Of a stretch of 64,000 bases of DNA, positions 1 through 64,000 are shown piece by piece. The DNA is taken from the NCBI GenBank assembly GCA_003707115.1, contig PPNB01000001.1:62001-126000 (forward strand). Direction: 5' to 3'. Both the position numbers and the translations under genes were made by a program. Within the stretch, counting starts at the first letter, position 1; the number at the start of each line of letters is the position of its first letter. A model generated the notes under the pieces. It did not search any database and was not told the DNA's origin. It worked only from the letters and a program-made list of their open reading frames with translations. The DNA is from Tortispora ganteri. Taxonomy: Eukaryota.

Positions 1-56
1 TCAAGAACTGCCAAGCCTATATCCTTTTCTATCTGATTAAGAATCTGCCACCATGA
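1..56 (+). CDS. 3' end of a USP-family ubiquitin C-terminal hydrolase (Ubp8-like), truncated by window edge
   Basis: Frame from nt 3 reads KNCQAYILFYLIKNLPP-stop (TGA 54-56); AYxLFY is the terminal motif of USP domains. Confidence 0.6.
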   Translation, partial: KNCQAYILFYLIKNLPP

Positions 57-332
57 CGAACAAAAGGGCTAGGCACTTAGTTGACTACCTATAATACATG
101 CATAATAAACTCTCGGATTATATTATTATTCGTTATTTAATGCCTAATCACCGATATCACTGTTAACCTGTATTTTTTAGCCTGTCACCTCTACGTGACT
201 ATATGTGCCCCTTGAGCCGGGTAAGTTTTTTATACAGCACATTTAAGGATTTTATCGTAAGAACTCACTAAGACCGCAAGATATTTTTTTCTAAACAATA
301 ATACTCTAGTAGCGCGCGAGCTAGCATATAAA

Positions 333-2252
333 ATGCCTCAAACGCAACTAGCCTGTAAGTATATTTTATATATGTATATGCATAGAGAATTGCTGTGCTA
401 ACGCGTTATAGACCGCACAAGTAAGGCTTTAGGGCTCATTTCGGGGTCTGGTTCATTTGAGCAGCAGGCTGACCTTACTGGTAAAGTGGCTAAATGCGCT
501 AAGTATTCACCGAATGGAAAATATTTCGCTTTTGCTAGCGCTACCTCTGTGATTGTTTTGAACCCTGAAGATGGCTCTTTGTTTAACGAATTACTTATTC
601 CTGGGGTCCTTGAACTTGGATTCTCCCCCCTCGGATCCCATGTGATCACCTGGGTGAGACCGGTCAAACAGGAAGATGGAAATCTTGCCGACAATTTGAT
701 AGTCTGGGACGTTCGAACTGGCGAGAAACTGGTTTCGTTTGTCCAGAAATCTCAGACAAACTGGAATTTGCAATACACTTACGATGAAAAATACTGTGCT
801 AGAATGGTCACCAATGAGATTCACTTCTTCGAGTCGTCCAATATGAAAAAGCTCTGGAATAAAATCCGCATCGAAGGCTGCGCAGATTTTAGCATATCTA
901 TGGGTAAATCTTATGCCTTTGCTGTCTTCGTCCGCGAAAAAGATGGCCGCCCGGCTAATGTCGGTATTTATCAGATACCTGATTTCACCGCGCCCGTTGC
1001 GTGGATATCATTCTATAAGGCGGACAAAGTTCGAATGAAATGGAACATTATTGGTACATCTCTCATAGTCTTGGCCTCAACCGATATTGACCAAACTGGC
1101 AAAAGTTATTACGGCGAAACTAACCTCTACTTGCTTGGTATCGCCGGAGGATTGGCGCAGCAAGTTCAATTAGAGCCTGGCACCCCAGTATATGATGTTT
1201 CTTGGTCACCAAGTTCTAGAGAGTTCGCTGTTGTGTTTGGTTACATGCCTGCCAAAATACTGATTATAGATGCTCGAGGTAACACTTTGTTCAATATCCC
1301 TCGCGGTCCACGGAACGTTGTATCTTACTCTCCTCATGGAAAATTTTTCCTTGCAGGAGGATTTGGTAATCTCCAGGGACAAATTGATGTCTATGACCGT
1401 GACGCTGATTTCAAAAAAATTGCTATGATTGATGCCCCTAATTCTACCGTTTGTGAGTGGTCGCCAGATGGTCGTTCCATCCTGACTGCTACTACATCTC
1501 CACGTTTGCGTGTTGATAACGGTATAAAGATCTGGTTTTATAATGGAAAGCTGTTGTATAAAGAAGACATAGAGGAACTGTTTAATGTCGCCTGGAGGCC
1601 TCAGGAAGCGTCTCTTTACACACCACCTAGAGCTACCTCGCCAACTCCTGAACCTCACTCGTCTGCTGCGGGATTCGTGGACTGCACCAACTCAAAGCCG
1701 GTAGGCGTTTATCGTCCTCCACGTGCGCGTGCTAATGGGTCTGAAACGGGTACCGTGACTGCGCTATTACGTGCTGAAAACTCTTCGACTCCTTCTAAGA
1801 AATATCCCACTTCTTCGAAGTTCATCTCATCATTTCAGCGTTTCGGAGGACAGCAAACAGTGCCTGGAGCAGCAGGCTACAAGCCACCTGGAGCACCCAC
1901 CGAGTCTGCTGATAGTTTTTCTAAGACAGCGTTGCGAAACAAAAAGAAGAGAGAGGCTAAAAAGAAAGGTGGCAATGAGGAGTCCAGCAGTACCGAAGGA
2001 TCTCCAGCTCCCCAAGCTGAGGTTAGTATTGCGGAACCCCAAGAGAATGCTACTACTGAAGAGGCACCTCAACGTGCTCTTTCGGCTGAAGAACGCAAAG
2101 TGAGAGGATTACTGAAGAAGCTAAGAGTGATTGAAGAATACAAGATGAGAATAGCCAACAAAGAAGTTCTTGAGGAGAATCAGATGGAGAAAGTGAAAAG
2201 GGAAGATGATATTCGTAAACAGCTCACGAGTCTCGGCTGGAAAGGAGTTTAA
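333..2252 (+). CDS. Translation initiation factor eIF2A; exons 333-354 and 412-2252
   Basis: WD-like propeller with DQTGKSYYGE, GFGNL and SPRLRVDNG motifs; intron 355-411 (GTAAGT..GCTAAC..TAG) restores MPQTQLAYRTSK in frame. Confidence 0.93.
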
Positions 2253-2372
2253 TTTAGTTTCGATGATAAAATCTTCGAATTCAACTCTAAATATGAATTA
2301 GAAAGCGTAATGAGGTAATGTAGAATCAGTCTGAGAGGAAGCCAGCGAAAAATATTTCGCATGAAAGATATG

Positions 2373-3650
2373 TTATTGCTTTTTGTTACGTAAATCTTTA
2401 ATTGTTAAAGGGATTTGATCCAAAATGCTAGCATGGCCTGGCTTATAAGCGGATGTGTAAAGATTTTCTGTGGGGTGCGGGTGAAACATTGCTGGTTCAC
2501 GACATTCTGTGATCACACCAATACCAGGAGGATCAGTTAATCGGAATATGCCAAAATTAGGAGTTTTCTGAGGAGCACAAACTATGGCTATTGACTCAGG
2601 GAGCATCAGTTGGTAAGAATTATGCGTATGAAGGTCGACTGAAGACATAAAGCAGGTTTGCGTAGGATGAGTGTGTATCCAACCCAGAATAAACAGATCA
2701 TTTGAGTCGATAAACTGAAAAAGGCGTTCTTCGTCTTTTGTCTGGCAACTGTTTGGAGTATTATCCTGTTCGGGTATTACTAGATGAGTAACAAAGAATG
2801 CATTAAGGCTAAGCTTCCCGCAAAGTATGCCACAGGTCTCTAGTCCTCGGGAGGTGTTATTACTGGAAATGTCCAAAAATCTTTTATGAAGACACTCTGG
2901 AAGAAATACTGTTCTGAGAGGGTCCCCACGCTCAGTAAAGTTCTTTATCGGATGAGAAACGGTTTTCTTAGGAGAAGCAGGGCCGGAGTCAATAGGAGGG
3001 GTATACGGCTCTAAGTGAGAGACGGTGGCGGCTTTTGAAGGGAGAGGAGGAGATTTAGCTTGAACTGACAAGACTGATGTTGGAGGGGAAACAGATGACT
3101 GAGAAATGTTTACAGATGGGTAGTAATATGATTGAGGTGAAGGCGAGACCAGCGTCGATTGAGGAATCGAGGGTGGTTTATACGCAAGGTCTTTCATATA
3201 ATCAAAAACATCGTCTTTGTGTCGTTCAAATACATTTGAACGAGACAAAGAAGCCGGTTCATGATCCGCAGAGAGAGGGTGAAGCTGATGCTGGAATAGA
3301 GGCTGCAGAGCTTTTTGGTCGCCCTGCTGATGCTGCAATGACCTAGCTTGAAGTTGCTGGAGCACTTGGGGTTTAATTTGTTCAGCATACTTTAAAGCTG
3401 TGTCAGCGTTAGGTAGAAGAGACTTATATTGCGACTGAACAGATTTGAACTCTGGGTGACTAGGTAGGGAGTTGAGGATCAGATCAGTGTATCGGAGGTA
3501 GAGCAGATAGGCCTGAGAGTAGAGATTATCTAGGCGATATATATTTGCCTGCCGGAGAATTGCATCAGAAGATCTGAACCAGTACTTTATAGGAATAGAT
3601 CGGCTGAATTCATAGTTTAAAGCATTGGCGTTGAGTTCTTTTATGGACAT
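2373..3650 (-). CDS. AMSH/STAMBP-like JAMM deubiquitinase (USP8-dimer/MIT-like N-terminus)
   Basis: ETCGILCG and WIHTHPTQTCFMSSVDLHTH JAMM motif. Confidence 0.93.
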   Translation of the reverse strand: MSIKELNANALNYEFSRSIPIKYWFRSSDAILRQANIYRLDNLYSQAYLLYLRYTDLILNSLPSHPEFKSVQSQYKSLLPNADTALKYAEQIKPQVLQQLQARSLQHQQGDQKALQPLFQHQLHPLSADHEPASLSRSNVFERHKDDVFDYMKDLAYKPPSIPQSTLVSPSPQSYYYPSVNISQSSVSPPTSVLSVQAKSPPLPSKAATVSHLEPYTPPIDSGPASPKKTVSHPIKNFTERGDPLRTVFLPECLHKRFLDISSNNTSRGLETCGILCGKLSLNAFFVTHLVIPEQDNTPNSCQTKDEERLFQFIDSNDLFILGWIHTHPTQTCFMSSVDLHTHNSYQLMLPESIAIVCAPQKTPNFGIFRLTDPPGIGVITECREPAMFHPHPTENLYTSAYKPGHASILDQIPLTIKDLRNKKQ

Positions 3651-3721
3651 CAGCTAAGGTGCTTTGAGAAAAAAGTGGAGGGCAAAAGGTGGGGGAGGGT
3701 AGAGGGAACTTAGAAACAGAC

Positions 3722-4642
3722 ATGAAATTGAAGATAAGAAGTACTTCAGAAAACAAAGTAATTGATATTGAAGATGACTCTGATATAAGTAAATTAAAAG
3801 AGATTATAGGGTTTAAAAATATTGAGAGTATCAAGTTCGGGTACCCACTAAAGACGATTAAAATAGATAATGAAGGACAACTGCTTACTGATCTCGGGAT
3901 CAAGTCTGGTGAGACTTTGATCATCAATGGCAAGAGTACTGTGGTAAATTCTACTGAATCCAAACCAAAGTCTGTGACAGATTTAAATTTGTCTACATTA
4001 GAGCCTTATGTGAACTACGGTAATAAATATCTGACCATAAGGGTTATGAAAGATGACAATTCGTGCCTCTTCAATTCGATCAGCTATAATATATTGAAGA
4101 CATTACAGGACCCATATGAGTTGCGGGATCTTATTGCGTCGTATATAAAAAGTAACTCACTTGAGTATAATGAAGCTATTTTAGGCCGAGATGTCGATGA
4201 ATATTGTGCATGGATCAAGCAGGAAAATTCGTGGGGTGGCGCAATTGAGATATCAATACTTGCTAAGTACTTCAATATAACTATTCATTCTATTGACGTA
4301 CAAACCGGAAGAATAGACTCATTTGAACCTAATAGTTCTGAGTCTAATCCTGAAAAATTTTGCGTGATTGTCTATAGCGGTATTCACTATGACTCGATTG
4401 CAGCAACACCCTATTTGAACGCCCCTAATGATCTGGATACTACTGTATTCGATGTGAGCAGCGACTCTGATGTACTTGTCGAAACAAAAAAATTAGTAGA
4501 CAAATTAAGGGCTCAACATTATTATACTGATACATCACAATTTAACATCAAATGCGGTATTTGTGGACAAACATTCAAGGGGGAGAAATCAGCGGTCAAT
4601 CACGCTAATGCAACTGGTCATTATCGGTTCGATGAGAAGTAA
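3722..4642 (+). CDS. OTU1: OTU-family deubiquitinase Otu1/YOD1
   Basis: UBX-like N-terminus, DDNSCLF, WGGAIE, YSGIHYD, C-terminal C2H2 finger; first ATG at 3722. Confidence 0.93.
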   Translation: MKLKIRSTSENKVIDIEDDSDISKLKEIIGFKNIESIKFGYPLKTIKIDNEGQLLTDLGIKSGETLIINGKSTVVNSTESKPKSVTDLNLSTLEPYVNYGNKYLTIRVMKDDNSCLFNSISYNILKTLQDPYELRDLIASYIKSNSLEYNEAILGRDVDEYCAWIKQENSWGGAIEISILAKYFNITIHSIDVQTGRIDSFEPNSSESNPEKFCVIVYSGIHYDSIAATPYLNAPNDLDTTVFDVSSDSDVLVETKKLVDKLRAQHYYTDTSQFNIKCGICGQTFKGEKSAVNHANATGHYRFDEK

Positions 4643-4695
4643 AAGGACACAAAACATGAAAAGTTCACCCTTTTAGATAATTTTCAGTTAATGTT

Positions 4696-5131
4696 TTAGA
4701 TTCCAATATTTTTAAGCTGCTCCTCAGTATTTCGCTGTTCTTTTTGATCAATGTACTTCTGTAAATCTAGTCCTGCGGCTGCATTAGACTCTTCTTGTGT
4801 ATACATGTCTGCTTTCAGTTGTTTAATCCTTCTGCGATGCGCTGATCCCTTCACATGTTTGGTTTTACTATCCAGATTCTCAAAGTATTTCGCACATTCA
4901 ATGCAATAGAATTGTCCAAGCCCTGGCAAATACTCATCAATTTCTTGATTCTCAAGTTGCTTCACTTTATAGCTATGTCTTAGATCTTCTTTTATTTGAT
5001 CTAAGTCTCTATGTCAACTGTTAGTAATTTTGCAATTTTCTAGCATTAAAAAAAATATCACAAACAAACCTTTTATATCTTTTGGTCTTTATTCTTTTAC
5101 TCGACTGCCGATTTGTGCCGTTTCGTGCCAT
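4696..5131 (-). CDS. BUD20: Pre-60S C2H2 zinc-finger protein Bud20/ZNF593; exons 5131-5070 and 5008-4696
   Basis: PGLGQFYCIECAKYF; intron 5069-5009 (GTTTGT..TACTAAC..TAG) gives MARNGTNRQSSKRIKTKRYKRDLDQI. Confidence 0.9.
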
Positions 5132-5224
5132 TTTTCCAGATGATTATTTTTTCTCCTTTTTGATCTGAATCGAACACTAAGTTTTCTCTCATCCACCAAA
5201 ACCCAAATTTTGCCTTTCACAGTA

Positions 5225-6859
5225 ATGTTAGTCAGATCATTCAGATTACATAGATCTGCCCTCAAGAGATGCTATTCTAGTAAGAATAACTATAATTCTC
5301 CTAAATGGTTTTCCAAGTATTATTTCTACGTTGGATTGGTCTCAAGCGCAGGGTTTGGTCTTTTCCAGTATTACAATTCTGTGGATAACGATTCCATACC
5401 AACTACTGCCACTTTGCAGATTGCTCCATATCCACGCCAAGTTCCTGGTCTATACTTATTTGGATTAAACAACGGTAGAATTCCAGGTTCAGACAAGAAA
5501 GAAGTACAATTACCTTCAAGGGTTCCTTTCTTCGATGGAAGACTCATCAGAGATATCGCATTCGGTACTGAATCTGCCGCCGCCATTCTGGATTCGGGTG
5601 ATCTCGTTCAATGGTCCTTATCAAACCCGGAACCAACTATCACCCTTAAAGGTCTCGATCTAAAACAAGTATCGATTTCAAATGGCTCGGTATATGCTTT
5701 ACCTAAGTCAGGTTCAAAAATTGCCGTAGTTTCTGAATCCCCGAAAGAAATTCTTTATAAGAACAAAGGCTTGTTCTGGTCTGAACCAGACGTGCGCTAC
5801 ATCTCACCGAATCTCTCTATGGGTGAAGCAGTCGATGAGATAAGTACAGGATCCTTCCACGGATTAATCAAAACTTCCTTAGGGAGAGTCTTCAGCTTTG
5901 CCACAGGATCGGATTCTTCCAGGTTGCCTAAATCTATGGCTCAGTACGGGGTAGCCAAATATCCGGCTTATGCTGATCCTCCTTCCGTCAACAGCCCCAT
6001 GCTATTGACAACCCTAAAAAATATAGATATTGTTAAGGTAGCTTGCGGTGACAATCACTCATTACTCTTAGATAGAACAGGACTTGCTTGGGCATTTGGT
6101 GACAATTCTTACGGCCAACTTGGTATTGAATACTCCTCAGAATCAGCTTTCATACCAATCCCGATACCTGTTACTATGAGAGAAAGACGATCTGAAACCG
6201 GAAAATCAAAGCTTTCTAATATGTTAATGCTTTCCTCATCTGGCGCAACTATTTCAAGTAACGTCGTTCAAATATCAGCTGGAGGTAATACATCGTTTTT
6301 TGTGGATTGCAAGAAGACAAACAATGAAGCAGACGAATATAACCTTTGGACCTGCGGCAATGGTGTTGTCGGACAGCATGGAACTGGTGTGTTCAGCCAG
6401 TATTTAGGGTATCTACGGCTAGTGAAGAGACTTTCAGGTGTGAAGTATTACTCTGAAAAGGAGGGCAAGCTAAAACCGGTTCCATTGTCCTTGATCTGCG
6501 TTGGGTCTACTCACGTCTTAGCTGCTTTGCGTTCGGAGGCTCTAATTGAAGGCTCGAACACTACTGGCAGCGACTTATACGTGTGGGGCGGAAACGAGCA
6601 TGGACAATTAGGAACTGGTAAAAGAAGCAACACTGCAGTTCCAATTCAGATCAACCCTTTAGATTCCCAGTTGCCTCTCGATACAGTTAAGCAAAGGCAA
6701 ACTGCGGAAGCAGGGAAGCTCATTCTGGAGTCTCCTAACAAATCTTCTACATTGTTGAAAAACTCAAAAGGCGTTATGGTACGGAAGGATGTTAAATCTG
6801 AAGATAAAGCTGCTGTGGGACCATATATTACTGCTATATATCGCAGTCCTAGCCCGTAG
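5225..6859 (+). CDS. FMP25: Mitochondrial RCC1-repeat protein (Fmp25/Bca1-like)
   Basis: Presequence plus TM segment; RCC1 repeats (ACGDNHSLLL, GDNSYGQLG, WGGNEHGQLGTGKRSN). Confidence 0.8.
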   Translation: MLVRSFRLHRSALKRCYSSKNNYNSPKWFSKYYFYVGLVSSAGFGLFQYYNSVDNDSIPTTATLQIAPYPRQVPGLYLFGLNNGRIPGSDKKEVQLPSRVPFFDGRLIRDIAFGTESAAAILDSGDLVQWSLSNPEPTITLKGLDLKQVSISNGSVYALPKSGSKIAVVSESPKEILYKNKGLFWSEPDVRYISPNLSMGEAVDEISTGSFHGLIKTSLGRVFSFATGSDSSRLPKSMAQYGVAKYPAYADPPSVNSPMLLTTLKNIDIVKVACGDNHSLLLDRTGLAWAFGDNSYGQLGIEYSSESAFIPIPIPVTMRERRSETGKSKLSNMLMLSSSGATISSNVVQISAGGNTSFFVDCKKTNNEADEYNLWTCGNGVVGQHGTGVFSQYLGYLRLVKRLSGVKYYSEKEGKLKPVPLSLICVGSTHVLAALRSEALIEGSNTTGSDLYVWGGNEHGQLGTGKRSNTAVPIQINPLDSQLPLDTVKQRQTAEAGKLILESPNKSSTLLKNSKGVMVRKDVKSEDKAAVGPYITAIYRSPSP

Positions 6860-6980
6860 TGGATCAATTTGAGCACTACAGCTAAGTGGTTATTAAAGTT
6901 TTCAGGAATATTGCCATTCACACCTAATAGTTTCTTTCTACCCCGCAATATTTTGCGTGCTTTTAGCATACGCAAGCACT

Positions 6981-8039
6981 ATGACATTGTCAGTAAAATC
7001 TCTGTATATATACCCTGTGAAGAGTTTGCTGCCTATATCATTGAACGAGGCTGAAATTGGATCAACTGGGCTGAAATATGATCGCACATTCATGCTTCGA
7101 AGAAGTCATGATCCTCCTGCTAAGAATTGCACTATGGTAGAGCCTATGCATTGCACTATTTATCCCCAAATGTCTTTGTTCCGCCCCAGTATTAATCAGG
7201 GTGTACTAACTCTAACACATATAAAAACAGGAAATAATATTGATTTGCCGTTAGAGCCTAATGTTGAGGGACTGGAGACCGATACGATTCGTGTTCTAGG
7301 GTCGGAGGCTACCGCATGGAAGATGCCTACATACATCACCGAGTTTCTTACTCAAGAATTTGGGTTTCATGTAGACATGTTTTATATAGGACAAAAGAGA
7401 CGGAAGATTCTTGGTGAAAATCTTAATCCTATGAATCGAGGGAACAGAGCATTTTCTTGGCTTGGTTCTTGGTTCACTAGTGCACCAAAGTTCGCTGAGG
7501 ATCCGTTATCATTTTCAGATCATGCACAATTTTTGATTATTTCAGAATCTAGTTTAAGTGAATTAAGGGGACGAGCCGCTGAGAAAAACAACGTTAAGAA
7601 CTACGACGATCAATACGGCGTGGCCAATGATGCAATGGGATTCTACGAAGAAACCAAGTTGCGGCCTAATATTGTATTGACCGGTCCAGTGATGCCATGG
7701 GAAGAAGACTTCTGGGGAACTTTATTAATTGATACCAACGAAGGGCCGATTCGTATGTACTTGACAGGTAACTGCTGTCGATGTAGAGCGCTGGATATTG
7801 ACTATACCAAGGGAACACATGTTGACAACGACAAAGCAGTATTAAAACTTCTAATGAAAGACCGTCGTGTTGATACTGGTAACAAATATAGTCCAGTTTT
7901 CGGGCGGTATGGTTTCACCGAGTTGGATAATGCTGGCCATATAATTTCTGTTGGTAGTTCGGTGCAGATCGAACATATTAAGACTGAACGTGATGTTCAT
8001 GATTGGCCAAAGATCAGCATCGCGCCTAGTTCCACATAG
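6981..8039 (+). CDS. MOSC-domain protein (mARC-like putative molybdoenzyme)
   Basis: LYIYPVKSL, YDRTFML, LRPNIVL, WEEDFW and CCRC motifs. Confidence 0.88.
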   Translation: MTLSVKSLYIYPVKSLLPISLNEAEIGSTGLKYDRTFMLRRSHDPPAKNCTMVEPMHCTIYPQMSLFRPSINQGVLTLTHIKTGNNIDLPLEPNVEGLETDTIRVLGSEATAWKMPTYITEFLTQEFGFHVDMFYIGQKRRKILGENLNPMNRGNRAFSWLGSWFTSAPKFAEDPLSFSDHAQFLIISESSLSELRGRAAEKNNVKNYDDQYGVANDAMGFYEETKLRPNIVLTGPVMPWEEDFWGTLLIDTNEGPIRMYLTGNCCRCRALDIDYTKGTHVDNDKAVLKLLMKDRRVDTGNKYSPVFGRYGFTELDNAGHIISVGSSVQIEHIKTERDVHDWPKISIAPSST

Positions 8040-8259
8040 AAGTTATCTTCGCGTATGATGAGAAGAAATACATAAATGGCTCAATATTAAACATGATAAG
8101 TTAAGGAAGCTAATGATACTTATTGTAACTAAAAACCAAAATAACTGTTATTACTGCTTCTGTAAAAATAAGGTTTTTTTTTTGCTCTTTCCCTTCGGAG
8201 CAAAGGTTCAAGTCTTGGAATCAGACAATACATCGTATATCTGTATATAAATTAAAATA

Positions 8260-8808
8260 ATGGCAGCAATTCAGTTATCGAGATCACCGTCACTATTACT
8301 ATTTGGTGTATCGTTAAGGCATATTGCGTTAAATTTGCCAAAACAGGGCGTTATTGCCGGGAATATACCAAGATCTTTAACTCCTACAGACATTTTCAAG
8401 CCTTCACACAACGGTTTATTCGGCTGGACATTAGAACGATTAGGTCAAGCATTAGAACAGTGGTCTGGAATTTTATGGGCTGCTCCTAAGAAGAGAAGTT
8501 CATATGCTAAGAAAAGGAAGCGTTTGTTAGCACCTGCACGCAACCAAGTCAAACCGACTGGACCGCTAGAAGAATGCCAGGGCTGTGGAAGATACAAGAG
8601 GAAGCACACTGTATGCATGCCATGCGTCGATGACATTAAAGCTATGTGGAACAAAGAAAGCCGAAATGCCAAAAATGAAGAGGAAACTACTTCTGAAATT
8701 CATGACATGATATATCCCAAACTGCATTCGCCGGCGTATGATCATATGAGATGGGAAATGAAGAACTGGGTTCCTCAACGTCAAAAACCTTTGAAAGTAA
8801 AAGAATGA
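8260..8808 (+). CDS. MRPL32: Mitochondrial ribosomal protein bL32m
   Basis: Long presequence then AAPKKRSS and CxxC..HTVCxxC. Confidence 0.9.
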   Translation: MAAIQLSRSPSLLLFGVSLRHIALNLPKQGVIAGNIPRSLTPTDIFKPSHNGLFGWTLERLGQALEQWSGILWAAPKKRSSYAKKRKRLLAPARNQVKPTGPLEECQGCGRYKRKHTVCMPCVDDIKAMWNKESRNAKNEEETTSEIHDMIYPKLHSPAYDHMRWEMKNWVPQRQKPLKVKE

Positions 8809-9090
8809 TCTTTATTTGGTTAACTGTAGTGTTGAGAAAATGTGCGTGTAAATTTGAATGAGGGTGTGCGTGTTGCTTTTCTAAGAACACGGTCACGTCA
8901 GGTTGAGTAGCGACACTATTATTTGCATACTTTTTGATGCCAGCTGCACTTAAATCGTCTTAGTAGTGTTTATTTTTGCCTATAAATCTTTATAACTATA
9001 ATAATATATTTAGAACTATAGCTCTTGGGTAGGGAATATGTCATGTGTCAGGACATTGACTTGCAACTTCCCTTCCGACAAATAGACAAT

Positions 9091-10204
9091 ATGGTAAGTA
9101 GAAATCACAATTCGTATATTATGCAGAAGACTAATTAGTTAGTCAAATCAATATTTGGTATCTGTGGCTCACAGAGATTGCCATGAATCAGATATATTTT
9201 CTATATGCTGCAGTCAATATGGAGTTTTCACTACTTCTGGTGATGGAGCGATCAAATTCTGGACCTATAGAAATCCAGCAGATATCAACAGCAACCCCGC
9301 TGACGGAGCAATAGTTGCCGGTAAAGGCTCTAAATTAGAATCCAACGATTCGAAACTGGGTTATCACCACTTAGGCATATCTCCAAATCAAGAGTTCCTC
9401 GGTGCTGCTTCCTTCACAGGCGCTCTTCAATTGTTTGCCATTTCTGTACCTGCAGATAATACAAAACCGCCAAAGCTATCTTCAATACTATCTCCAGATG
9501 ACACGCCAATGAAAAAATGTATAGAGAACTACGTGTGGGCGTTTCAACTTGCCGAATACGACCTAGGACACGACTCTGGGCCTCTGCCGATATTAGCAGT
9601 CATCACAGTCGACCACCAGCTCACCGTATTTGACCTGGAAGAAGGCAGTCAAATTGCTTCCTGGTCAGTGAAGTCAAAAGACTCCAGAAAAGGCTATCCC
9701 ATATGCCTCGATGTGTCTCCATCACTCGGGCTAGTCGCTGTAGGTGATGATGATGGAACTGTTCACATCTATTCCCTGCATACTGGCAGATCGCTATTGT
9801 CACTCACCGGAATATCTAGGAAAGCAATCAGATCAGTGAAGTTCTCTCCTGATGGCACTCAGATAGCAGTTGCAGGAGATGCTGGATCGATATCCATATA
9901 TGATGTGAAAGACGCTGCTGGTGAGCAAGTCGCGCTGTTGAATGGCCATGGTTCTGATACCTGGGTATTCTCTTTAGATTGGTCTGCATCTGGTGAGTGT
10001 CTTTTGTCAGGTGGATACGACGGTAATGTAAAAATATGGGATGTTCGAACCACAGAATGTATAGCTACGCATTCAGAGGCTGACCATTCTTCTGCTATAT
10101 TCTCTCTTCAATGGACTCCAATCGGGCCGCGACGATCCTATCAAGGGTTTGCGGCAGCTGGCTCGGATATGACTTTACGAATCTATCGCTTAGCCGGACA
10201 ATAG
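9091..10204 (+). CDS. SKI8: WD40 protein Ski8/Rec14; exon 1 is ATG only (9091-9093), exon 2 9143-10204
   Basis: Intron 9094-9142 (GTAAGT..ACTAAT..TAG) gives MSNQYLVSVAHRDCHESDIFS; WD repeats. Confidence 0.85.
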
Positions 10205-10318
10205 TAGAGACCTTCTGATTGCTTACCGCACTTGCTTTTGCTTTCGTCAACCTACTCTAATAAACAATAATTGTCTGCCCTTAATACAAAATATAATCCT
10301 AGCCAGTTAGTTGTATTA

Positions 10319-13300
10319 TTAGTAAAGCAATTCGCCTGAACTAGTTTGTTGCACAAACTTCTGAGCTTCTATCTGAGAAACATATCCAACAGAGGATGAT
10401 TTTCCTTCCAGCGTAACACCATAAAACTGATCTCCACTCTCAAGAAGTTCTGGTCTAAATGTAGTGCACAAAAATTGAGCATGGCTAGTTCTCGACATTT
10501 CTTTGATCAAAACAGCAACTCTTTGACGATATTGCTGATCTAAATTAGCATCAATCTCATCAAACAAGTAAAATGGAGCAGGGTCAGTCAATTGTATGGC
10601 AAATATAAGCACTAATGCAGTCAAAGTTTTCTGACCGCCGGAGATTTGCTCAATGAGCATTTGTTCATCCTGTAAACAGTTAAACGATACTGAGATTTTG
10701 ACACCTACATATTCTTCATCTGTTGAACCATCGCCATTACCGTCCATCTCTAGATCAGAATCGTTATCATCAAACGAATTATCATCATGTACAGTAGAAG
10801 AGTGAGAGTTTTTCTTACTCAATAATTCCATCGTAGCTTTGCCGTTAGGTACCAATTTTTTAAATAACTTGGTAAAGTTCTCAGAAATAACAGCATAAGA
10901 AGAACTAAAGGCATGCGAACGCTTTTCTTCCAATACTGGTAGCAGTTCGTCGATAGCTAAACGGGATCTCTTAATTTCTTCACAGCGGGCTTCCAACCCA
11001 TCTTTTTGTCGCATAAATGACGTATACTTATCAAAAGCATTCTGGTTAACGTTAACCATACTTTTTAAGATATCCCGTTCCTTTTTTAGAATCTTCACCA
11101 ACTCATCAGAAGAAGTGTTCTGATACGTTCGCAATCGATCTTCTGGAACAAGTCCAACGTTGCGTAAACGCTCTGAAACTTCATTCTTGCGGCTTATAAG
11201 TAAACCCCGATGGGCCATATTACTTTTCAATGTTTTTTCCAACTCTTCTAATGATTTGGTAACATCTTGTTCAGCACCCTGCACTATTCTTTTCTCTCGC
11301 TCTATATCGGAAATTTCAGCTCGAAAAGACTCACAGGATGATTCCAACCTTTGAAGTTTCTCTTGTAATTGTGAAATTACAAGTTCAAGTTCTTCCTGGC
11401 TCACTGGATTTGCAGAAGAATCCAGCTCTGATAATGCAACTTTCAAGTTGTCAAGATCTCTTGATATACTATTCTTTTTTGTAAGTAAAACCTGTTCAAT
11501 TTCTGCCTCAACCGAATGAAGAGTATCCATCTGCTCAGTTAGTTGCATGTAAAGGGAGTTATGATGATTTCGCATCTCTGGAACAGCTTCTTTAAGGTAT
11601 GATAATGATTTTTGCTCATCAGCAGATAAAGAAGAATCGAATGAAGTTTCCTTTTCTTGTTCGTTTTTAATTACCAACGTCTGCAGTCGTTCAATGTCAC
11701 CATTAACATTTGCAATTTTACCTTGCAGCTCTTTCAAATATTCCCCAACTTGAGATTTCCTCAGGTTGAATACTCGTATTTCTTCTCGAAGAGATGAAAC
11801 TTCATCAGACAACTGATCGCTGCGGACATTAAGCTTGCCAATCTCTCCAGAGCTGATAGTGAATTCTTGATTTTGTCGCATTAACTCATTTGCAATCTCA
11901 TGTGCTTTACGATCATTCGCAGAAACTTTTTCTACTAGTCTCTTGTAGTTCTGAGCCACATCCATTTTAGAACGCCCGCGGTCAACAAAACCTCCGTATA
12001 AAGCACCTGATTTGTCTGATCTTTCTCCGTTGATTGTTATGGCTGTTATTCCTTGCGTCTTTGCAACTCTTGAAGCGGTTTCAATGTCAGGGCACACTGC
12101 AATGTTTCCAAAGATAAACTTGACAGCGGCTTCAATATTTTCGTCGTATTTGATCCGGTTAATCAAAGAGATGGTATCATCACTTTGTATGACGGAAATT
12201 TTTGGAACTTGAATTCTATTTAGAGGAATGAAAGTCGCACGCCCGTTGGCTTTCTCGCCAACCAGATTCATGAGTTTTGAGGCAGTTTCCTCTGTATCAA
12301 CAACCACATAAAATAACGAGTTTCCTGCTGAGATTTCGGCTGATAGACGAAATTGAGATTGCACTTGTATGAGATCGCAAACGACACCATAATAGCCTTC
12401 AATACCCTCATTAGCTGAAAGTCGATAAATGTAATCCAAAGCTCTTGACTGTTTTTCAGACATACACACGTTAAAATGCCTTCGAGCCTGTTCTAAGGCT
12501 TCTTTATCATCCAGAATGAGAGAATTGAGTTTAGCTTCGTCTTTCCATAGCCGACGTCGACGCTCAGTGATTTCCTGATGCCTCTGCGTCAAATTTTTGC
12601 GCTTGCTGGCAAGCTCTGCAATCTCTGAATCAAGTTGAGCCAGCCTTTCAACCTTCAGTTGTAGAGGAGCATCAAATTCTTCGTATTGACGCATAAGAGT
12701 ATCATTTTCACTTTCTAGTTCAGATTTATACTCCATCTTGAGAGCGATCTGTTGCTTTAGGGAATCAATTTCCTGGTCAAACCAGGCGTTTCTCTGCTCC
12801 AAAGAATCAAAATGTCTATTTCGTCCGCTTTTAGCTAAAAGGTGGTCCAACGAGGACTGTGCTTCTAATAGTTGTGTGCGAAATTTTGCTTCTTCATTCT
12901 CCAGATCAGATACGGTCAATGCTATAGTTTGTCGTTCTTGTTTCTTTGAGTCTAGTGTTTGCAGAACTGCGCGCTTCTCAGCTTCGAGAGATGCTATTTG
13001 GCTGAGGATGTCATTGCGTCGTGAAATCTGATCTTGAAGGTAAATAGACGACTCTGCTAAGGAACGTGAGGCAGACTGCAGATCAGATTGAACACTTGCT
13101 TTTTCAACCTGCTTAACACGCAATGATGTGCGAACCTCATTCTCTTCGCGTTCGATGTCTTGCAATTTAGCTGTTTGAGCCAGAAGCAGGGACTTGTAGG
13201 AGTCAAGTTGAGAAGCGGAGTGCTGATGCTGAGAGGAAAGAGTCGACAATGCGTTGTTAAGTTCAGTAAGTTCTCTATCAAGTAAGATATACTCTGCAGC

Positions 13301-14032
13301 TTGCTTTGAATTAGAGTGATCTCTATATTGGATTAGGTCAGCTTTTTCTTCTTCGAGTTCGGCTATGCGTTCCTTTATATCTGAAAGGAGTTCTTGCGCT
13401 TCATTTATTTTGGAGTCTGATTCCTTTAACATAATTAAACTTTCTTCCTTTTTTTTATCGTAGAGAGTTGCCCCAGATGCGTCTTTAATCAAGTCTATGA
13501 GATCTGCAGGCTTGGCGTGTGCCAGTGAGGTTATACGGCCTTGAGGGACGATATAGTATGGATTTGAAGAAACAAATCCTGCACATTCCAGTAATCCAGT
13601 TACCTCGGATCTTGTAGATATCTTTCCATTTATGGAGTACTCATCTTTGCGCGGACCAATTGTGCGACGTAAACTGACTTGATCGGGTAAGCCAATGAAT
13701 TTCCGGTCAACATTGTCAAATACGATTTCAACGAAAGCATTCTGTGGCGCTATGTTCGCTTGAGAGTCTTCGTGAAGCAAGCTATTTCTTTCTTCTTGAG
13801 AGATGTTATTATATGAATCTGAAAGAACAAATCGCAGGGCGGCAAAGAGATTGCTCTTACCGGACCCATTTCTGCCTACAATTACGTTGACTCCCGGGTC
13901 AATATTGTCCACGATTACTTCTCCCTTGTACGACTTGAACCCTCTTATTACTATCTAAAAAATGCGTTAGAATAAACAATTCTCAAAAAAATTAAACCAA
14001 TGAATACTATTACTTACTTGTTTGATGTGCAT
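10319..14032 (-). CDS. SMC3: Cohesin subunit Smc3; exons 14032-14018 and 13954-10319
   Basis: MHIKQ/IVIRGFKSY after intron 14017-13955; GRNGSGKSN, NPYYIVPQG, SGGQK, PAPFYLFDEIDANLD. Confidence 0.93.
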
Positions 14033-14101
14033 TCGCGTTAAAATGGCAGGTAAATGTGACGCGATGGTATATAATGTTGGTAGGTAAGTTTGGATACGCG
14101 T
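14033..14101. promoter_or_regulatory. MCB-like elements upstream of SMC3
   Basis: ACGCGT at 14096-14101 plus CGCG cores near 14034 and 14060; SMC3 is a classic MBF (G1/S) target. Confidence 0.55.
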
Positions 14102-14198
14102 CTTGGGAGGTTTGGTTCCGTACCGTGACGTGCCAGATTATACATGGTTCCTCAGAAGAAATCAATAAAGGGAGAAATGTCATTTCAATATTGCATAT

Positions 14199-16616
14199 TC
14201 ATGAACCGTAGTCCGTTGAGGGAAGCCTAGGGTTTAGAGTAATAATAGGCTTCTCGAGTGGTTTTATCAGGCTCGGATTCACAAATAGCTGGTGTTTTTC
14301 GCGCTCTTCGTCAAGCGTCCACGATGAAGCTCTAGGCCTAATTCGCCGGTGTATTGACTTCAACGCAATGAAAAAGCAGAGTGGTGAATAATTCCTGTAG
14401 AAATTCAGAATAAACCCAGCAGTGATAACTGGCGCAAATGCCAATAGAGTTGCAAGGTAATAAGCTTCATGTAAAGCAAGAACACCAACCATGGTGAGTT
14501 GAAAAATGAGCAAACCGGCTGATACTCTATAAAAAATAATCGGCCATGCTCGTCCTGTTGAGTGATGAACATGTTCCATGGAGTATAGTAACTGGTACTT
14601 GTATGTAATATATCCAAGGACGAAATACATTAAACCGCATGCCAGTATCTTTGTGGACATCACAGAATATATCAGACAAATAACAAGAATTAAAATAGGT
14701 TGAGGCAGCATTAACCCATAATTAAAATCTGGAGGTTTGGTCATCTCAATGTAATCTCGAGTGGTCTTTGCCTTCGCCCATGCGATCGGAAACTTAAGTA
14801 CAGATCCAATCTGTAGTAATCGGAAAGGAAACATTGCAAGACCTTGTAAAATTATAAGATCACCGTAGAAAAGCGATAGTTCTCTCAATGAAGAAGCTAA
14901 AAGATACGCAATCTTTGTGGTATCTTTGATGAAAGACCAATAATTCGATGCAGTACCTGCAATGGTAAAAACCACGAACAAATTCACAAATATGAAGAAG
15001 AAGTTTTTAGTAATCACTGAGAGCTCTACATCACTTCGTGAGACAAATCCTTGTAGTGATGACAGGTAGTCATACAAATAAGGAATCGACACGTTCAAGA
15101 GGGTGAAAATAACAGGCGGCAATAGTCCAGTAACAAAGAACATTAACGGAGGTGAGTTCTTTAGTAGCCTTCCAAGTGCAGGCCAGACTTTAGCAATAGG
15201 TTTGTAGTTAAGAAATGTTGCCAAATAACTGACCGGAACAACAAATGCAATAGAAAAAACAGCGATTATGACAGTTATTGACCACGTCCGAATTAGTCTT
15301 TCTACCCGGCCCATGTATATGTTTTTCCATATTATGTCATTAGGTGAGGGAGCTAAATATGCCACTAAGCGGTGCGGTTTCGGGTCTAGAACAGCTTGAG
15401 ATACCATCTGAGCGGAAGCAACATCAGACATTGTAACAAAACTATTTCCAGTAGACTTATAGGCCTTTTGTCGGGCCGTATATATGCGCCTTTCAATCTC
15501 TTCGAGTCGATCAGTGTAGTAATCGATTGCATCAACCTTGCGGCCCGAAATTCCGCAAAATCCAACGCGTATCTTAGGTCGCAATGTCGATGAATGATTC
15601 TCTGCGTAAGGATCAAGTAAATCAGCATCCTGTAGCAATGGAGAATTTTCTTGCGGGTTAGCACCGGTATCTAATGGATCAGAATTTTCCTCCAAATTTA
15701 TAGGAGTGTCAGAAGTTATATTGGAGTTCATGTTCGGGGTTATTCGTAAGTTTCTCGCTCGACGTAGATACGTAGCCCAAGCAGATTCCAGCTTTCTTAG
15801 AACTTGTTCGTGCTTTGTTACTAGTTTATCAAGCTCATTCCAGTTTCGGCATATTGTAACAGATTGCACACCTCCAATTCCTAAAGATTTTATATGTGCT
15901 GTCAGGGTCTCTTCATTTTGAAGTTGCTTAGGTATCCCGGCAAATCGAATAGTGCGATCAGTGATGGAATTCTGAAGTCCGAGGTACTTTTGGCGAAGGC
16001 GCACGACCTTTAGAGTCTGAAGGCGTAAGAAGTAAGTGGATACAAATGTGAAAACGTAGACAAATATAACATAGGTCCACAGATAGGAATTAGGTGGTAT
16101 ATCGGGAGTGGTTGGATCAACTTGATATTGATGAGAAGCACTTCTACTGCTAAAATCGAGCGCTAATGAAGAGTTTGTATGAGGGTTGTCATAGTCATAA
16201 TCTCCGGTAAATGCCAAACGTATAGGACTGATGACAGTGACACCAAAGAATAAGCACACCGCGAGCAGCTGCATTGACATCTTGAAAAAACCAAGAAACA
16301 CGTATGCGTCTAATCCACAATGATCGAGTATTTGATCATCGGATATACGCAAAAAAGGCACAATCCACCCAAACATAGATCTACTTAGAACCGGTAGACC
16401 AGGACGAGATCTCACCCTTGGAGCGTATATGTCATTCCATCTTGTACGTACTACGCAGAACGTAAGAAAGGCGGTAAGCCCAGCGGCAGCAGCCAAAATG
16501 AGCTGCGTAGTCATCACACGTTGACTTTGAGTTTTAGGATCAAATGAAGGAGGTAATGATGGTTCTTCTGATGCGTTTAAAGCCATTTGGTGCCATGTTT
16601 GCAGTATCGAAGTCAT
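14199..16616 (-). CDS. CSC1: OSCA/TMEM63 calcium-permeable stress-gated channel
   Basis: GLDAYVFLGFF, LAPSPNDIIWKN, YKYQLLY; multiple TM segments. Confidence 0.88.
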   Translation of the reverse strand: MTSILQTWHQMALNASEEPSLPPSFDPKTQSQRVMTTQLILAAAAGLTAFLTFCVVRTRWNDIYAPRVRSRPGLPVLSRSMFGWIVPFLRISDDQILDHCGLDAYVFLGFFKMSMQLLAVCLFFGVTVISPIRLAFTGDYDYDNPHTNSSLALDFSSRSASHQYQVDPTTPDIPPNSYLWTYVIFVYVFTFVSTYFLRLQTLKVVRLRQKYLGLQNSITDRTIRFAGIPKQLQNEETLTAHIKSLGIGGVQSVTICRNWNELDKLVTKHEQVLRKLESAWATYLRRARNLRITPNMNSNITSDTPINLEENSDPLDTGANPQENSPLLQDADLLDPYAENHSSTLRPKIRVGFCGISGRKVDAIDYYTDRLEEIERRIYTARQKAYKSTGNSFVTMSDVASAQMVSQAVLDPKPHRLVAYLAPSPNDIIWKNIYMGRVERLIRTWSITVIIAVFSIAFVVPVSYLATFLNYKPIAKVWPALGRLLKNSPPLMFFVTGLLPPVIFTLLNVSIPYLYDYLSSLQGFVSRSDVELSVITKNFFFIFVNLFVVFTIAGTASNYWSFIKDTTKIAYLLASSLRELSLFYGDLIILQGLAMFPFRLLQIGSVLKFPIAWAKAKTTRDYIEMTKPPDFNYGLMLPQPILILVICLIYSVMSTKILACGLMYFVLGYITYKYQLLYSMEHVHHSTGRAWPIIFYRVSAGLLIFQLTMVGVLALHEAYYLATLLAFAPVITAGFILNFYRNYSPLCFFIALKSIHRRIRPRASSWTLDEEREKHQLFVNPSLIKPLEKPIITLNPRLPSTDYGS

Positions 16617-17342
16617 ATTGATAAGTTGTCAGCTGGGAACGGTAAACCGTACACACCTATGATTTAGTAGAGCAGAAGTTTTAATAACAAAATCAACTTC
16701 CAGAATCAGCTTTACCTTTGACAATAGAATGTAGCGGTGTTTTTTCTATCTCTCTCAACAGCTGAGAGGCCTTTAACTTAATATTACAATTGGCTATCCG
16801 AATGTAAAAGTGAACTGCTTCAGGGTCAAGCGTGAATTCTTCCGGAGGGGCGATTGGGTTGTTTTGAATACAGTTTAGGGTTACCAGAGAGATATTCTGA
16901 TTATAAAGGCTGTGTGGTATACAGCACGTCCGACGCCTTTACGCGTCGATCTGTGACTTTATTGCTTCTTTATACTGAGAGTAGCTGAATACTAAAGCTA
17001 AATTGAGCCTTATTTCTGTATATATGGTTAAGATTTGAGCTGTCAATATAATTTAGTGCTGATATCTGCTTAACACCGCCGGTTCAATCAAGGAGTAACG
17101 ACCTACTGGAGTTCAGTCGAGTCTACGACAAGTTTGTTAATTTGAAGGGAATATTCACGGTATTATCTTGCTTTTTGACTCTTCAAAGATTTATATATTA
17201 GTTATATTGCATTGTTTATGGTGAAATAAGCAGCTACAATTGTCAAAAAGGGTTAACATTTTCTGCTGTTCTTTCTTCAACCTGCGCACTTACAACTTAA
17301 CTTAGATTGTGACACCACAACCAACTACAAGACCACCACAAA

Positions 17343-19226
17343 ATGGATTCTAGTTCTTCGGAGTCTCTATCTCCACCTCCCGAAGCAATACTGGCATCGT
17401 TTGACGCTATAGAAAGGAGTTTGGAAGCTAAGAAACAGAAAAAGCCCAGAAAGAAATTGATGAAAAATGATGCTAAGGTTTCAAAGGAATCTAACGCGAA
17501 AATAAAGAAAAACTCCACTTCAAAAGATAAGCCAAAACATGATAACGAAGCCAAGGTAAAAAGCAGGGCTAAATCTAAATCACATTCCGAATCAACCTCC
17601 AAATCCAAACCCAAGGCTGAATCAGGAAAGAAGTTAAAGAAATCGACCAAGGCACCAAACGATGATTTAGGAAAAAAGACAGCTGAAAAAGCTAGTTCAG
17701 TAACGTCTTTGCCAGTTTCTGATATAATACCTGATCCTGATATAGAAGACAAAGAACCCCATGCCTATACTATAGCTTTGGTTGTGCTTATGCGAAGTAT
17801 TTTCAGTGAACTCTTTCGAGGTGTACCGGATCTATCACCTCAAGATTTAGACAGTTTATTGACATTACCGACAATGGTGTCTGATCTTGAAAAAATATTT
17901 TGCAGATTACTCTCTTTAGCGCTTAATAGACGAAAACACATTGATCCGGGCCATTTTGGACGAGCTTTAGAGGAATTTATTTCTGCTAATACTTACCCAC
18001 AAGCTTCTTATCAAACACCAGAGGTTAATCACTTTCTCAAGACCGAAGCAGCACATTTCTCCATTGCTTCTTATGGAGTCCGCGCAAAATTTCTAAAAAT
18101 TTTGGCACATACTGCTTTGTCGAACTCAGACCAAATACGAGCAATTATAAGTGCAAACTATGGAACTGCTAGGGCCACTGAAAACTTCTCAAATCCCCTT
18201 GTAATAAAACCACAAGGTAGAGACTCCTTTAAAAGATTATACTACTATGTGCCAGGATCCGGACCAGACTCATTATTTGCTGTTTATAGACAGTCCAATC
18301 CTAAAGTCGAGCCCGATAGGTGGGTTTCTATAGCGCAAACTGCTTCAGGAGTACGTGATTTGATAGATTCTTTACGTTCATCAGATCTGAAGGCTACTAA
18401 AGAGTTATGTCAAAGCCTTACAGAGATTTTGCCTCAAATGGAAGAGCGGCAGGAGCGTGCTGCCAAGCTATCTGTTCGAAAAGAAAAGAAGCGCGCTGCG
18501 GAAGCTCGTGCTGTTGCATACCAAATGGAAAAAGCATTAGGAAAGAGAACCAGAGGTAAGAGAATTAATTATGCTACCTTTGAAACTGTCGGAGATGATT
18601 TTGATGATTATACACCTGAACTTGAAGTTGATATGTTTGAATATGATCCTTCCCGCCGTATCAGCAGACGTTTGAGGGGAAACGAGCCTGAAGCAAAATC
18701 TTCTGCAGATCCTGAAGCTATTATTGGCAACAATCGCCATACAGGATTGAGTGAATATGAACATATTGATGACGAGGAGCTCCCAGACATTTCTGCTGAT
18801 GAACAGGAAGAGGAAGACTATGATAAGTTAGATCATCCCAATATCACAAGCACCCCGGAATCTACCAAGGATCCAGATTTAGAATCATCATTGACAGTGG
18901 TATTGAAATATTCAGCTCAAAATAGGGCTGAAGCTTTACGTAATTCAGGCGACAATAGTCCAGATGATTCCACTAATAGTGCCAAAAAAGTTGTCAGTTC
19001 ATACCCGCCAAATGGCAATGTTACGATTAGTGATGAGACTGTTGGTAAATATTCTGGTGACTATGATTCAGTATCCAATTCACTTTTGAAAATGGAGTCA
19101 AAAGACTCTGATATTATGGAGCAGCCCGTTGTACATGTTTTGCATGAATCAAACAGGTCAAGCAATGGTGTCAACGGAGTTAATTACGTCCAAAACTCTA
19201 CGATTCCTGCCTCTTCTGGCTCATAG
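17343..19226 (+). CDS. WHIM-motif chromatin protein (Ioc3/Esc8-like putative ISWI partner)
   Basis: WHIM1-like RAKFLKILAHTALSNSDQIRAII, WHIM2-like PQGRDSFKRLYY, WHIM3-like WVSIAQTASGVRDLIDSL; K-rich N-terminus, acidic tail. Confidence 0.65.
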   Translation: MDSSSSESLSPPPEAILASFDAIERSLEAKKQKKPRKKLMKNDAKVSKESNAKIKKNSTSKDKPKHDNEAKVKSRAKSKSHSESTSKSKPKAESGKKLKKSTKAPNDDLGKKTAEKASSVTSLPVSDIIPDPDIEDKEPHAYTIALVVLMRSIFSELFRGVPDLSPQDLDSLLTLPTMVSDLEKIFCRLLSLALNRRKHIDPGHFGRALEEFISANTYPQASYQTPEVNHFLKTEAAHFSIASYGVRAKFLKILAHTALSNSDQIRAIISANYGTARATENFSNPLVIKPQGRDSFKRLYYYVPGSGPDSLFAVYRQSNPKVEPDRWVSIAQTASGVRDLIDSLRSSDLKATKELCQSLTEILPQMEERQERAAKLSVRKEKKRAAEARAVAYQMEKALGKRTRGKRINYATFETVGDDFDDYTPELEVDMFEYDPSRRISRRLRGNEPEAKSSADPEAIIGNNRHTGLSEYEHIDDEELPDISADEQEEEDYDKLDHPNITSTPESTKDPDLESSLTVVLKYSAQNRAEALRNSGDNSPDDSTNSAKKVVSSYPPNGNVTISDETVGKYSGDYDSVSNSLLKMESKDSDIMEQPVVHVLHESNRSSNGVNGVNYVQNSTIPASSGS

Positions 19227-19334
19227 AAGATACAATGATGTTCTATGTAGTAAAATCTATAGCATGATGAATAACATGGGTATTGTAGATTACAGAAAAT
19301 TTTGGCTTTAGTGGGCACAGTGTTCGTTCACGGA

Positions 19335-20843
19335 TTATATCCGGATTTCAAAAGATCCAGCTTTAGTAAGGTATTTCACCCATTTAACAGTGTTGTAATT
19401 TGAGGGTTCAAAAATTTTCAAATATTTAACTGCAATTCCTGATGAAGCAAACATAGATATGGTGAAATCAGCTTGAATTGGGGGTTTTGCCCATGGTTTT
19501 CTGTTAACCAGTGAAATAAGATCTGCTGATGCAGTCAATGAGTAGTCAGAAGTGCTATTGAGACGGCTAAATTTCCATAATATAGCATTGCTAGAAGGAT
19601 CGTATTTTGCTTTACCACCAGTAGTAGAGATGCCGTGTACAGATGACACATTCGACGGCGTGGGTATTGTTATTACAACATCTTGGATATGAAGCTTCGA
19701 AATAGGAGAGGCTGAACTTCCTGGAGTCAACGTGCTATAGTAAGATTTGAGTGAAACATTGTAATCAATCTTATGGGTGCCAACAAAATTAAGTGATGGA
19801 AACACTTTGAACGGTATGCGGATATTGTCTATAGCTCTATACGTCATTAGTTCGAACTCGCCATCAGGTGGTATAAAAGAAATAGTGCGGTCTGAATCGA
19901 ATCGACCTAAGCGTACACATTGATGGAATTGACAGTTCTGAAATGTTACACCGTCTTGACCGACAATGTCTTTAACTGGCGTATTTGCTTCAAGAAAAAA
20001 CGAGGTGCTTTTAGACGACAGCGACGGTTCCAGAGAAGAGTCATTTAGACCAAACTTACACTCAGGCGTACCAGACAGGCTCGATTTCATTATGATCTTA
20101 CCTGCCACACTAGATGACAGGATATCGCCAAAGGCGTTAAATATGCAGTTTAGTTCTTCTATAACATCCACGAACACTTCGTTCCGCTTGTACTTTAAGC
20201 CAGGGGTTCTCCAAGAGACAGATGCAGCCGCCAGGGAGGACCCACTTTTCAGGGGTGACTTCACAGGTGACTTTTGTGCTAACGTAGTATGTTCTCTGGT
20301 AGTGTTTATTGACAGTGGTTTGCCTAGGGTCAACATTGAAGCGCGTCGAGAAAGTTTCTTAATAGCACTGGGTTTGACGGGTTCTGATTTAGCACTGGAT
20401 TGGCTTTGGTAAGAGTCAGGACCAGCAAATACAAAGTCAAGAACCACATGGTCACTCAAAGACGCGAATTCTGTAATTTGAGGGTAGCCGAAATCTGCTA
20501 CTTCTTCAAGGAACTCGTAGAGTACCGGCACGTTATCCTTGACAGAAGCGGAATTAAATGATCCTAGGAGGGTTGATATTTGCGAAACTAAACAGTACAA
20601 AAACTCAAATATGGTGGCAGCAGCAGCATTTGTTCGTCCGACAGCAACGATGTATAGATCTTCGTGCGTAATGTGGTAGTAAGAAGTGCTACCAATGGTG
20701 AGAACTGGAGAAGGGACCGCCGAAGGGTTTGATATCACTCGGATCCGGAAGACTTCAGCTATAGACCTTCTGAGACCTTCTCTATAAGTTCGCGCTAAAA
20801 CCAATTCACCTTTTTTGTTGTAAAAAAACAAAGCAGCAATCAT
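19335..20843 (-). CDS. APM4: AP-2 adaptor complex mu subunit
   Basis: SWRTPGLKYKRNEVFVDVIE, FHQCVRLGRFDSDRTISFIPPDGEFELM, VKWVKYLTKAGSFEIR; alternative upstream ATG at 20861. Confidence 0.88.
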   Translation of the reverse strand: MIAALFFYNKKGELVLARTYREGLRRSIAEVFRIRVISNPSAVPSPVLTIGSTSYYHITHEDLYIVAVGRTNAAAATIFEFLYCLVSQISTLLGSFNSASVKDNVPVLYEFLEEVADFGYPQITEFASLSDHVVLDFVFAGPDSYQSQSSAKSEPVKPSAIKKLSRRASMLTLGKPLSINTTREHTTLAQKSPVKSPLKSGSSLAAASVSWRTPGLKYKRNEVFVDVIEELNCIFNAFGDILSSSVAGKIIMKSSLSGTPECKFGLNDSSLEPSLSSKSTSFFLEANTPVKDIVGQDGVTFQNCQFHQCVRLGRFDSDRTISFIPPDGEFELMTYRAIDNIRIPFKVFPSLNFVGTHKIDYNVSLKSYYSTLTPGSSASPISKLHIQDVVITIPTPSNVSSVHGISTTGGKAKYDPSSNAILWKFSRLNSTSDYSLTASADLISLVNRKPWAKPPIQADFTISMFASSGIAVKYLKIFEPSNYNTVKWVKYLTKAGSFEIRI

Positions 20844-21006
20844 AATGTCGATAATATACAATAGAAAGTGTAGTGTGAAGAATCAATAAGGAAGTACGTA
20901 GAAGTGGTACTATATCTCCAACATTTGGGAGTCTATCCTACTAACACGAGCAGAAAAGCAAGGGCGTGCAAATAAATTAAGAAGTTTCTATAAGTAGAGT
21001 CTATAC

Positions 21007-22110
21007 TTAAAGTAAGTCGTACTTCACGAATTCATCGTAAAGAGCCTTTCCAAGTCTAGCAGGAGATTTCTCCACTATGACACCGGCACTAGTCAATGCC
21101 TTGATCTTGGAGTCGGCCCCACCTTTTCCGCCAGAGATGATGGCACCGGCATGTCCCATACGACGGCCGGGAGGAGCGGAAACACCAGCAATAAATGAAC
21201 AAACGGGTTTAGGCTGAGCACGAGTTAAGTTGTGCTCTTTAAGGAACTCAGCAGCATCTTCCTCGGCAGAACCACCGATCTCACCAATCATAATGATACC
21301 GTCAGTGTTTTCATCTTCCAAAAAGACAGAGAGCGCATCAATAAAGTTTGTGCCGTTAAAAGGATCACCGCCAATGCCAATGACAAGGGTCTGGCCGAGA
21401 CCAACTGTGGTGGTTTGCGCAACAGCTTCGTAGGTGAGAGTACCGGAACGGGACACAATACCAATTCTGCCACGTTTATGGATATGAGAAGGCATAATAC
21501 CAATCTTGCATTGACCAGGAGAAATTATACCCGGACAATTGGGGCCGACCAAACGGGTTTTGTCCTGGGTTTTCAGAATATTGACAACTCTCATCATGTC
21601 GTGTTGTGGAATACCCTCGGTAATAGCCACTACCAGCGGAATCTCAGCAGCAATGGCTTCTTCGATACTCGCAGCAGCTAATGGAGGAGGGACAAAAATA
21701 CCAGAAGCTGTTGCACCAGTTTCCTTCATAGCTTCTTCGACCGTTGCAAAAATTGGTCGATCCAAGTGGGTCTGACCGGCCTTCTTAGGATTGGTACCGC
21801 CCACTACATTAGTGCCATAGGCAATTGCCTGTTCGGCGTGGAAAGTACCCTGTTTTCCAGTGAAGCCCTGGTAGATGACCTTAGTGTCACTATTTATCAT
21901 CAGGTTCTTTCTTGTACTAGCATATTTGCAAACTACACTGGCGGTAGAGAATTGTCTATTGATTTCATTTGGTCAGTACTGAACGAAATAGAAAACTGAC
22001 AGCATTACGCCCGAAGCACAACGAATAGAAAAATACTGCAGAATAGTAGCATAATTTGCTGAAATATATAGTTAAACCTACCTTTTTGCCGATCTAATTA
22101 TACTCTGCAT
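21007..22110 (-). CDS. LSC1: Succinyl-CoA ligase alpha subunit, mitochondrial; exons 22110-22082 and 21955-21007
   Basis: [24 protein letters not shown]; intron 22081-21956 (GTAGGT..TACTGAC..TAG) gives presequence [16 protein letters not shown]. Confidence 0.93.
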
Positions 22111-22412
22111 ATCTTTTTCTCGACAAAATTGACGTTTTACAGGTCTTTATTAAGAGAGGGGTAGAGATATCAACCTGGGCTTTAAGGACTGCTAAAAAAA
22201 GTCTAAAACTTACACCCACTAATTTCGAATCCCCCACGCCGAACCCTAACCTGATGATTTCGCCGAGAAATAGTCTGTTTTTGGTCGCTTTACGCACGGG
22301 CTTGCCGAGATATATCGGATTCGAAACTTTACTGTGCCTAAAGTTTTGGTTACAAGAACGAAGCACGAATAAAAATAAAGATTGATATAAATATGTTCGC
22401 GATAGTGTGTGG

Positions 22413-23483
22413 TTAGTACCTGAATTCAAAGTCTCCCATAGATGGATCACAGGGCATTCCGAAGCGAAATCGAACTATTTTTGCGTTATGGTCCATGGTG
22501 ACGGTGCATAGAGTATGCGCAGGACTATCAGGAATCGAGAACTTGCATACAGACAACGGACTATTAGATGTGTCTGAAAAGAACTCAAAAAACTTGTCAA
22601 GGGACTGAAAACTCGAATCAGGCGCTTTTTGTGCTGCTTCTTCAATTTGAGCCAAGCGAGGCCCTGAATCCGGAATGAAAAATGGTTCGTATCCTCGACT
22701 ATCATGATCTTTGATCGTATGGTTAGTATGGTACACATGTCCCTTACTATTTCTTTCAATAACCACAGTATCGTATGCAGTGGCCTCAATTGCACAGCTA
22801 TAGTCTTTATCGCATACCATGTAGTTGACAGAACAAGCCAGTCCCTTTGATACGATGTAGTCAACAGCTTCCTTCGCTGTCGCAGATTCCAGAATCTTTC
22901 TAGCGGCAATATTAACAGGCAATGCCTTATAATTGTACCCTGAAACTCTCAGCGCATTTATCAGGCATCCAACACCATATTCGTTCATTCCAATCTTTCC
23001 TATCATTCCGGCTTCGACTACCATGACACAGGATGGCTTATTGATCGGATTCAACTTGAGGATAATAGTGAACTCGTAAGCATCATCGATCCAGTCCCAG
23101 TTCTGTCCAGACATAGCGTAGTTGTCACTGACGCAAGTCATCGATGTGCACCCGTCACTGGTGTTTGTTTTGTTGTCTAGTTTAAATAGACCAAATGATA
23201 GTTCCGATCGGACGTTGATAGCAATAACTTCCTCCAGTGACACTCCAGAACTAGCACTAATAGCTTGCATTTCCTCAAAGTATTCTGAATAGTTAGATGA
23301 AAGTGAAGGAATTATATCACTGTTTATTAATTTAGAAATGTCTTCCCAACTTCTGCCAGACTTTTGCGTTACAAACTTCTTATAGAAGGCAGCAGCTTTA
23401 ATGATCTGCGCCTTGGCTTGCGAGCCGTAGGCGCTTCCCATCTCTTCAGATGTTCCTGATACTTCAATTGACAAAAACTTCAT
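22413..23483 (-). CDS. Peptidase C45 / acyl-CoA:6-APA acyltransferase-like Ntn hydrolase
   Basis: DGCTS autoprocessing site, GQNWDW, GKIGMNEYGV, HTNH. Confidence 0.88.
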   Translation of the reverse strand: MKFLSIEVSGTSEEMGSAYGSQAKAQIIKAAAFYKKFVTQKSGRSWEDISKLINSDIIPSLSSNYSEYFEEMQAISASSGVSLEEVIAINVRSELSFGLFKLDNKTNTSDGCTSMTCVSDNYAMSGQNWDWIDDAYEFTIILKLNPINKPSCVMVVEAGMIGKIGMNEYGVGCLINALRVSGYNYKALPVNIAARKILESATAKEAVDYIVSKGLACSVNYMVCDKDYSCAIEATAYDTVVIERNSKGHVYHTNHTIKDHDSRGYEPFFIPDSGPRLAQIEEAAQKAPDSSFQSLDKFFEFFSDTSNSPLSVCKFSIPDSPAHTLCTVTMDHNAKIVRFRFGMPCDPSMGDFEFRY

Positions 23484-23766
23484 TGCTGTCAGAGATATTT
23501 AGCAGAAAGAACTCGAATCTGCGAATATACATCCGAAAGAGAACTAATTTATATACCGCGCATCGCTGTTTTGGGAGCCGCGGTAAGCGTTATCAGCGCT
23601 TAAAGTATCTCCGTATTTCCTTGTACTTCTTACATCAGCAAATACAAATAATATATATATATAATATGTTCTAGAAAAAAATACTAGTGTCGTTTTCTCT
23701 TACTGAGTTAAGAACAGCGTGAGGAGTGCTTGAATCGCTTACGATACGTAACACCTTCGTTCTCAC

Positions 23767-25623
23767 TTATTCAGTCTTGGCAGTGTATTTAAGGTTTTCA
23801 ATCTCCTTCTCGAGTCCTGCGAGTTTTTCCAGAAAGTCATCATGCTTCTTCTCCAGAGAGTTTGTTAAGTTAGAAACTAGTTGTTCAAGTTCAATATTTC
23901 GAGCTTGCAGGTCTTTGAATGCCCCTTGCAAATCTTGCAAGTGCTTCGTAATTCCGCCAACTTTGTTAGCAACTCCATTAGGTTTCTCTTCTGCAGGTTC
24001 CGCAGATTTCTCTTTGACATACTCTTCAGATTCTTCTGTGCGTTCCTGTCCCGCACTATGAATAACCTTCTCAGTCTCTTTCGTGGTAATCACTTCAGGT
24101 TCATCGTCCCAAGAGTTTGGCTCACCAGTCTCGACCGCTTTTGTTACATCAGGATCTTCAATCTTAGCAGCTTTGGAAAGCAGCTTATCTACAGAGTTGC
24201 TCTTCAGCGCATCTTCAATATTTTTGCCAGATGCAAATGCCGGGACATGAACCTCAGCAGCTTTAGTTTCAACTATATGTTCAACTATTGGTTCTGCCTT
24301 TGGTTCATGCCTTTCCTGAGAAACAGCAGCCACAGACACAGTGGGAGCATTTCCTTCAAACACATCTTGTAGAGATATCATTTTAGGATTCGAATTTTTA
24401 CCAGAGAACCACTCGTCTGCAGTTAGCGCAGGATCGCCCGCTGGTGCGTCAGGATATATATCATCCTGGAAGGTTTCGGCACGCCTAGGAACTATAAAGG
24501 AGATCGGTTCAATCATGGAATCATTTGCCGTCTTGTACATGCGAACCACTTCATTAGCATGAACATCAATAGCACGCTTAGGCATGACTGCAATGCCACG
24601 CTGTGGCTCGGTAGACTTATACTCAGATAAATCGTAGAGTGAGTCAGTAGAAGCTTCAAATTCGTAATAACGTATGTTACCATCACCTTTACCGGCAAGG
24701 TAAAGGCAGTCTGTGCCCGAATCAAAGAAAGGCATGCAAACGCCTGCAGACGAGTCTAGTTGCTGAAATCCATTGATAGGGCCAGCTTCGATATTGGATG
24801 CATCCCAAATTGCCAATTGCCTGTCGCTCATGCGACTGAAGCCTGTAGTAGCAATGCGGTTGTGCTCACCCATCCACACCAAGCGGCTAATTTTAGCACC
24901 AGAGTGGCCTGGTCCTTCAACTGCTACTTCACCAGAGCGAGGATCCCATATTCTAATCTTCTTGTCGCGACAAGTTGTAGCTAATAAAGAACCATCGAAG
25001 TTAAAGTCAAGCCCTGTAACCAAATCCTTGTGAGTTAGAGTGAGTTTAGATTTACCTTGCTCAATGTCCCACAGCTGAACGGTGTAGTCAGCAGAAGATG
25101 ATGCTAGAACGTTGGCAGCTACAGGATGAAACTGAAGATGCCCTACCTTGCGTTTGTGACCAGAGAGCATCTTTTGAGGAGACACATCAGTCACTTCCTT
25201 TGAGTTGACCATTATGGAAAATCCATCGGGTACACGCCAGATACCAATTTTGCCATCATCTGAACCAGATGCAACTACGTCGTCGTTAAATGGATTCCAA
25301 TCAGTATCGAGAACGGTAGCAGTGTGTCCACGGAAAAGAGGTATAATTCCGGGAGCCTTACCTCTTTCTTCTAAAGGAATAACCGCAAAAGCACCACCAC
25401 CAGAAGCTTCCCAATTAACCGATAGGTATTTAGGATTCACATTAATGAGATTAGAGTCCCAAGCATTGTTGCTGATATGCAAGTTATCATAACACAAGTC
25501 TCGTTTAGTAGGCTGTCCATAGACGTGTCTGTATTTCGAAGCACGTACAAAGCGTCCACTAACTAGCGTTAGCCAATATTATGTTATAGCTTATGAATAC
25601 CATAAATTATTTACTTACCTCAT
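23767..25623 (-). CDS. CRN1: Coronin; exons 25623-25619 and 25558-23767
   Basis: Intron 25618-25559 gives MSGRFVRASKYRH; GKGDGNIRYYE, FQDDIYP, C-terminal coiled coil. Confidence 0.95.
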
Positions 25624-25671
25624 TATTAAAACAGTCTATGCTATAAAACGTTTATAACAGTTAAATGTACA

Positions 25672-25730
25672 GGAGAGCGGTCGTAGTGGTCATGAACCCC
25701 TTATACGGGGGTCTCGGTTCGTAGCTTGGG
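25672..25730 (+). pseudogene. Possible degenerate tRNA-like relic (Val-like)
   Basis: A-box-like CGGTCGTAGTGG, CCCC-TTATAC-GGGG stem-loop, B-box-like GGTTCGTAGC; no acceptor stem. Confidence 0.3.
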
Positions 25731-26128
25731 ATAAACAAATACCCTTAACCCTAGCGATACAGCGTATTTTCTCTTAGAGGAAACCCAAATACCTGGCTAT
25801 AAAAAGGTAAACTTCAAGACTTAACTTGCTTTTCTTCTTTTCTTTCTTCAGAGACAGAAGGTCAGCATCGTCTAATATGGCTCTTGCCTTTTACCAGAGC
25901 TATCAGGGTGCTGCCTTTTCATTGTCATTACATTAAATTTTTGGGATACTTCAAATTATTTCTTTTCGGTGTTAATGCAACATGATTAGAAACCATATAG
26001 CGTAGATAAAGATATTTATTATATGCGATATATTTGTAAGAAAAACCTGTTGTAGTGTTACTGTTCTGTTGTAGATGTTGCAACTTGGAGTTCGACAAAA
26101 ACTTTCTTCGCCGAAGCAGATAAATGTT

Positions 26129-26413
26129 ATGAAAAGGGAAACTAAATCGCAACCGCAAACGAAATTGAAGTCGCAAAATAAAGTGATAAAATTGAGAAAG
26201 AGTTCTTTAAAATCAAAAAAAGTACAGAACGAAAAACTGCTTGCCCATCTGCAAAAATCAGACGTAGTTAATACTGCAAGGTTAGCCAACAAATCCGTTA
26301 AATCGAAGAAACTAAACAAAGCACAAAAGGAAGAAATCCCAGACATTAACGCTTTAACACTATTGACTAAAGACATGGATAAAATAAAGCAAAACGAAGG
26401 TAATCAACCTTAA
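26129..26413 (+). CDS. Small Lys-rich hypothetical protein (start could be 26075)
   Basis: Open frame with strongly biased basic composition; no family recognised. Confidence 0.5.
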   Translation: MKRETKSQPQTKLKSQNKVIKLRKSSLKSKKVQNEKLLAHLQKSDVVNTARLANKSVKSKKLNKAQKEEIPDINALTLLTKDMDKIKQNEGNQP

Positions 26414-26426
26414 CTTTCGATCCGAT

Positions 26427-27212
26427 ATGAAGAAAGAAACAGTTGATATTGCCGGAACCTTAGTGAACATTTACGAGCCTGATGAGTTCGATGACTCTGT
26501 AAATGTGTTCTTTTTGCTGCATGGACGAACCAGAAGCTCTAAGGACATGGAGCAATTCTGCGAAAGCATTTGCGCTTTAAGTAAAAAGAATGTATGTGTG
26601 ACATTCGATGCAGCCTATCATTGCACCCGACAAACTGATCCTATAAGGGTTGAGGATTGGAAAGGGGGAAACAAAAGGCATGCTTTCGATATGATATCGT
26701 GTGTCGACGACTCTGCAAGACAAGTCTCTATGTTCTACGACTATATAGATATGAGATATTCTGTTAATAAAAGTCATATAAAACACTATGTCATGGGGAT
26801 ATCGCTAGGTGGTCATACTGCCTATAGCATTCTGGCAAATGATTTAAGATTTGACGGAATATTCGTATTGATAGGTTGTCCTTCAATGGGCCAGTTGCTC
26901 GAAAGTAGAATCAAAAGAGAATCAGAAAGCGCGCAGGAACAATTGGAACTGTTTCCGAAGAAGCTAAGAGAATACATTCGCCTTAGGTGTGATCAAAAAA
27001 ACTCGAATATGACTATATCAGATAGGTTCATCAATATCTATCATGGTGATAGCGACACACTTGTACCATTTTCCTTCACAAGGGAGTGGCTTAATAGCAT
27101 TGATTTCGAGGACAAAGTGCAAGTAAATATATTCAGTGGCACTGGTCATAATGTTCCTGGCGTGATGAAAGAGTCGTTATTATCTGACATAAAGCATCAA
27201 TTACAATTATGA
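26427..27212 (+). CDS. Alpha/beta hydrolase
   Basis: FLLHGR, GISLGGH nucleophile elbow, HGDSDTLVP, GTGH. Confidence 0.85.
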   Translation: MKKETVDIAGTLVNIYEPDEFDDSVNVFFLLHGRTRSSKDMEQFCESICALSKKNVCVTFDAAYHCTRQTDPIRVEDWKGGNKRHAFDMISCVDDSARQVSMFYDYIDMRYSVNKSHIKHYVMGISLGGHTAYSILANDLRFDGIFVLIGCPSMGQLLESRIKRESESAQEQLELFPKKLREYIRLRCDQKNSNMTISDRFINIYHGDSDTLVPFSFTREWLNSIDFEDKVQVNIFSGTGHNVPGVMKESLLSDIKHQLQL

Positions 27213-27638
27213 ATGCTTAACACGTTTAGGATGTTCCTCAAGAATGTCATTGAAATCAGCAAGAACAGCGGCATGTCTTTTTTCTGCAGGCTTACGGTCA
27301 GATGAAGATTTCTCTGACTCTTGATTGACTTCCTCCCCTGACTCAGGCACCTGGACACCTAAGCCATTTTGACGTTCAATAACCCATTCTTTAATCTCAT
27401 CCACATTTTTAACAGTTTCTAACATCGACGTAAGTTCACTTAAACATACTAAATATCCTTGTCTGAAAGAATCTTCTTGTGTGCTACTACTGATGGCTTC
27501 ACTCTGATCTATCGCTGAGCTAGCCATTTTGTATAATCCAGTAACGGCCCGAGCAGCAGATTTAAATGCAGATATAATATCCTCTCGAGAAGCTCCATTA
27601 TCATCAGGTAGTTGTGAAGATAAAGATTCCATGTCCAT
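27207..27638 (-). CDS. Conserved small protein, YJR056C/HAPSTR1-like
   Basis: SLSSQLP..FKSAARAVTGLYK..QGYLVCL..WV pattern. Confidence 0.7.
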   Translation of the reverse strand: MDMESLSSQLPDDNGASREDIISAFKSAARAVTGLYKMASSAIDQSEAISSSTQEDSFRQGYLVCLSELTSMLETVKNVDEIKEWVIERQNGLGVQVPESGEEVNQESEKSSSDRKPAEKRHAAVLADFNDILEEHPKRVKHS

Positions 27639-28174
27639 TGTTTGATAGTAAAAAGGCGTGATAAATAAAAGGAATTACAAAACAGAAGGGGGAAGGATAT
27701 GGGAGAAAAATAAAGATGTTAGTAGTTCATATGTCATTGACGGTCAAAATTGCCATAGAAACGATAATAATAAAGTATTACCATAACCTTATTCATAACG
27801 GTCTAAATTCTCACACGTACATTGCTTCTGCTAAATAGCAACTATATATAACACACGTTCTTTCCCGCTTTCGTACGAAACTCTACATTTGGGTGCTTTA
27901 CCACTTAACTTTTACTTCTATAGTTCTGTTTAGTATCCGCTTTTCGATTGCCATTGTCGAAAACATTCACACATTAGGAGAAACTAGATTTTATACTGAT
28001 ACCTCGAAACGCAAGACCTGAGCGACTTTATCGAGGGTTTTATTTTGGTTTTGCAAGGTATTCTTTTAATAACTCTGCGCTTCAACGACTGTTAGATTGC
28101 TGCTTTCTGGTTCTTTGAGAGCTGATTCTGTTAAAATACATTGTACATAGATTAAAAAACGCGTTGCATCTTCA

Positions 28175-31100
28175 ATGACTGAAACATTTCCAGGTACTGC
28201 TAATGCGACGCCCTTGGATTCAAGGGCAAGCACACCTGCTGCGGCACTTCAAGTTGCAAATCTTGCTGATAGCCAGTTGAAACTGAAAGAGAAAAAAACT
28301 TCAGATACTATCAAACGTTTAAAATTTCTGATTGGCCAAACAGATCTTTTCAGACATTTCATGGACGCAAAAGCTCAAAAGGACCCTGAGTTTAGGCGCC
28401 TCCTAGAAGAAATAGATGAAGAACATAAGAATAATGACAGTAAATCACTTGGTGATCGCAGACATCGCAAAACTGAAAAAGAAGAAGATGCTGAACTGTT
28501 GCAGGAAGAGGAGGAGGAAGATCAGGCTAAGTTTACAGTATTTACAGAATCGCCTTCATATATCAACGGAAAAATGCGTGATTATCAAATCCAAGGCTTA
28601 AACTGGCTGGTTTCATTGCACGAAAATGGTATAGCTGGCATACTGGCTGATGAGATGGGTTTAGGGAAAACACTGCAGACAATCTCTTTTATTGGATATT
28701 TGCGATATATTTGCGATATTCCTGGCCCACATCTTGTCGTTGTACCAAAATCTACCCTTGACAACTGGGCGCGTGAATTTGCCAAATGGACCCCTGAAAT
28801 AAACATCTTAGTTCTTCAGGGCGGCAAAGACGAAAGGCATCAATTAATGCAGGAACGTCTTATTCCGGGTGATTTCGATATATGCATTACGTCTTATGAA
28901 ATGATTCTTAGGGAGAAAGCTGCACTGAGGAAGTTTGCTTGGGAATATATCATTATTGATGAAGCTCACAGAATTAAGAATGAAGACTCTATGCTTTCTC
29001 AGGTCACTAGACTTTTTGATTCGCGCCAACGTTTACTCATAACTGGTACCCCTTTGCAGAACAACCTGCACGAGCTGTGGGCTTTGCTCAACTTTATTCT
29101 GCCCGATGTATTTAGTGACTCTGACGATTTCGATACCTGGTTTTCCTCTCAGGGAAATGACGACCAAGATGCTATTGTACAGCAATTACGCAGAGTGCTT
29201 CAGCCCTTTCTTTTAAGACGTGTCAAGTCTGAAGTAGAGAAGAGCTTGTTGCCAAAGAAAGAGGTTAACTTGTATATAGGCATGTCAGAAATGCAGATAA
29301 AATGGTATCAAAGAATTCTTGAAAAAGATATCGATGCTGTGAATGGTGCAGTTGGTAAGCGCGAGTCCAAAACCAGGCTACTCAACATTGTCATGCAGCT
29401 CAGAAAGTGTTGCAATCATCCGTACTTGTTTGAAGGTGCCGAACCTGGCCCACCCTATACTACTGATGAGCATTTGGTGTTCAATGCTGGAAAAATGATT
29501 ATTTTGGATAAACTTCTTAAAAGACTTAAGGCGCAAGGCTCAAGAGTGTTGATTTTCTCTCAAATGAGTCGCTTGCTGGATATTCTGGAGGATTACTGTC
29601 TATTTCGTGAATATGAGTACTGCAGGATTGACGGTTCAACTGCGCATGAAGATCGCGTGGCTGCTATAGATGAGTACAATAAGCCAGGCTCCGATAAATT
29701 TGTTTTCCTATTGACAACACGTGCAGGTGGTTTGGGTATTAATTTAACTACAGCTGATACTGTTATATTGTATGATTCAGACTGGAATCCTCAAGCAGAT
29801 TTGCAGGCAATGGATCGAGCTCATCGTATAGGACAAACTAAGCAGGTGGTCGTTTATCGTTTTGTCACTGAGAATGCAATTGAGGAAAAGGTTCTCGAAC
29901 GAGCTGCACAAAAACTACGTCTTGATCAGTTGGTGATTCAGCAAGGTAAAGCTCAGCAACAAACAAAGACTGCCGCATCGAAGGATGAACTTCTTGGAAT
30001 GATTCAGCATGGAGCACAGGCTGTATTTGAAACTAAGTCGGCATCTTTGCAAGATGATGACATAGACAGTATTCTCGCTAAAGGTGAGGAGCGTACGAAA
30101 GAACTTAACGCCAAATATGCTGAGCTAGGTCTTGATGACTTACAAAATTTTTCTAACGATTCTGCATACCAATGGAATGGTGAAAATTTTAAGAAAAAAG
30201 CATCTGGGCAAAATACGTTTAATTGGATAAACCCTTCTAAGCGTGAGAGAAAGGAGCAGACCTACTCTATTGATGGCTACTATAAGGAAGTGATGGCAGC
30301 GGGACAGCGAGGTCCTTCCACTCACAAACCGAGAGGTCCGAAACAGGTTCACATTCAGGACCACCAGTTTTATCCTCTCCGCTTAGCGGAGCTCCAGAGC
30401 CGTGAGTTAGCTTATTTCAGACAGCAGCAAAAATATGTCGTTCCGTTAGAAGACGGTCCAGAAGACACGCTTGAAGCCCGTAAAGCTGATCAAGAATTGG
30501 AGCAACAGGAGATAAATAACGCTGTACCACTCACCGAAAAGGAAGAAGCTGAGAAAGCTCGACTTGCAGAGAAAGGATTCAGCAACTGGAATCGTCGTGA
30601 ATTTCAACATCTTATACACTTGTTTGCTAAATATGGGAAACATAATTATTCTGGAATCGCTAGTGAGTTTGAGACGAAGACCGAAGAAGAAATTAAGGAG
30701 TACGCTGAAGTTTTCTGGAAAAGGTACAAGGAAATTGATGGTTATGATCGTTACATTGCTCAGATTGAGGCAGGTGAAGAACGCGCCCGGAAACTTTCTC
30801 ACCAGCAAGACCTGCTAAAGAAAAAGATTGAACAGTACCGCGCACCACTCCAACAGATGAAGATCTACTATCCTATTGGAAATTCACGTCGAACCTATAC
30901 CGAAGAAGAAGATCGATTTTTGCTGGTCGAATTGAATAAATATGGTTTGGATACGCCTCATTTGTACGATCGCATTCGACAAGATATCCGAAACAGCCCT
31001 CTTTTCCGATTTGACTGGTTCTTTTTGTCTAGAACAACTATGGAACTATCTCGGAGATGCAACACTTTACTTACTCTAGTGGTAAAAGAGGTCGAAGGAG

Positions 31101-31231
31101 CCACTAACGGATCTAAGAGATCAACAGAAGATCTCGACGATGCCGATTCCGATGCGAGCTCTTCACCTCCGGCAAGCAAGACGAAGAAGCGCAAAAGCAA
31201 TGGAACTACCTCGAAATCGCGGAAGAAATGA
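28175..31231 (+). CDS. ISWI chromatin-remodelling ATPase (Isw1/Isw2 type)
   Basis: SNF2 motifs ([23 protein letters not shown]), [28 protein letters not shown]-terminus. Confidence 0.95.
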
Positions 31232-31377
31232 GCTATTTGCCATTGGATAAGTGTACTATGTATATTTTCATGTAACGCTCGAACGAATGAACCAATTAGA
31301 TATACCTAGTTAAGACCTGTAAGATAGGTCATTAAACGTATAAGACAAGTATTATAATATCCAAGAAATAAGATAAA

Positions 31378-32454
31378 TCAATCATTGTTGTCGGCAGTAT
31401 AACTAGCAGGAGTGATAGACACGTTGTACTGAGCACTAGGAGACTCGAGAGAATTGTGCAAGGGATAAGCACCGTAGGAGGATTGGGGATTCTTGTCCGG
31501 AGGAAATTCCATTCTAGCGCCAGATAGCGCTGCTGAGAAAGTTTTTCGACGTCTTTTGGAATTCTTAGAACTTTCTTCACGAGATTTAGTTGCCTGTGCC
31601 AGTTCGGTTGAGTCTAGTAGGTTAGAATCTGAGTGGTACTGTGCTAACCAATTCTGAGCACACATTGGAGGACGGCGTAATTCATCTAGCAGAGAGAGAG
31701 GAGGGAAGGGGGGCATATAACCTTGCGACAAAGGAAAGCTAATAATTCTGTCTGACGGAGGTTTTCCGGAATGCAAAAATGACATAAGGGTATGGTCGTG
31801 TTCTTCGAGGCGCGCAAACAGATCTTTAATGGTGTCAGCATCAACGTCACTAGATAATGTTTGAATGAGATCAACTTGAGCATCGCGTAAAGCTTGACTC
31901 AGAATCACTGGATCGTCATCTGGATAAACAGTTTCGGGGTTGAAAAACACTGACATGTCACGATATAAAGGAGGGATGACAGGGTCAGATGAAAGTGAAG
32001 GAGGAATTTCAGTGCCTGTGGGTTCAGGCACTGAATCAATATCAACAGACAAAGACGAATCAAGCTTCTTAGAGCTATGAAGGTCAAGGAGAGTGTCGAT
32101 GACAGCATCAATATCGTCTTTGAGTGCCTTAAATGTGAGACGGAGTCGTTTTTCGTGGACGAACAAGTCGTTATTTGTGGAGTATACATGTTCAAATTGC
32201 TTCATAAGTTTTTTGAACTTCCTTTTATATGACTTTCGTGAAGAAGGAGAATGTTCTGCCACTATTGGTTCACTTTTGGTCTTTATAGCCAAGGGGTTCT
32301 TTGTGTCTGACTCTGCTGCGCTTCTACTGCGCTTTCTTGATATGGAACTCGGAGATTCATTTAGAGTAGTCGGATTAGTATCCGCTGCAGGCTCAGATAT
32401 TATCTCTGACATTTCGCTTTCAGCTATTGATACGGTGTCGTCTGATTCGGCCAT
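31378..32454 (-). CDS. INO80 complex subunit Iec3-like
   Basis: SYKRKFKKLMKQF coiled segment and PxxxxNWLxxxH motif; first ATG at 32454. Confidence 0.6.
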   Translation of the reverse strand: MAESDDTVSIAESEMSEIISEPAADTNPTTLNESPSSISRKRSRSAAESDTKNPLAIKTKSEPIVAEHSPSSRKSYKRKFKKLMKQFEHVYSTNNDLFVHEKRLRLTFKALKDDIDAVIDTLLDLHSSKKLDSSLSVDIDSVPEPTGTEIPPSLSSDPVIPPLYRDMSVFFNPETVYPDDDPVILSQALRDAQVDLIQTLSSDVDADTIKDLFARLEEHDHTLMSFLHSGKPPSDRIISFPLSQGYMPPFPPLSLLDELRRPPMCAQNWLAQYHSDSNLLDSTELAQATKSREESSKNSKRRRKTFSAALSGARMEFPPDKNPQSSYGAYPLHNSLESPSAQYNVSITPASYTADNND

Positions 32455-32638
32455 GGTGGAGTGGAGTGGAGCCAAAAAGCGTAGTGTAATTAAAGGTGCA
32501 AATTTGGGGGAAGGGAGAAGATGGTATTGTTAGGTTGTACTTGTAGAGTGCTACAGCTACGTGACCAAACTGAATGGTTAGAATAAATAATGCTGTAATA
32601 GAAAGAGCTAGAACTTGTTAGAATTAAACAGGTGGCAG

Positions 32639-33913
32639 CTAAAAAATCGAATAGAAAAAGGCACAATAAGTGGGAAAGATCATTCCAAGAATGGTAACTG
32701 ACACTATAGAGGCCATGCTAGTTTGCGAGTCAGACGTTGAGGTGTTATTGTCGACACTTTGAAACGCAGAAATTGCACCAATTTTTGCCTTAGTAAGAGC
32801 ATTTTTGTTAATCATTTTCGCACCATTATTAGGTTTGGTTTCGGAATTGGTATTGGTATGGGAATTAGTAGAGGATTTCGCATGATTTAACGGGCTGCAG
32901 CTTAGCACACTACCTTTAATGATACTTTTGTCGTGAAGATCATTCCAGAATTTGCAGTCAAATTCACTTTCCGAACTAATAGATACAGCTCCTCGTACAT
33001 CCTGTAAAACCGGGAACTGGTAGGTGCTGAACGAGCCCGAAATGTCAATAGATCCAGCTATGGTCTCAAGAGACGCAAAAGAGCCTAGATCTTGCAGTTT
33101 GGGATTCTTAGAAAAGTGTAGAACACCATCAAGATTTACCAAATGCGTGAAGTCAACAGTTCTAAGCTCTGGATTAGAGATGACAGAAAGTGAGCCAGCA
33201 ATTGTGGTCAGGTTGTTTAGATGCAAGTTGGAAAATGTATTCGAGACAAAAGCGGCAGACCCTTTTATAACATGCAATCTAGGTGCGTCAAAAGTGCCTA
33301 CTTCACGAAGTGTGATGTTGCCGGCCCAAACAAGGTTAGGCAATGATAATGTCAAGTTTTTGGCATTTGAAGACACGTCCATGCCTTCATTCACATAGGA
33401 TAATCCTAAGTTGATATGATGAAGATAACGATTATTGTTAATATAAAGAACGCCAATTTGCTGTAGATCAAGTCCTTTGAGGTTAAAGAGGGCGGTGTCC
33501 GAAATAATTAGTTCGTGACACTTATTAATACCATGATCAACGCGCAGAGTAGTAAGAGTGGGTAAAGTTACCCAGTCAATGCGATAAACGCGTTCAAGGA
33601 CGGGGAAACTTACAGACGCAAGACTGGTTAAAGCGTGTAATTTGAAAGTGCCGCCAATTGAATGCAGGTATCGACCGCCGATAGACCTAAGATTGGAATT
33701 ATTCTCAACTATTATATCACCTTCGATGACTTCAATGTCACCAAAATCAATAAGGGAGACAGTTGGACCAAAAACAATACTACCTGAAAGCTTGGAACAA
33801 GCTGTAAGTGCATCCAAGTCTTGGTGGCTGTTTACCTTGTTAACTGGTTCATCGCATCCTAATGCAGCAACAGCATTCGCTACGAATATGCTGGATAACA
33901 ATAAGAACTTCAT
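32639..33913 (-). CDS. Sps2/Ecm33-family GPI cell-wall protein (Sps2-like)
   Basis: Signal peptide, receptor-L-like repeats (LIISDTAL, INNNRYL), hydrophobic C-terminus. Confidence 0.85.
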   Translation of the reverse strand: MKFLLLSSIFVANAVAALGCDEPVNKVNSHQDLDALTACSKLSGSIVFGPTVSLIDFGDIEVIEGDIIVENNSNLRSIGGRYLHSIGGTFKLHALTSLASVSFPVLERVYRIDWVTLPTLTTLRVDHGINKCHELIISDTALFNLKGLDLQQIGVLYINNNRYLHHINLGLSYVNEGMDVSSNAKNLTLSLPNLVWAGNITLREVGTFDAPRLHVIKGSAAFVSNTFSNLHLNNLTTIAGSLSVISNPELRTVDFTHLVNLDGVLHFSKNPKLQDLGSFASLETIAGSIDISGSFSTYQFPVLQDVRGAVSISSESEFDCKFWNDLHDKSIIKGSVLSCSPLNHAKSSTNSHTNTNSETKPNNGAKMINKNALTKAKIGAISAFQSVDNNTSTSDSQTSMASIVSVTILGMIFPTYCAFFYSIF

Positions 33914-35108
33914 GGTTGAAAATGAGAAGCGGTAAAGCAATAAGATACAGTTGGTACTATGAAACCTCAAAGATGCAGTATAAGAGAGAAATTTGAAGGA
34001 AGGAAAATAAATGCATATGTACTCGGCTGAATGTGTGCGGTCATCGTACTATGCGCATGCTGAGCTGTATCCGGTTGCAGCCGTGCTATTGATACCACTA
34101 GCGTTGCTATATCAACTATGCCGACCATTTGTTACTAATAATAATACATATTTTGAGAACGCATGACAGGTACCGAGCGTGCAAACATTGCTTATATGGG
34201 CCCGATTAGTATGTTAAGGGGTACAGCTTTACTAATACTGCAGAGGACGAGGATAACGTGCGGTTCATGAGAATAAATATAGACATTCTACTTACTTGTG
34301 AAAGTGTGACAGACAAACAACCTTAGGGTCGAGGAAGGTCTAGACCAGAATAAAGTTTTCGAAGAGTTCCATAGCGATTGTTAGGTGGAATGTGAGGCAA
34401 AGAAATGTGAGACAAGTATCGGAAAAACAAAGCCAAATAAATATAAACATAACAAATCCAAATCGTGTAGGTATAATTCATATTACAACAGTTAGGTCTA
34501 TAGTGTCTGAGAGAGGAAGCAAATAGATAGCACAGCCCCGGTTGCTAATATCAGGAGAGTGGAGTAAATGTTCAAATAATAGGAGAGCGCCCAACCTTAA
34601 TGGCGACAGTTGCCTAGAAATTTAGAAGCGATATAAGGTTGTTATTTATTTCTTGCTCGAATTAGATAGATAATAGCCAATTAAAAGATGGAAAAACGGT
34701 AGAGTTTTGCAATAGAGTTCGCTCTAGAGGGAGGCTGCAGCCTAGATATACCGCTATTAACGAAGAGTGGTGAGAAATAAAGTTTAACCCGAGACATAAA
34801 AAGGCTAAGTTTGCATGCAAGTTTTGTTCTCGCCAATTCCTTTGCATATTTCCTTCGTTCGTCAAGAAAATAAATCAACCGGTCGATCAGATTAGTCCTG
34901 CTGAATAATATTATATTAATCAGTCGATTTCGAAAAAAAGTTCTTATTTTTCCGATATCGATACTTATTGGTTATCGTATAAATTCTCTGCTCTAATCGT
35001 TTAAAATTATATAATACGAGTACTCGCCGGTCAAGACTCTTTTCCGACTTCAAGCCTCGCCTCTATAAACAATCCATCTATCTATAATCCTTCTTTGCAT
35101 AATCTACA

Positions 35109-36329
35109 ATGAAGACTCAAGTTCTTTTTTCCACTTTACTTGCATTTTCTCGTTTCGCGTTCGCCGACGACGATGACGACATATGCAAGAATGCCACAGT
35201 GACCGCCAACTCACAGGCCGATCTCGATACGATCGCTGCTTGCGAAACTCTTACCGGTGATCTTGTTCTTGCTTCTACTTTTGTAACTGCTTCAATCAAT
35301 GGCATTCAAGCGATTGAAGGTGATCTAGATGTATCCCAGGCCGTCAACCTTACTTCCTTATCCGCCCCAAGCCTCCAAACTATTGGCGGTACCTTCCAGC
35401 TGGTCAATCTGACTGTGCTTAACTTACTTTCTTTCCCTCAACTCTCTGAGGTGGGCACAATCAACTGGATCACTCTTCCTAACTTATATTCTATTTCCTT
35501 CGCATCCGGCGTTCAGAAATGCGATAGCGTGCTCGTTGCTGACACTGCCTTGCGCTCTCTATCCGGAATTTCTTTGTCCAATGTTTCTGCTTTGAACATT
35601 AACAACAATAGACAGTTATCCGAACTTGTCGTCCAAGCTTCCTCTATCTCTGGACTTTGCGACATTTCTTTCAACGGTAAGGGTGTTGTCGCTTCTTTTC
35701 CTGAACTCATATGGGCCCGCAATCTTACTTTCCGTGATGTTGCCAACGTCTCCATTCCTTCCCTTGTCAAAGTTAACGAATCTCTGGGATTTATCTCTAA
35801 CTCTTTTGAGTCTATCTTTGCTCTTAATCTCACCGAGGTTGGCGGCTCTTTCGCTATTGTCAACAACGACGATTTGACCTCTCTTTCTTTCCCTGTTCTC
35901 AAAGAGGTCGGAGGTGGATTCCAGATTGCTAACAACTCTGCACTTGCCAACCTTTCCTCCTTCCCAGAACTTGAAACCATCGGAGGAGCAGTTGATCTGG
36001 TGGGTTCTTTCGAAGAAGCTGATTTTCCCAATCTTGATTTAGTTTCCGGCGGTGTCAAAGTTGAAACCGATCAAGATTTTGACTGTGATGGATGGACAGA
36101 GCTTAAGAACAACGGTGATGTTCAAGGTGACAGCTTTGCTTGCAGTGCCAAGTCTTCTTCTACTTCTGAAGCACTTGTACCTAGTGCTACCGGTAGTTCT
36201 TCTAGCACCTCTGCTAGCTCCAGCTCCAATTCCAAGAGCGCTGCTCCTAGATCTGTGGGCGGTGCGGGAATCCTTGAAGTGGGAATCGCTTCTGCGCTCG
36301 TCATCTTTGCTCTTCAAATGTTTTTGTAG
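35109..36329 (+). CDS. ECM33: Ecm33/Pst1-family GPI cell-wall protein
   Basis: Signal peptide, SQADLDTIAAC, INNNRQL, Ser-rich stalk, GPI signal. Confidence 0.88.
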   Translation: MKTQVLFSTLLAFSRFAFADDDDDICKNATVTANSQADLDTIAACETLTGDLVLASTFVTASINGIQAIEGDLDVSQAVNLTSLSAPSLQTIGGTFQLVNLTVLNLLSFPQLSEVGTINWITLPNLYSISFASGVQKCDSVLVADTALRSLSGISLSNVSALNINNNRQLSELVVQASSISGLCDISFNGKGVVASFPELIWARNLTFRDVANVSIPSLVKVNESLGFISNSFESIFALNLTEVGGSFAIVNNDDLTSLSFPVLKEVGGGFQIANNSALANLSSFPELETIGGAVDLVGSFEEADFPNLDLVSGGVKVETDQDFDCDGWTELKNNGDVQGDSFACSAKSSSTSEALVPSATGSSSSTSASSSSNSKSAAPRSVGGAGILEVGIASALVIFALQMFL

Positions 36330-36418
36330 TTACCTTTTCGTTTAACTAAGATTAGCTTAGTTTAGTAAGTTTATTTATACTTTTAATTGTTCTGCTACTC
36401 GTAATAAATTGCAGTTTA

Positions 36419-37237
36419 TTAGGTATACAGTTTATTTCGCGACGCATACTCGACTATAGATTGCAATGTCCGTTTCTTAGCTTCAACAATATTATTGCAT
36501 GCAATGTATTTTCGGATATCGGTGCTGGATATGGGGCGATTATCAGGTCCTAATTCCACGGGCGGCTTCAACACGATCTGGGAGGCCTGCAAAGGAGTGA
36601 TAATGCCTTGTTGCGTCCAGGCGGCCACCATTGATTCCATCTCTGCAATTGAAGAGAAGCTATTAGTATCAGTAGCACGAGCAAATGTAATTAATTGATT
36701 TTTAGAGTTCAGCAAAGGCTCGAGTGCGCAGTGAGTAGGAATATTGTAATACTTCGGATCTACAATTCTGATGAGGGTATCCCAGCCGACTATGTAGCTC
36801 TGGTTGGTGACGTTAATGCTCTGCAGGGCTATGGCTTTGTCAACAAACCTTGGAGTATTGGCAATAGCTATTGCAACTGGCGATTTATACGAATCATGAA
36901 CAAATTTAGCAAACAGAAGCAACATTTCGAGACGGTGAAGGTGCGATTCTGACGCCGCTACTTTGTCAGCGTTAGATAATGAATACATCAGCAACACATT
37001 CGACGGAGAGTCTGCTACTGCGCTAGCTATGCAATTTAGATGTGCAAAATGAGGAGGGTTATAACTTGAATCAAGAATACATATTCTTTTTGTCGTTTCG
37101 AAGTTATTGGTGGTCGCTATTATAGAGATTTTGCCATTGCACTCAAGGAATCTTCCCAAAGCTTGTTTGAGATTTGATTTATACATATCACTTAAATTTT
37201 CATCGACTTTCTCGATAGCAATAGGATCAATTTCCAT
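36419..37237 (-). CDS. POF1: Pof1-like nicotinamide-nucleotide adenylyltransferase (alternative start 37186)
   Basis: LDSSYNPPHFAH, SNADK, VGWDTLIRIVDPKYY, ISSTDIR. Confidence 0.85.
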   Translation of the reverse strand: MEIDPIAIEKVDENLSDMYKSNLKQALGRFLECNGKISIIATTNNFETTKRICILDSSYNPPHFAHLNCIASAVADSPSNVLLMYSLSNADKVAASESHLHRLEMLLLFAKFVHDSYKSPVAIAIANTPRFVDKAIALQSINVTNQSYIVGWDTLIRIVDPKYYNIPTHCALEPLLNSKNQLITFARATDTNSFSSIAEMESMVAAWTQQGIITPLQASQIVLKPPVELGPDNRPISSTDIRKYIACNNIVEAKKRTLQSIVEYASRNKLYT

Positions 37238-38356
37238 GTCAATAAAGAGAATTTGCACTCACAGGTAAGTTGGCGTAGTGCTAGAGATAAGTTGGTTAAC
37301 ATCCCACTTTCTTCATTCATTTAAAGATTAAACAACTGGTTCTTTACATAAAGTTCAACTAAAGAGTTTTTCCCTCTAGTTTTCTGCGGTACTAACTGAC
37401 GCAGTGGTGCTTTCCATGCAGACGAAAGTCTTGCAGTTTGGATGCTCAAAGTCCTGCCTGCTTACAAGGATGCGTCGGTGTCTAGATCGCGTGATCCTGA
37501 AGTATGGGATCAAGCTGATATAGTCGTTGATGTAAGTGGGCAGTATGATGGTAAAAGACTTTTTGATCATCATCAGAGAGGATTTAACGAAGTCCTAGAG
37601 CCTTTTACTACCAAATTAAGCTCAGCAGGCCTTATTTATAAGCATTTCGGACGCGAAGTAATCCAACAATTGTTGTCCAACCATGGTGGAAAGCAATTGT
37701 CTACCTCTGATATGAACGTCCTTTATAATCGTATTTACGAACATTTTATCCAGGCCCTCGACGCTAATGACAATGGTATAAATGTATACCCGGAAGAAGT
37801 TAAACCTCTTATCCCTACGTCCGCCATCACCTTACCAGGAATTGTGAGCTCTCTGAACCCCGCGTGGAATGAAGATCAGAGTGATGCTGCTCAGAATGCA
37901 ATGTTTTCTCAAGCTTCTGAGTTAATGGGAAAGGCATTTGAATCGCGTGCAGTGTACTATGGACTTGCCTGGCTTCCAGCTAGATCGCTGGTCAAGGAGG
38001 CCTTGCAAGCAGCTGCAGCGTCGTCCGCTCCAGCTATCTTGCAACTTTCTAAGGCGATGCCCTGGAAAGAACACTTGTTCGATCTCGAACAGGAATTAGC
38101 TCCTGAAATTAAACCATTATATGTTGTTTATCCTGATAGTGGTGGTTCTTGGAGAGTACAAGCGGTCCCTGCCGGCCCTGACACCTTTGAGAGTCGTAAG
38201 GCGCTTCCAGAGCCCTGGCGAGGAGTACGCGACGACGATTTGTCTAGGCTTACCGGTGTCCAAGGTTGCATCTTTGTTCATGCTAGTGGATTTATTGGTG
38301 GTGCTAAGACTAATGAAGGCGCGCTAAAATTGGCTACAATGGCTGTCGACATGTAA
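37236..38356 (+). CDS. MYG1: MYG1 exonuclease family; exons 37236-37264 and 37405-38356
   Basis: Intron 37265-37404 (GTAAGT..TACTAAC..CAG) gives MSIKRICTHSGAFHADESLAVWML; FDHHQ, LSSAGLIYKHFG, FVHASGFIGG. Confidence 0.93.
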
Positions 38357-38478
38357 TACACGAGCTTTGATGTCTAAAGTACCTTTTTCACTGGTGTTGT
38401 CGCGTCAATGACACAGACTCGCTTTTCTCTACCGCTCATAATAAAATTTTATTTTGCTATCTTTAGGTCAGTTATGAT

Positions 38479-38859
38479 TTACTTCTTAACAAATAAATTG
38501 TCAAGCTCCAAACGTTCCGCAGCTTCCTTCTCGGTTTGGAGTATGTTCTTTCTCAAATACGGAATATCGGTAGCATCAGTTGTACGTTCATTAGGTGGCA
38601 GGATGTGCTGAGTGATACCACACTGATGAGCGCGAATTTGCCGAAACTGTCTTTTTGAAGCTTCATCACTAGGCAAACGGTGAATTGCTCTTTGCATTTC
38701 TGGAGTTTCCTCGATTATGATATCGTGGAATCGAAGACCCATATTGCGGTATCCGCTCAAACGCACATAGACTCTAGCTAACGGCTTAAAAATAGCGGAC
38801 AATGCGGGCGAATTGCGAATGAAATTCGCAATTTTTACGGTTTGCGTATAGGTCATCAT
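38479..38859 (-). CDS. QCR7: Cytochrome bc1 complex subunit 7
   Basis: SGYRNMGLRFHDIIIEE, RAHQ, D.PYL motifs. Confidence 0.9.
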   Translation of the reverse strand: MMTYTQTVKIANFIRNSPALSAIFKPLARVYVRLSGYRNMGLRFHDIIIEETPEMQRAIHRLPSDEASKRQFRQIRAHQCGITQHILPPNERTTDATDIPYLRKNILQTEKEAAERLELDNLFVKK

Positions 38860-39203
38860 CTTGCCTGGACTTTGTGTATTATTGTATGACAAGAAAGAGT
38901 GTGGCTTTTTCTGGTTGTCGAAATAGAGTGACCCACTTTTGGGAATATGTAATTGGCTGAACAGTATCCATAGCGACCGAGAATTAGATTGAGAACTGGT
39001 CCCAAAATTTTCAAATAGGATAAAACTTAAACACAGTTGCTAAGACAACTGTATTTACTCACTTCCTTTTCAGGCTAAATTGCTTATATTATCTATACAT
39101 CATCACGCATTTCTTTCCTTCACATTAATTGCCCTTATTACGCACTCTTGAACATTTTTGCTGGTCTTTGATGCGAATAAGATTTTTGCGGAAATCTGCA
39201 AGT

Positions 39204-40016
39204 ATGTTGAGAACTGTCAGAAGCAATCCAACTTTACGTCGAGCTGTGCATTCATCTGCAATTGCCCCAAAGCCCTCTGTGCTACAGCAGAGATCTCTTG
39301 GCCAATATGAATCTCTCTCTGTCGCAGGCTTGAGATCTGCCTGTAAGACCCGCGGCCTTAAGGTAGGTGGCAAGAAAGCCGATTTAATAAATCGACTATC
39401 TGCTGCTGATGTCACTTCAAGTGCTGGGTTTCATGGTTCCTCCATCGCTAGCCAGTTGAAGCGGCCGGATTTGTCGGCTTCAGCTCAAGATGTGTCTGAC
39501 AAATTGGTAAAGAATGCCCGATCAATGAAAACAAAGTCAAAATCAGGCAAGTTAAAGAAGCAGAAGTCCAGCCCTGTGATAGGATTTACCAAGAAGCAGC
39601 CAATATCCAGTAGCGCACGTCTAGAGGCTAAAAATGATTCGTCCACGATTGATTATTTCTCTATGCCTCAACCCAAACCATCTATCACCAAGGATCTTCC
39701 TGACAGGATTATTCCTATTGAAATTGATGCTTCTGCGGCCAGTCATGCATCTGTTGATAATACGAGCACTAAAACAGCTGTTCGTGAGGTTCATCATGTA
39801 GCCGGCGAAACCGGGAAAATAACTGCATCACCTGCGCGTACCACTACTCCTATGGTTGAATCAGAATCATCATCAGGAACCGCCAAATCTTCTGCTGGTT
39901 CTGAGGAAGAGTTTGGATCAAGAGACCGAACTATATTAGGAGTGATAGCTGGTGTCGCTGCAGGCTGGTGGCTACTTCCTGATCTGTTTTCTACGAAGAA
40001 GAAGTCTAAGAAGTGA
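39204..40016 (+). CDS. Mitochondrial SAP-domain protein (Aim34-like)
   Basis: Presequence, SAP motif LRSACKTRGLKVGGKKADLINRL, C-terminal TM with WW. Confidence 0.7.
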   Translation: MLRTVRSNPTLRRAVHSSAIAPKPSVLQQRSLGQYESLSVAGLRSACKTRGLKVGGKKADLINRLSAADVTSSAGFHGSSIASQLKRPDLSASAQDVSDKLVKNARSMKTKSKSGKLKKQKSSPVIGFTKKQPISSSARLEAKNDSSTIDYFSMPQPKPSITKDLPDRIIPIEIDASAASHASVDNTSTKTAVREVHHVAGETGKITASPARTTTPMVESESSSGTAKSSAGSEEEFGSRDRTILGVIAGVAAGWWLLPDLFSTKKKSKK

Positions 40017-40374
40017 ACGCAAAACAGCAGATCGATTTGGTAATCAATTTTTGATTAAGTATTATCTTTTTTTTGAACCGGTTTTTGGGTTGTTTTGGAA
40101 CTGTTTATAAGGACAACAATGGAGGAAAAGAAAAGAGTGACAAACCCGAGAGCAGGCCGAGATCATGCGGCATAATTTCATATTTTTCATGTTATTTCAC
40201 CCAATTTCTATTTATTAGTTTTTATAATCTATATTTATATATGCAGATATATAGTGCAGTATAGTTCAGCTAAATTAACAAACAGTACATTAATTCATTC
40301 TAATCAATAATGCACCAACCCGAGAATTGCATATTGCAGCATCATGATTATGTAGAAGAAGTGAAACCATTAAG

Positions 40375-40830
40375 CTATGATCGACGTTTTCCCTGTGCGA
40401 TATTTAGAGCGTCTTCTTCAAAGCCGGGAATTAATGCGTAGATGATGCCTGCCTTTTCAAGACGTTCCTTACCTATATTCTTCTTTATGAAAGTGTCAGG
40501 CTCCATCACTCCTACGTAGACCGCAGAGAAGTTACCATTTTCAAGGATTCTATCAGTGCAGGGTTTGTTTCCGCTTAGTCTTTCTGAGCAAGGTTCCATT
40601 GTAGTGTAAATGACCGATCCATTGGGTATTGTGTTATTGTGATCATATACTTTTCTCAAAGCACATTCTTCTGCGTGCGTGTTACCGGGAAGTTCTCTTG
40701 AATAACCAGTAGAAATTAATTCATCATTATTTACAATCGCTGCACCTACACAAAATGCTGTGGGTATATATTTTGACTTTTTGGCTTCTTCAATAGCTAT
40801 TTTCATCCATTTTTCGTGGTTCATAGTCAT
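40375..40830 (-). CDS. Stand-alone Rib2-type pyrimidine deaminase
   Basis: TGYSRELPGNTHAEECAL, TTMEPCSERLSGNKPC. Confidence 0.85.
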   Translation of the reverse strand: MTMNHEKWMKIAIEEAKKSKYIPTAFCVGAAIVNNDELISTGYSRELPGNTHAEECALRKVYDHNNTIPNGSVIYTTMEPCSERLSGNKPCTDRILENGNFSAVYVGVMEPDTFIKKNIGKERLEKAGIIYALIPGFEEDALNIAQGKRRS

Positions 40831-41021
40831 GTTCAGCTTCTGAGTTCCAGCGGTAAAGACAATGATACCCCAGATAAATGCTGAAAGGGTCCATCAAACC
40901 GACCACTTTATTCCTAGCCACTGTATACATAATGAATTAACAGTAAATAACACACACATATATGTATATATAGATATAGATTAAATAAACTAAAAAAAGA
41001 AAAAGAAAAACGTAATATGTA

Positions 41022-42317
41022 TTAATGAGCAGCCTTAGGGGCGGACTGGAGATCAGCCACAGCGGATCTGATAATGTCAAGACCTCTGTTCATCTCATTT
41101 TCAGTAATGACTAGCGGCGGAGCCAAGCGAATTATATTTTCATGAGTTGGCTTGGCAAGAAGTCCGCGATCCTTCAGAAGCATGCAGAGATCCCATGCTG
41201 ATCGACCGTTAGCGTTTTTAGATTCAATCACGATTGCATTCAGCAAACCCTTGCCACGGACAGTAGTGATTATTCCATTTGAAGCAGGATCAGCTGCAAT
41301 TTTTTCTAGTTCAGCGCGAAACTTGTTACCCAGAACATGCGCACGTTCAACAAGGTTTTCGTCTCTGATAACTTCGAGGGCAGCAATGGCGCATGCACTT
41401 CCGAGTGGATTCCCGCCAAAAGTAGATCCATGAGTACCAGGTTCAAAGACGAGCATAATATCGCGTGAAGACAAGACGGCAGAAACAGGGAAGAGACCAC
41501 CAGAAAGAGCTTTGCCGAGAATTACTACATCAGGTTTGACGCCGAAATGTTCAGAGCATAACAGCTTACCGGTACGAGCAATACCGGTCTGTACCTCATC
41601 ACAGATCAGAAGGGCATTATATTTTCTGCAAATAGCCTGTACTTTTTGGAGATAGTCATCATCAGGAACCATGATACCAGCCTCACCTTGAATAGGTTCA
41701 ACTAAGAAGGCAGCAATCTTGTCACCGGCACGCTCAAAAGCTTCTTCAACATCGGCTATGTTATTGAAACGGATAATTTTGTCAGTGCCAGGTATTTTCG
41801 GACCCAAATTAGGAACAAAGGGCCCATAGTTGTCTCGAGCTTCGGGATCGGTAGACATAGAGATGATCGAAATAGTACGGCCATGAAAATTGTTTTCGAC
41901 AGCTAAGACAATAGCCTCGTCCTGGGGAATACCTTTGACCTTATACCCCCACTTGCGAGCGAGTTTTAAAGCAGTTTCTACTGCTTCAGCACCGGTGTTC
42001 ATAGGAAGCACCATATCATAGTTAAAGTACTCGGTTATAAATTTAGCAAATTTCGCGAAAACGTCATTAGAGAAAGCTCTTGAGGAAAGGGTGAGATTCT
42101 GGGCCTGATCGACAAGTGCTTTGACAATCTTAGGATGACAATGTCCTTGGTTTACAGCAGAGTACGCAGACAAGAAGTCCAGGTAATGCTTACCTTCAGG
42201 ATCCCACACATTAGCACCCTGGGCCTTGGAGAATACTACAGGGATGGGGTGATAATTGTGTGCTCCGTACTTCTCCTCGTAATCGATTGCTTCCTTCGAA
42301 GAAATATTCACAGACAT
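41022..42317 (-). CDS. CAR2: Ornithine aminotransferase
   Basis: [37 protein letters not shown]. Confidence 0.96.
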
Positions 42318-42751
42318 TGTTTCGATGAGATTATAGAGTTATAGACGATAACAAAGAGGTAAAACAGATGCGCCACTAAAGAAAAAGAGCAAAAAAAAGA
42401 CTCGATTTTGGTACAAGGTAAGATAGGTTTCTGCGTCACTTTATATTTTTCAGGTGCTAAAAGTAGACTTCGAATGCCAACTGTGTACTTTAGTTTTTTT
42501 CACTCATTAGGGCGGACTTTGGGGTACTATAAGTAGAACCCTTACGGTACTTCAGCCGCAGGGCCTTCAAAAGTCTAAACTGGCAGTACTACATCGGCCA
42601 GGGGCAATAAACTATTGGCTCGAGTTTCATTTTACGAAATAATTAAGCTTTATTTCAATAATTACCCCGGATTTGCAGGTTACGAGGTATGTACTCATAG
42701 TTAAATTTTAAGTGATGAAACATTATTATGATTGTGAATAAGTATAACTGA

Positions 42752-44422
42752 TCAAAGAAGAAACTCTTTTAAGATGTCCACTGAGCCTATAGCAGACAAC
42801 AGGTCTATGTGTCTTATATTGCTTGAAACAGTAGAGTGGCTAGTTCCATGTCTGCTTTGGATGCGATTGACAATCCCTGCGGATTCCAGTGCGTTGATCA
42901 TGTCATAGACTTCTTGCAGTTTCAGACAATTAAGTACTTTAGAAAGCTCGCAGACTTCTTTATATTTGTCTGCAACCATCTGTATTGTCACTGATTTTTT
43001 GTACCGTTCAAGATGCACAAGCGAACACAGGATAGCTTTCTGCTGAATGCTCATCGCACTAACCCTGGCTACAGTAGTCATTCCAAGCGATCGTGCGAAC
43101 AGTTTGGAAACATGAGCAATTCCAGCACGTGGAGCCGTTTGTACGGATAATGATGATATCATGTTGGGCTGCTGACTTGATCCTGATTCTCTGAGCTTTT
43201 GTCTTGTTTCTTCTTCTACCATATCGAGAGCCTGGCAGCATATATCAAATGCTTTTCTGAGATCACCAGTTGTAGCAGCCGTCTTGCGCGCAACTAGTTT
43301 TATCGCTGAATTTTCCATTAGAGGAGGTGAAACATTGTTTGCTTGGTTTTCTGGTTTAGCACCTACTAAACTCCAGAATCTGCTAGCTATAATGTTATAG
43401 ATCTGTTCCTCGTTGTAAGGAAGAAATGTGATTGTTTCCGGTTTGAGGCCTTGTGCTACTGTAATACTGCTCAGCCTTTCAGTGAAGTTGAGTGCGTTGG
43501 ATATGCCCACAAGTACCAGGTTTGAGTTTGGATATTTTGCCAGTCGTAGCAGATTTATGTAGACGGAGTTCAGTCTGGAGTAAAGGTCGTCTATCTCGTC
43601 AATTACCAGAACCATTGGATCCGACCTTCCTGAAATAATGCAAGACTCTAGCTGACGCTCATCCACAACAGTATTATCATTATTATCATCAGACAAGGAA
43701 CCGCATATTTTCTCAAGTATAGACAGGTAAGTTTGTTCTCGGGTTCGTTTGTCGAACGACATAGACATTGCGTTTATCACCTCCATGGAGTATCCTAAGC
43801 CCTGTACGCGGGGTCGTAACTCGTTTATAAGAGCAGTTTTCCCTGTACCCGGAGGTCCAGCAATGTACAGGGTTTTTTTGTTGTCTGGGCTGTTTCCTTT
43901 GACGAATTCGATAATACTATCTGCTTCTGCTTCTCTGCCAACTATCACGCCAGTAGTAGGGAAAGAAGCCTGAAATAGTTTAGCGCGCGCACTTTTGTGA
44001 GAACTTCCACGAGCAAATAACCATTTAGCAGAATTGTATATATTTGGAGTAGTTGGAGGAGTAAGTAACAGGGAATCACTACTATCGTCAATACTATGCA
44101 ACTGATCGATACTCAGCAATCGAGGTTTCTTGGATGGTGATTTAGACGGTTTTCTCGGACAGACTAGTGGTTCGCTTGTTTTTGGTTCTTCATAGCTTGG
44201 TAATTGGGGATTTTCTTTTTCTTGAGATGAGCTACGCGTGTTTTTAGATTTTTTCGGAGAAGAAGAAACGTCGCGTTTTGGTTTTTTGCTCACTTTGGTA
44301 CAACGCGTAGGGGTGCACGGCGTCTTTCGTTTTCGAGATCTTGGAACCAAATCTGTACTTTCATTCTCTTTAAGTCTAGAAGCATTTCGCTTGCCCAGAA
44401 TACCTCTGCAAGCAATATCCAT
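42752..44422 (-). CDS. CDC6: Replication initiator AAA+ ATPase Cdc6/Cdc18
   Basis: GPPGTGKT, VIDEID, GISNAL, TGDLRKAFDIC, N-terminal SP/TP sites; first ATG at 44422. Confidence 0.9.
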   Translation of the reverse strand: MDIACRGILGKRNASRLKENESTDLVPRSRKRKTPCTPTRCTKVSKKPKRDVSSSPKKSKNTRSSSQEKENPQLPSYEEPKTSEPLVCPRKPSKSPSKKPRLLSIDQLHSIDDSSDSLLLTPPTTPNIYNSAKWLFARGSSHKSARAKLFQASFPTTGVIVGREAEADSIIEFVKGNSPDNKKTLYIAGPPGTGKTALINELRPRVQGLGYSMEVINAMSMSFDKRTREQTYLSILEKICGSLSDDNNDNTVVDERQLESCIISGRSDPMVLVIDEIDDLYSRLNSVYINLLRLAKYPNSNLVLVGISNALNFTERLSSITVAQGLKPETITFLPYNEEQIYNIIASRFWSLVGAKPENQANNVSPPLMENSAIKLVARKTAATTGDLRKAFDICCQALDMVEEETRQKLRESGSSQQPNMISSLSVQTAPRAGIAHVSKLFARSLGMTTVARVSAMSIQQKAILCSLVHLERYKKSVTIQMVADKYKEVCELSKVLNCLKLQEVYDMINALESAGIVNRIQSRHGTSHSTVSSNIRHIDLLSAIGSVDILKEFLL

Positions 44423-44490
44423 ATCCCTTGTATTCAATATAATGCAAGTAATTACAGAGTGTATGTAACGATTAAATTAGTTTTCTTGGG

Positions 44491-44520
44491 AGACGCGTTA
44501 GTCAAGCGTGCCATGCGCGT
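44491..44520. promoter_or_regulatory. MCB elements upstream of CDC6
   Basis: ACGCGT 44493-44498 and GCGCGT near 44515. Confidence 0.55.
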
Positions 44521-44720
44521 TGCTGCATTAACCTTATTCCGAGTGTTGAGAAGGCAAGAAAAGAACGTATCTAGTGTTTAAACTGGCGTAAACGCAGCCA
44601 AAATTGAAGTGTGATAGCAGAAAATAATATTTTATATTATTGATAAATACCAGTGTTAATATGTACTTTGAAATGGTGAATTACAAGCTCAAACAGCTGT
44701 CTGAGACAGCAAGTAGATAA

Positions 44721-46658
44721 ATGAGAAATAGAGTTCACAAAAGTGAAAAAATAACCCCCCCAGGTATAAATCGCAAAATTTCTACCGCTACAAGATTATT
44801 AGGTGCTATAAGTATGGAAGAACCAGCGCCTAAGAGGGTTAAATTAGAGAATAAAGTGGGAATTTCTGAATCTGATGTTGGTATAACTGAATTTGTGAGC
44901 GCAGACGCTCCTGGGTTTGACGGTGTTCTTAAGCAGAGATACACTGATTTTCTTGTCAATGAGATAGATCGAACCGGTAACGTGATACATTTGCTGGATC
45001 TGGGTCCAGACGTGCCTAAATCTGAAAAACATGATGAAAGAAAGATAGAAGGCAATAATGAAGTTAAAACTGCATTTGAAGTCGATCAGAGCAACAAAGA
45101 TATGCTGATTGAACTTGTTGGCGCTGAATTCTACGAGGAGATTGAATCGGTCTGGAAAAAAGGCGGTGAAGTCGTTTCGCCAGGATCCTTTGAGGAGAAA
45201 GAACAAAGAACGCAGGTTCATGTTTTAATTCGAAACACATTTGAGTCAAGACTTGATTCAAAGACGCTGGACGATAACAAGATCAAAGTGTTCAGGTCCG
45301 GCGGTGAAAGTCGCAGAAACAGGAACCAGAAGCGACCTGTTTCTCAAGCAGCCAAGGATTTAGCGAAAATTGTTAAAGAGAAATATGGAGAAGTGCATGA
45401 CTATGTACATATGGTGGTTTACAAAGAAAACAAAGAGACGATGAATGTCGCCAGTCTACTAGGACGATTTTTACGTATGAGCCACTCTCAAATATCTTAT
45501 GCGGGCACTAAGGATCGCAGAGGCGTAACTGTGCAAAAATTCTCTCTTCACAAAGCCAAAATAGACAGATTGGTTCATTTGAATGCCGCTTTAAAAGGCA
45601 TTTCACTTGGAAATTTCAGCTATGAAGATTCAGAAGTAAGTCTTGGAGACCTCCAAGGTAACGAATTCGTTATTACTATCAGGCGTCTTCGTCCTGAGCA
45701 GATTCAAGACCTAGAGAATGGACTAAATAACTTAAAAGACAAAGGGTTTGTAAATTATTTTGGAATGCAGAGATTTGGAACCTTCAGCATCTCTACACAT
45801 GAAATCGGAAAACGCATTTTGAATGGAAATTATAAAGAAGCAGTTGACTTGATTTTATCCGCTGAAGAATTCGTGCATACGCCCACAAAGGAGTCAGAAG
45901 ATGCCAAACAGGCTAGACGTATATGGAAGGAAGAACACAATGCGGAATCTGCATTGAAATTCATGCCTAAACAGCGATCTGCTGAATGCGCAGTTTTGAC
46001 CGTGCTTTCCAAGGCTTCCAATGATTACTTCAATGCTATTATGGCAATCCCTAAGAACTTACGTGTGATGTATGTGCATGCATACCAGTCATACGTCTGG
46101 AATTGTGTTGCAAGCGCAAGAGTGCGTCGAGGCTTGCAGGTGTTGCCTGGAGACATGGTTCTTGATCACCGTAACGACAATGACGGCCTGCGTCAGCCTG
46201 TGAAGACGTTGACGCAAAGTGACATTGAATTGAAAGCATACAGTATTTATGATATTGTTTTGCCGACACCAGGCCACGATGTGGAATATCCTGCAGACCT
46301 TACGGTATACACTGAAGTCATGAATCGTGATAACATGAGCCCTGTTTCTATGGAGCGCAATGTCAGAGAATTCTCGCTAGCTGGTATGCAGCGTCATGTG
46401 TTTAGTAAAGCTCCTCGCCTTGATTTCAAAATATTCAAGCACAAGAACGTAAATGATCAGCTTGTGTACACTGACCTGGAAAAACTACGTTCGCATACCG
46501 CAGCAACCTACAGAGACATTGAAGAAGGCCCCAACTTTTCCGTAGTAGTTAACTTTCAATTGGATTCAGCACAGTACGCAACAATGGCTTTGAGAGAAGC
46601 AATGAAGCGTGATACTGGACGTCAAAGCGTGATGATGGCTGTGGCAGTTGATTCTTAG
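44721..46658 (+). CDS. PUS7: TruD-family pseudouridine synthase (second ATG at 44814)
   Basis: KQRYTDFLVNEI, YAGTKDRRGVT, GFVNYFGMQRFG, YATMALRE. Confidence 0.93.
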   Translation: MRNRVHKSEKITPPGINRKISTATRLLGAISMEEPAPKRVKLENKVGISESDVGITEFVSADAPGFDGVLKQRYTDFLVNEIDRTGNVIHLLDLGPDVPKSEKHDERKIEGNNEVKTAFEVDQSNKDMLIELVGAEFYEEIESVWKKGGEVVSPGSFEEKEQRTQVHVLIRNTFESRLDSKTLDDNKIKVFRSGGESRRNRNQKRPVSQAAKDLAKIVKEKYGEVHDYVHMVVYKENKETMNVASLLGRFLRMSHSQISYAGTKDRRGVTVQKFSLHKAKIDRLVHLNAALKGISLGNFSYEDSEVSLGDLQGNEFVITIRRLRPEQIQDLENGLNNLKDKGFVNYFGMQRFGTFSISTHEIGKRILNGNYKEAVDLILSAEEFVHTPTKESEDAKQARRIWKEEHNAESALKFMPKQRSAECAVLTVLSKASNDYFNAIMAIPKNLRVMYVHAYQSYVWNCVASARVRRGLQVLPGDMVLDHRNDNDGLRQPVKTLTQSDIELKAYSIYDIVLPTPGHDVEYPADLTVYTEVMNRDNMSPVSMERNVREFSLAGMQRHVFSKAPRLDFKIFKHKNVNDQLVYTDLEKLRSHTAATYRDIEEGPNFSVVVNFQLDSAQYATMALREAMKRDTGRQSVMMAVAVDS

Positions 46659-46896
46659 CTTCATTATCTCAACTAAGAAGCTAAACCTCCTACTGGGAAG
46701 AAAAGTTGTTATCACCATTTACACCCACTCCCCTCCTACATCTCCCTTTCCCGCCTTTTTTTACTAGACATAAACAGGCCGAATATTTTATTCTTTAAAA
46801 GGCTTACTCATAGCTATTTTTAGTACTCAATTTACTGACAGAAATTGTCGATAATTGTAACGTTACACGCCACTACATCCAATCTGTCTATAAGCA

Positions 46897-48021
46897 ATGT
46901 CAAACGCTCCTTCACCAGGTAACCACAGTAAACGGGCATCTTCGCCTAATGGCTTTAGTTCTGGAGGTTCAAAACGAGCAAGAACTTCGTCAAATGTTAA
47001 TGCAGAAATAAAACCCTCAGGATTAATGCGTCCTCCCGCTATAACACCGGGCGACGCAACCCCTACAAGTGGTGCAATTACACCTAGCACAAATGCCGAC
47101 TCTGGCTCTAACCGACAACAGCAACTCGACCCCGAAAACTTATCGGATGCTTTGCTATCGGCTGGTGTCGATTTGAGGGAAGAGGAAGCGCTGCTGTCGC
47201 AGTCTGTCTTAGAAGAAATTCCTGTTACTACCTCATACGAACAGCCGTCTGCTGCCACAACGCCTTCCGTCGCCTCCCCCCAACTAGTCGCTCCTTATAC
47301 CCCGTTTTTGAACTACCCTCGTTTGTTTCTAAATATGTCCAAAATTGCTACTGAGTTTGGCGTTCAGCAAATCTCAAATTCACCGCAAATATCATCCAAC
47401 ATGATGAGCTCTCATGCACTTGCATCATACATGCACTCATTGGCTACCCGCAGTTCAGAGAATGACATAATAGATCTCGTTAGTCTAGCATGCGAGGAGT
47501 GGATCACACATCTCGTAACATCTGCAGCTGTAGTGGCACGGCACAGAAAAAACTCTGACCGTCGTTACCTCACTTCCGGAAATATGTACAGTAAAGGCCC
47601 TTCAGATCTTGCCCGCACTATTCGGCAGATCGCGATAAAGGACAAAGAAGCAGAAGAAAAGTGGCAGGTAAGGAGAAATGCTCTTAAGCAGAAAGAGTCA
47701 GCTGGTAAAGATGGCGCAGATGCGGTGATCGCCGATAACGATACAAATGCGGAAGAAGCGATTCAGCGAGCCACTAATGAAACTGTAGCTCTTATGACTG
47801 GCTCATCTAAAGGCAAGAAGTATTCTTGGATGACAGGGTCAACCGGAACTTCAACACCGTTAGGGCGAAAGGGATCAGTAACTTCTTCTGATCCGGGAAT
47901 ACGTATTCGAGAGGCTAGAGAGGAAAACAGTGTTATGATGCGCGATCTTGTGGTTGTTTTGGAAAGGGAACCTACAGCAGAGAAGGTACTGGCCCGAGCG
48001 CATGCGCTTTTACGAAATTGA
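46897..48021 (+). CDS. TAF4: TFIID subunit Taf4
   Basis: LSDALLSAGVDLREEEALL, RATNETVALM, KKYSWM, MRDLVVVLE. Confidence 0.88.
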   Translation: MSNAPSPGNHSKRASSPNGFSSGGSKRARTSSNVNAEIKPSGLMRPPAITPGDATPTSGAITPSTNADSGSNRQQQLDPENLSDALLSAGVDLREEEALLSQSVLEEIPVTTSYEQPSAATTPSVASPQLVAPYTPFLNYPRLFLNMSKIATEFGVQQISNSPQISSNMMSSHALASYMHSLATRSSENDIIDLVSLACEEWITHLVTSAAVVARHRKNSDRRYLTSGNMYSKGPSDLARTIRQIAIKDKEAEEKWQVRRNALKQKESAGKDGADAVIADNDTNAEEAIQRATNETVALMTGSSKGKKYSWMTGSTGTSTPLGRKGSVTSSDPGIRIREAREENSVMMRDLVVVLEREPTAEKVLARAHALLRN

Positions 48022-48228
48022 TCTTTTAAAACTTCTAATGGATTAATGCGAGTATGTACAATTAAGAATTGAAGCTCTTTTATGGTATATTGTGGTTTGA
48101 ATTTCATGATGTAATCTAATGATAACACGGAAAACCAAGAGAGTATGATCTGGAACAGATTTACAGGCAAGTAATGGATAGGCTAAAAAATGCCATGTCA
48201 CTATACAAGGGAATGACAAGATTTGAGC

Positions 48229-48963
48229 TCAAGACGACTTGAGTTGTCGTTTTAAGCGGTTCTCATAATCAGCATTCGCTAAAGTCAAGGCTGCACGCAC
48301 AAGCTGTACAACATTTATCACTTGCTTAAGAAGCCAGAGTGGAAATGTCAAGATGATTATAGCAGTTTTGTAGGAAAGTGGAATACCATACCAGTAACCT
48401 AAGTTCGGAGGGGTGGGTAAAGGGAAAGCAGCCATATATAAACCGACAAAGAATAGCTCGTTAGCCGCACAAACAGTGAAAAGGACAGTGGTGTTAGTAT
48501 AATATAAATTTAATATCCGTGATTGCTTTCGGTCAACTTTCTTGTGAGAGCTAGCACCTCTGTGAGTCATTGCGACCATGTGCATGTAGTGGCTAGCCAG
48601 ATCGAGACTCACCAAGAGTTGAAAAAATATAGTATACTGGCTGTACACAGTACAGAGGAAACAGATGAGACTGGAAGTGGTACATCTATCGGTTACCATA
48701 TCTAGCACAGCACCAAATTGCGTTGACTGATCAAACTTTCTCGCGGCCGCTCCGTCTAATGCGTCAAGTAGACACGAGAGGCCATACAGAACGATGCATA
48801 CCTTCGGATGTTTAGCCATCTTCCACAAAGCACCACCCGCAAGGATTACCCTACAATAGCCGATTATATTCGGAATAAACAAGAAAATCGATAAAACGCC
48901 ATTAGCTTCTAATTGTCTCGCTTCTTTTTGTTTAGATGCACTCCTGGTAACCCGAGACGACAT
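48229..48963 (-). CDS. PIS1: Phosphatidylinositol synthase
   Basis: FIPNIIGYCR, LDALDGAAAR..FGAVLDMVTDR CDP-alcohol motif. Confidence 0.95.
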   Translation of the reverse strand: MSSRVTRSASKQKEARQLEANGVLSIFLFIPNIIGYCRVILAGGALWKMAKHPKVCIVLYGLSCLLDALDGAAARKFDQSTQFGAVLDMVTDRCTTSSLICFLCTVYSQYTIFFQLLVSLDLASHYMHMVAMTHRGASSHKKVDRKQSRILNLYYTNTTVLFTVCAANELFFVGLYMAAFPLPTPPNLGYWYGIPLSYKTAIIILTFPLWLLKQVINVVQLVRAALTLANADYENRLKRQLKSS

Positions 48964-49383
48964 TATGAAGGGCAAACAAACAAGGGGATACAGGAGATCA
49001 AAATGTGAGAGTAAAAGGTGGGTATTCGCCAGTAAAACACAGAACCAAAAAAATTAATTAATATCCAATGATATATCAGTTTTTTAACACTTTGATGCGC
49101 CCTTTAGTACACGTAATTATTGTTTAGGAAATAGGTTGAATCGATTTCCAAGTTTGGTGATATGCCATTTGATATTCCAGTTCCGATTACACTTGGGAGA
49201 TAATAAACTAAATCTTAAGAATAATATTAACATGTACCGTAAAACAAGAAAGTAACAATGAGACCAAAATATAAGGAAAACACCGTTCCTAGATTAATTC
49301 AATCATTATCCATTTTGAAGATAAGAAAATATGACAACTAAGATACAAATTCAAAGTCACCACGTTGTTCGCATGTCATGAGT

Positions 49384-51324
49384 TTACATTCCTCCTCCAA
49401 TAGAACTAGACCCTTCATCGCTAATCATAACTCTTAGCCACGGATGCAATAACGCATCTACAACCGAGATTCTTTTCCATGGATCAAATTGAAAGATTTT
49501 ATGCAGTAGGTCTAAAAGTAAATCACGGCGAGGAATATCCAGAGGAAGAATGTCGTCCAGCTTTTTAATAGACTTAACGTAGCGCTTTGATTGTTTCGAA
49601 GTATCGGGACCTGGGTAAGCCAGCTTACCTTCAGGTGTAAAAAATCGGCCTCCGATCTGCTTTGGCGCCATTTTAACCATAGAAGCATCAACTGGTTCAT
49701 TCAGTATAGCTTCCATAATCGCCAAGTGTTCAAGATTGTCATGTGTTTGGAATAAAGCTTCTCCGGTGAAGAGCTCAACAATAATGCATCCTAGAGACCA
49801 GGTATCGCATGGGAATGACCAACCAGTGCCTAAAATTATTTCTGGGGCTCTATAATGCCGTGTTGAGACAACACTCGAATGATGCTCATCATAAAATGCA
49901 GCAGATCCAAAATCGATCAGATGTATAGATGTATCTCGAAGTATGAATCGCGAATCTGGTAGCTTCCTGCTTGATCCTAGTGATGAAGCCGACGGAAGTG
50001 ATACTGGTCGGTAGGCTTGCACATCATAGGAACTATCAACCAATAGAATGTTTTCTGGTTTGAGGTCAGTATGTATTAAACCGATATCATGAAGAAAAGC
50101 AACAGACCTAAACAGTTGACGAATAAACCTTTGAATATGACTTGTAGGAAACGGGGCAAACATATTGCGTTTCATAAAATCATAGATAGAAATTGATAAC
50201 AAATCAGTAACTATGCAAATATGATTAAGATAATCAAAACAATCACGCAAATGAATACAGCGATTGACGTTATCTTTATCATACGAGCGTAATGTCACCA
50301 AGGCACGCAATTCTATGCGACTTGCATCACGATATTTAGGAATGGCACGAATCACTTTAATCGCATATCGCTTACCAGTGGTCATGTCACGAGCGCACAA
50401 AACTTTGCCAAATGTTCCTTGACCTAGTTGCCGAATGATCTTGTACCGAGACCCAATAGTAGCACCAGGTACTACAACATAATGACCATCTTTGTCGTCG
50501 TTTATTTTAGCTCTAGATGAAACGCTTTCCACATATACGTCGCGCGCACGATTGATACGAAGTCCAGCAGGCATAGGTTTGTAGAGCCAAGAGAATGTAT
50601 CGTGGCTGTATTCATGCGGGGTAGGCAAAATATGTGAAGATTTCACTATAGCCTTCGGCGTAGATTTGAGTTTCTTTGAGCGAATAGCTGGATTGTGACA
50701 TGGGGATACTGAATTAGGTGCACCACTAAATGTAGAAGACTTCATGTTTTCATCATCTGAGTCATCAATGACGATTACTTCAGGATTCAGATCCGCAATG
50801 CCACGCTTTCTGTGGTCCCCATTAGATATAATTGTATCAGAAGAGTCTTCAGTCGAAGATGTAGAAGACATAGAGTGAAAACTAGCAGGCGGTATCTGAG
50901 AAGAATGCACGTGCATCATGTTTTGATAGTTCGTTTGTTGGAAAGAAGACCGCGCGACGGATGAATATGTGTTTTTGCTTTGAGTAGCGGCCAAAGCATA
51001 TGTTTGACTGGAGTCATAATGTTGAGCGCTTTTAGCAGCTGCAATCCTATGTGATCGGCGTATTGGAGGTTGGGTATGTGTTTGCTGCAGCGGTTGTAAT
51101 TGCGGCACAGACAGTGACTGAGATTGAGCCTGAGGCTTATCCTGCAAATGCGCGATCTTAGATTGCTCCGGGCCATTACCATCTGGGGTTACGAGGTGCG
51201 GGGGCAGCTCCTCCCAGGCCCAATATCCATAAGGCGAGTGAGATATATTCTCACGATAGAGCTCTGAATCGGGCAAGCCGTAAGCAGCCAAGGCAGCCGT
51301 TAAGGCTGAGACGGCAGTAGACAT
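49384..51324 (-). CDS. KNS1: LAMMER dual-specificity kinase (Kns1/Lkh1)
   Basis: DDKDGHY, LGQGTFGKV, HTDLKPEN, VSTRHYRAPE, EHLAIME. Confidence 0.92.
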   Translation of the reverse strand: MSTAVSALTAALAAYGLPDSELYRENISHSPYGYWAWEELPPHLVTPDGNGPEQSKIAHLQDKPQAQSQSLSVPQLQPLQQTHTQPPIRRSHRIAAAKSAQHYDSSQTYALAATQSKNTYSSVARSSFQQTNYQNMMHVHSSQIPPASFHSMSSTSSTEDSSDTIISNGDHRKRGIADLNPEVIVIDDSDDENMKSSTFSGAPNSVSPCHNPAIRSKKLKSTPKAIVKSSHILPTPHEYSHDTFSWLYKPMPAGLRINRARDVYVESVSSRAKINDDKDGHYVVVPGATIGSRYKIIRQLGQGTFGKVLCARDMTTGKRYAIKVIRAIPKYRDASRIELRALVTLRSYDKDNVNRCIHLRDCFDYLNHICIVTDLLSISIYDFMKRNMFAPFPTSHIQRFIRQLFRSVAFLHDIGLIHTDLKPENILLVDSSYDVQAYRPVSLPSASSLGSSRKLPDSRFILRDTSIHLIDFGSAAFYDEHHSSVVSTRHYRAPEIILGTGWSFPCDTWSLGCIIVELFTGEALFQTHDNLEHLAIMEAILNEPVDASMVKMAPKQIGGRFFTPEGKLAYPGPDTSKQSKRYVKSIKKLDDILPLDIPRRDLLLDLLHKIFQFDPWKRISVVDALLHPWLRVMISDEGSSSIGGGM

Positions 51325-52495
51325 CCTTGGTTTAGATTGATGTAATTGATATAGGTTAGGGTTTCAGTGATCGATAAGTGGAGGAGAAATGGCTCTGCAG
51401 TCGGACAAACAGAGCGCGAAGGGAGGCCAATACGATCAGATCTGCAAAATTATAGGAGGAGAATTGTGAGGAGTACGCTTTTCAATCTAAGATAAATAAA
51501 GCCAGAGTTAAGCGTAAAGTGTGGATGTAGAAGAAGCGGAAGGAAACAGATGGTGAGGGGAACGGTGTCCAGTATAGGAACAGGAACCGGGAGGGGTTGT
51601 AAGAAAGAGCTCAGGTTTTGGTTGAGTGAAAATAGGCCAAAAGGTGGGCTTTCGGAAGATGTTTTGCTATCGTTTACAATTAAAATATGTGAAAGGAATA
51701 TGAGCAATCTTATGCAAAGTAGGAAGAGTGTAACGGAAAGGAAAAAGGAGGGAGGGGGAGAGAATCGTGACGTTAAGAGGCGTTGCGTTGGTGGGTAGGC
51801 CAATGAAGTAATAAGCTGGTTTAGGTGTGAAAGTCCCAAAAACCCTTAACTATCCAGTGCTAGACCTGCTCTTATTTGCTACTTTAATATAACTAACTCA
51901 TCAGTCACGGATATCTCGAGACCGGGTAAAATTAATAAGTTAAAGCATTTTAGTGGGAAAATAAAAAAACGTGATACAGAGTCGGAAAGCGTGCGCCTGA
52001 ATTCGAGGCTATCCGGATTCAGCAGATACATGCGCGTGAGTTGAAAATAAGGTTTTAATATATTTGTCTCCGAAAAACGTGCATGCGTCGTAAAGTAGTT
52101 TCTTTGAAGGTAATCATATATTTTTATTTTCCTATGATACACATTTAAAAAGCAAGCGTAATTCATATTACGCCGAATTATTTAAATATGCAGTCATGTT
52201 GATGTAACGGTAGAGGGTTATGCTTTATCGCAGTTCCGATTCTCCACCACTATTGGGAGACTAAGGCCGGGCCACTAGAGCGAAGTACTAGGAGTGAAAG
52301 GGATATCATGCAGATTGCATCACACGCTGTTGTTCCGTTCTCTATACGTCTATGACTGCGGTATATAGATTTTTTATTTAGAAATGGAGTATCGATTACC
52401 GAAATGCAGACAAAGCGGTGATGAAAGAGATGCTTCGCAATAGAAGACAGGCGAAGTTCGCGTAGTAACAGACTTGATCGTAGACCCGTCCTGAA

Positions 52496-53017
52496 CTAGA
52501 CATCAAAATCATTAGATCCTCCTTTTTTGCTGGTGACCTGAATATTAGAAATAATCATATGCCTATCTTGAGCTTTGCACATGTCATAAACAGTGGCGGC
52601 AGCACCAAGAACTCCACATATTGCTTCCATTTCGACTCCTGTTCGAGCTTCTGTTTGCACTTGACAGTCTATATTCACTCTGTTCACCTCCGGGCTCATT
52701 TTTAGATTCATTTCGACACCTGAAAGCTCTACCTGATGGCACAACGGAATAGTTGTAGCTGTTCGCTTGGCTGCCATAATCCCTGCGATTTTTGCTGTAT
52801 GAAATACACTACCTTTCTTCTTTTCGGCATTGTTAATGATGTCCTCCATGCCCTCTTTTGAAAACTGGACGTATCCAATTGCTTTAGCGATCCTCCTCGT
52901 TACTGCCTTATCACCGACGTTCACCATATTGGGCGCTCCATCCTTACCGATGTGTGTGAGCAATGCTCGATGCAGATGCACTAGATTGTGTCGCATGTTG
53001 GGATTACGTAAGTGCAT
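52496..53017 (-). CDS. cPMP synthase MoaC/MOCS1B
   Basis: LTH..MVNVGDK, KKG, AGIMAAKRT, IPLCH, TGVEMEA, YDMCKA, KKGG. Confidence 0.93.
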   Translation of the reverse strand: MHLRNPNMRHNLVHLHRALLTHIGKDGAPNMVNVGDKAVTRRIAKAIGYVQFSKEGMEDIINNAEKKKGSVFHTAKIAGIMAAKRTATTIPLCHQVELSGVEMNLKMSPEVNRVNIDCQVQTEARTGVEMEAICGVLGAAATVYDMCKAQDRHMIISNIQVTSKKGGSNDFDV

Positions 53018-53066
53018 GGTTAATTTCCTGCTCGTATATACATTTCAAAATACATGTATCCAACCC

Positions 53067-54257
53067 TTAGCCTCCAATTAATATCATCGGCCTATTTTTA
53101 GTCGCCTGAAGTTCATCTAGTCCTGCGTGTGACGCCTTCTTGCCACGAACCGCCGCTCCAATTACTCTGCGCAGCGTATCAGGGGAAGCACCCCCTCGCA
53201 GCTGATCCCTGAGCGAGATCTCGTTAGGTCCAAAAAGACAAACTTTCAGATTGCCATCTGCGGTAATTCTCAGTCTTGTGCATGATCCACAAAAGGACTT
53301 CGTCATCGACGTGATAAATCCAATTCTACCTTGATGTCCTGGAATTTGCCATGTGCGCGCGGTTTCACCAATCGGAATGCGTTCTGCCTCATTGGGCTTG
53401 TGTTGGTGGTTTAACGGCCTTATGTCCGGGTACTTGGTCATCAAAGTCTCAAGCATCTCGACGTATGTAAACATCTTCTTTTCCGACCATTTATTCCCAT
53501 CAAATGGCATATATTCTATAAACCTGACCTCAATAGGGGCGTCTTTCGTGAAATCAATAAAATCTATCATCTCGTCTTCGTTCTGTCCCGCCATAACAAC
53601 ATTATTGATCTTCAATGATTTAATGTTATATGCTAAAGCAGTGTCAATACTTCGTAAAACCGCTTTTAGTCCATTTCTTCTAGTCAATATCATAAATTTC
53701 CCTTCCTGAAGAGTATCTAGACTAATATTTAGCCCCGTCAACCCTGCCGCGATCATGCTCGGCAGCTTTCTATGTAAAGCTATGCCGTTCGAGGTCATAC
53801 ACAACTCCTGTAGTCCAGGGATTGCCCCCAGCTCTTCAACAAGCTCAACAACATCTTTTCTCACTGTCGGTTCGCCGCCTGTTAAACGAATCTTTCTGAC
53901 ACCTTCGGCCACAAACAGCTTCGCCAAAGTCACAATCTCATTCTTGGACAGAAGTCGCTCGCTAGGCGTCAGATCAATTCCTTCTTCTGGCATACAGTAC
54001 AAGCACCGCAAATTGCATCTTTCAGATATCGATATACGTAGATAGTCGTGCTGGCGTCCAAATGAATCAGTAAGAAACTCGCTAAACGGCTTCGCATTCT
54101 GGATCCGCAGTCGGCGGGTTGCCAAACTCTTGAGTACCTTATCCTTCTCTAAGGGCTCTACCGCCGGCTGTGCGATACCACGTCTCCAATCAAATCGCCG
54201 TCGAGTAGACCTAAAAGTCCATTTTTGACTAGAACTTTTCACACGATGCACATACAT
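53067..54257 (-). CDS. GTP 3',8-cyclase MoaA/MOCS1A (radical SAM)
   Basis: CNLRCLYC, RLTGGEP, FIEYMP, FCGSCTRLR..KVCL, terminal MILIGG. Confidence 0.95.
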   Translation of the reverse strand: MYVHRVKSSSQKWTFRSTRRRFDWRRGIAQPAVEPLEKDKVLKSLATRRLRIQNAKPFSEFLTDSFGRQHDYLRISISERCNLRCLYCMPEEGIDLTPSERLLSKNEIVTLAKLFVAEGVRKIRLTGGEPTVRKDVVELVEELGAIPGLQELCMTSNGIALHRKLPSMIAAGLTGLNISLDTLQEGKFMILTRRNGLKAVLRSIDTALAYNIKSLKINNVVMAGQNEDEMIDFIDFTKDAPIEVRFIEYMPFDGNKWSEKKMFTYVEMLETLMTKYPDIRPLNHQHKPNEAERIPIGETARTWQIPGHQGRIGFITSMTKSFCGSCTRLRITADGNLKVCLFGPNEISLRDQLRGGASPDTLRRVIGAAVRGKKASHAGLDELQATKNRPMILIGG

Positions 54258-54313
54258 AGCAAGCCCAACAACCAGAGTCAGGCAGTTATATGATTTTAAG
54301 AGTGGCTAACTCA

Positions 54314-54438
54314 CTGCAACGGGCAATCTCAAAGATAAGCTTCGGAGTTGCAACCGCCTCGGCGTAGCAACCACCGTAATACTAAAGCTCCATTCTGCAT
54401 TGCAACCGCCCTACATTTATAAAATGAAGTCTCGGCGT
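54314..54438. promoter_or_regulatory. Repeated motif cluster upstream of moaA
   Basis: TTGCAACCGCC x2 (54348, 54400), TAGCAACCACC (54365), CTGCAACGGGC (54314), CTCGGCGT x2 (54358, 54431), GATAAG (54334). Confidence 0.5.
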
Positions 54439-54633
54439 TGATATATATATATATATTACGCTAGAACAATTTGACTACTGAACCTAGAACATCCGTAACG
54501 CAGCAATGGATGCAAGACTAAATGGGGGTTTTCAAAAGGTATGTGACGCGAGCGATGAGCGTGGAATGCCACAATCAAGATCCGCAAAGAGTTATATCAC
54601 TGTTCATGATATTCTAGCGCATATACGGCAGGC

Positions 54634-55330
54634 ATGGCATACCCAGCGTTCGATGCGATTATTGCCGAATAGATGGAGAGAAGCGGTCTGAGCGATAGCA
54701 TAAACACAAACGATCAAGACGAGTGTTTTTGGTTTCTGTGGGTGAGACATCCTGGCGGGAAGTGCCAGTACAGTCCTGGTCTTGATATCACTGTCATGGT
54801 GGTGGTACATTTGACAGCTATTTCATAATTGACCTTCTTGTGCACGCATTTCTTCGATCCATTAGACATGGAAAATACCACGTTTGATATCAAGCCAGAA
54901 AAGCAAAAGTAGATGGCAGGGTTCTGTTGCATGAGCTGAAAACTGGACAATACGAAAGGATTGCCAACCCAGTGCCGTATGAACCGCACAGATGGCGGCA
55001 GCAAGCGCCTATATGTCCGGCACTGCTGCAGATTTATTATAAATCTGCGTATTGATTAAACAAAGTGGTAACATATTCCCGTGCGGCTGTGCACGAGATC
55101 AGACGTTGAATTAGCATGTCAAGATCAGCTATCTGTCTAGGTATCGCAGACATCTCTCGCTATAGCCATCTAAACCCTTGGGAAGAAACAGGATGGGCAT
55201 ACTCGTTTCATTACATTAAAGAAGTTGTCCTGCACTCTGTTTCAAGAGGCTCAATATGATGGGCAGGCTCATTTAATGTATCGCACTGGGCAGATCCAGT
55301 AAAAGGTGTAGCTGGGTGCTTAACGTGTCA
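54634..55330 (+). pseudogene. Possible decayed HSL-family (HGGG) lipase/esterase pseudogene
   Basis: HGGG at 54795-54806 preceded by frameshifted P-V-L-I-Y-C; broken protein-like frames with stops; AIAI/NPW resembling the ISPW motif. Confidence 0.3.
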
Positions 55331-55527
55331 GATGTTGCCCTACGACTTCATGCCATTGTAGAGTGCTATAACGCTATGAGAAGAATTACATACGACTAAA
55401 TCAGTAGCCGACAGGTGAATAGCAAATTGCTATGTCGCAACTATTCATTGCCCTATAAGAGTCTCGGTACAAGCTATGATATATTTAATATATCCCAAGG
55501 ACGTGCAAGAGCTAAAAGGAACTTTAT

Positions 55528-55585
55528 TACCCTAATCCTTTAGAATCTAATACCCTAAAAGGTTGCTAAGTGAATACCAGTCACG
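55528..55585 (+). promoter_or_regulatory. Ribosomal-protein promoter motifs: two TACCCTAA (Tbf1/Homol-E-like) and CAGTCACG (Homol-D-like)
   Basis: ACCCTAA at 55529 and 55552; CAGTCACG 55578-55585, 80 nt before the RPS25 ATG. Confidence 0.55.
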
Positions 55586-55664
55586 TTGGGAGGCGAGCTT
55601 TGGGACTCATACACCTATTATACTATCCTGCTCAATCACTGTTTCCCTCAGACAACAATTCAGT

Positions 55665-55988
55665 ATGGCCAAAGCCCCACAAACAACAAAGGCTGCCAAG
55701 TTAGCCGCTGCCCAGAGCTCCTCCAAGAAGAGCAAGAAGAAATGGTCCAAAGGAAAAGTTAAGGACAAAGCGCAACATACTCCTCTTCTTGACCAGACTC
55801 TTTACGATCGTCTTATCAAGGATGCCAGCACCTCTAAATTGGTTACTGTCTCTGTACTCGTCGATCGTCTTAAAATTAATGGTTCTCTTGCCCGTCGCGC
55901 CCTTCGTGATCTCGAGGCACAGGGAATCATTCGTCCTGTCATTAACCACAGCAAGCAACAGACCTACACTCGTGCTTCCGCTGAGTAG
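55665..55988 (+). CDS. RPS25: 40S ribosomal protein eS25
   Basis: [31 protein letters not shown]; intronless. Confidence 0.96.
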
Positions 55989-57510
55989 AGGTTTGTACCC
56001 ATTCTGATACTGGCTCTGCACGTCGGTTCTTTTTATCATCTACGGAATGAATGATCTCTTATGTTTTTTGTAATTTAACGGTGTAAAACTAAGTTAAATG
56101 CTGTAGAATTTCAGCCATGCGCGCACAATTGGCTGAAAGCGCTCTGAGAGCAGGTCTCTGGCGGTGCCAGGCAGAAGAATCGTGATGCCTACAGCCTCAC
56201 TATAGCCTCAATATTAGCATTTTGAGGAAATTTCATATCTAAGCCACGTTTGTCTATGCACATGTGTGCTGCGGCGAGGAAGAATGCCCGGTGACATCGC
56301 TTTTTCAGTATATGACATGCAAGGCGATGCGTGATTGCACGCACGCAATTTAAGAGATTCAAACGATCGATAGTTACTTTTAGTTAATTATATAAACTTT
56401 GCGATTCAATTGCAGTTCTCATAACCAAAGCAGTCCTAGTATAACAAAAACTGCGCGTGCTCTTACGCGATGCTACAAGACTACCGTAACCACGTAAATG
56501 GAGGTTCGCCTACCCATTAAAGTTCATGCACATTCCAGTAGAGGAAACGGTTTTTTTTAATTTAAACGTCGAGGGGATGTTAATAGTTAAACAAAAAGAC
56601 AGTTACTGCATTCCAGAGAGAACTTACGCAGAAACCCCTGGCACTAAAGTTCAGGTTCATTTATTGCGTACACCGAAACACTCTTTCTGCAATGTTATGG
56701 ATACACATTAGATACAATAAATGTCTATTGGCTTATAAAACAAAATAATAGTCTAGAGGAGTGCGTAACACAGAATTTTTTGCAATTCTGAAAGACACGA
56801 TGGAGCTACATATAGGAGAAAACTTCTAAGGGTGCCACCCCCTTTGTGCGTCGCGCTCTGTATTAAAGTTATGTCTAATCTTTTAAAGGTGATAATTGCT
56901 GGTGGCTATTGGCTGACACGAGACGCGAACCAGAATCTTAATTTCAATTTATCTATTTCAGGAAACTTGATTGCCTGGTTTAGCCAGTATAGACATTCAA
57001 AGGGATGATTTGCACGGGGAACACACGTAAAATTGCAAAATTTAAAGGGGTATTGATCTTCAAAGGCTCAATAAATAGCAGACGCAGCGTCCTTATCCCC
57101 TTTCTTTTTGTTTTCAGTCAGTCGCACATTACTTTTTGAAAATATTCTTCCTTTGACTCACTCATTCGTTCATTCCTTTTAGATAATTTGGTTACTCTCA
57201 ATTGTCGCAGTATTTTTCTGTATACGAGCGCCTTTGACTTCTATAGTTTTTTATTTTGTTTCGCTAGTATCCTACATTCATTTCAATTAACCGTGCCTGC
57301 CTTATACTCTACTCAGGCACCTTTTACTAAATTGCTGGTTTGTCGAATCTCTGTATCGCAATCCTCATTTATCTATTGGTCGTTTTTTTGATCCATATTA
57401 TCACTGCGAGTACTCTCAAGGATTTATAACGTGCGCACGTGATTTTGCGATCATAAAGACCATATTAACTACTTTCAACATACTCGAAAGGACGACCAAG
57501 AATAACAATC

Positions 57511-58605
57511 ATGGCTGCATTCCTCACGTTTATTGCTCTTCTTCCTCTACTCTTTTCTCTCGTCTCAGCTGTTGCTGTACCTGTAAGTCATGATATTGCA
57601 GAACTCGCATTAAGAAAAAGACAGTACAGCAACGACACAAGTGACGCTGTTTTGCCTGTATTGCAATCGTCTGTTGAAACTCTCGCAATCCCTTCTTTGA
57701 CTTCGGGCATTGAGGTAGACACTAATGCTGCCGCTGTGCAGACCTCGATTGCTGTCAATGTTGAAATATCTATTGGGGTTTTTATAACCGAGTACATCAA
57801 TATTTTGGTGCCTAAATTAGTTAATACCAAAGCTGTTCAACCTTCGCAGACACCCGTCACTACTGTCGTCACTGCTACTTGCAGCGGTGTCACTACAACT
57901 ACAACAGTTACTGTCTATGCTACAGTAGAATGCACTAAAGCTCCTACTGCTGCTGCTGCAAATGTACCTGCTACTACAACTAAGCATATTGCCACTCCTA
58001 CTGCTGGTGCTGGTGCAGCAACTGCTGTTGCCGAGTACGAAGTTGAAGGCACGACCACCATCTATCTGACATCAACAGTATTTGTTCCAGCAAAACAGGC
58101 CGCTGGAACAGCAGCAGCAGTTGCCGCAGTTGCAGGAACAACCGCCGCCGCTGCTAGCGTAACCGCCAGCCACGGCACCATTACAGAGTATGTCTACGTT
58201 ATCCCCACAGCTGTCACTACATGTGACGTCACCAAAGACGGAACTATTGGTCAAGAGGTCTCAACACTATACATGCAAATTGATGCAGCTTTAGCGGCCA
58301 CTATAGAAGGCTACACCTGGCTTGTCAGTGTCGAATCACCGGCTGCTACTATCTTCGAAGGGACTTCTACTACTACCGCTGTTGTTGCACCTTCGGAGTA
58401 TGCCGCAATTATAGCCTCTGAATCTGCAGCTGCACTGGCAATGATTAGTACCAATGTAACTGCTAACGCTACTTACACTTCAGCGAATTCAACCTATGTT
58501 GACGTTATGCTGTCAGCAACTAATAGCACAGCACCACTTAACGTGTCCTCCGTTACAGCGACAAGCCTAAGTACTTCTTACATTTCTACTTCTTTGTCCA
58601 TTTGA
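57511..58605 (+). CDS. Secreted Ala/Thr/Val-rich glycoprotein of unknown function
   Basis: Signal peptide, LRKR Kex2-like site, T/A-rich stretches, clustered N-glycosylation sequons. Confidence 0.8.
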   Translation: MAAFLTFIALLPLLFSLVSAVAVPVSHDIAELALRKRQYSNDTSDAVLPVLQSSVETLAIPSLTSGIEVDTNAAAVQTSIAVNVEISIGVFITEYINILVPKLVNTKAVQPSQTPVTTVVTATCSGVTTTTTVTVYATVECTKAPTAAAANVPATTTKHIATPTAGAGAATAVAEYEVEGTTTIYLTSTVFVPAKQAAGTAAAVAAVAGTTAAAASVTASHGTITEYVYVIPTAVTTCDVTKDGTIGQEVSTLYMQIDAALAATIEGYTWLVSVESPAATIFEGTSTTTAVVAPSEYAAIIASESAAALAMISTNVTANATYTSANSTYVDVMLSATNSTAPLNVSSVTATSLSTSYISTSLSI

Positions 58606-59032
58606 TTATTACCCAATGACAGGTAACTCTTTCAATGTCCCTTTATAACTCTTTTTACGTGGCCCTATTAGTGATATGATATTTTATCTTCATATAAAAT
58701 TAGGCAACTGTACCTGGGAAGAAGACCTCTTGTAACCCAATTCATATGCTGATAGGCAAAACAGAGAGTGATATTGCTACGCGATGGAGATATTGCACTC
58801 AGTAGAGAAGGCCTATTATAAAAATCTGTATACCACCCTATAAAGCTGCCTTTCTGCCTTTAGATGACCAGTAGAAGAATAAGGTTTGTCGCCTGTACGT
58901 TAGGTTCATATCGACCAATCACAGCCGAGCAGCGTTATGGCTAGTTCTGAAGCCATCTGGAACACGTCGCGGCGACCCTGTCTTTTAGAAACCAACAGCA
59001 CCAATAACAGCAGGAAACCAGACTAATAGAGA

Positions 59033-59791
59033 ATGGTTGTAGAGATTTCTAAACGCGAACAGCCTAAGACTATCGTATTGTTTGATGTTGACGGCACACT
59101 TACTCCTGCTCGGCTGACTATTGAGCCTGAAGTGAAGGAAACACTGCAAAAACTACGCGAGAAGGTCGTAATAGGATACGTAGGCGGCTCGGATTTTGCT
59201 AAGCAAGAGGAACAGCTCGGAAAAACGTTGCTAGATGATTTCGACTACTGTTTTAGCGAGAATGGACTTACAGCCTACAAGGCTGGAAAGAAGATGGCAT
59301 CTCAGAGTTTCATTGGATGGCTAGGACAGGAGAAGTACCAAGCGCTCGCTAAATTCATCTTGCGTTATATCGCTGACATCGAGCAACCTGTAATGACTGG
59401 AACATTTATCGAGTTCCGCAACGGTATGATCAACGTTAGTCCTGTAGGACGCAACGCGTCGGTTGAGCAGCGAAACGAGTTTGAAGCCTACGACAAGGTT
59501 CACAAAATTAGAGCCAAACTTGTAGAAGCATTGAAGGAGAAGTTCCCCGATTATGGACTGACTTACTCAATTGGAGGCCAGATTTCATTTGACGTGTTCC
59601 CTACCGGATGGGACAAGACTTATTGTTTGAGACATCTTGAGCCTGAAGGTTTCACACAAATTCATTTTTTCGGTGACAAGTGTTTCGAAGGAGGCAACGA
59701 CTGGGAAATCTATAATGATCCTAGGACGATTGGTCATTCTGTTAAATCACCTCAAGATACCGTAAGAATCCTGAAAGAGCTGTTTTTTTAG
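59033..59791 (+). CDS. SEC53: Phosphomannomutase
   Basis: [38 protein letters not shown]. Confidence 0.96.
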
Positions 59792-60375
59792 GATATCAGC
59801 CTAATATACGCTAACACCAAAGCAGATGTACCAGTAAACACACCCACCAGCCACTGAATTACCTGAAACTTGATCGCATCCATCTGCGACCGCACATTAG
59901 CCAACTCTGTATCAATACGTGCATCTGCTTCTTTTAAACGCAACTCATGTACACCGCTTTCTTCGCGGATGCGGCCCTTTTCCAAATTGAGATCCAACTT
60001 CACGGATGCTTCTGTTCGGCTCACCTCTTCCTTATACTTCTGCTTGAGTTTGTCTAAATCGGCCAGCACAGCATCTAGATCTGCTTGTATACGGGAGAAC
60101 TCAGATCTATCAATTGCCTGAATTTCACCTTTCAGTTTAATTAAGTCGACTTTCTGCTGGTACGTTTGTCTGCTTTGCGCCTCTCGCCGCACTAAGACCG
60201 CTTCAGCGCTTGTAAGAGCCTCGTTTATTGTGTCCGAAAGGATCTCAGTCATGACCTTGGCTTGTGCATGTGTCAGTCCTTCTTCTTTGAGACGTTTCGA
60301 GACCTCACCGGTATTAAACCTGCTCAAATTTCGTGTCAAAGTCTTGCTCAAAGGTATTAATCTTGATCTCAGCAT
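59788..60375 (-). CDS. FMP32: Mitochondrial CCDC90/MCUR1-family protein
   Basis: Presequence, [22 protein letters not shown]-terminal QWLVGV TM. Confidence 0.85.
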
Positions 60376-60410
60376 GTCGAGCCGAAAGTTAAAGTTCGAT
60401 ACAACCTATC

Positions 60411-60716
60411 ATGGTCCGACGAAGTGGGTTGCAAAGAGACGGTAAGTGATATATTCCGACCTTATCAGCTGACAATCACCTATATACCGTTTAGTATGCT
60501 AACTGTACAGTCATAATGCTTTATCGCAAGTGTTTGCGGGCTGTACGAACGAAGCCAGAAGACACTCGTGCGCATTGGAGACTTTTCATCCGAGGGCAAT
60601 TCGATGCATACGCTCACGTAGAGAAGCGAGACTTCTCAACTATTGAATATCTATTACGGAAAGGGAACAGAATGTACGATACATATTCTGCAAAAGGTGT
60701 TCGAGATATACATTGA
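60411..60716 (+). CDS. SDH6: LYR-motif SDH assembly factor 1; exons 60411-60441 and 60511-60716
   Basis: Intron 60442-60510 (GTAAGT..GCTAAC..CAG) gives MVRRSGLQRDVIMLYR; DFSTIEYLLRKG. Confidence 0.9.
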
Positions 60717-60751
60717 TAAAACTAAGCGCACAGAGAGAAACGCAAACTAAT

Positions 60752-62169
<1,418 letters not shown>

Positions 62170-62603
62170 GATGTATCTTTAGTTCCTAGAGTTCTTGGTT
62201 AAGCGCGACTGCAGTCTGTGGAGGGGGAAGTTCGCTCGTCTAAGCCAAGGAGTGTGTCATTTGCCTCACTTCTTTGGGTGTATCCATAGTAACCATGGGT
62301 TCAAATTACCAATTTTATGAACGACTTCGATCCTAATTTGACCTGTTCAATGTCGCTAATATTCTTTGACTCAACATACAACCCTTGTATTGATAATGAA
62401 AAATCTATTTCTACGCGAAAAGATATGAAGCAAAATAAACAAATATAAGAAAGAGTACACCCACCATTCTAAACTATCAGCACTTGCTGCCAAAGTTCGT
62501 TAGAACGCATAAACAGGCCAGCAAATGCTAAAATGACCGAACGCAATTCAACAACGTCACTTAACGCATATTTCGTGGTATCAGGATATAAAAATATTTC
62601 TCT

Positions 62604-64000
62604 TTAACACCAGAAATGATATGTACGAACCAAGAAGTTCTTTCTTGCCAATTCTTCGCGCTCTATACGTAGCTCTTCCTGAAGAGCATCCAAATCCAGC
62701 TCCCGCCGACCAGAGGTGAGATCGGCAGTGCTAGGCTTGACAAATTTGGTTCTAAACCATATCTTGTAGCACAAGTAGTAGAATATGACTACCGGTGCGG
62801 CAAGATATGACTGGAAGAATACTTCTGCGTCAGGAGCTTCACCTTGAGGCCACACTGATACCCAAAATGTAGCGATTAACACGAGAACATTGAAGATAAA
62901 TCCAATGTACGAGCCAATTACACCAGCTTGACTTGTGAAAGGGATCTCATCGAGAGTATGTCCCTGTTTCTTCCAAGCGATCCGGAAAAGAACATGGCAT
63001 AAACAGATAGATCCCCAAGTGAAAATGGACGACAAACCGGACAAAGCAAGTAGCCAGGCAAAAATGTCACCTTCAGCTGGTGATGCAGCAACAAATCCTA
63101 AAAGACCAAAAATCAAAGTGGTGCAAACTGAAACAAGGGGACGGCCGTTGCGATCAATGTAAGAGAAGATTTTAGGAGCCATGTTTTGTTGTGCCAATGC
63201 ACAGAGGGTACGCGAGCAGCCATAAATTGATGAATTGCCGACAGACAACACAGCAATCAAAATGACAGCGTTGATTATGGAGGGGAGGACGTTGATTTGC
63301 GCATTAACAACAGCAATAACAAATGGAGATGCTTTGGCGTCTACAGACGAGTCACCAATGAGTCTTGGGTCAGTGTATGGTACTAGAAGACCAACAATCG
63401 TGAGCGCAACAATATAAAACAAGGTAATACGCCAGAACACTTGCTTGGCAGCCTTTGGCAATGTTTTACGAGGGTTGGCGGTTTCAGCAGCTGCAAGACC
63501 GACTAATTCAGTTCCAGCAAAGGAGAACGCTGCAGTTACGAAAACGCTGCAGAGACCTTTGAATCCATGGTTGAATGCGCCGGGATCTTGCCAGTAAGTT
63601 CCACCTATATATCCACCAACAGGTCCACCTCCGCAAATAATAATGATGCCGAGAATGATAAAACCAACCACTGCAATGACCTTAATTAGGGAGAAAATAA
63701 ATTCGGCTTCACCATAGCCCTTTACGCCAAAGAAATTTATAAACACAATACAGACCCAAAATATCGCGACAAAAGCGGCTGGAGATATCGATGTTGTCCA
63801 ATATTGCACTGTGATTGAGGCTGCAACAAGTTCAAGAGGAAAAACAACAAGCCATTGCATAGCATAATTCCAACCCATGGCGAAACCCCACGCAGGGTCA
63901 ATGAATCGAGTGGAGTATACTGAGAAAGCACCAGACACAGGGAAAAGCACTGCTAACTCACCAAGAGCGTGGACAGTGCAGTACAACATGATACCAATGA
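62604..64000 (-). CDS. General amino-acid permease (YAT family), 5' end outside the window
   Basis: GYGEAEF, FVTAAFSFAGTELVGLAAAE, KQVFWRI, C-terminal FWC; GAP1-like. Confidence 0.92.
   Translation of the reverse strand, partial: IGIMLYCTVHALGELAVLFPVSGAFSVYSTRFIDPAWGFAMGWNYAMQWLVVFPLELVAASITVQYWTTSISPAAFVAIFWVCIVFINFFGVKGYGEAEFIFSLIKVIAVVGFIILGIIIICGGGPVGGYIGGTYWQDPGAFNHGFKGLCSVFVTAAFSFAGTELVGLAAAETANPRKTLPKAAKQVFWRITLFYIVALTIVGLLVPYTDPRLIGDSSVDAKASPFVIAVVNAQINVLPSIINAVILIAVLSVGNSSIYGCSRTLCALAQQNMAPKIFSYIDRNGRPLVSVCTTLIFGLLGFVAASPAEGDIFAWLLALSGLSSIFTWGSICLCHVLFRIAWKKQGHTLDEIPFTSQAGVIGSYIGFIFNVLVLIATFWVSVWPQGEAPDAEVFFQSYLAAPVVIFYYLCYKIWFRTKFVKPSTADLTSGRRELDLDALQEELRIEREELARKNFLVRTYHFWC

What the first reader, a model, noticed from the sequence alone, without database searches (positions are those of the whole stretch)
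37186..37404. Divergent genes POF1 and MYG1 have interlocked start codons in a single CATG: no intergenic DNA
MYG1 exon 1 begins at ATG 37236-37238 (plus) and supplies the conserved ICTHSG.FHADE motif after splicing. The first in-frame ATG of POF1 is 37237-37235 (minus). Both read from the palindrome CATG at 37235-37238. Each promoter and 5'-UTR would then lie inside the other gene. The MYG1 intron (140 nt, over twice the typical length here) sits where a POF1 promoter would be needed. Even with the next POF1 ATG (37186) the gap is only 49 nt. The MYG1 frame also stays open upstream (..LRFDLYISLKFSSTFSIAIGSIS-M), so a non-AUG extension is possible. Inference: overlapping 5' ends with transcriptional interference coupling an NAD/nucleotide enzyme and an RNA exonuclease.
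Basis: partly seen in the sequence, partly recalled or inferred. Interest (0 to 1): 0.7.

Follow-up and report, generated by a model that had tools for sequence, protein, structure and literature searches.

The report
Two yeast genes sharing start codons
In a compact-genome yeast, an NAD-synthesis gene and an RNA-trimming gene point away from each other and probably begin on the same four letters (CATG), so each must be switched on from inside the other; the two genes have been neighbours across distant yeast lineages, but the overlap looks like a by-product of genome compaction rather than a proven switch.

Summary
Observation confirmed. In this Tortispora yeast, MYG1 (ATG 37236, 140-nt intron) and a POF1-type NMNAT (first in-frame ATG 37237, minus strand) share CATG, a 2-nt coding overlap.

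Is the first ATG used? For: the 16 codons up to the second ATG (37186) score as coding above all 4,133 non-coding control windows and all 3,000 shuffles, and AlphaFold models them confidently. Against: ATG 37186 matches the ancestral start (82 of 116 homologues). I put use of 37237 at about 70%, as a lineage-specific 17-residue extension.

Either way the promoters must lie inside transcribed DNA. That is common here: 6 of 98 divergent pairs have gaps of 50 nt or less.

New result: POF1 and MYG1 are also neighbours in T. caseinolytica, 5 of 5 Lipomycetales species and S. pombe (consecutive accessions or names; orientation unseen), but in 0 of 80 other fungal loci.

Not supported: a non-AUG MYG1 extension and an unusually long intron. 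Transcriptional interference is untested; no RNA run was listed.

The scan has noted CATG-sharing pairs in two other fungi. Verdict: new variant of a known kind; interest 0.45.

The parts
36419..37237 (-). POF1-type NMNAT gene, long form (272 aa) from the first in-frame ATG; T/HXXH motif HFAH at residues 63-66, SXXXXR motif at 237-242
   Evidence: PF01467, 21.1 bits against cut-off 21; NadD/NMNAT fold
37187..37237 (-). 17-codon acidic N-terminal extension of POF1 (Met1-Asp17), rare in homologues; strongly coding-like
   Evidence: coding score; homologues; pLDDT 85 and 93 for residues 1-10 and 11-20
37184..37186 (-). Second in-frame ATG (Met18), at the position where most homologues start
   Evidence: median 12.5 residues before the conserved Phe in 116 homologues; 12 from this ATG, 29 from the first
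37192..37203 (-). Out-of-frame 3-codon ORF between the two POF1 ATGs, weak context
   Evidence: (8th percentile of confident starts)
37235..37238 (.). Shared CATG: MYG1 ATG 37236-38 (+), POF1 ATG 37237-35 (-)
37236..37264 (+). MYG1 coding exon 1 (29 nt)
   Evidence: same start in T. caseinolytica ODV92151.1
37265..37404 (+). MYG1 intron, 140 nt; likely place of the POF1 start site and core promoter on the other strand (inferred). No Rfam match, no unusual fold
   Evidence: z -0.44
37405..38356 (+). MYG1 exon 2, with the DHH motif
   Evidence: PF03690, E 1e-119
37192..37320 (-). Out-of-frame upstream ORF from ATG 37320 (42 codons) or 37302 (36 codons) that runs across the first POF1 ATG; POF1 transcripts starting above about 37302 would translate poorly (inferred)
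37177..37187 (.). TATA-like stretch inside POF1 codons 17-21 (TATACATA on + at 37180, TATAAAT on - at 37183); candidate MYG1 core promoter, weak, may be chance
   Evidence: no significance test passed
37319..37325 (-). TTTAAAT in the MYG1 intron; candidate POF1 core promoter element, weak, may be chance
35109..36329 (+). ECM33/SPS2-family gene convergent with POF1; this neighbourhood is conserved in other yeasts
   Evidence: 8 of 80 loci

Best explanation
POF1 and MYG1 are an old neighbouring pair that compaction has squeezed together in Tortispora. POF1 gained a 17-residue acidic N-terminal extension upstream of its ancestral start (now Met18), up to the point where its ATG interlocks with MYG1's, so the two coding regions overlap by 2 nt. 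One open-chromatin region spanning POF1's first codons, MYG1 exon 1 and the intron serves both genes. MYG1 is started from within POF1's first codons. POF1 is started between 37238 and about 37300, in MYG1 exon 1 or the 5' part of the intron, below the out-of-frame ATGs. The 5' ends of the two mRNAs therefore overlap by some tens of bases. Both are low-level housekeeping genes that tolerate the occasional collision; the overlap is tolerated packing, not a dedicated switch. Shown: the sequence anatomy, the coding signal, the homologue start positions, the adjacency elsewhere and the short gaps genome-wide. Inferred: which ATG is used (about 0.7 for 37237), the start sites, the promoter positions and the absence of regulation.
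For: Coding score of the 16 codons is 9.7 bits (order-3 periodic model trained on other parts of the contig). It is reached by 0 of 4,133 stop-free non-coding windows, 0 of 192 frames antisense to the 60 nt before other starts (maximum 6.9) and 0 of 3,000 base shuffles (1 of 3,000 at order 1). Only the POF1 frame scores high. A simpler codon model gave 1 of 1,765. AlphaFold pLDDT is 85 and 93 over residues 1-20 although only 2-19 of 79 alignment rows cover residues 4-17. The first ATG has the better context (36th against 14th percentile of 80 starts) and an out-of-frame ATG lies between the two. Compaction: 6 of 98 divergent pairs have gaps of 50 nt or less and 15 of 98 have 100 nt or less; both partners carry Pfam domains in 8 of those 15; 7 of 99 convergent pairs overlap. 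Adjacency elsewhere.
Against: 82 of 116 homologues have 16 or fewer residues before the conserved Phe, as the second ATG gives; only 20 have 24 or more. The Lipomycetales proteins start at the second-ATG length, apart from one longer L. starkeyi model. No other divergent pair in 656 kb has a negative gap between single-exon first ATGs (0 of 98); among 19 intron-split candidates the only other negative gap is a false intron call. The 9.7-bit score also exceeds all 82 real first-16-codon stretches, so it is extreme under both models. There is no control for the AlphaFold confidence. T. caseinolytica's POF1 is annotated only as a 73-aa C-terminal piece, so conservation of the extension is unknown.
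Confidence: 0.55

Rival explanations
1. POF1 starts only at 37186. The CATG is chance, and the genes are an ordinary ultra-close divergent pair with 49 nt between start codons and very short 5' UTRs, like several other pairs in this genome.
For: The second ATG sits at the ancestral start position. Gaps of 38-49 nt occur in 5 other pairs of 98, including Nse1-like/GDSL-lipase at 38 nt with domains starting near both ATGs. 15% of starts have C at -1. In bacteria, long divergent overlaps were all judged mispredicted starts (PMC2478687, abstract).
Against: It leaves the frame-specific coding signal unexplained (0 of 4,133, 0 of 192, 0 of 3,000). It needs a 5' UTR under 17 nt or leaky scanning past the ATG at 37203. 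The second ATG has the weaker context.
Confidence: 0.25
2. The overlap is a regulatory device. Alternative POF1 start sites choose between a long upstream-ORF-laden transcript (above 37302, poorly translated and interfering with MYG1), a Met1 form and a Met18 form, so that NMN/NAD handling and RNA 3' trimming are expressed reciprocally or in a coupled way. This would also explain the ancient adjacency.
For: Upstream ORFs from 37320 and 37302 straddle the first ATG. Adjacency is kept in Tortispora, 5 of 5 Lipomycetales species and S. pombe. Long undecoded isoforms and interference are documented in budding yeast (PMC9917990, passages). Conserved divergent fungal pairs are more often functionally related (PMC2871058, passages).
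Against: The pair is apart in 0 of 80 other fungal loci. The S. pombe names (.03 and .04c) imply tail-to-tail orientation by the naming convention (recalled, not checked), which would argue against a conserved shared promoter. Short gaps in this genome join unrelated genes. The same review reports that 5'-overlapping human genes show no negative expression correlation.
Confidence: 0.13
3. The stretch is kept open for MYG1: a non-AUG start upstream of 37236 adds a mitochondrial presequence, and the POF1 ATG at 37237 is incidental.
For: The frame is open for 57 codons with 16 near-cognate codons. Myg1 works in nucleus and mitochondria (PMC6582341, passages). This MYG1 lacks the basic N-terminal cluster seen in 97 of 115 homologues.
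Against: The open length is ordinary (13% of 990 controls). The coding score is negative on this strand and high on the POF1 strand. Short N-termini also occur in 11 of 115 homologues.
Confidence: 0.05

Closest known systems
Head-to-head (5'-overlapping) protein-coding gene pairs of eukaryotes, e.g. human INO80E/HIRIP3 (PMC11890862, abstract; review PMC9917990, passages)
   Same: Oppositely oriented genes whose 5' transcript ends overlap, each promoter inside the partner's transcription unit; interference or RNA duplexes possible.
   Different: There the overlap comes from alternative long 5' UTR isoforms and was shown by experiment. Here the coding starts themselves interlock, so the overlap is obligatory if ATG 37237 is used, and no transcript data exist.
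Short divergent intergenic regions with bidirectional promoters in yeasts (PMC3128071, first part and Table 1; PMC2871058, passages)
   Same: Old, conserved divergent pairs tend to have short spacers.
   Different: The reported lower limit for old divergent regions is 78-255 bp in 11 yeasts (17 and 27 bp for young regions in two species). This pair has -2 or 49 nt, and 6 of 98 pairs in this contig have 50 nt or less.
Short start-start overlaps of bacterial genes (10.64898/2026.09.10.750558, abstract; E. coli nnr/queG as noted in earlier scan finding e1-039127, unchecked)
   Same: Overlap of a few bases at the start codons; described as evolutionarily labile, with little functional association beyond proximity.
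   Different: Eukaryotic cap-dependent scanning needs a 5' UTR inside the partner gene, and here one partner has a first intron 29 nt after its ATG.
S. cerevisiae Pof1 (YCL047C) / S. pombe SPAC694.03 and Myg1 (YER156C / SPAC694.04c)
   Same: Same protein families, catalytic motifs intact; POF1 convergent with an ECM33/SPS2 gene as in other yeasts.
   Different: Saccharomyces-like loci L030 and L032 have no MYG1 beside POF1. The Tortispora POF1 has an extra acidic N-terminus, and its MYG1 lacks the basic N-terminal cluster.

Membership tests
Pof1-type NMNAT | Nucleotidyltransferase (CTP_transf_like / NadD) fold | tested here: met
   PF01467 at 21.1 bits, cut-off 21; model at pLDDT 93 matches NadD/NMNAT structures, E 2e-8
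Pof1-type NMNAT | T/HXXH and SXXXXR motifs (PMC13191266, passages) | tested here: met
   HFAH at 63-66 and SSTDIR at 237-242
Pof1-type NMNAT | Closest relatives are Pof1/YCL047C proteins; neighbour of an ECM33/SPS2 gene | tested here: met
   Hit P0137 is named POF1-like/YCL047C; ECM33-family gene convergent in 8 of 80 loci. Its place in the tree is unresolved (long branch)
Pof1-type NMNAT | NMN adenylyltransferase activity | not testable with these tools
   needs an enzyme assay
MYG1 exonuclease (UPF0160) | PF03690 domain with DHH motif and N-terminal THxG..HADE | tested here: met
   E 1e-119; motifs present in the spliced product; DHH definition from PMC6582341
MYG1 exonuclease (UPF0160) | Dual nuclear and mitochondrial targeting signals | tested here: inconclusive
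   Basic N-terminal cluster of 97 of 115 homologues is absent; upstream non-AUG extension unsupported
Head-to-head overlapping gene pair | Two real, intact genes on opposite strands, divergent | tested here: met
   each single copy in the genome
Head-to-head overlapping gene pair | Both interlocked ATGs are the used starts | tested here: inconclusive
   MYG1 start supported by the orthologue. POF1 37237 favoured by coding signal and model, disfavoured by homologue lengths
Head-to-head overlapping gene pair | Overlapping 5' transcript ends shown by RNA data | not testable with these tools
   needs cap mapping or long reads
Transcriptional-interference switch | Transcription of one gene lowers the other in cis | not testable with these tools
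   needs expression data or perturbation
Conserved divergent (bidirectional-promoter) gene pair of fungi | Adjacency conserved across distant species | tested here: met
   Consecutive accessions in T. caseinolytica and 5 of 5 Lipomycetales species, consecutive systematic names in S. pombe; absent in 80 of 80 metagenome loci
Conserved divergent (bidirectional-promoter) gene pair of fungi | Divergent orientation conserved | not testable with these tools
   No DNA of those genomes was available; the S. pombe names suggest tail-to-tail (naming convention recalled)

The most novel reading that the evidence does not exclude
POF1 and MYG1 have stayed neighbours since before the split of fission and budding yeasts because their expression is coupled, and in Tortispora this became an obligatory zero-spacer overlap. 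Start-site choice inside the MYG1 intron and exon 1 then toggles between an upstream-ORF-silenced POF1 transcript that represses MYG1 and translated Met1/Met18 forms, linking NMN/NAD salvage to Myg1-dependent RNA 3' processing.
Probability: 0.12. Interest if true: 0.72.

Novelty: new variant of a known kind. Interest (0 to 1): 0.45.

Why it matters
A published survey of 11 yeasts put the minimal space for a promoter between old divergent genes at roughly 80-255 bp. If ATG 37237 is used, this pair has no spacer at all, and the same contig holds a tail of 16-50 nt gaps. That makes Tortispora a convenient free-living yeast for asking how RNA polymerase II starts from inside coding DNA on both strands. 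It would also be a dated case of a protein N-terminus growing into a promoter. The retained POF1-MYG1 adjacency in three distant yeast groups is a testable hint of a link between two poorly understood enzymes. Practically, the arrangement seems to defeat annotation: the T. caseinolytica POF1 is on record as a 73-aa fragment.

Tried and rejected
RNA evidence: no RNA holder was listed, so no reads could be laid; this is no evidence either way.

Orientation was sought in supplements without result: the PMC6393241 file was too large to read, and PMC7849388 gave no hit in 4 files searched, with 1 file not searched. Those unseen files may hold S. pombe start sites for the pair.

The exact POF1 sequences (long and short form) are not in the protein collection. 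No solved structure matched by sequence. The single-sequence fold was uninformative (pLDDT 46). The maximum-likelihood tree did not finish, and the FastTree version leaves the query on a long, unresolved branch, so it was not used for orthology.

No Rfam family in 36300-38500, and the intron folds no better than shuffles. The promoter-motif search in 39 short divergent gaps gave only weak enrichments (TCCCA p 0.006, uncorrected); its copies at 37154 and 37302 are not counted as evidence. A donor-like GTGAGT on the minus strand was rejected because it is the reverse of the conserved Thr-His codons of MYG1 and the POF1 frame closes 7 codons above the first ATG.

'Long intron because it houses a promoter' was tested on 19 candidate introns and not supported. 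No complex prediction was sent, because this report does not claim that the proteins bind.

Literature: no held paper names both YCL047C and YER156C; Tortispora plus intergenic gave 3 papers, seen as a listing only; neither gene appears in the text or 6 supplements of PMC2871058; the scan's own notes had nothing on MYG1/POF1.

Full report
1. What is in the sequence. The window comes from a 9.6-Mb yeast assembly whose MYG1 is 94% identical to that of Tortispora caseinolytica, so I treat it as a Tortispora species. Every coordinate of the finding holds. CATG at 37235-38 carries the MYG1 ATG on + and the first in-frame ATG of a POF1-like ORF on -, so the two coding regions share the letters AT. 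MYG1 has a 29-nt first exon and a 140-nt intron (37265-37404), and splicing restores ICTHSGAFHADE. The annotated T. caseinolytica protein starts at the same Met and has the same length, 326 aa. The POF1 frame has a second ATG at 37186, an out-of-frame ATG at 37203 between the two, and closes 7 codons above the first ATG. Both genes are single copy.

2. The two proteins. MYG1 matches PF03690 at E 1e-119. The minus-strand protein just passes PF01467. It has 740 relatives at E 0.001 or better, among them proteins named POF1-like/YCL047C. It keeps both motifs described for Pof1 (PMC13191266, passages), and its model matches NadD/NMNAT structures. An ECM33/SPS2-family gene lies convergent with POF1 here and in 8 of 80 fungal loci.

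3. Which POF1 start: evidence against the first ATG. Of 145 homologues aligned, 116 began with Met and aligned at both anchors. They have a median of 12.5 residues before the conserved Phe; 82 have 16 or fewer and 20 have 24 or more. The second ATG gives 12 and the first 29. The Lipomycetales proteins are of the short kind, apart from one longer L. starkeyi model. Met18 is therefore the ancestral start, and residues 1-17, if made, are a lineage-specific addition.

4. Which POF1 start: evidence for the first ATG. The 16 codons between the ATGs behave like coding DNA. A periodic Markov model trained on C1 beyond 256 kb scores them 9.7 bits. None of 4,133 stop-free non-coding windows reaches that, nor any of 192 frames antisense to the 60 nt before other starts (maximum 6.9). 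None of 3,000 base shuffles does at orders 2-4 (1 of 3,000 at order 1), and the other five frames score 1 or below. A plain codon model gave 1 of 1,765. The score is also above all 82 held-out real first-16-codon stretches and 98% of interior windows, so it is extreme under both models but far less so under the coding one. Start context mildly favours the first ATG (36th against 14th percentile of 80 starts, in-sample). Weighing a low prior for overlaps against a likelihood ratio of some tens, I put use of ATG 37237 at about 0.7 (inference).

5. Genome context. In 656 kb of contig C1 (of 792 kb; 340 ORFs of 150 aa or more), 6 of 98 divergent pairs have first-ATG gaps of 50 nt or less, 15 have 100 or less, and none is negative (genes with a split first exon, this pair included, are mis-measured by that method). 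Both partners carry Pfam domains in 8 of the 15 pairs (29 of 30 proteins scanned). In the 38-, 71- and 96-nt pairs the domains begin close to both ATGs, while the 16-nt pair may be a start mis-call. Seven of 99 convergent pairs overlap. A survey of 11 yeasts found lower limits of 78-255 bp for old divergent regions (PMC3128071, first part and Table 1). A 49-nt gap would thus be ordinary for this genome though short for yeasts, and a 2-nt overlap is the extreme of the tail.

6. Side claims. The intron is about twice the commonest size but not an outlier: 9 of 17 candidates with short first exons are 47-80 nt and 5 exceed 140 (crude motif calls, at least one false). Intron length does not track gap size: a 47-nt intron goes with a 39-nt gap, and 147-178-nt introns with gaps of 153-308 nt. 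The open MYG1 frame upstream is ordinary (13% of 990 controls reach 57 codons) and scores as non-coding. This MYG1 lacks the basic N-terminal cluster found in 97 of 115 homologues, though 11 of 115 are similarly short.

7. Conservation of the neighbourhood. POF1 and MYG1 have consecutive protein accessions in T. caseinolytica (ODV92151/2) and in 5 of 5 Lipomycetales species tested: L. arxii KAK9467395/6, Myxozyma KAK7208569/70, Limtongia KAK9451818/9, Dipodascopsis uninucleata KAK9456100/1 and L. tetrasporus KAK9248637/8. In S. pombe, MYG1 is SPAC694.04c and SPAC694.03 is an NMN adenylyltransferase gene (PMC11980565, passage) that a database name calls 'POF1 homolog C694.03'. Accessions show adjacency, not orientation; the S. 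pombe names imply tail-to-tail by a convention I recall and could not check. In 80 metagenome loci (the best 80 of 327; 56 with at least 1 kb upstream by my count) MYG1 was never beside POF1. The T. caseinolytica POF1 is annotated as a 73-aa C-terminal piece, 92% identical; whether this is a misannotation or a broken gene is open.

8. How it most likely works (inferred). POF1 mRNA must start above 37237. Out-of-frame ATGs at 37302 and 37320 open reading frames that run across the first ATG, so productive starts should lie at about 37240-37300, in MYG1 exon 1 or the start of the intron. MYG1 mRNA must start inside POF1's first codons. TATA-like stretches exist at 37177-87 and 37319-25. In yeasts branching as early as Yarrowia the start lies about 30 bp from TATA (PMC7849388, passages), which would fit, but such stretches arise easily by chance. 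The simplest reading is an old neighbouring pair compressed until one N-terminus grew into the spacer, served by one shared open region, with tolerated collisions (0.55). Rivals: only Met18 is used (0.25); a regulated interference or isoform switch (0.13); a non-AUG MYG1 extension (0.05).

9. Known kinds and novelty. 5'-overlapping gene pairs are known in animals (PMC11890862, abstract; PMC9917990, passages), short overlaps in bacteria (10.64898/2026.09.10.750558 and PMC2478687, abstracts), and conserved close divergent pairs in fungi (PMC2871058, passages). This scan has noted CATG-sharing pairs in two other fungi and in phages (unchecked notes). I found no held paper on this pair. It is a new variant of a known kind: probably real, rare, with an unexpected old adjacency, and without evidence yet for regulation. 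Interest 0.45.

Noticed in passing
window 36419-38356 and database records: POF1 and MYG1 are adjacent in T. caseinolytica, 5 of 5 Lipomycetales species and S. pombe (consecutive accessions or names), but in 0 of 80 other fungal loci; orientation unknown.
   Followed up: partly
G000 C1 1-656000: A tail of very short divergent gaps (16-50 nt in 6 of 98 pairs, 100 nt or less in 15), below the published lower limit for old divergent regions in 11 yeasts; 7 of 99 convergent pairs overlap at their 3' ends.
   Followed up: partly
window 2373-4642: Two deubiquitinase-family genes head to head, 71 nt apart: a JAB/USP8-dimer (AMSH-like, name recalled) gene and an OTU1 gene, with domains starting at residues 2 and 1.
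   Followed up: partly
P0125 (ODV92152.1): T. caseinolytica POF1 is annotated as only the last 73 residues, starting at an internal Met; likely misannotation, or a broken gene.
   Followed up: partly
window 37236-37264: MYG1 lacks the basic, NLS-like N-terminal cluster present in 97 of 115 homologues.
   Followed up: partly
window 32639-36329; L025-L032: Two divergent ECM33/SPS2-family paralogues; the POF1-ECM33/SPS2 convergent neighbourhood recurs in 8 of 80 loci.
   Followed up: partly
window 55551-55988: An ORF that I recognise from memory as RPS25 lies 17 kb from MYG1; I recall that S. pombe SPAC694.05c, next to MYG1, is also an rps25 gene. Possible older microsynteny; both names recalled and untested.
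   Followed up: no
window 27207-27212, 59788-59791, 61396-61411: Three convergent gene pairs in the window overlap at their stop codons by 6, 4 and 16 nt.
   Followed up: partly
G000 C1 about 521600-521800: Another intron-split gene (47-nt first intron) starts 39 nt from a divergent neighbour.
   Followed up: no
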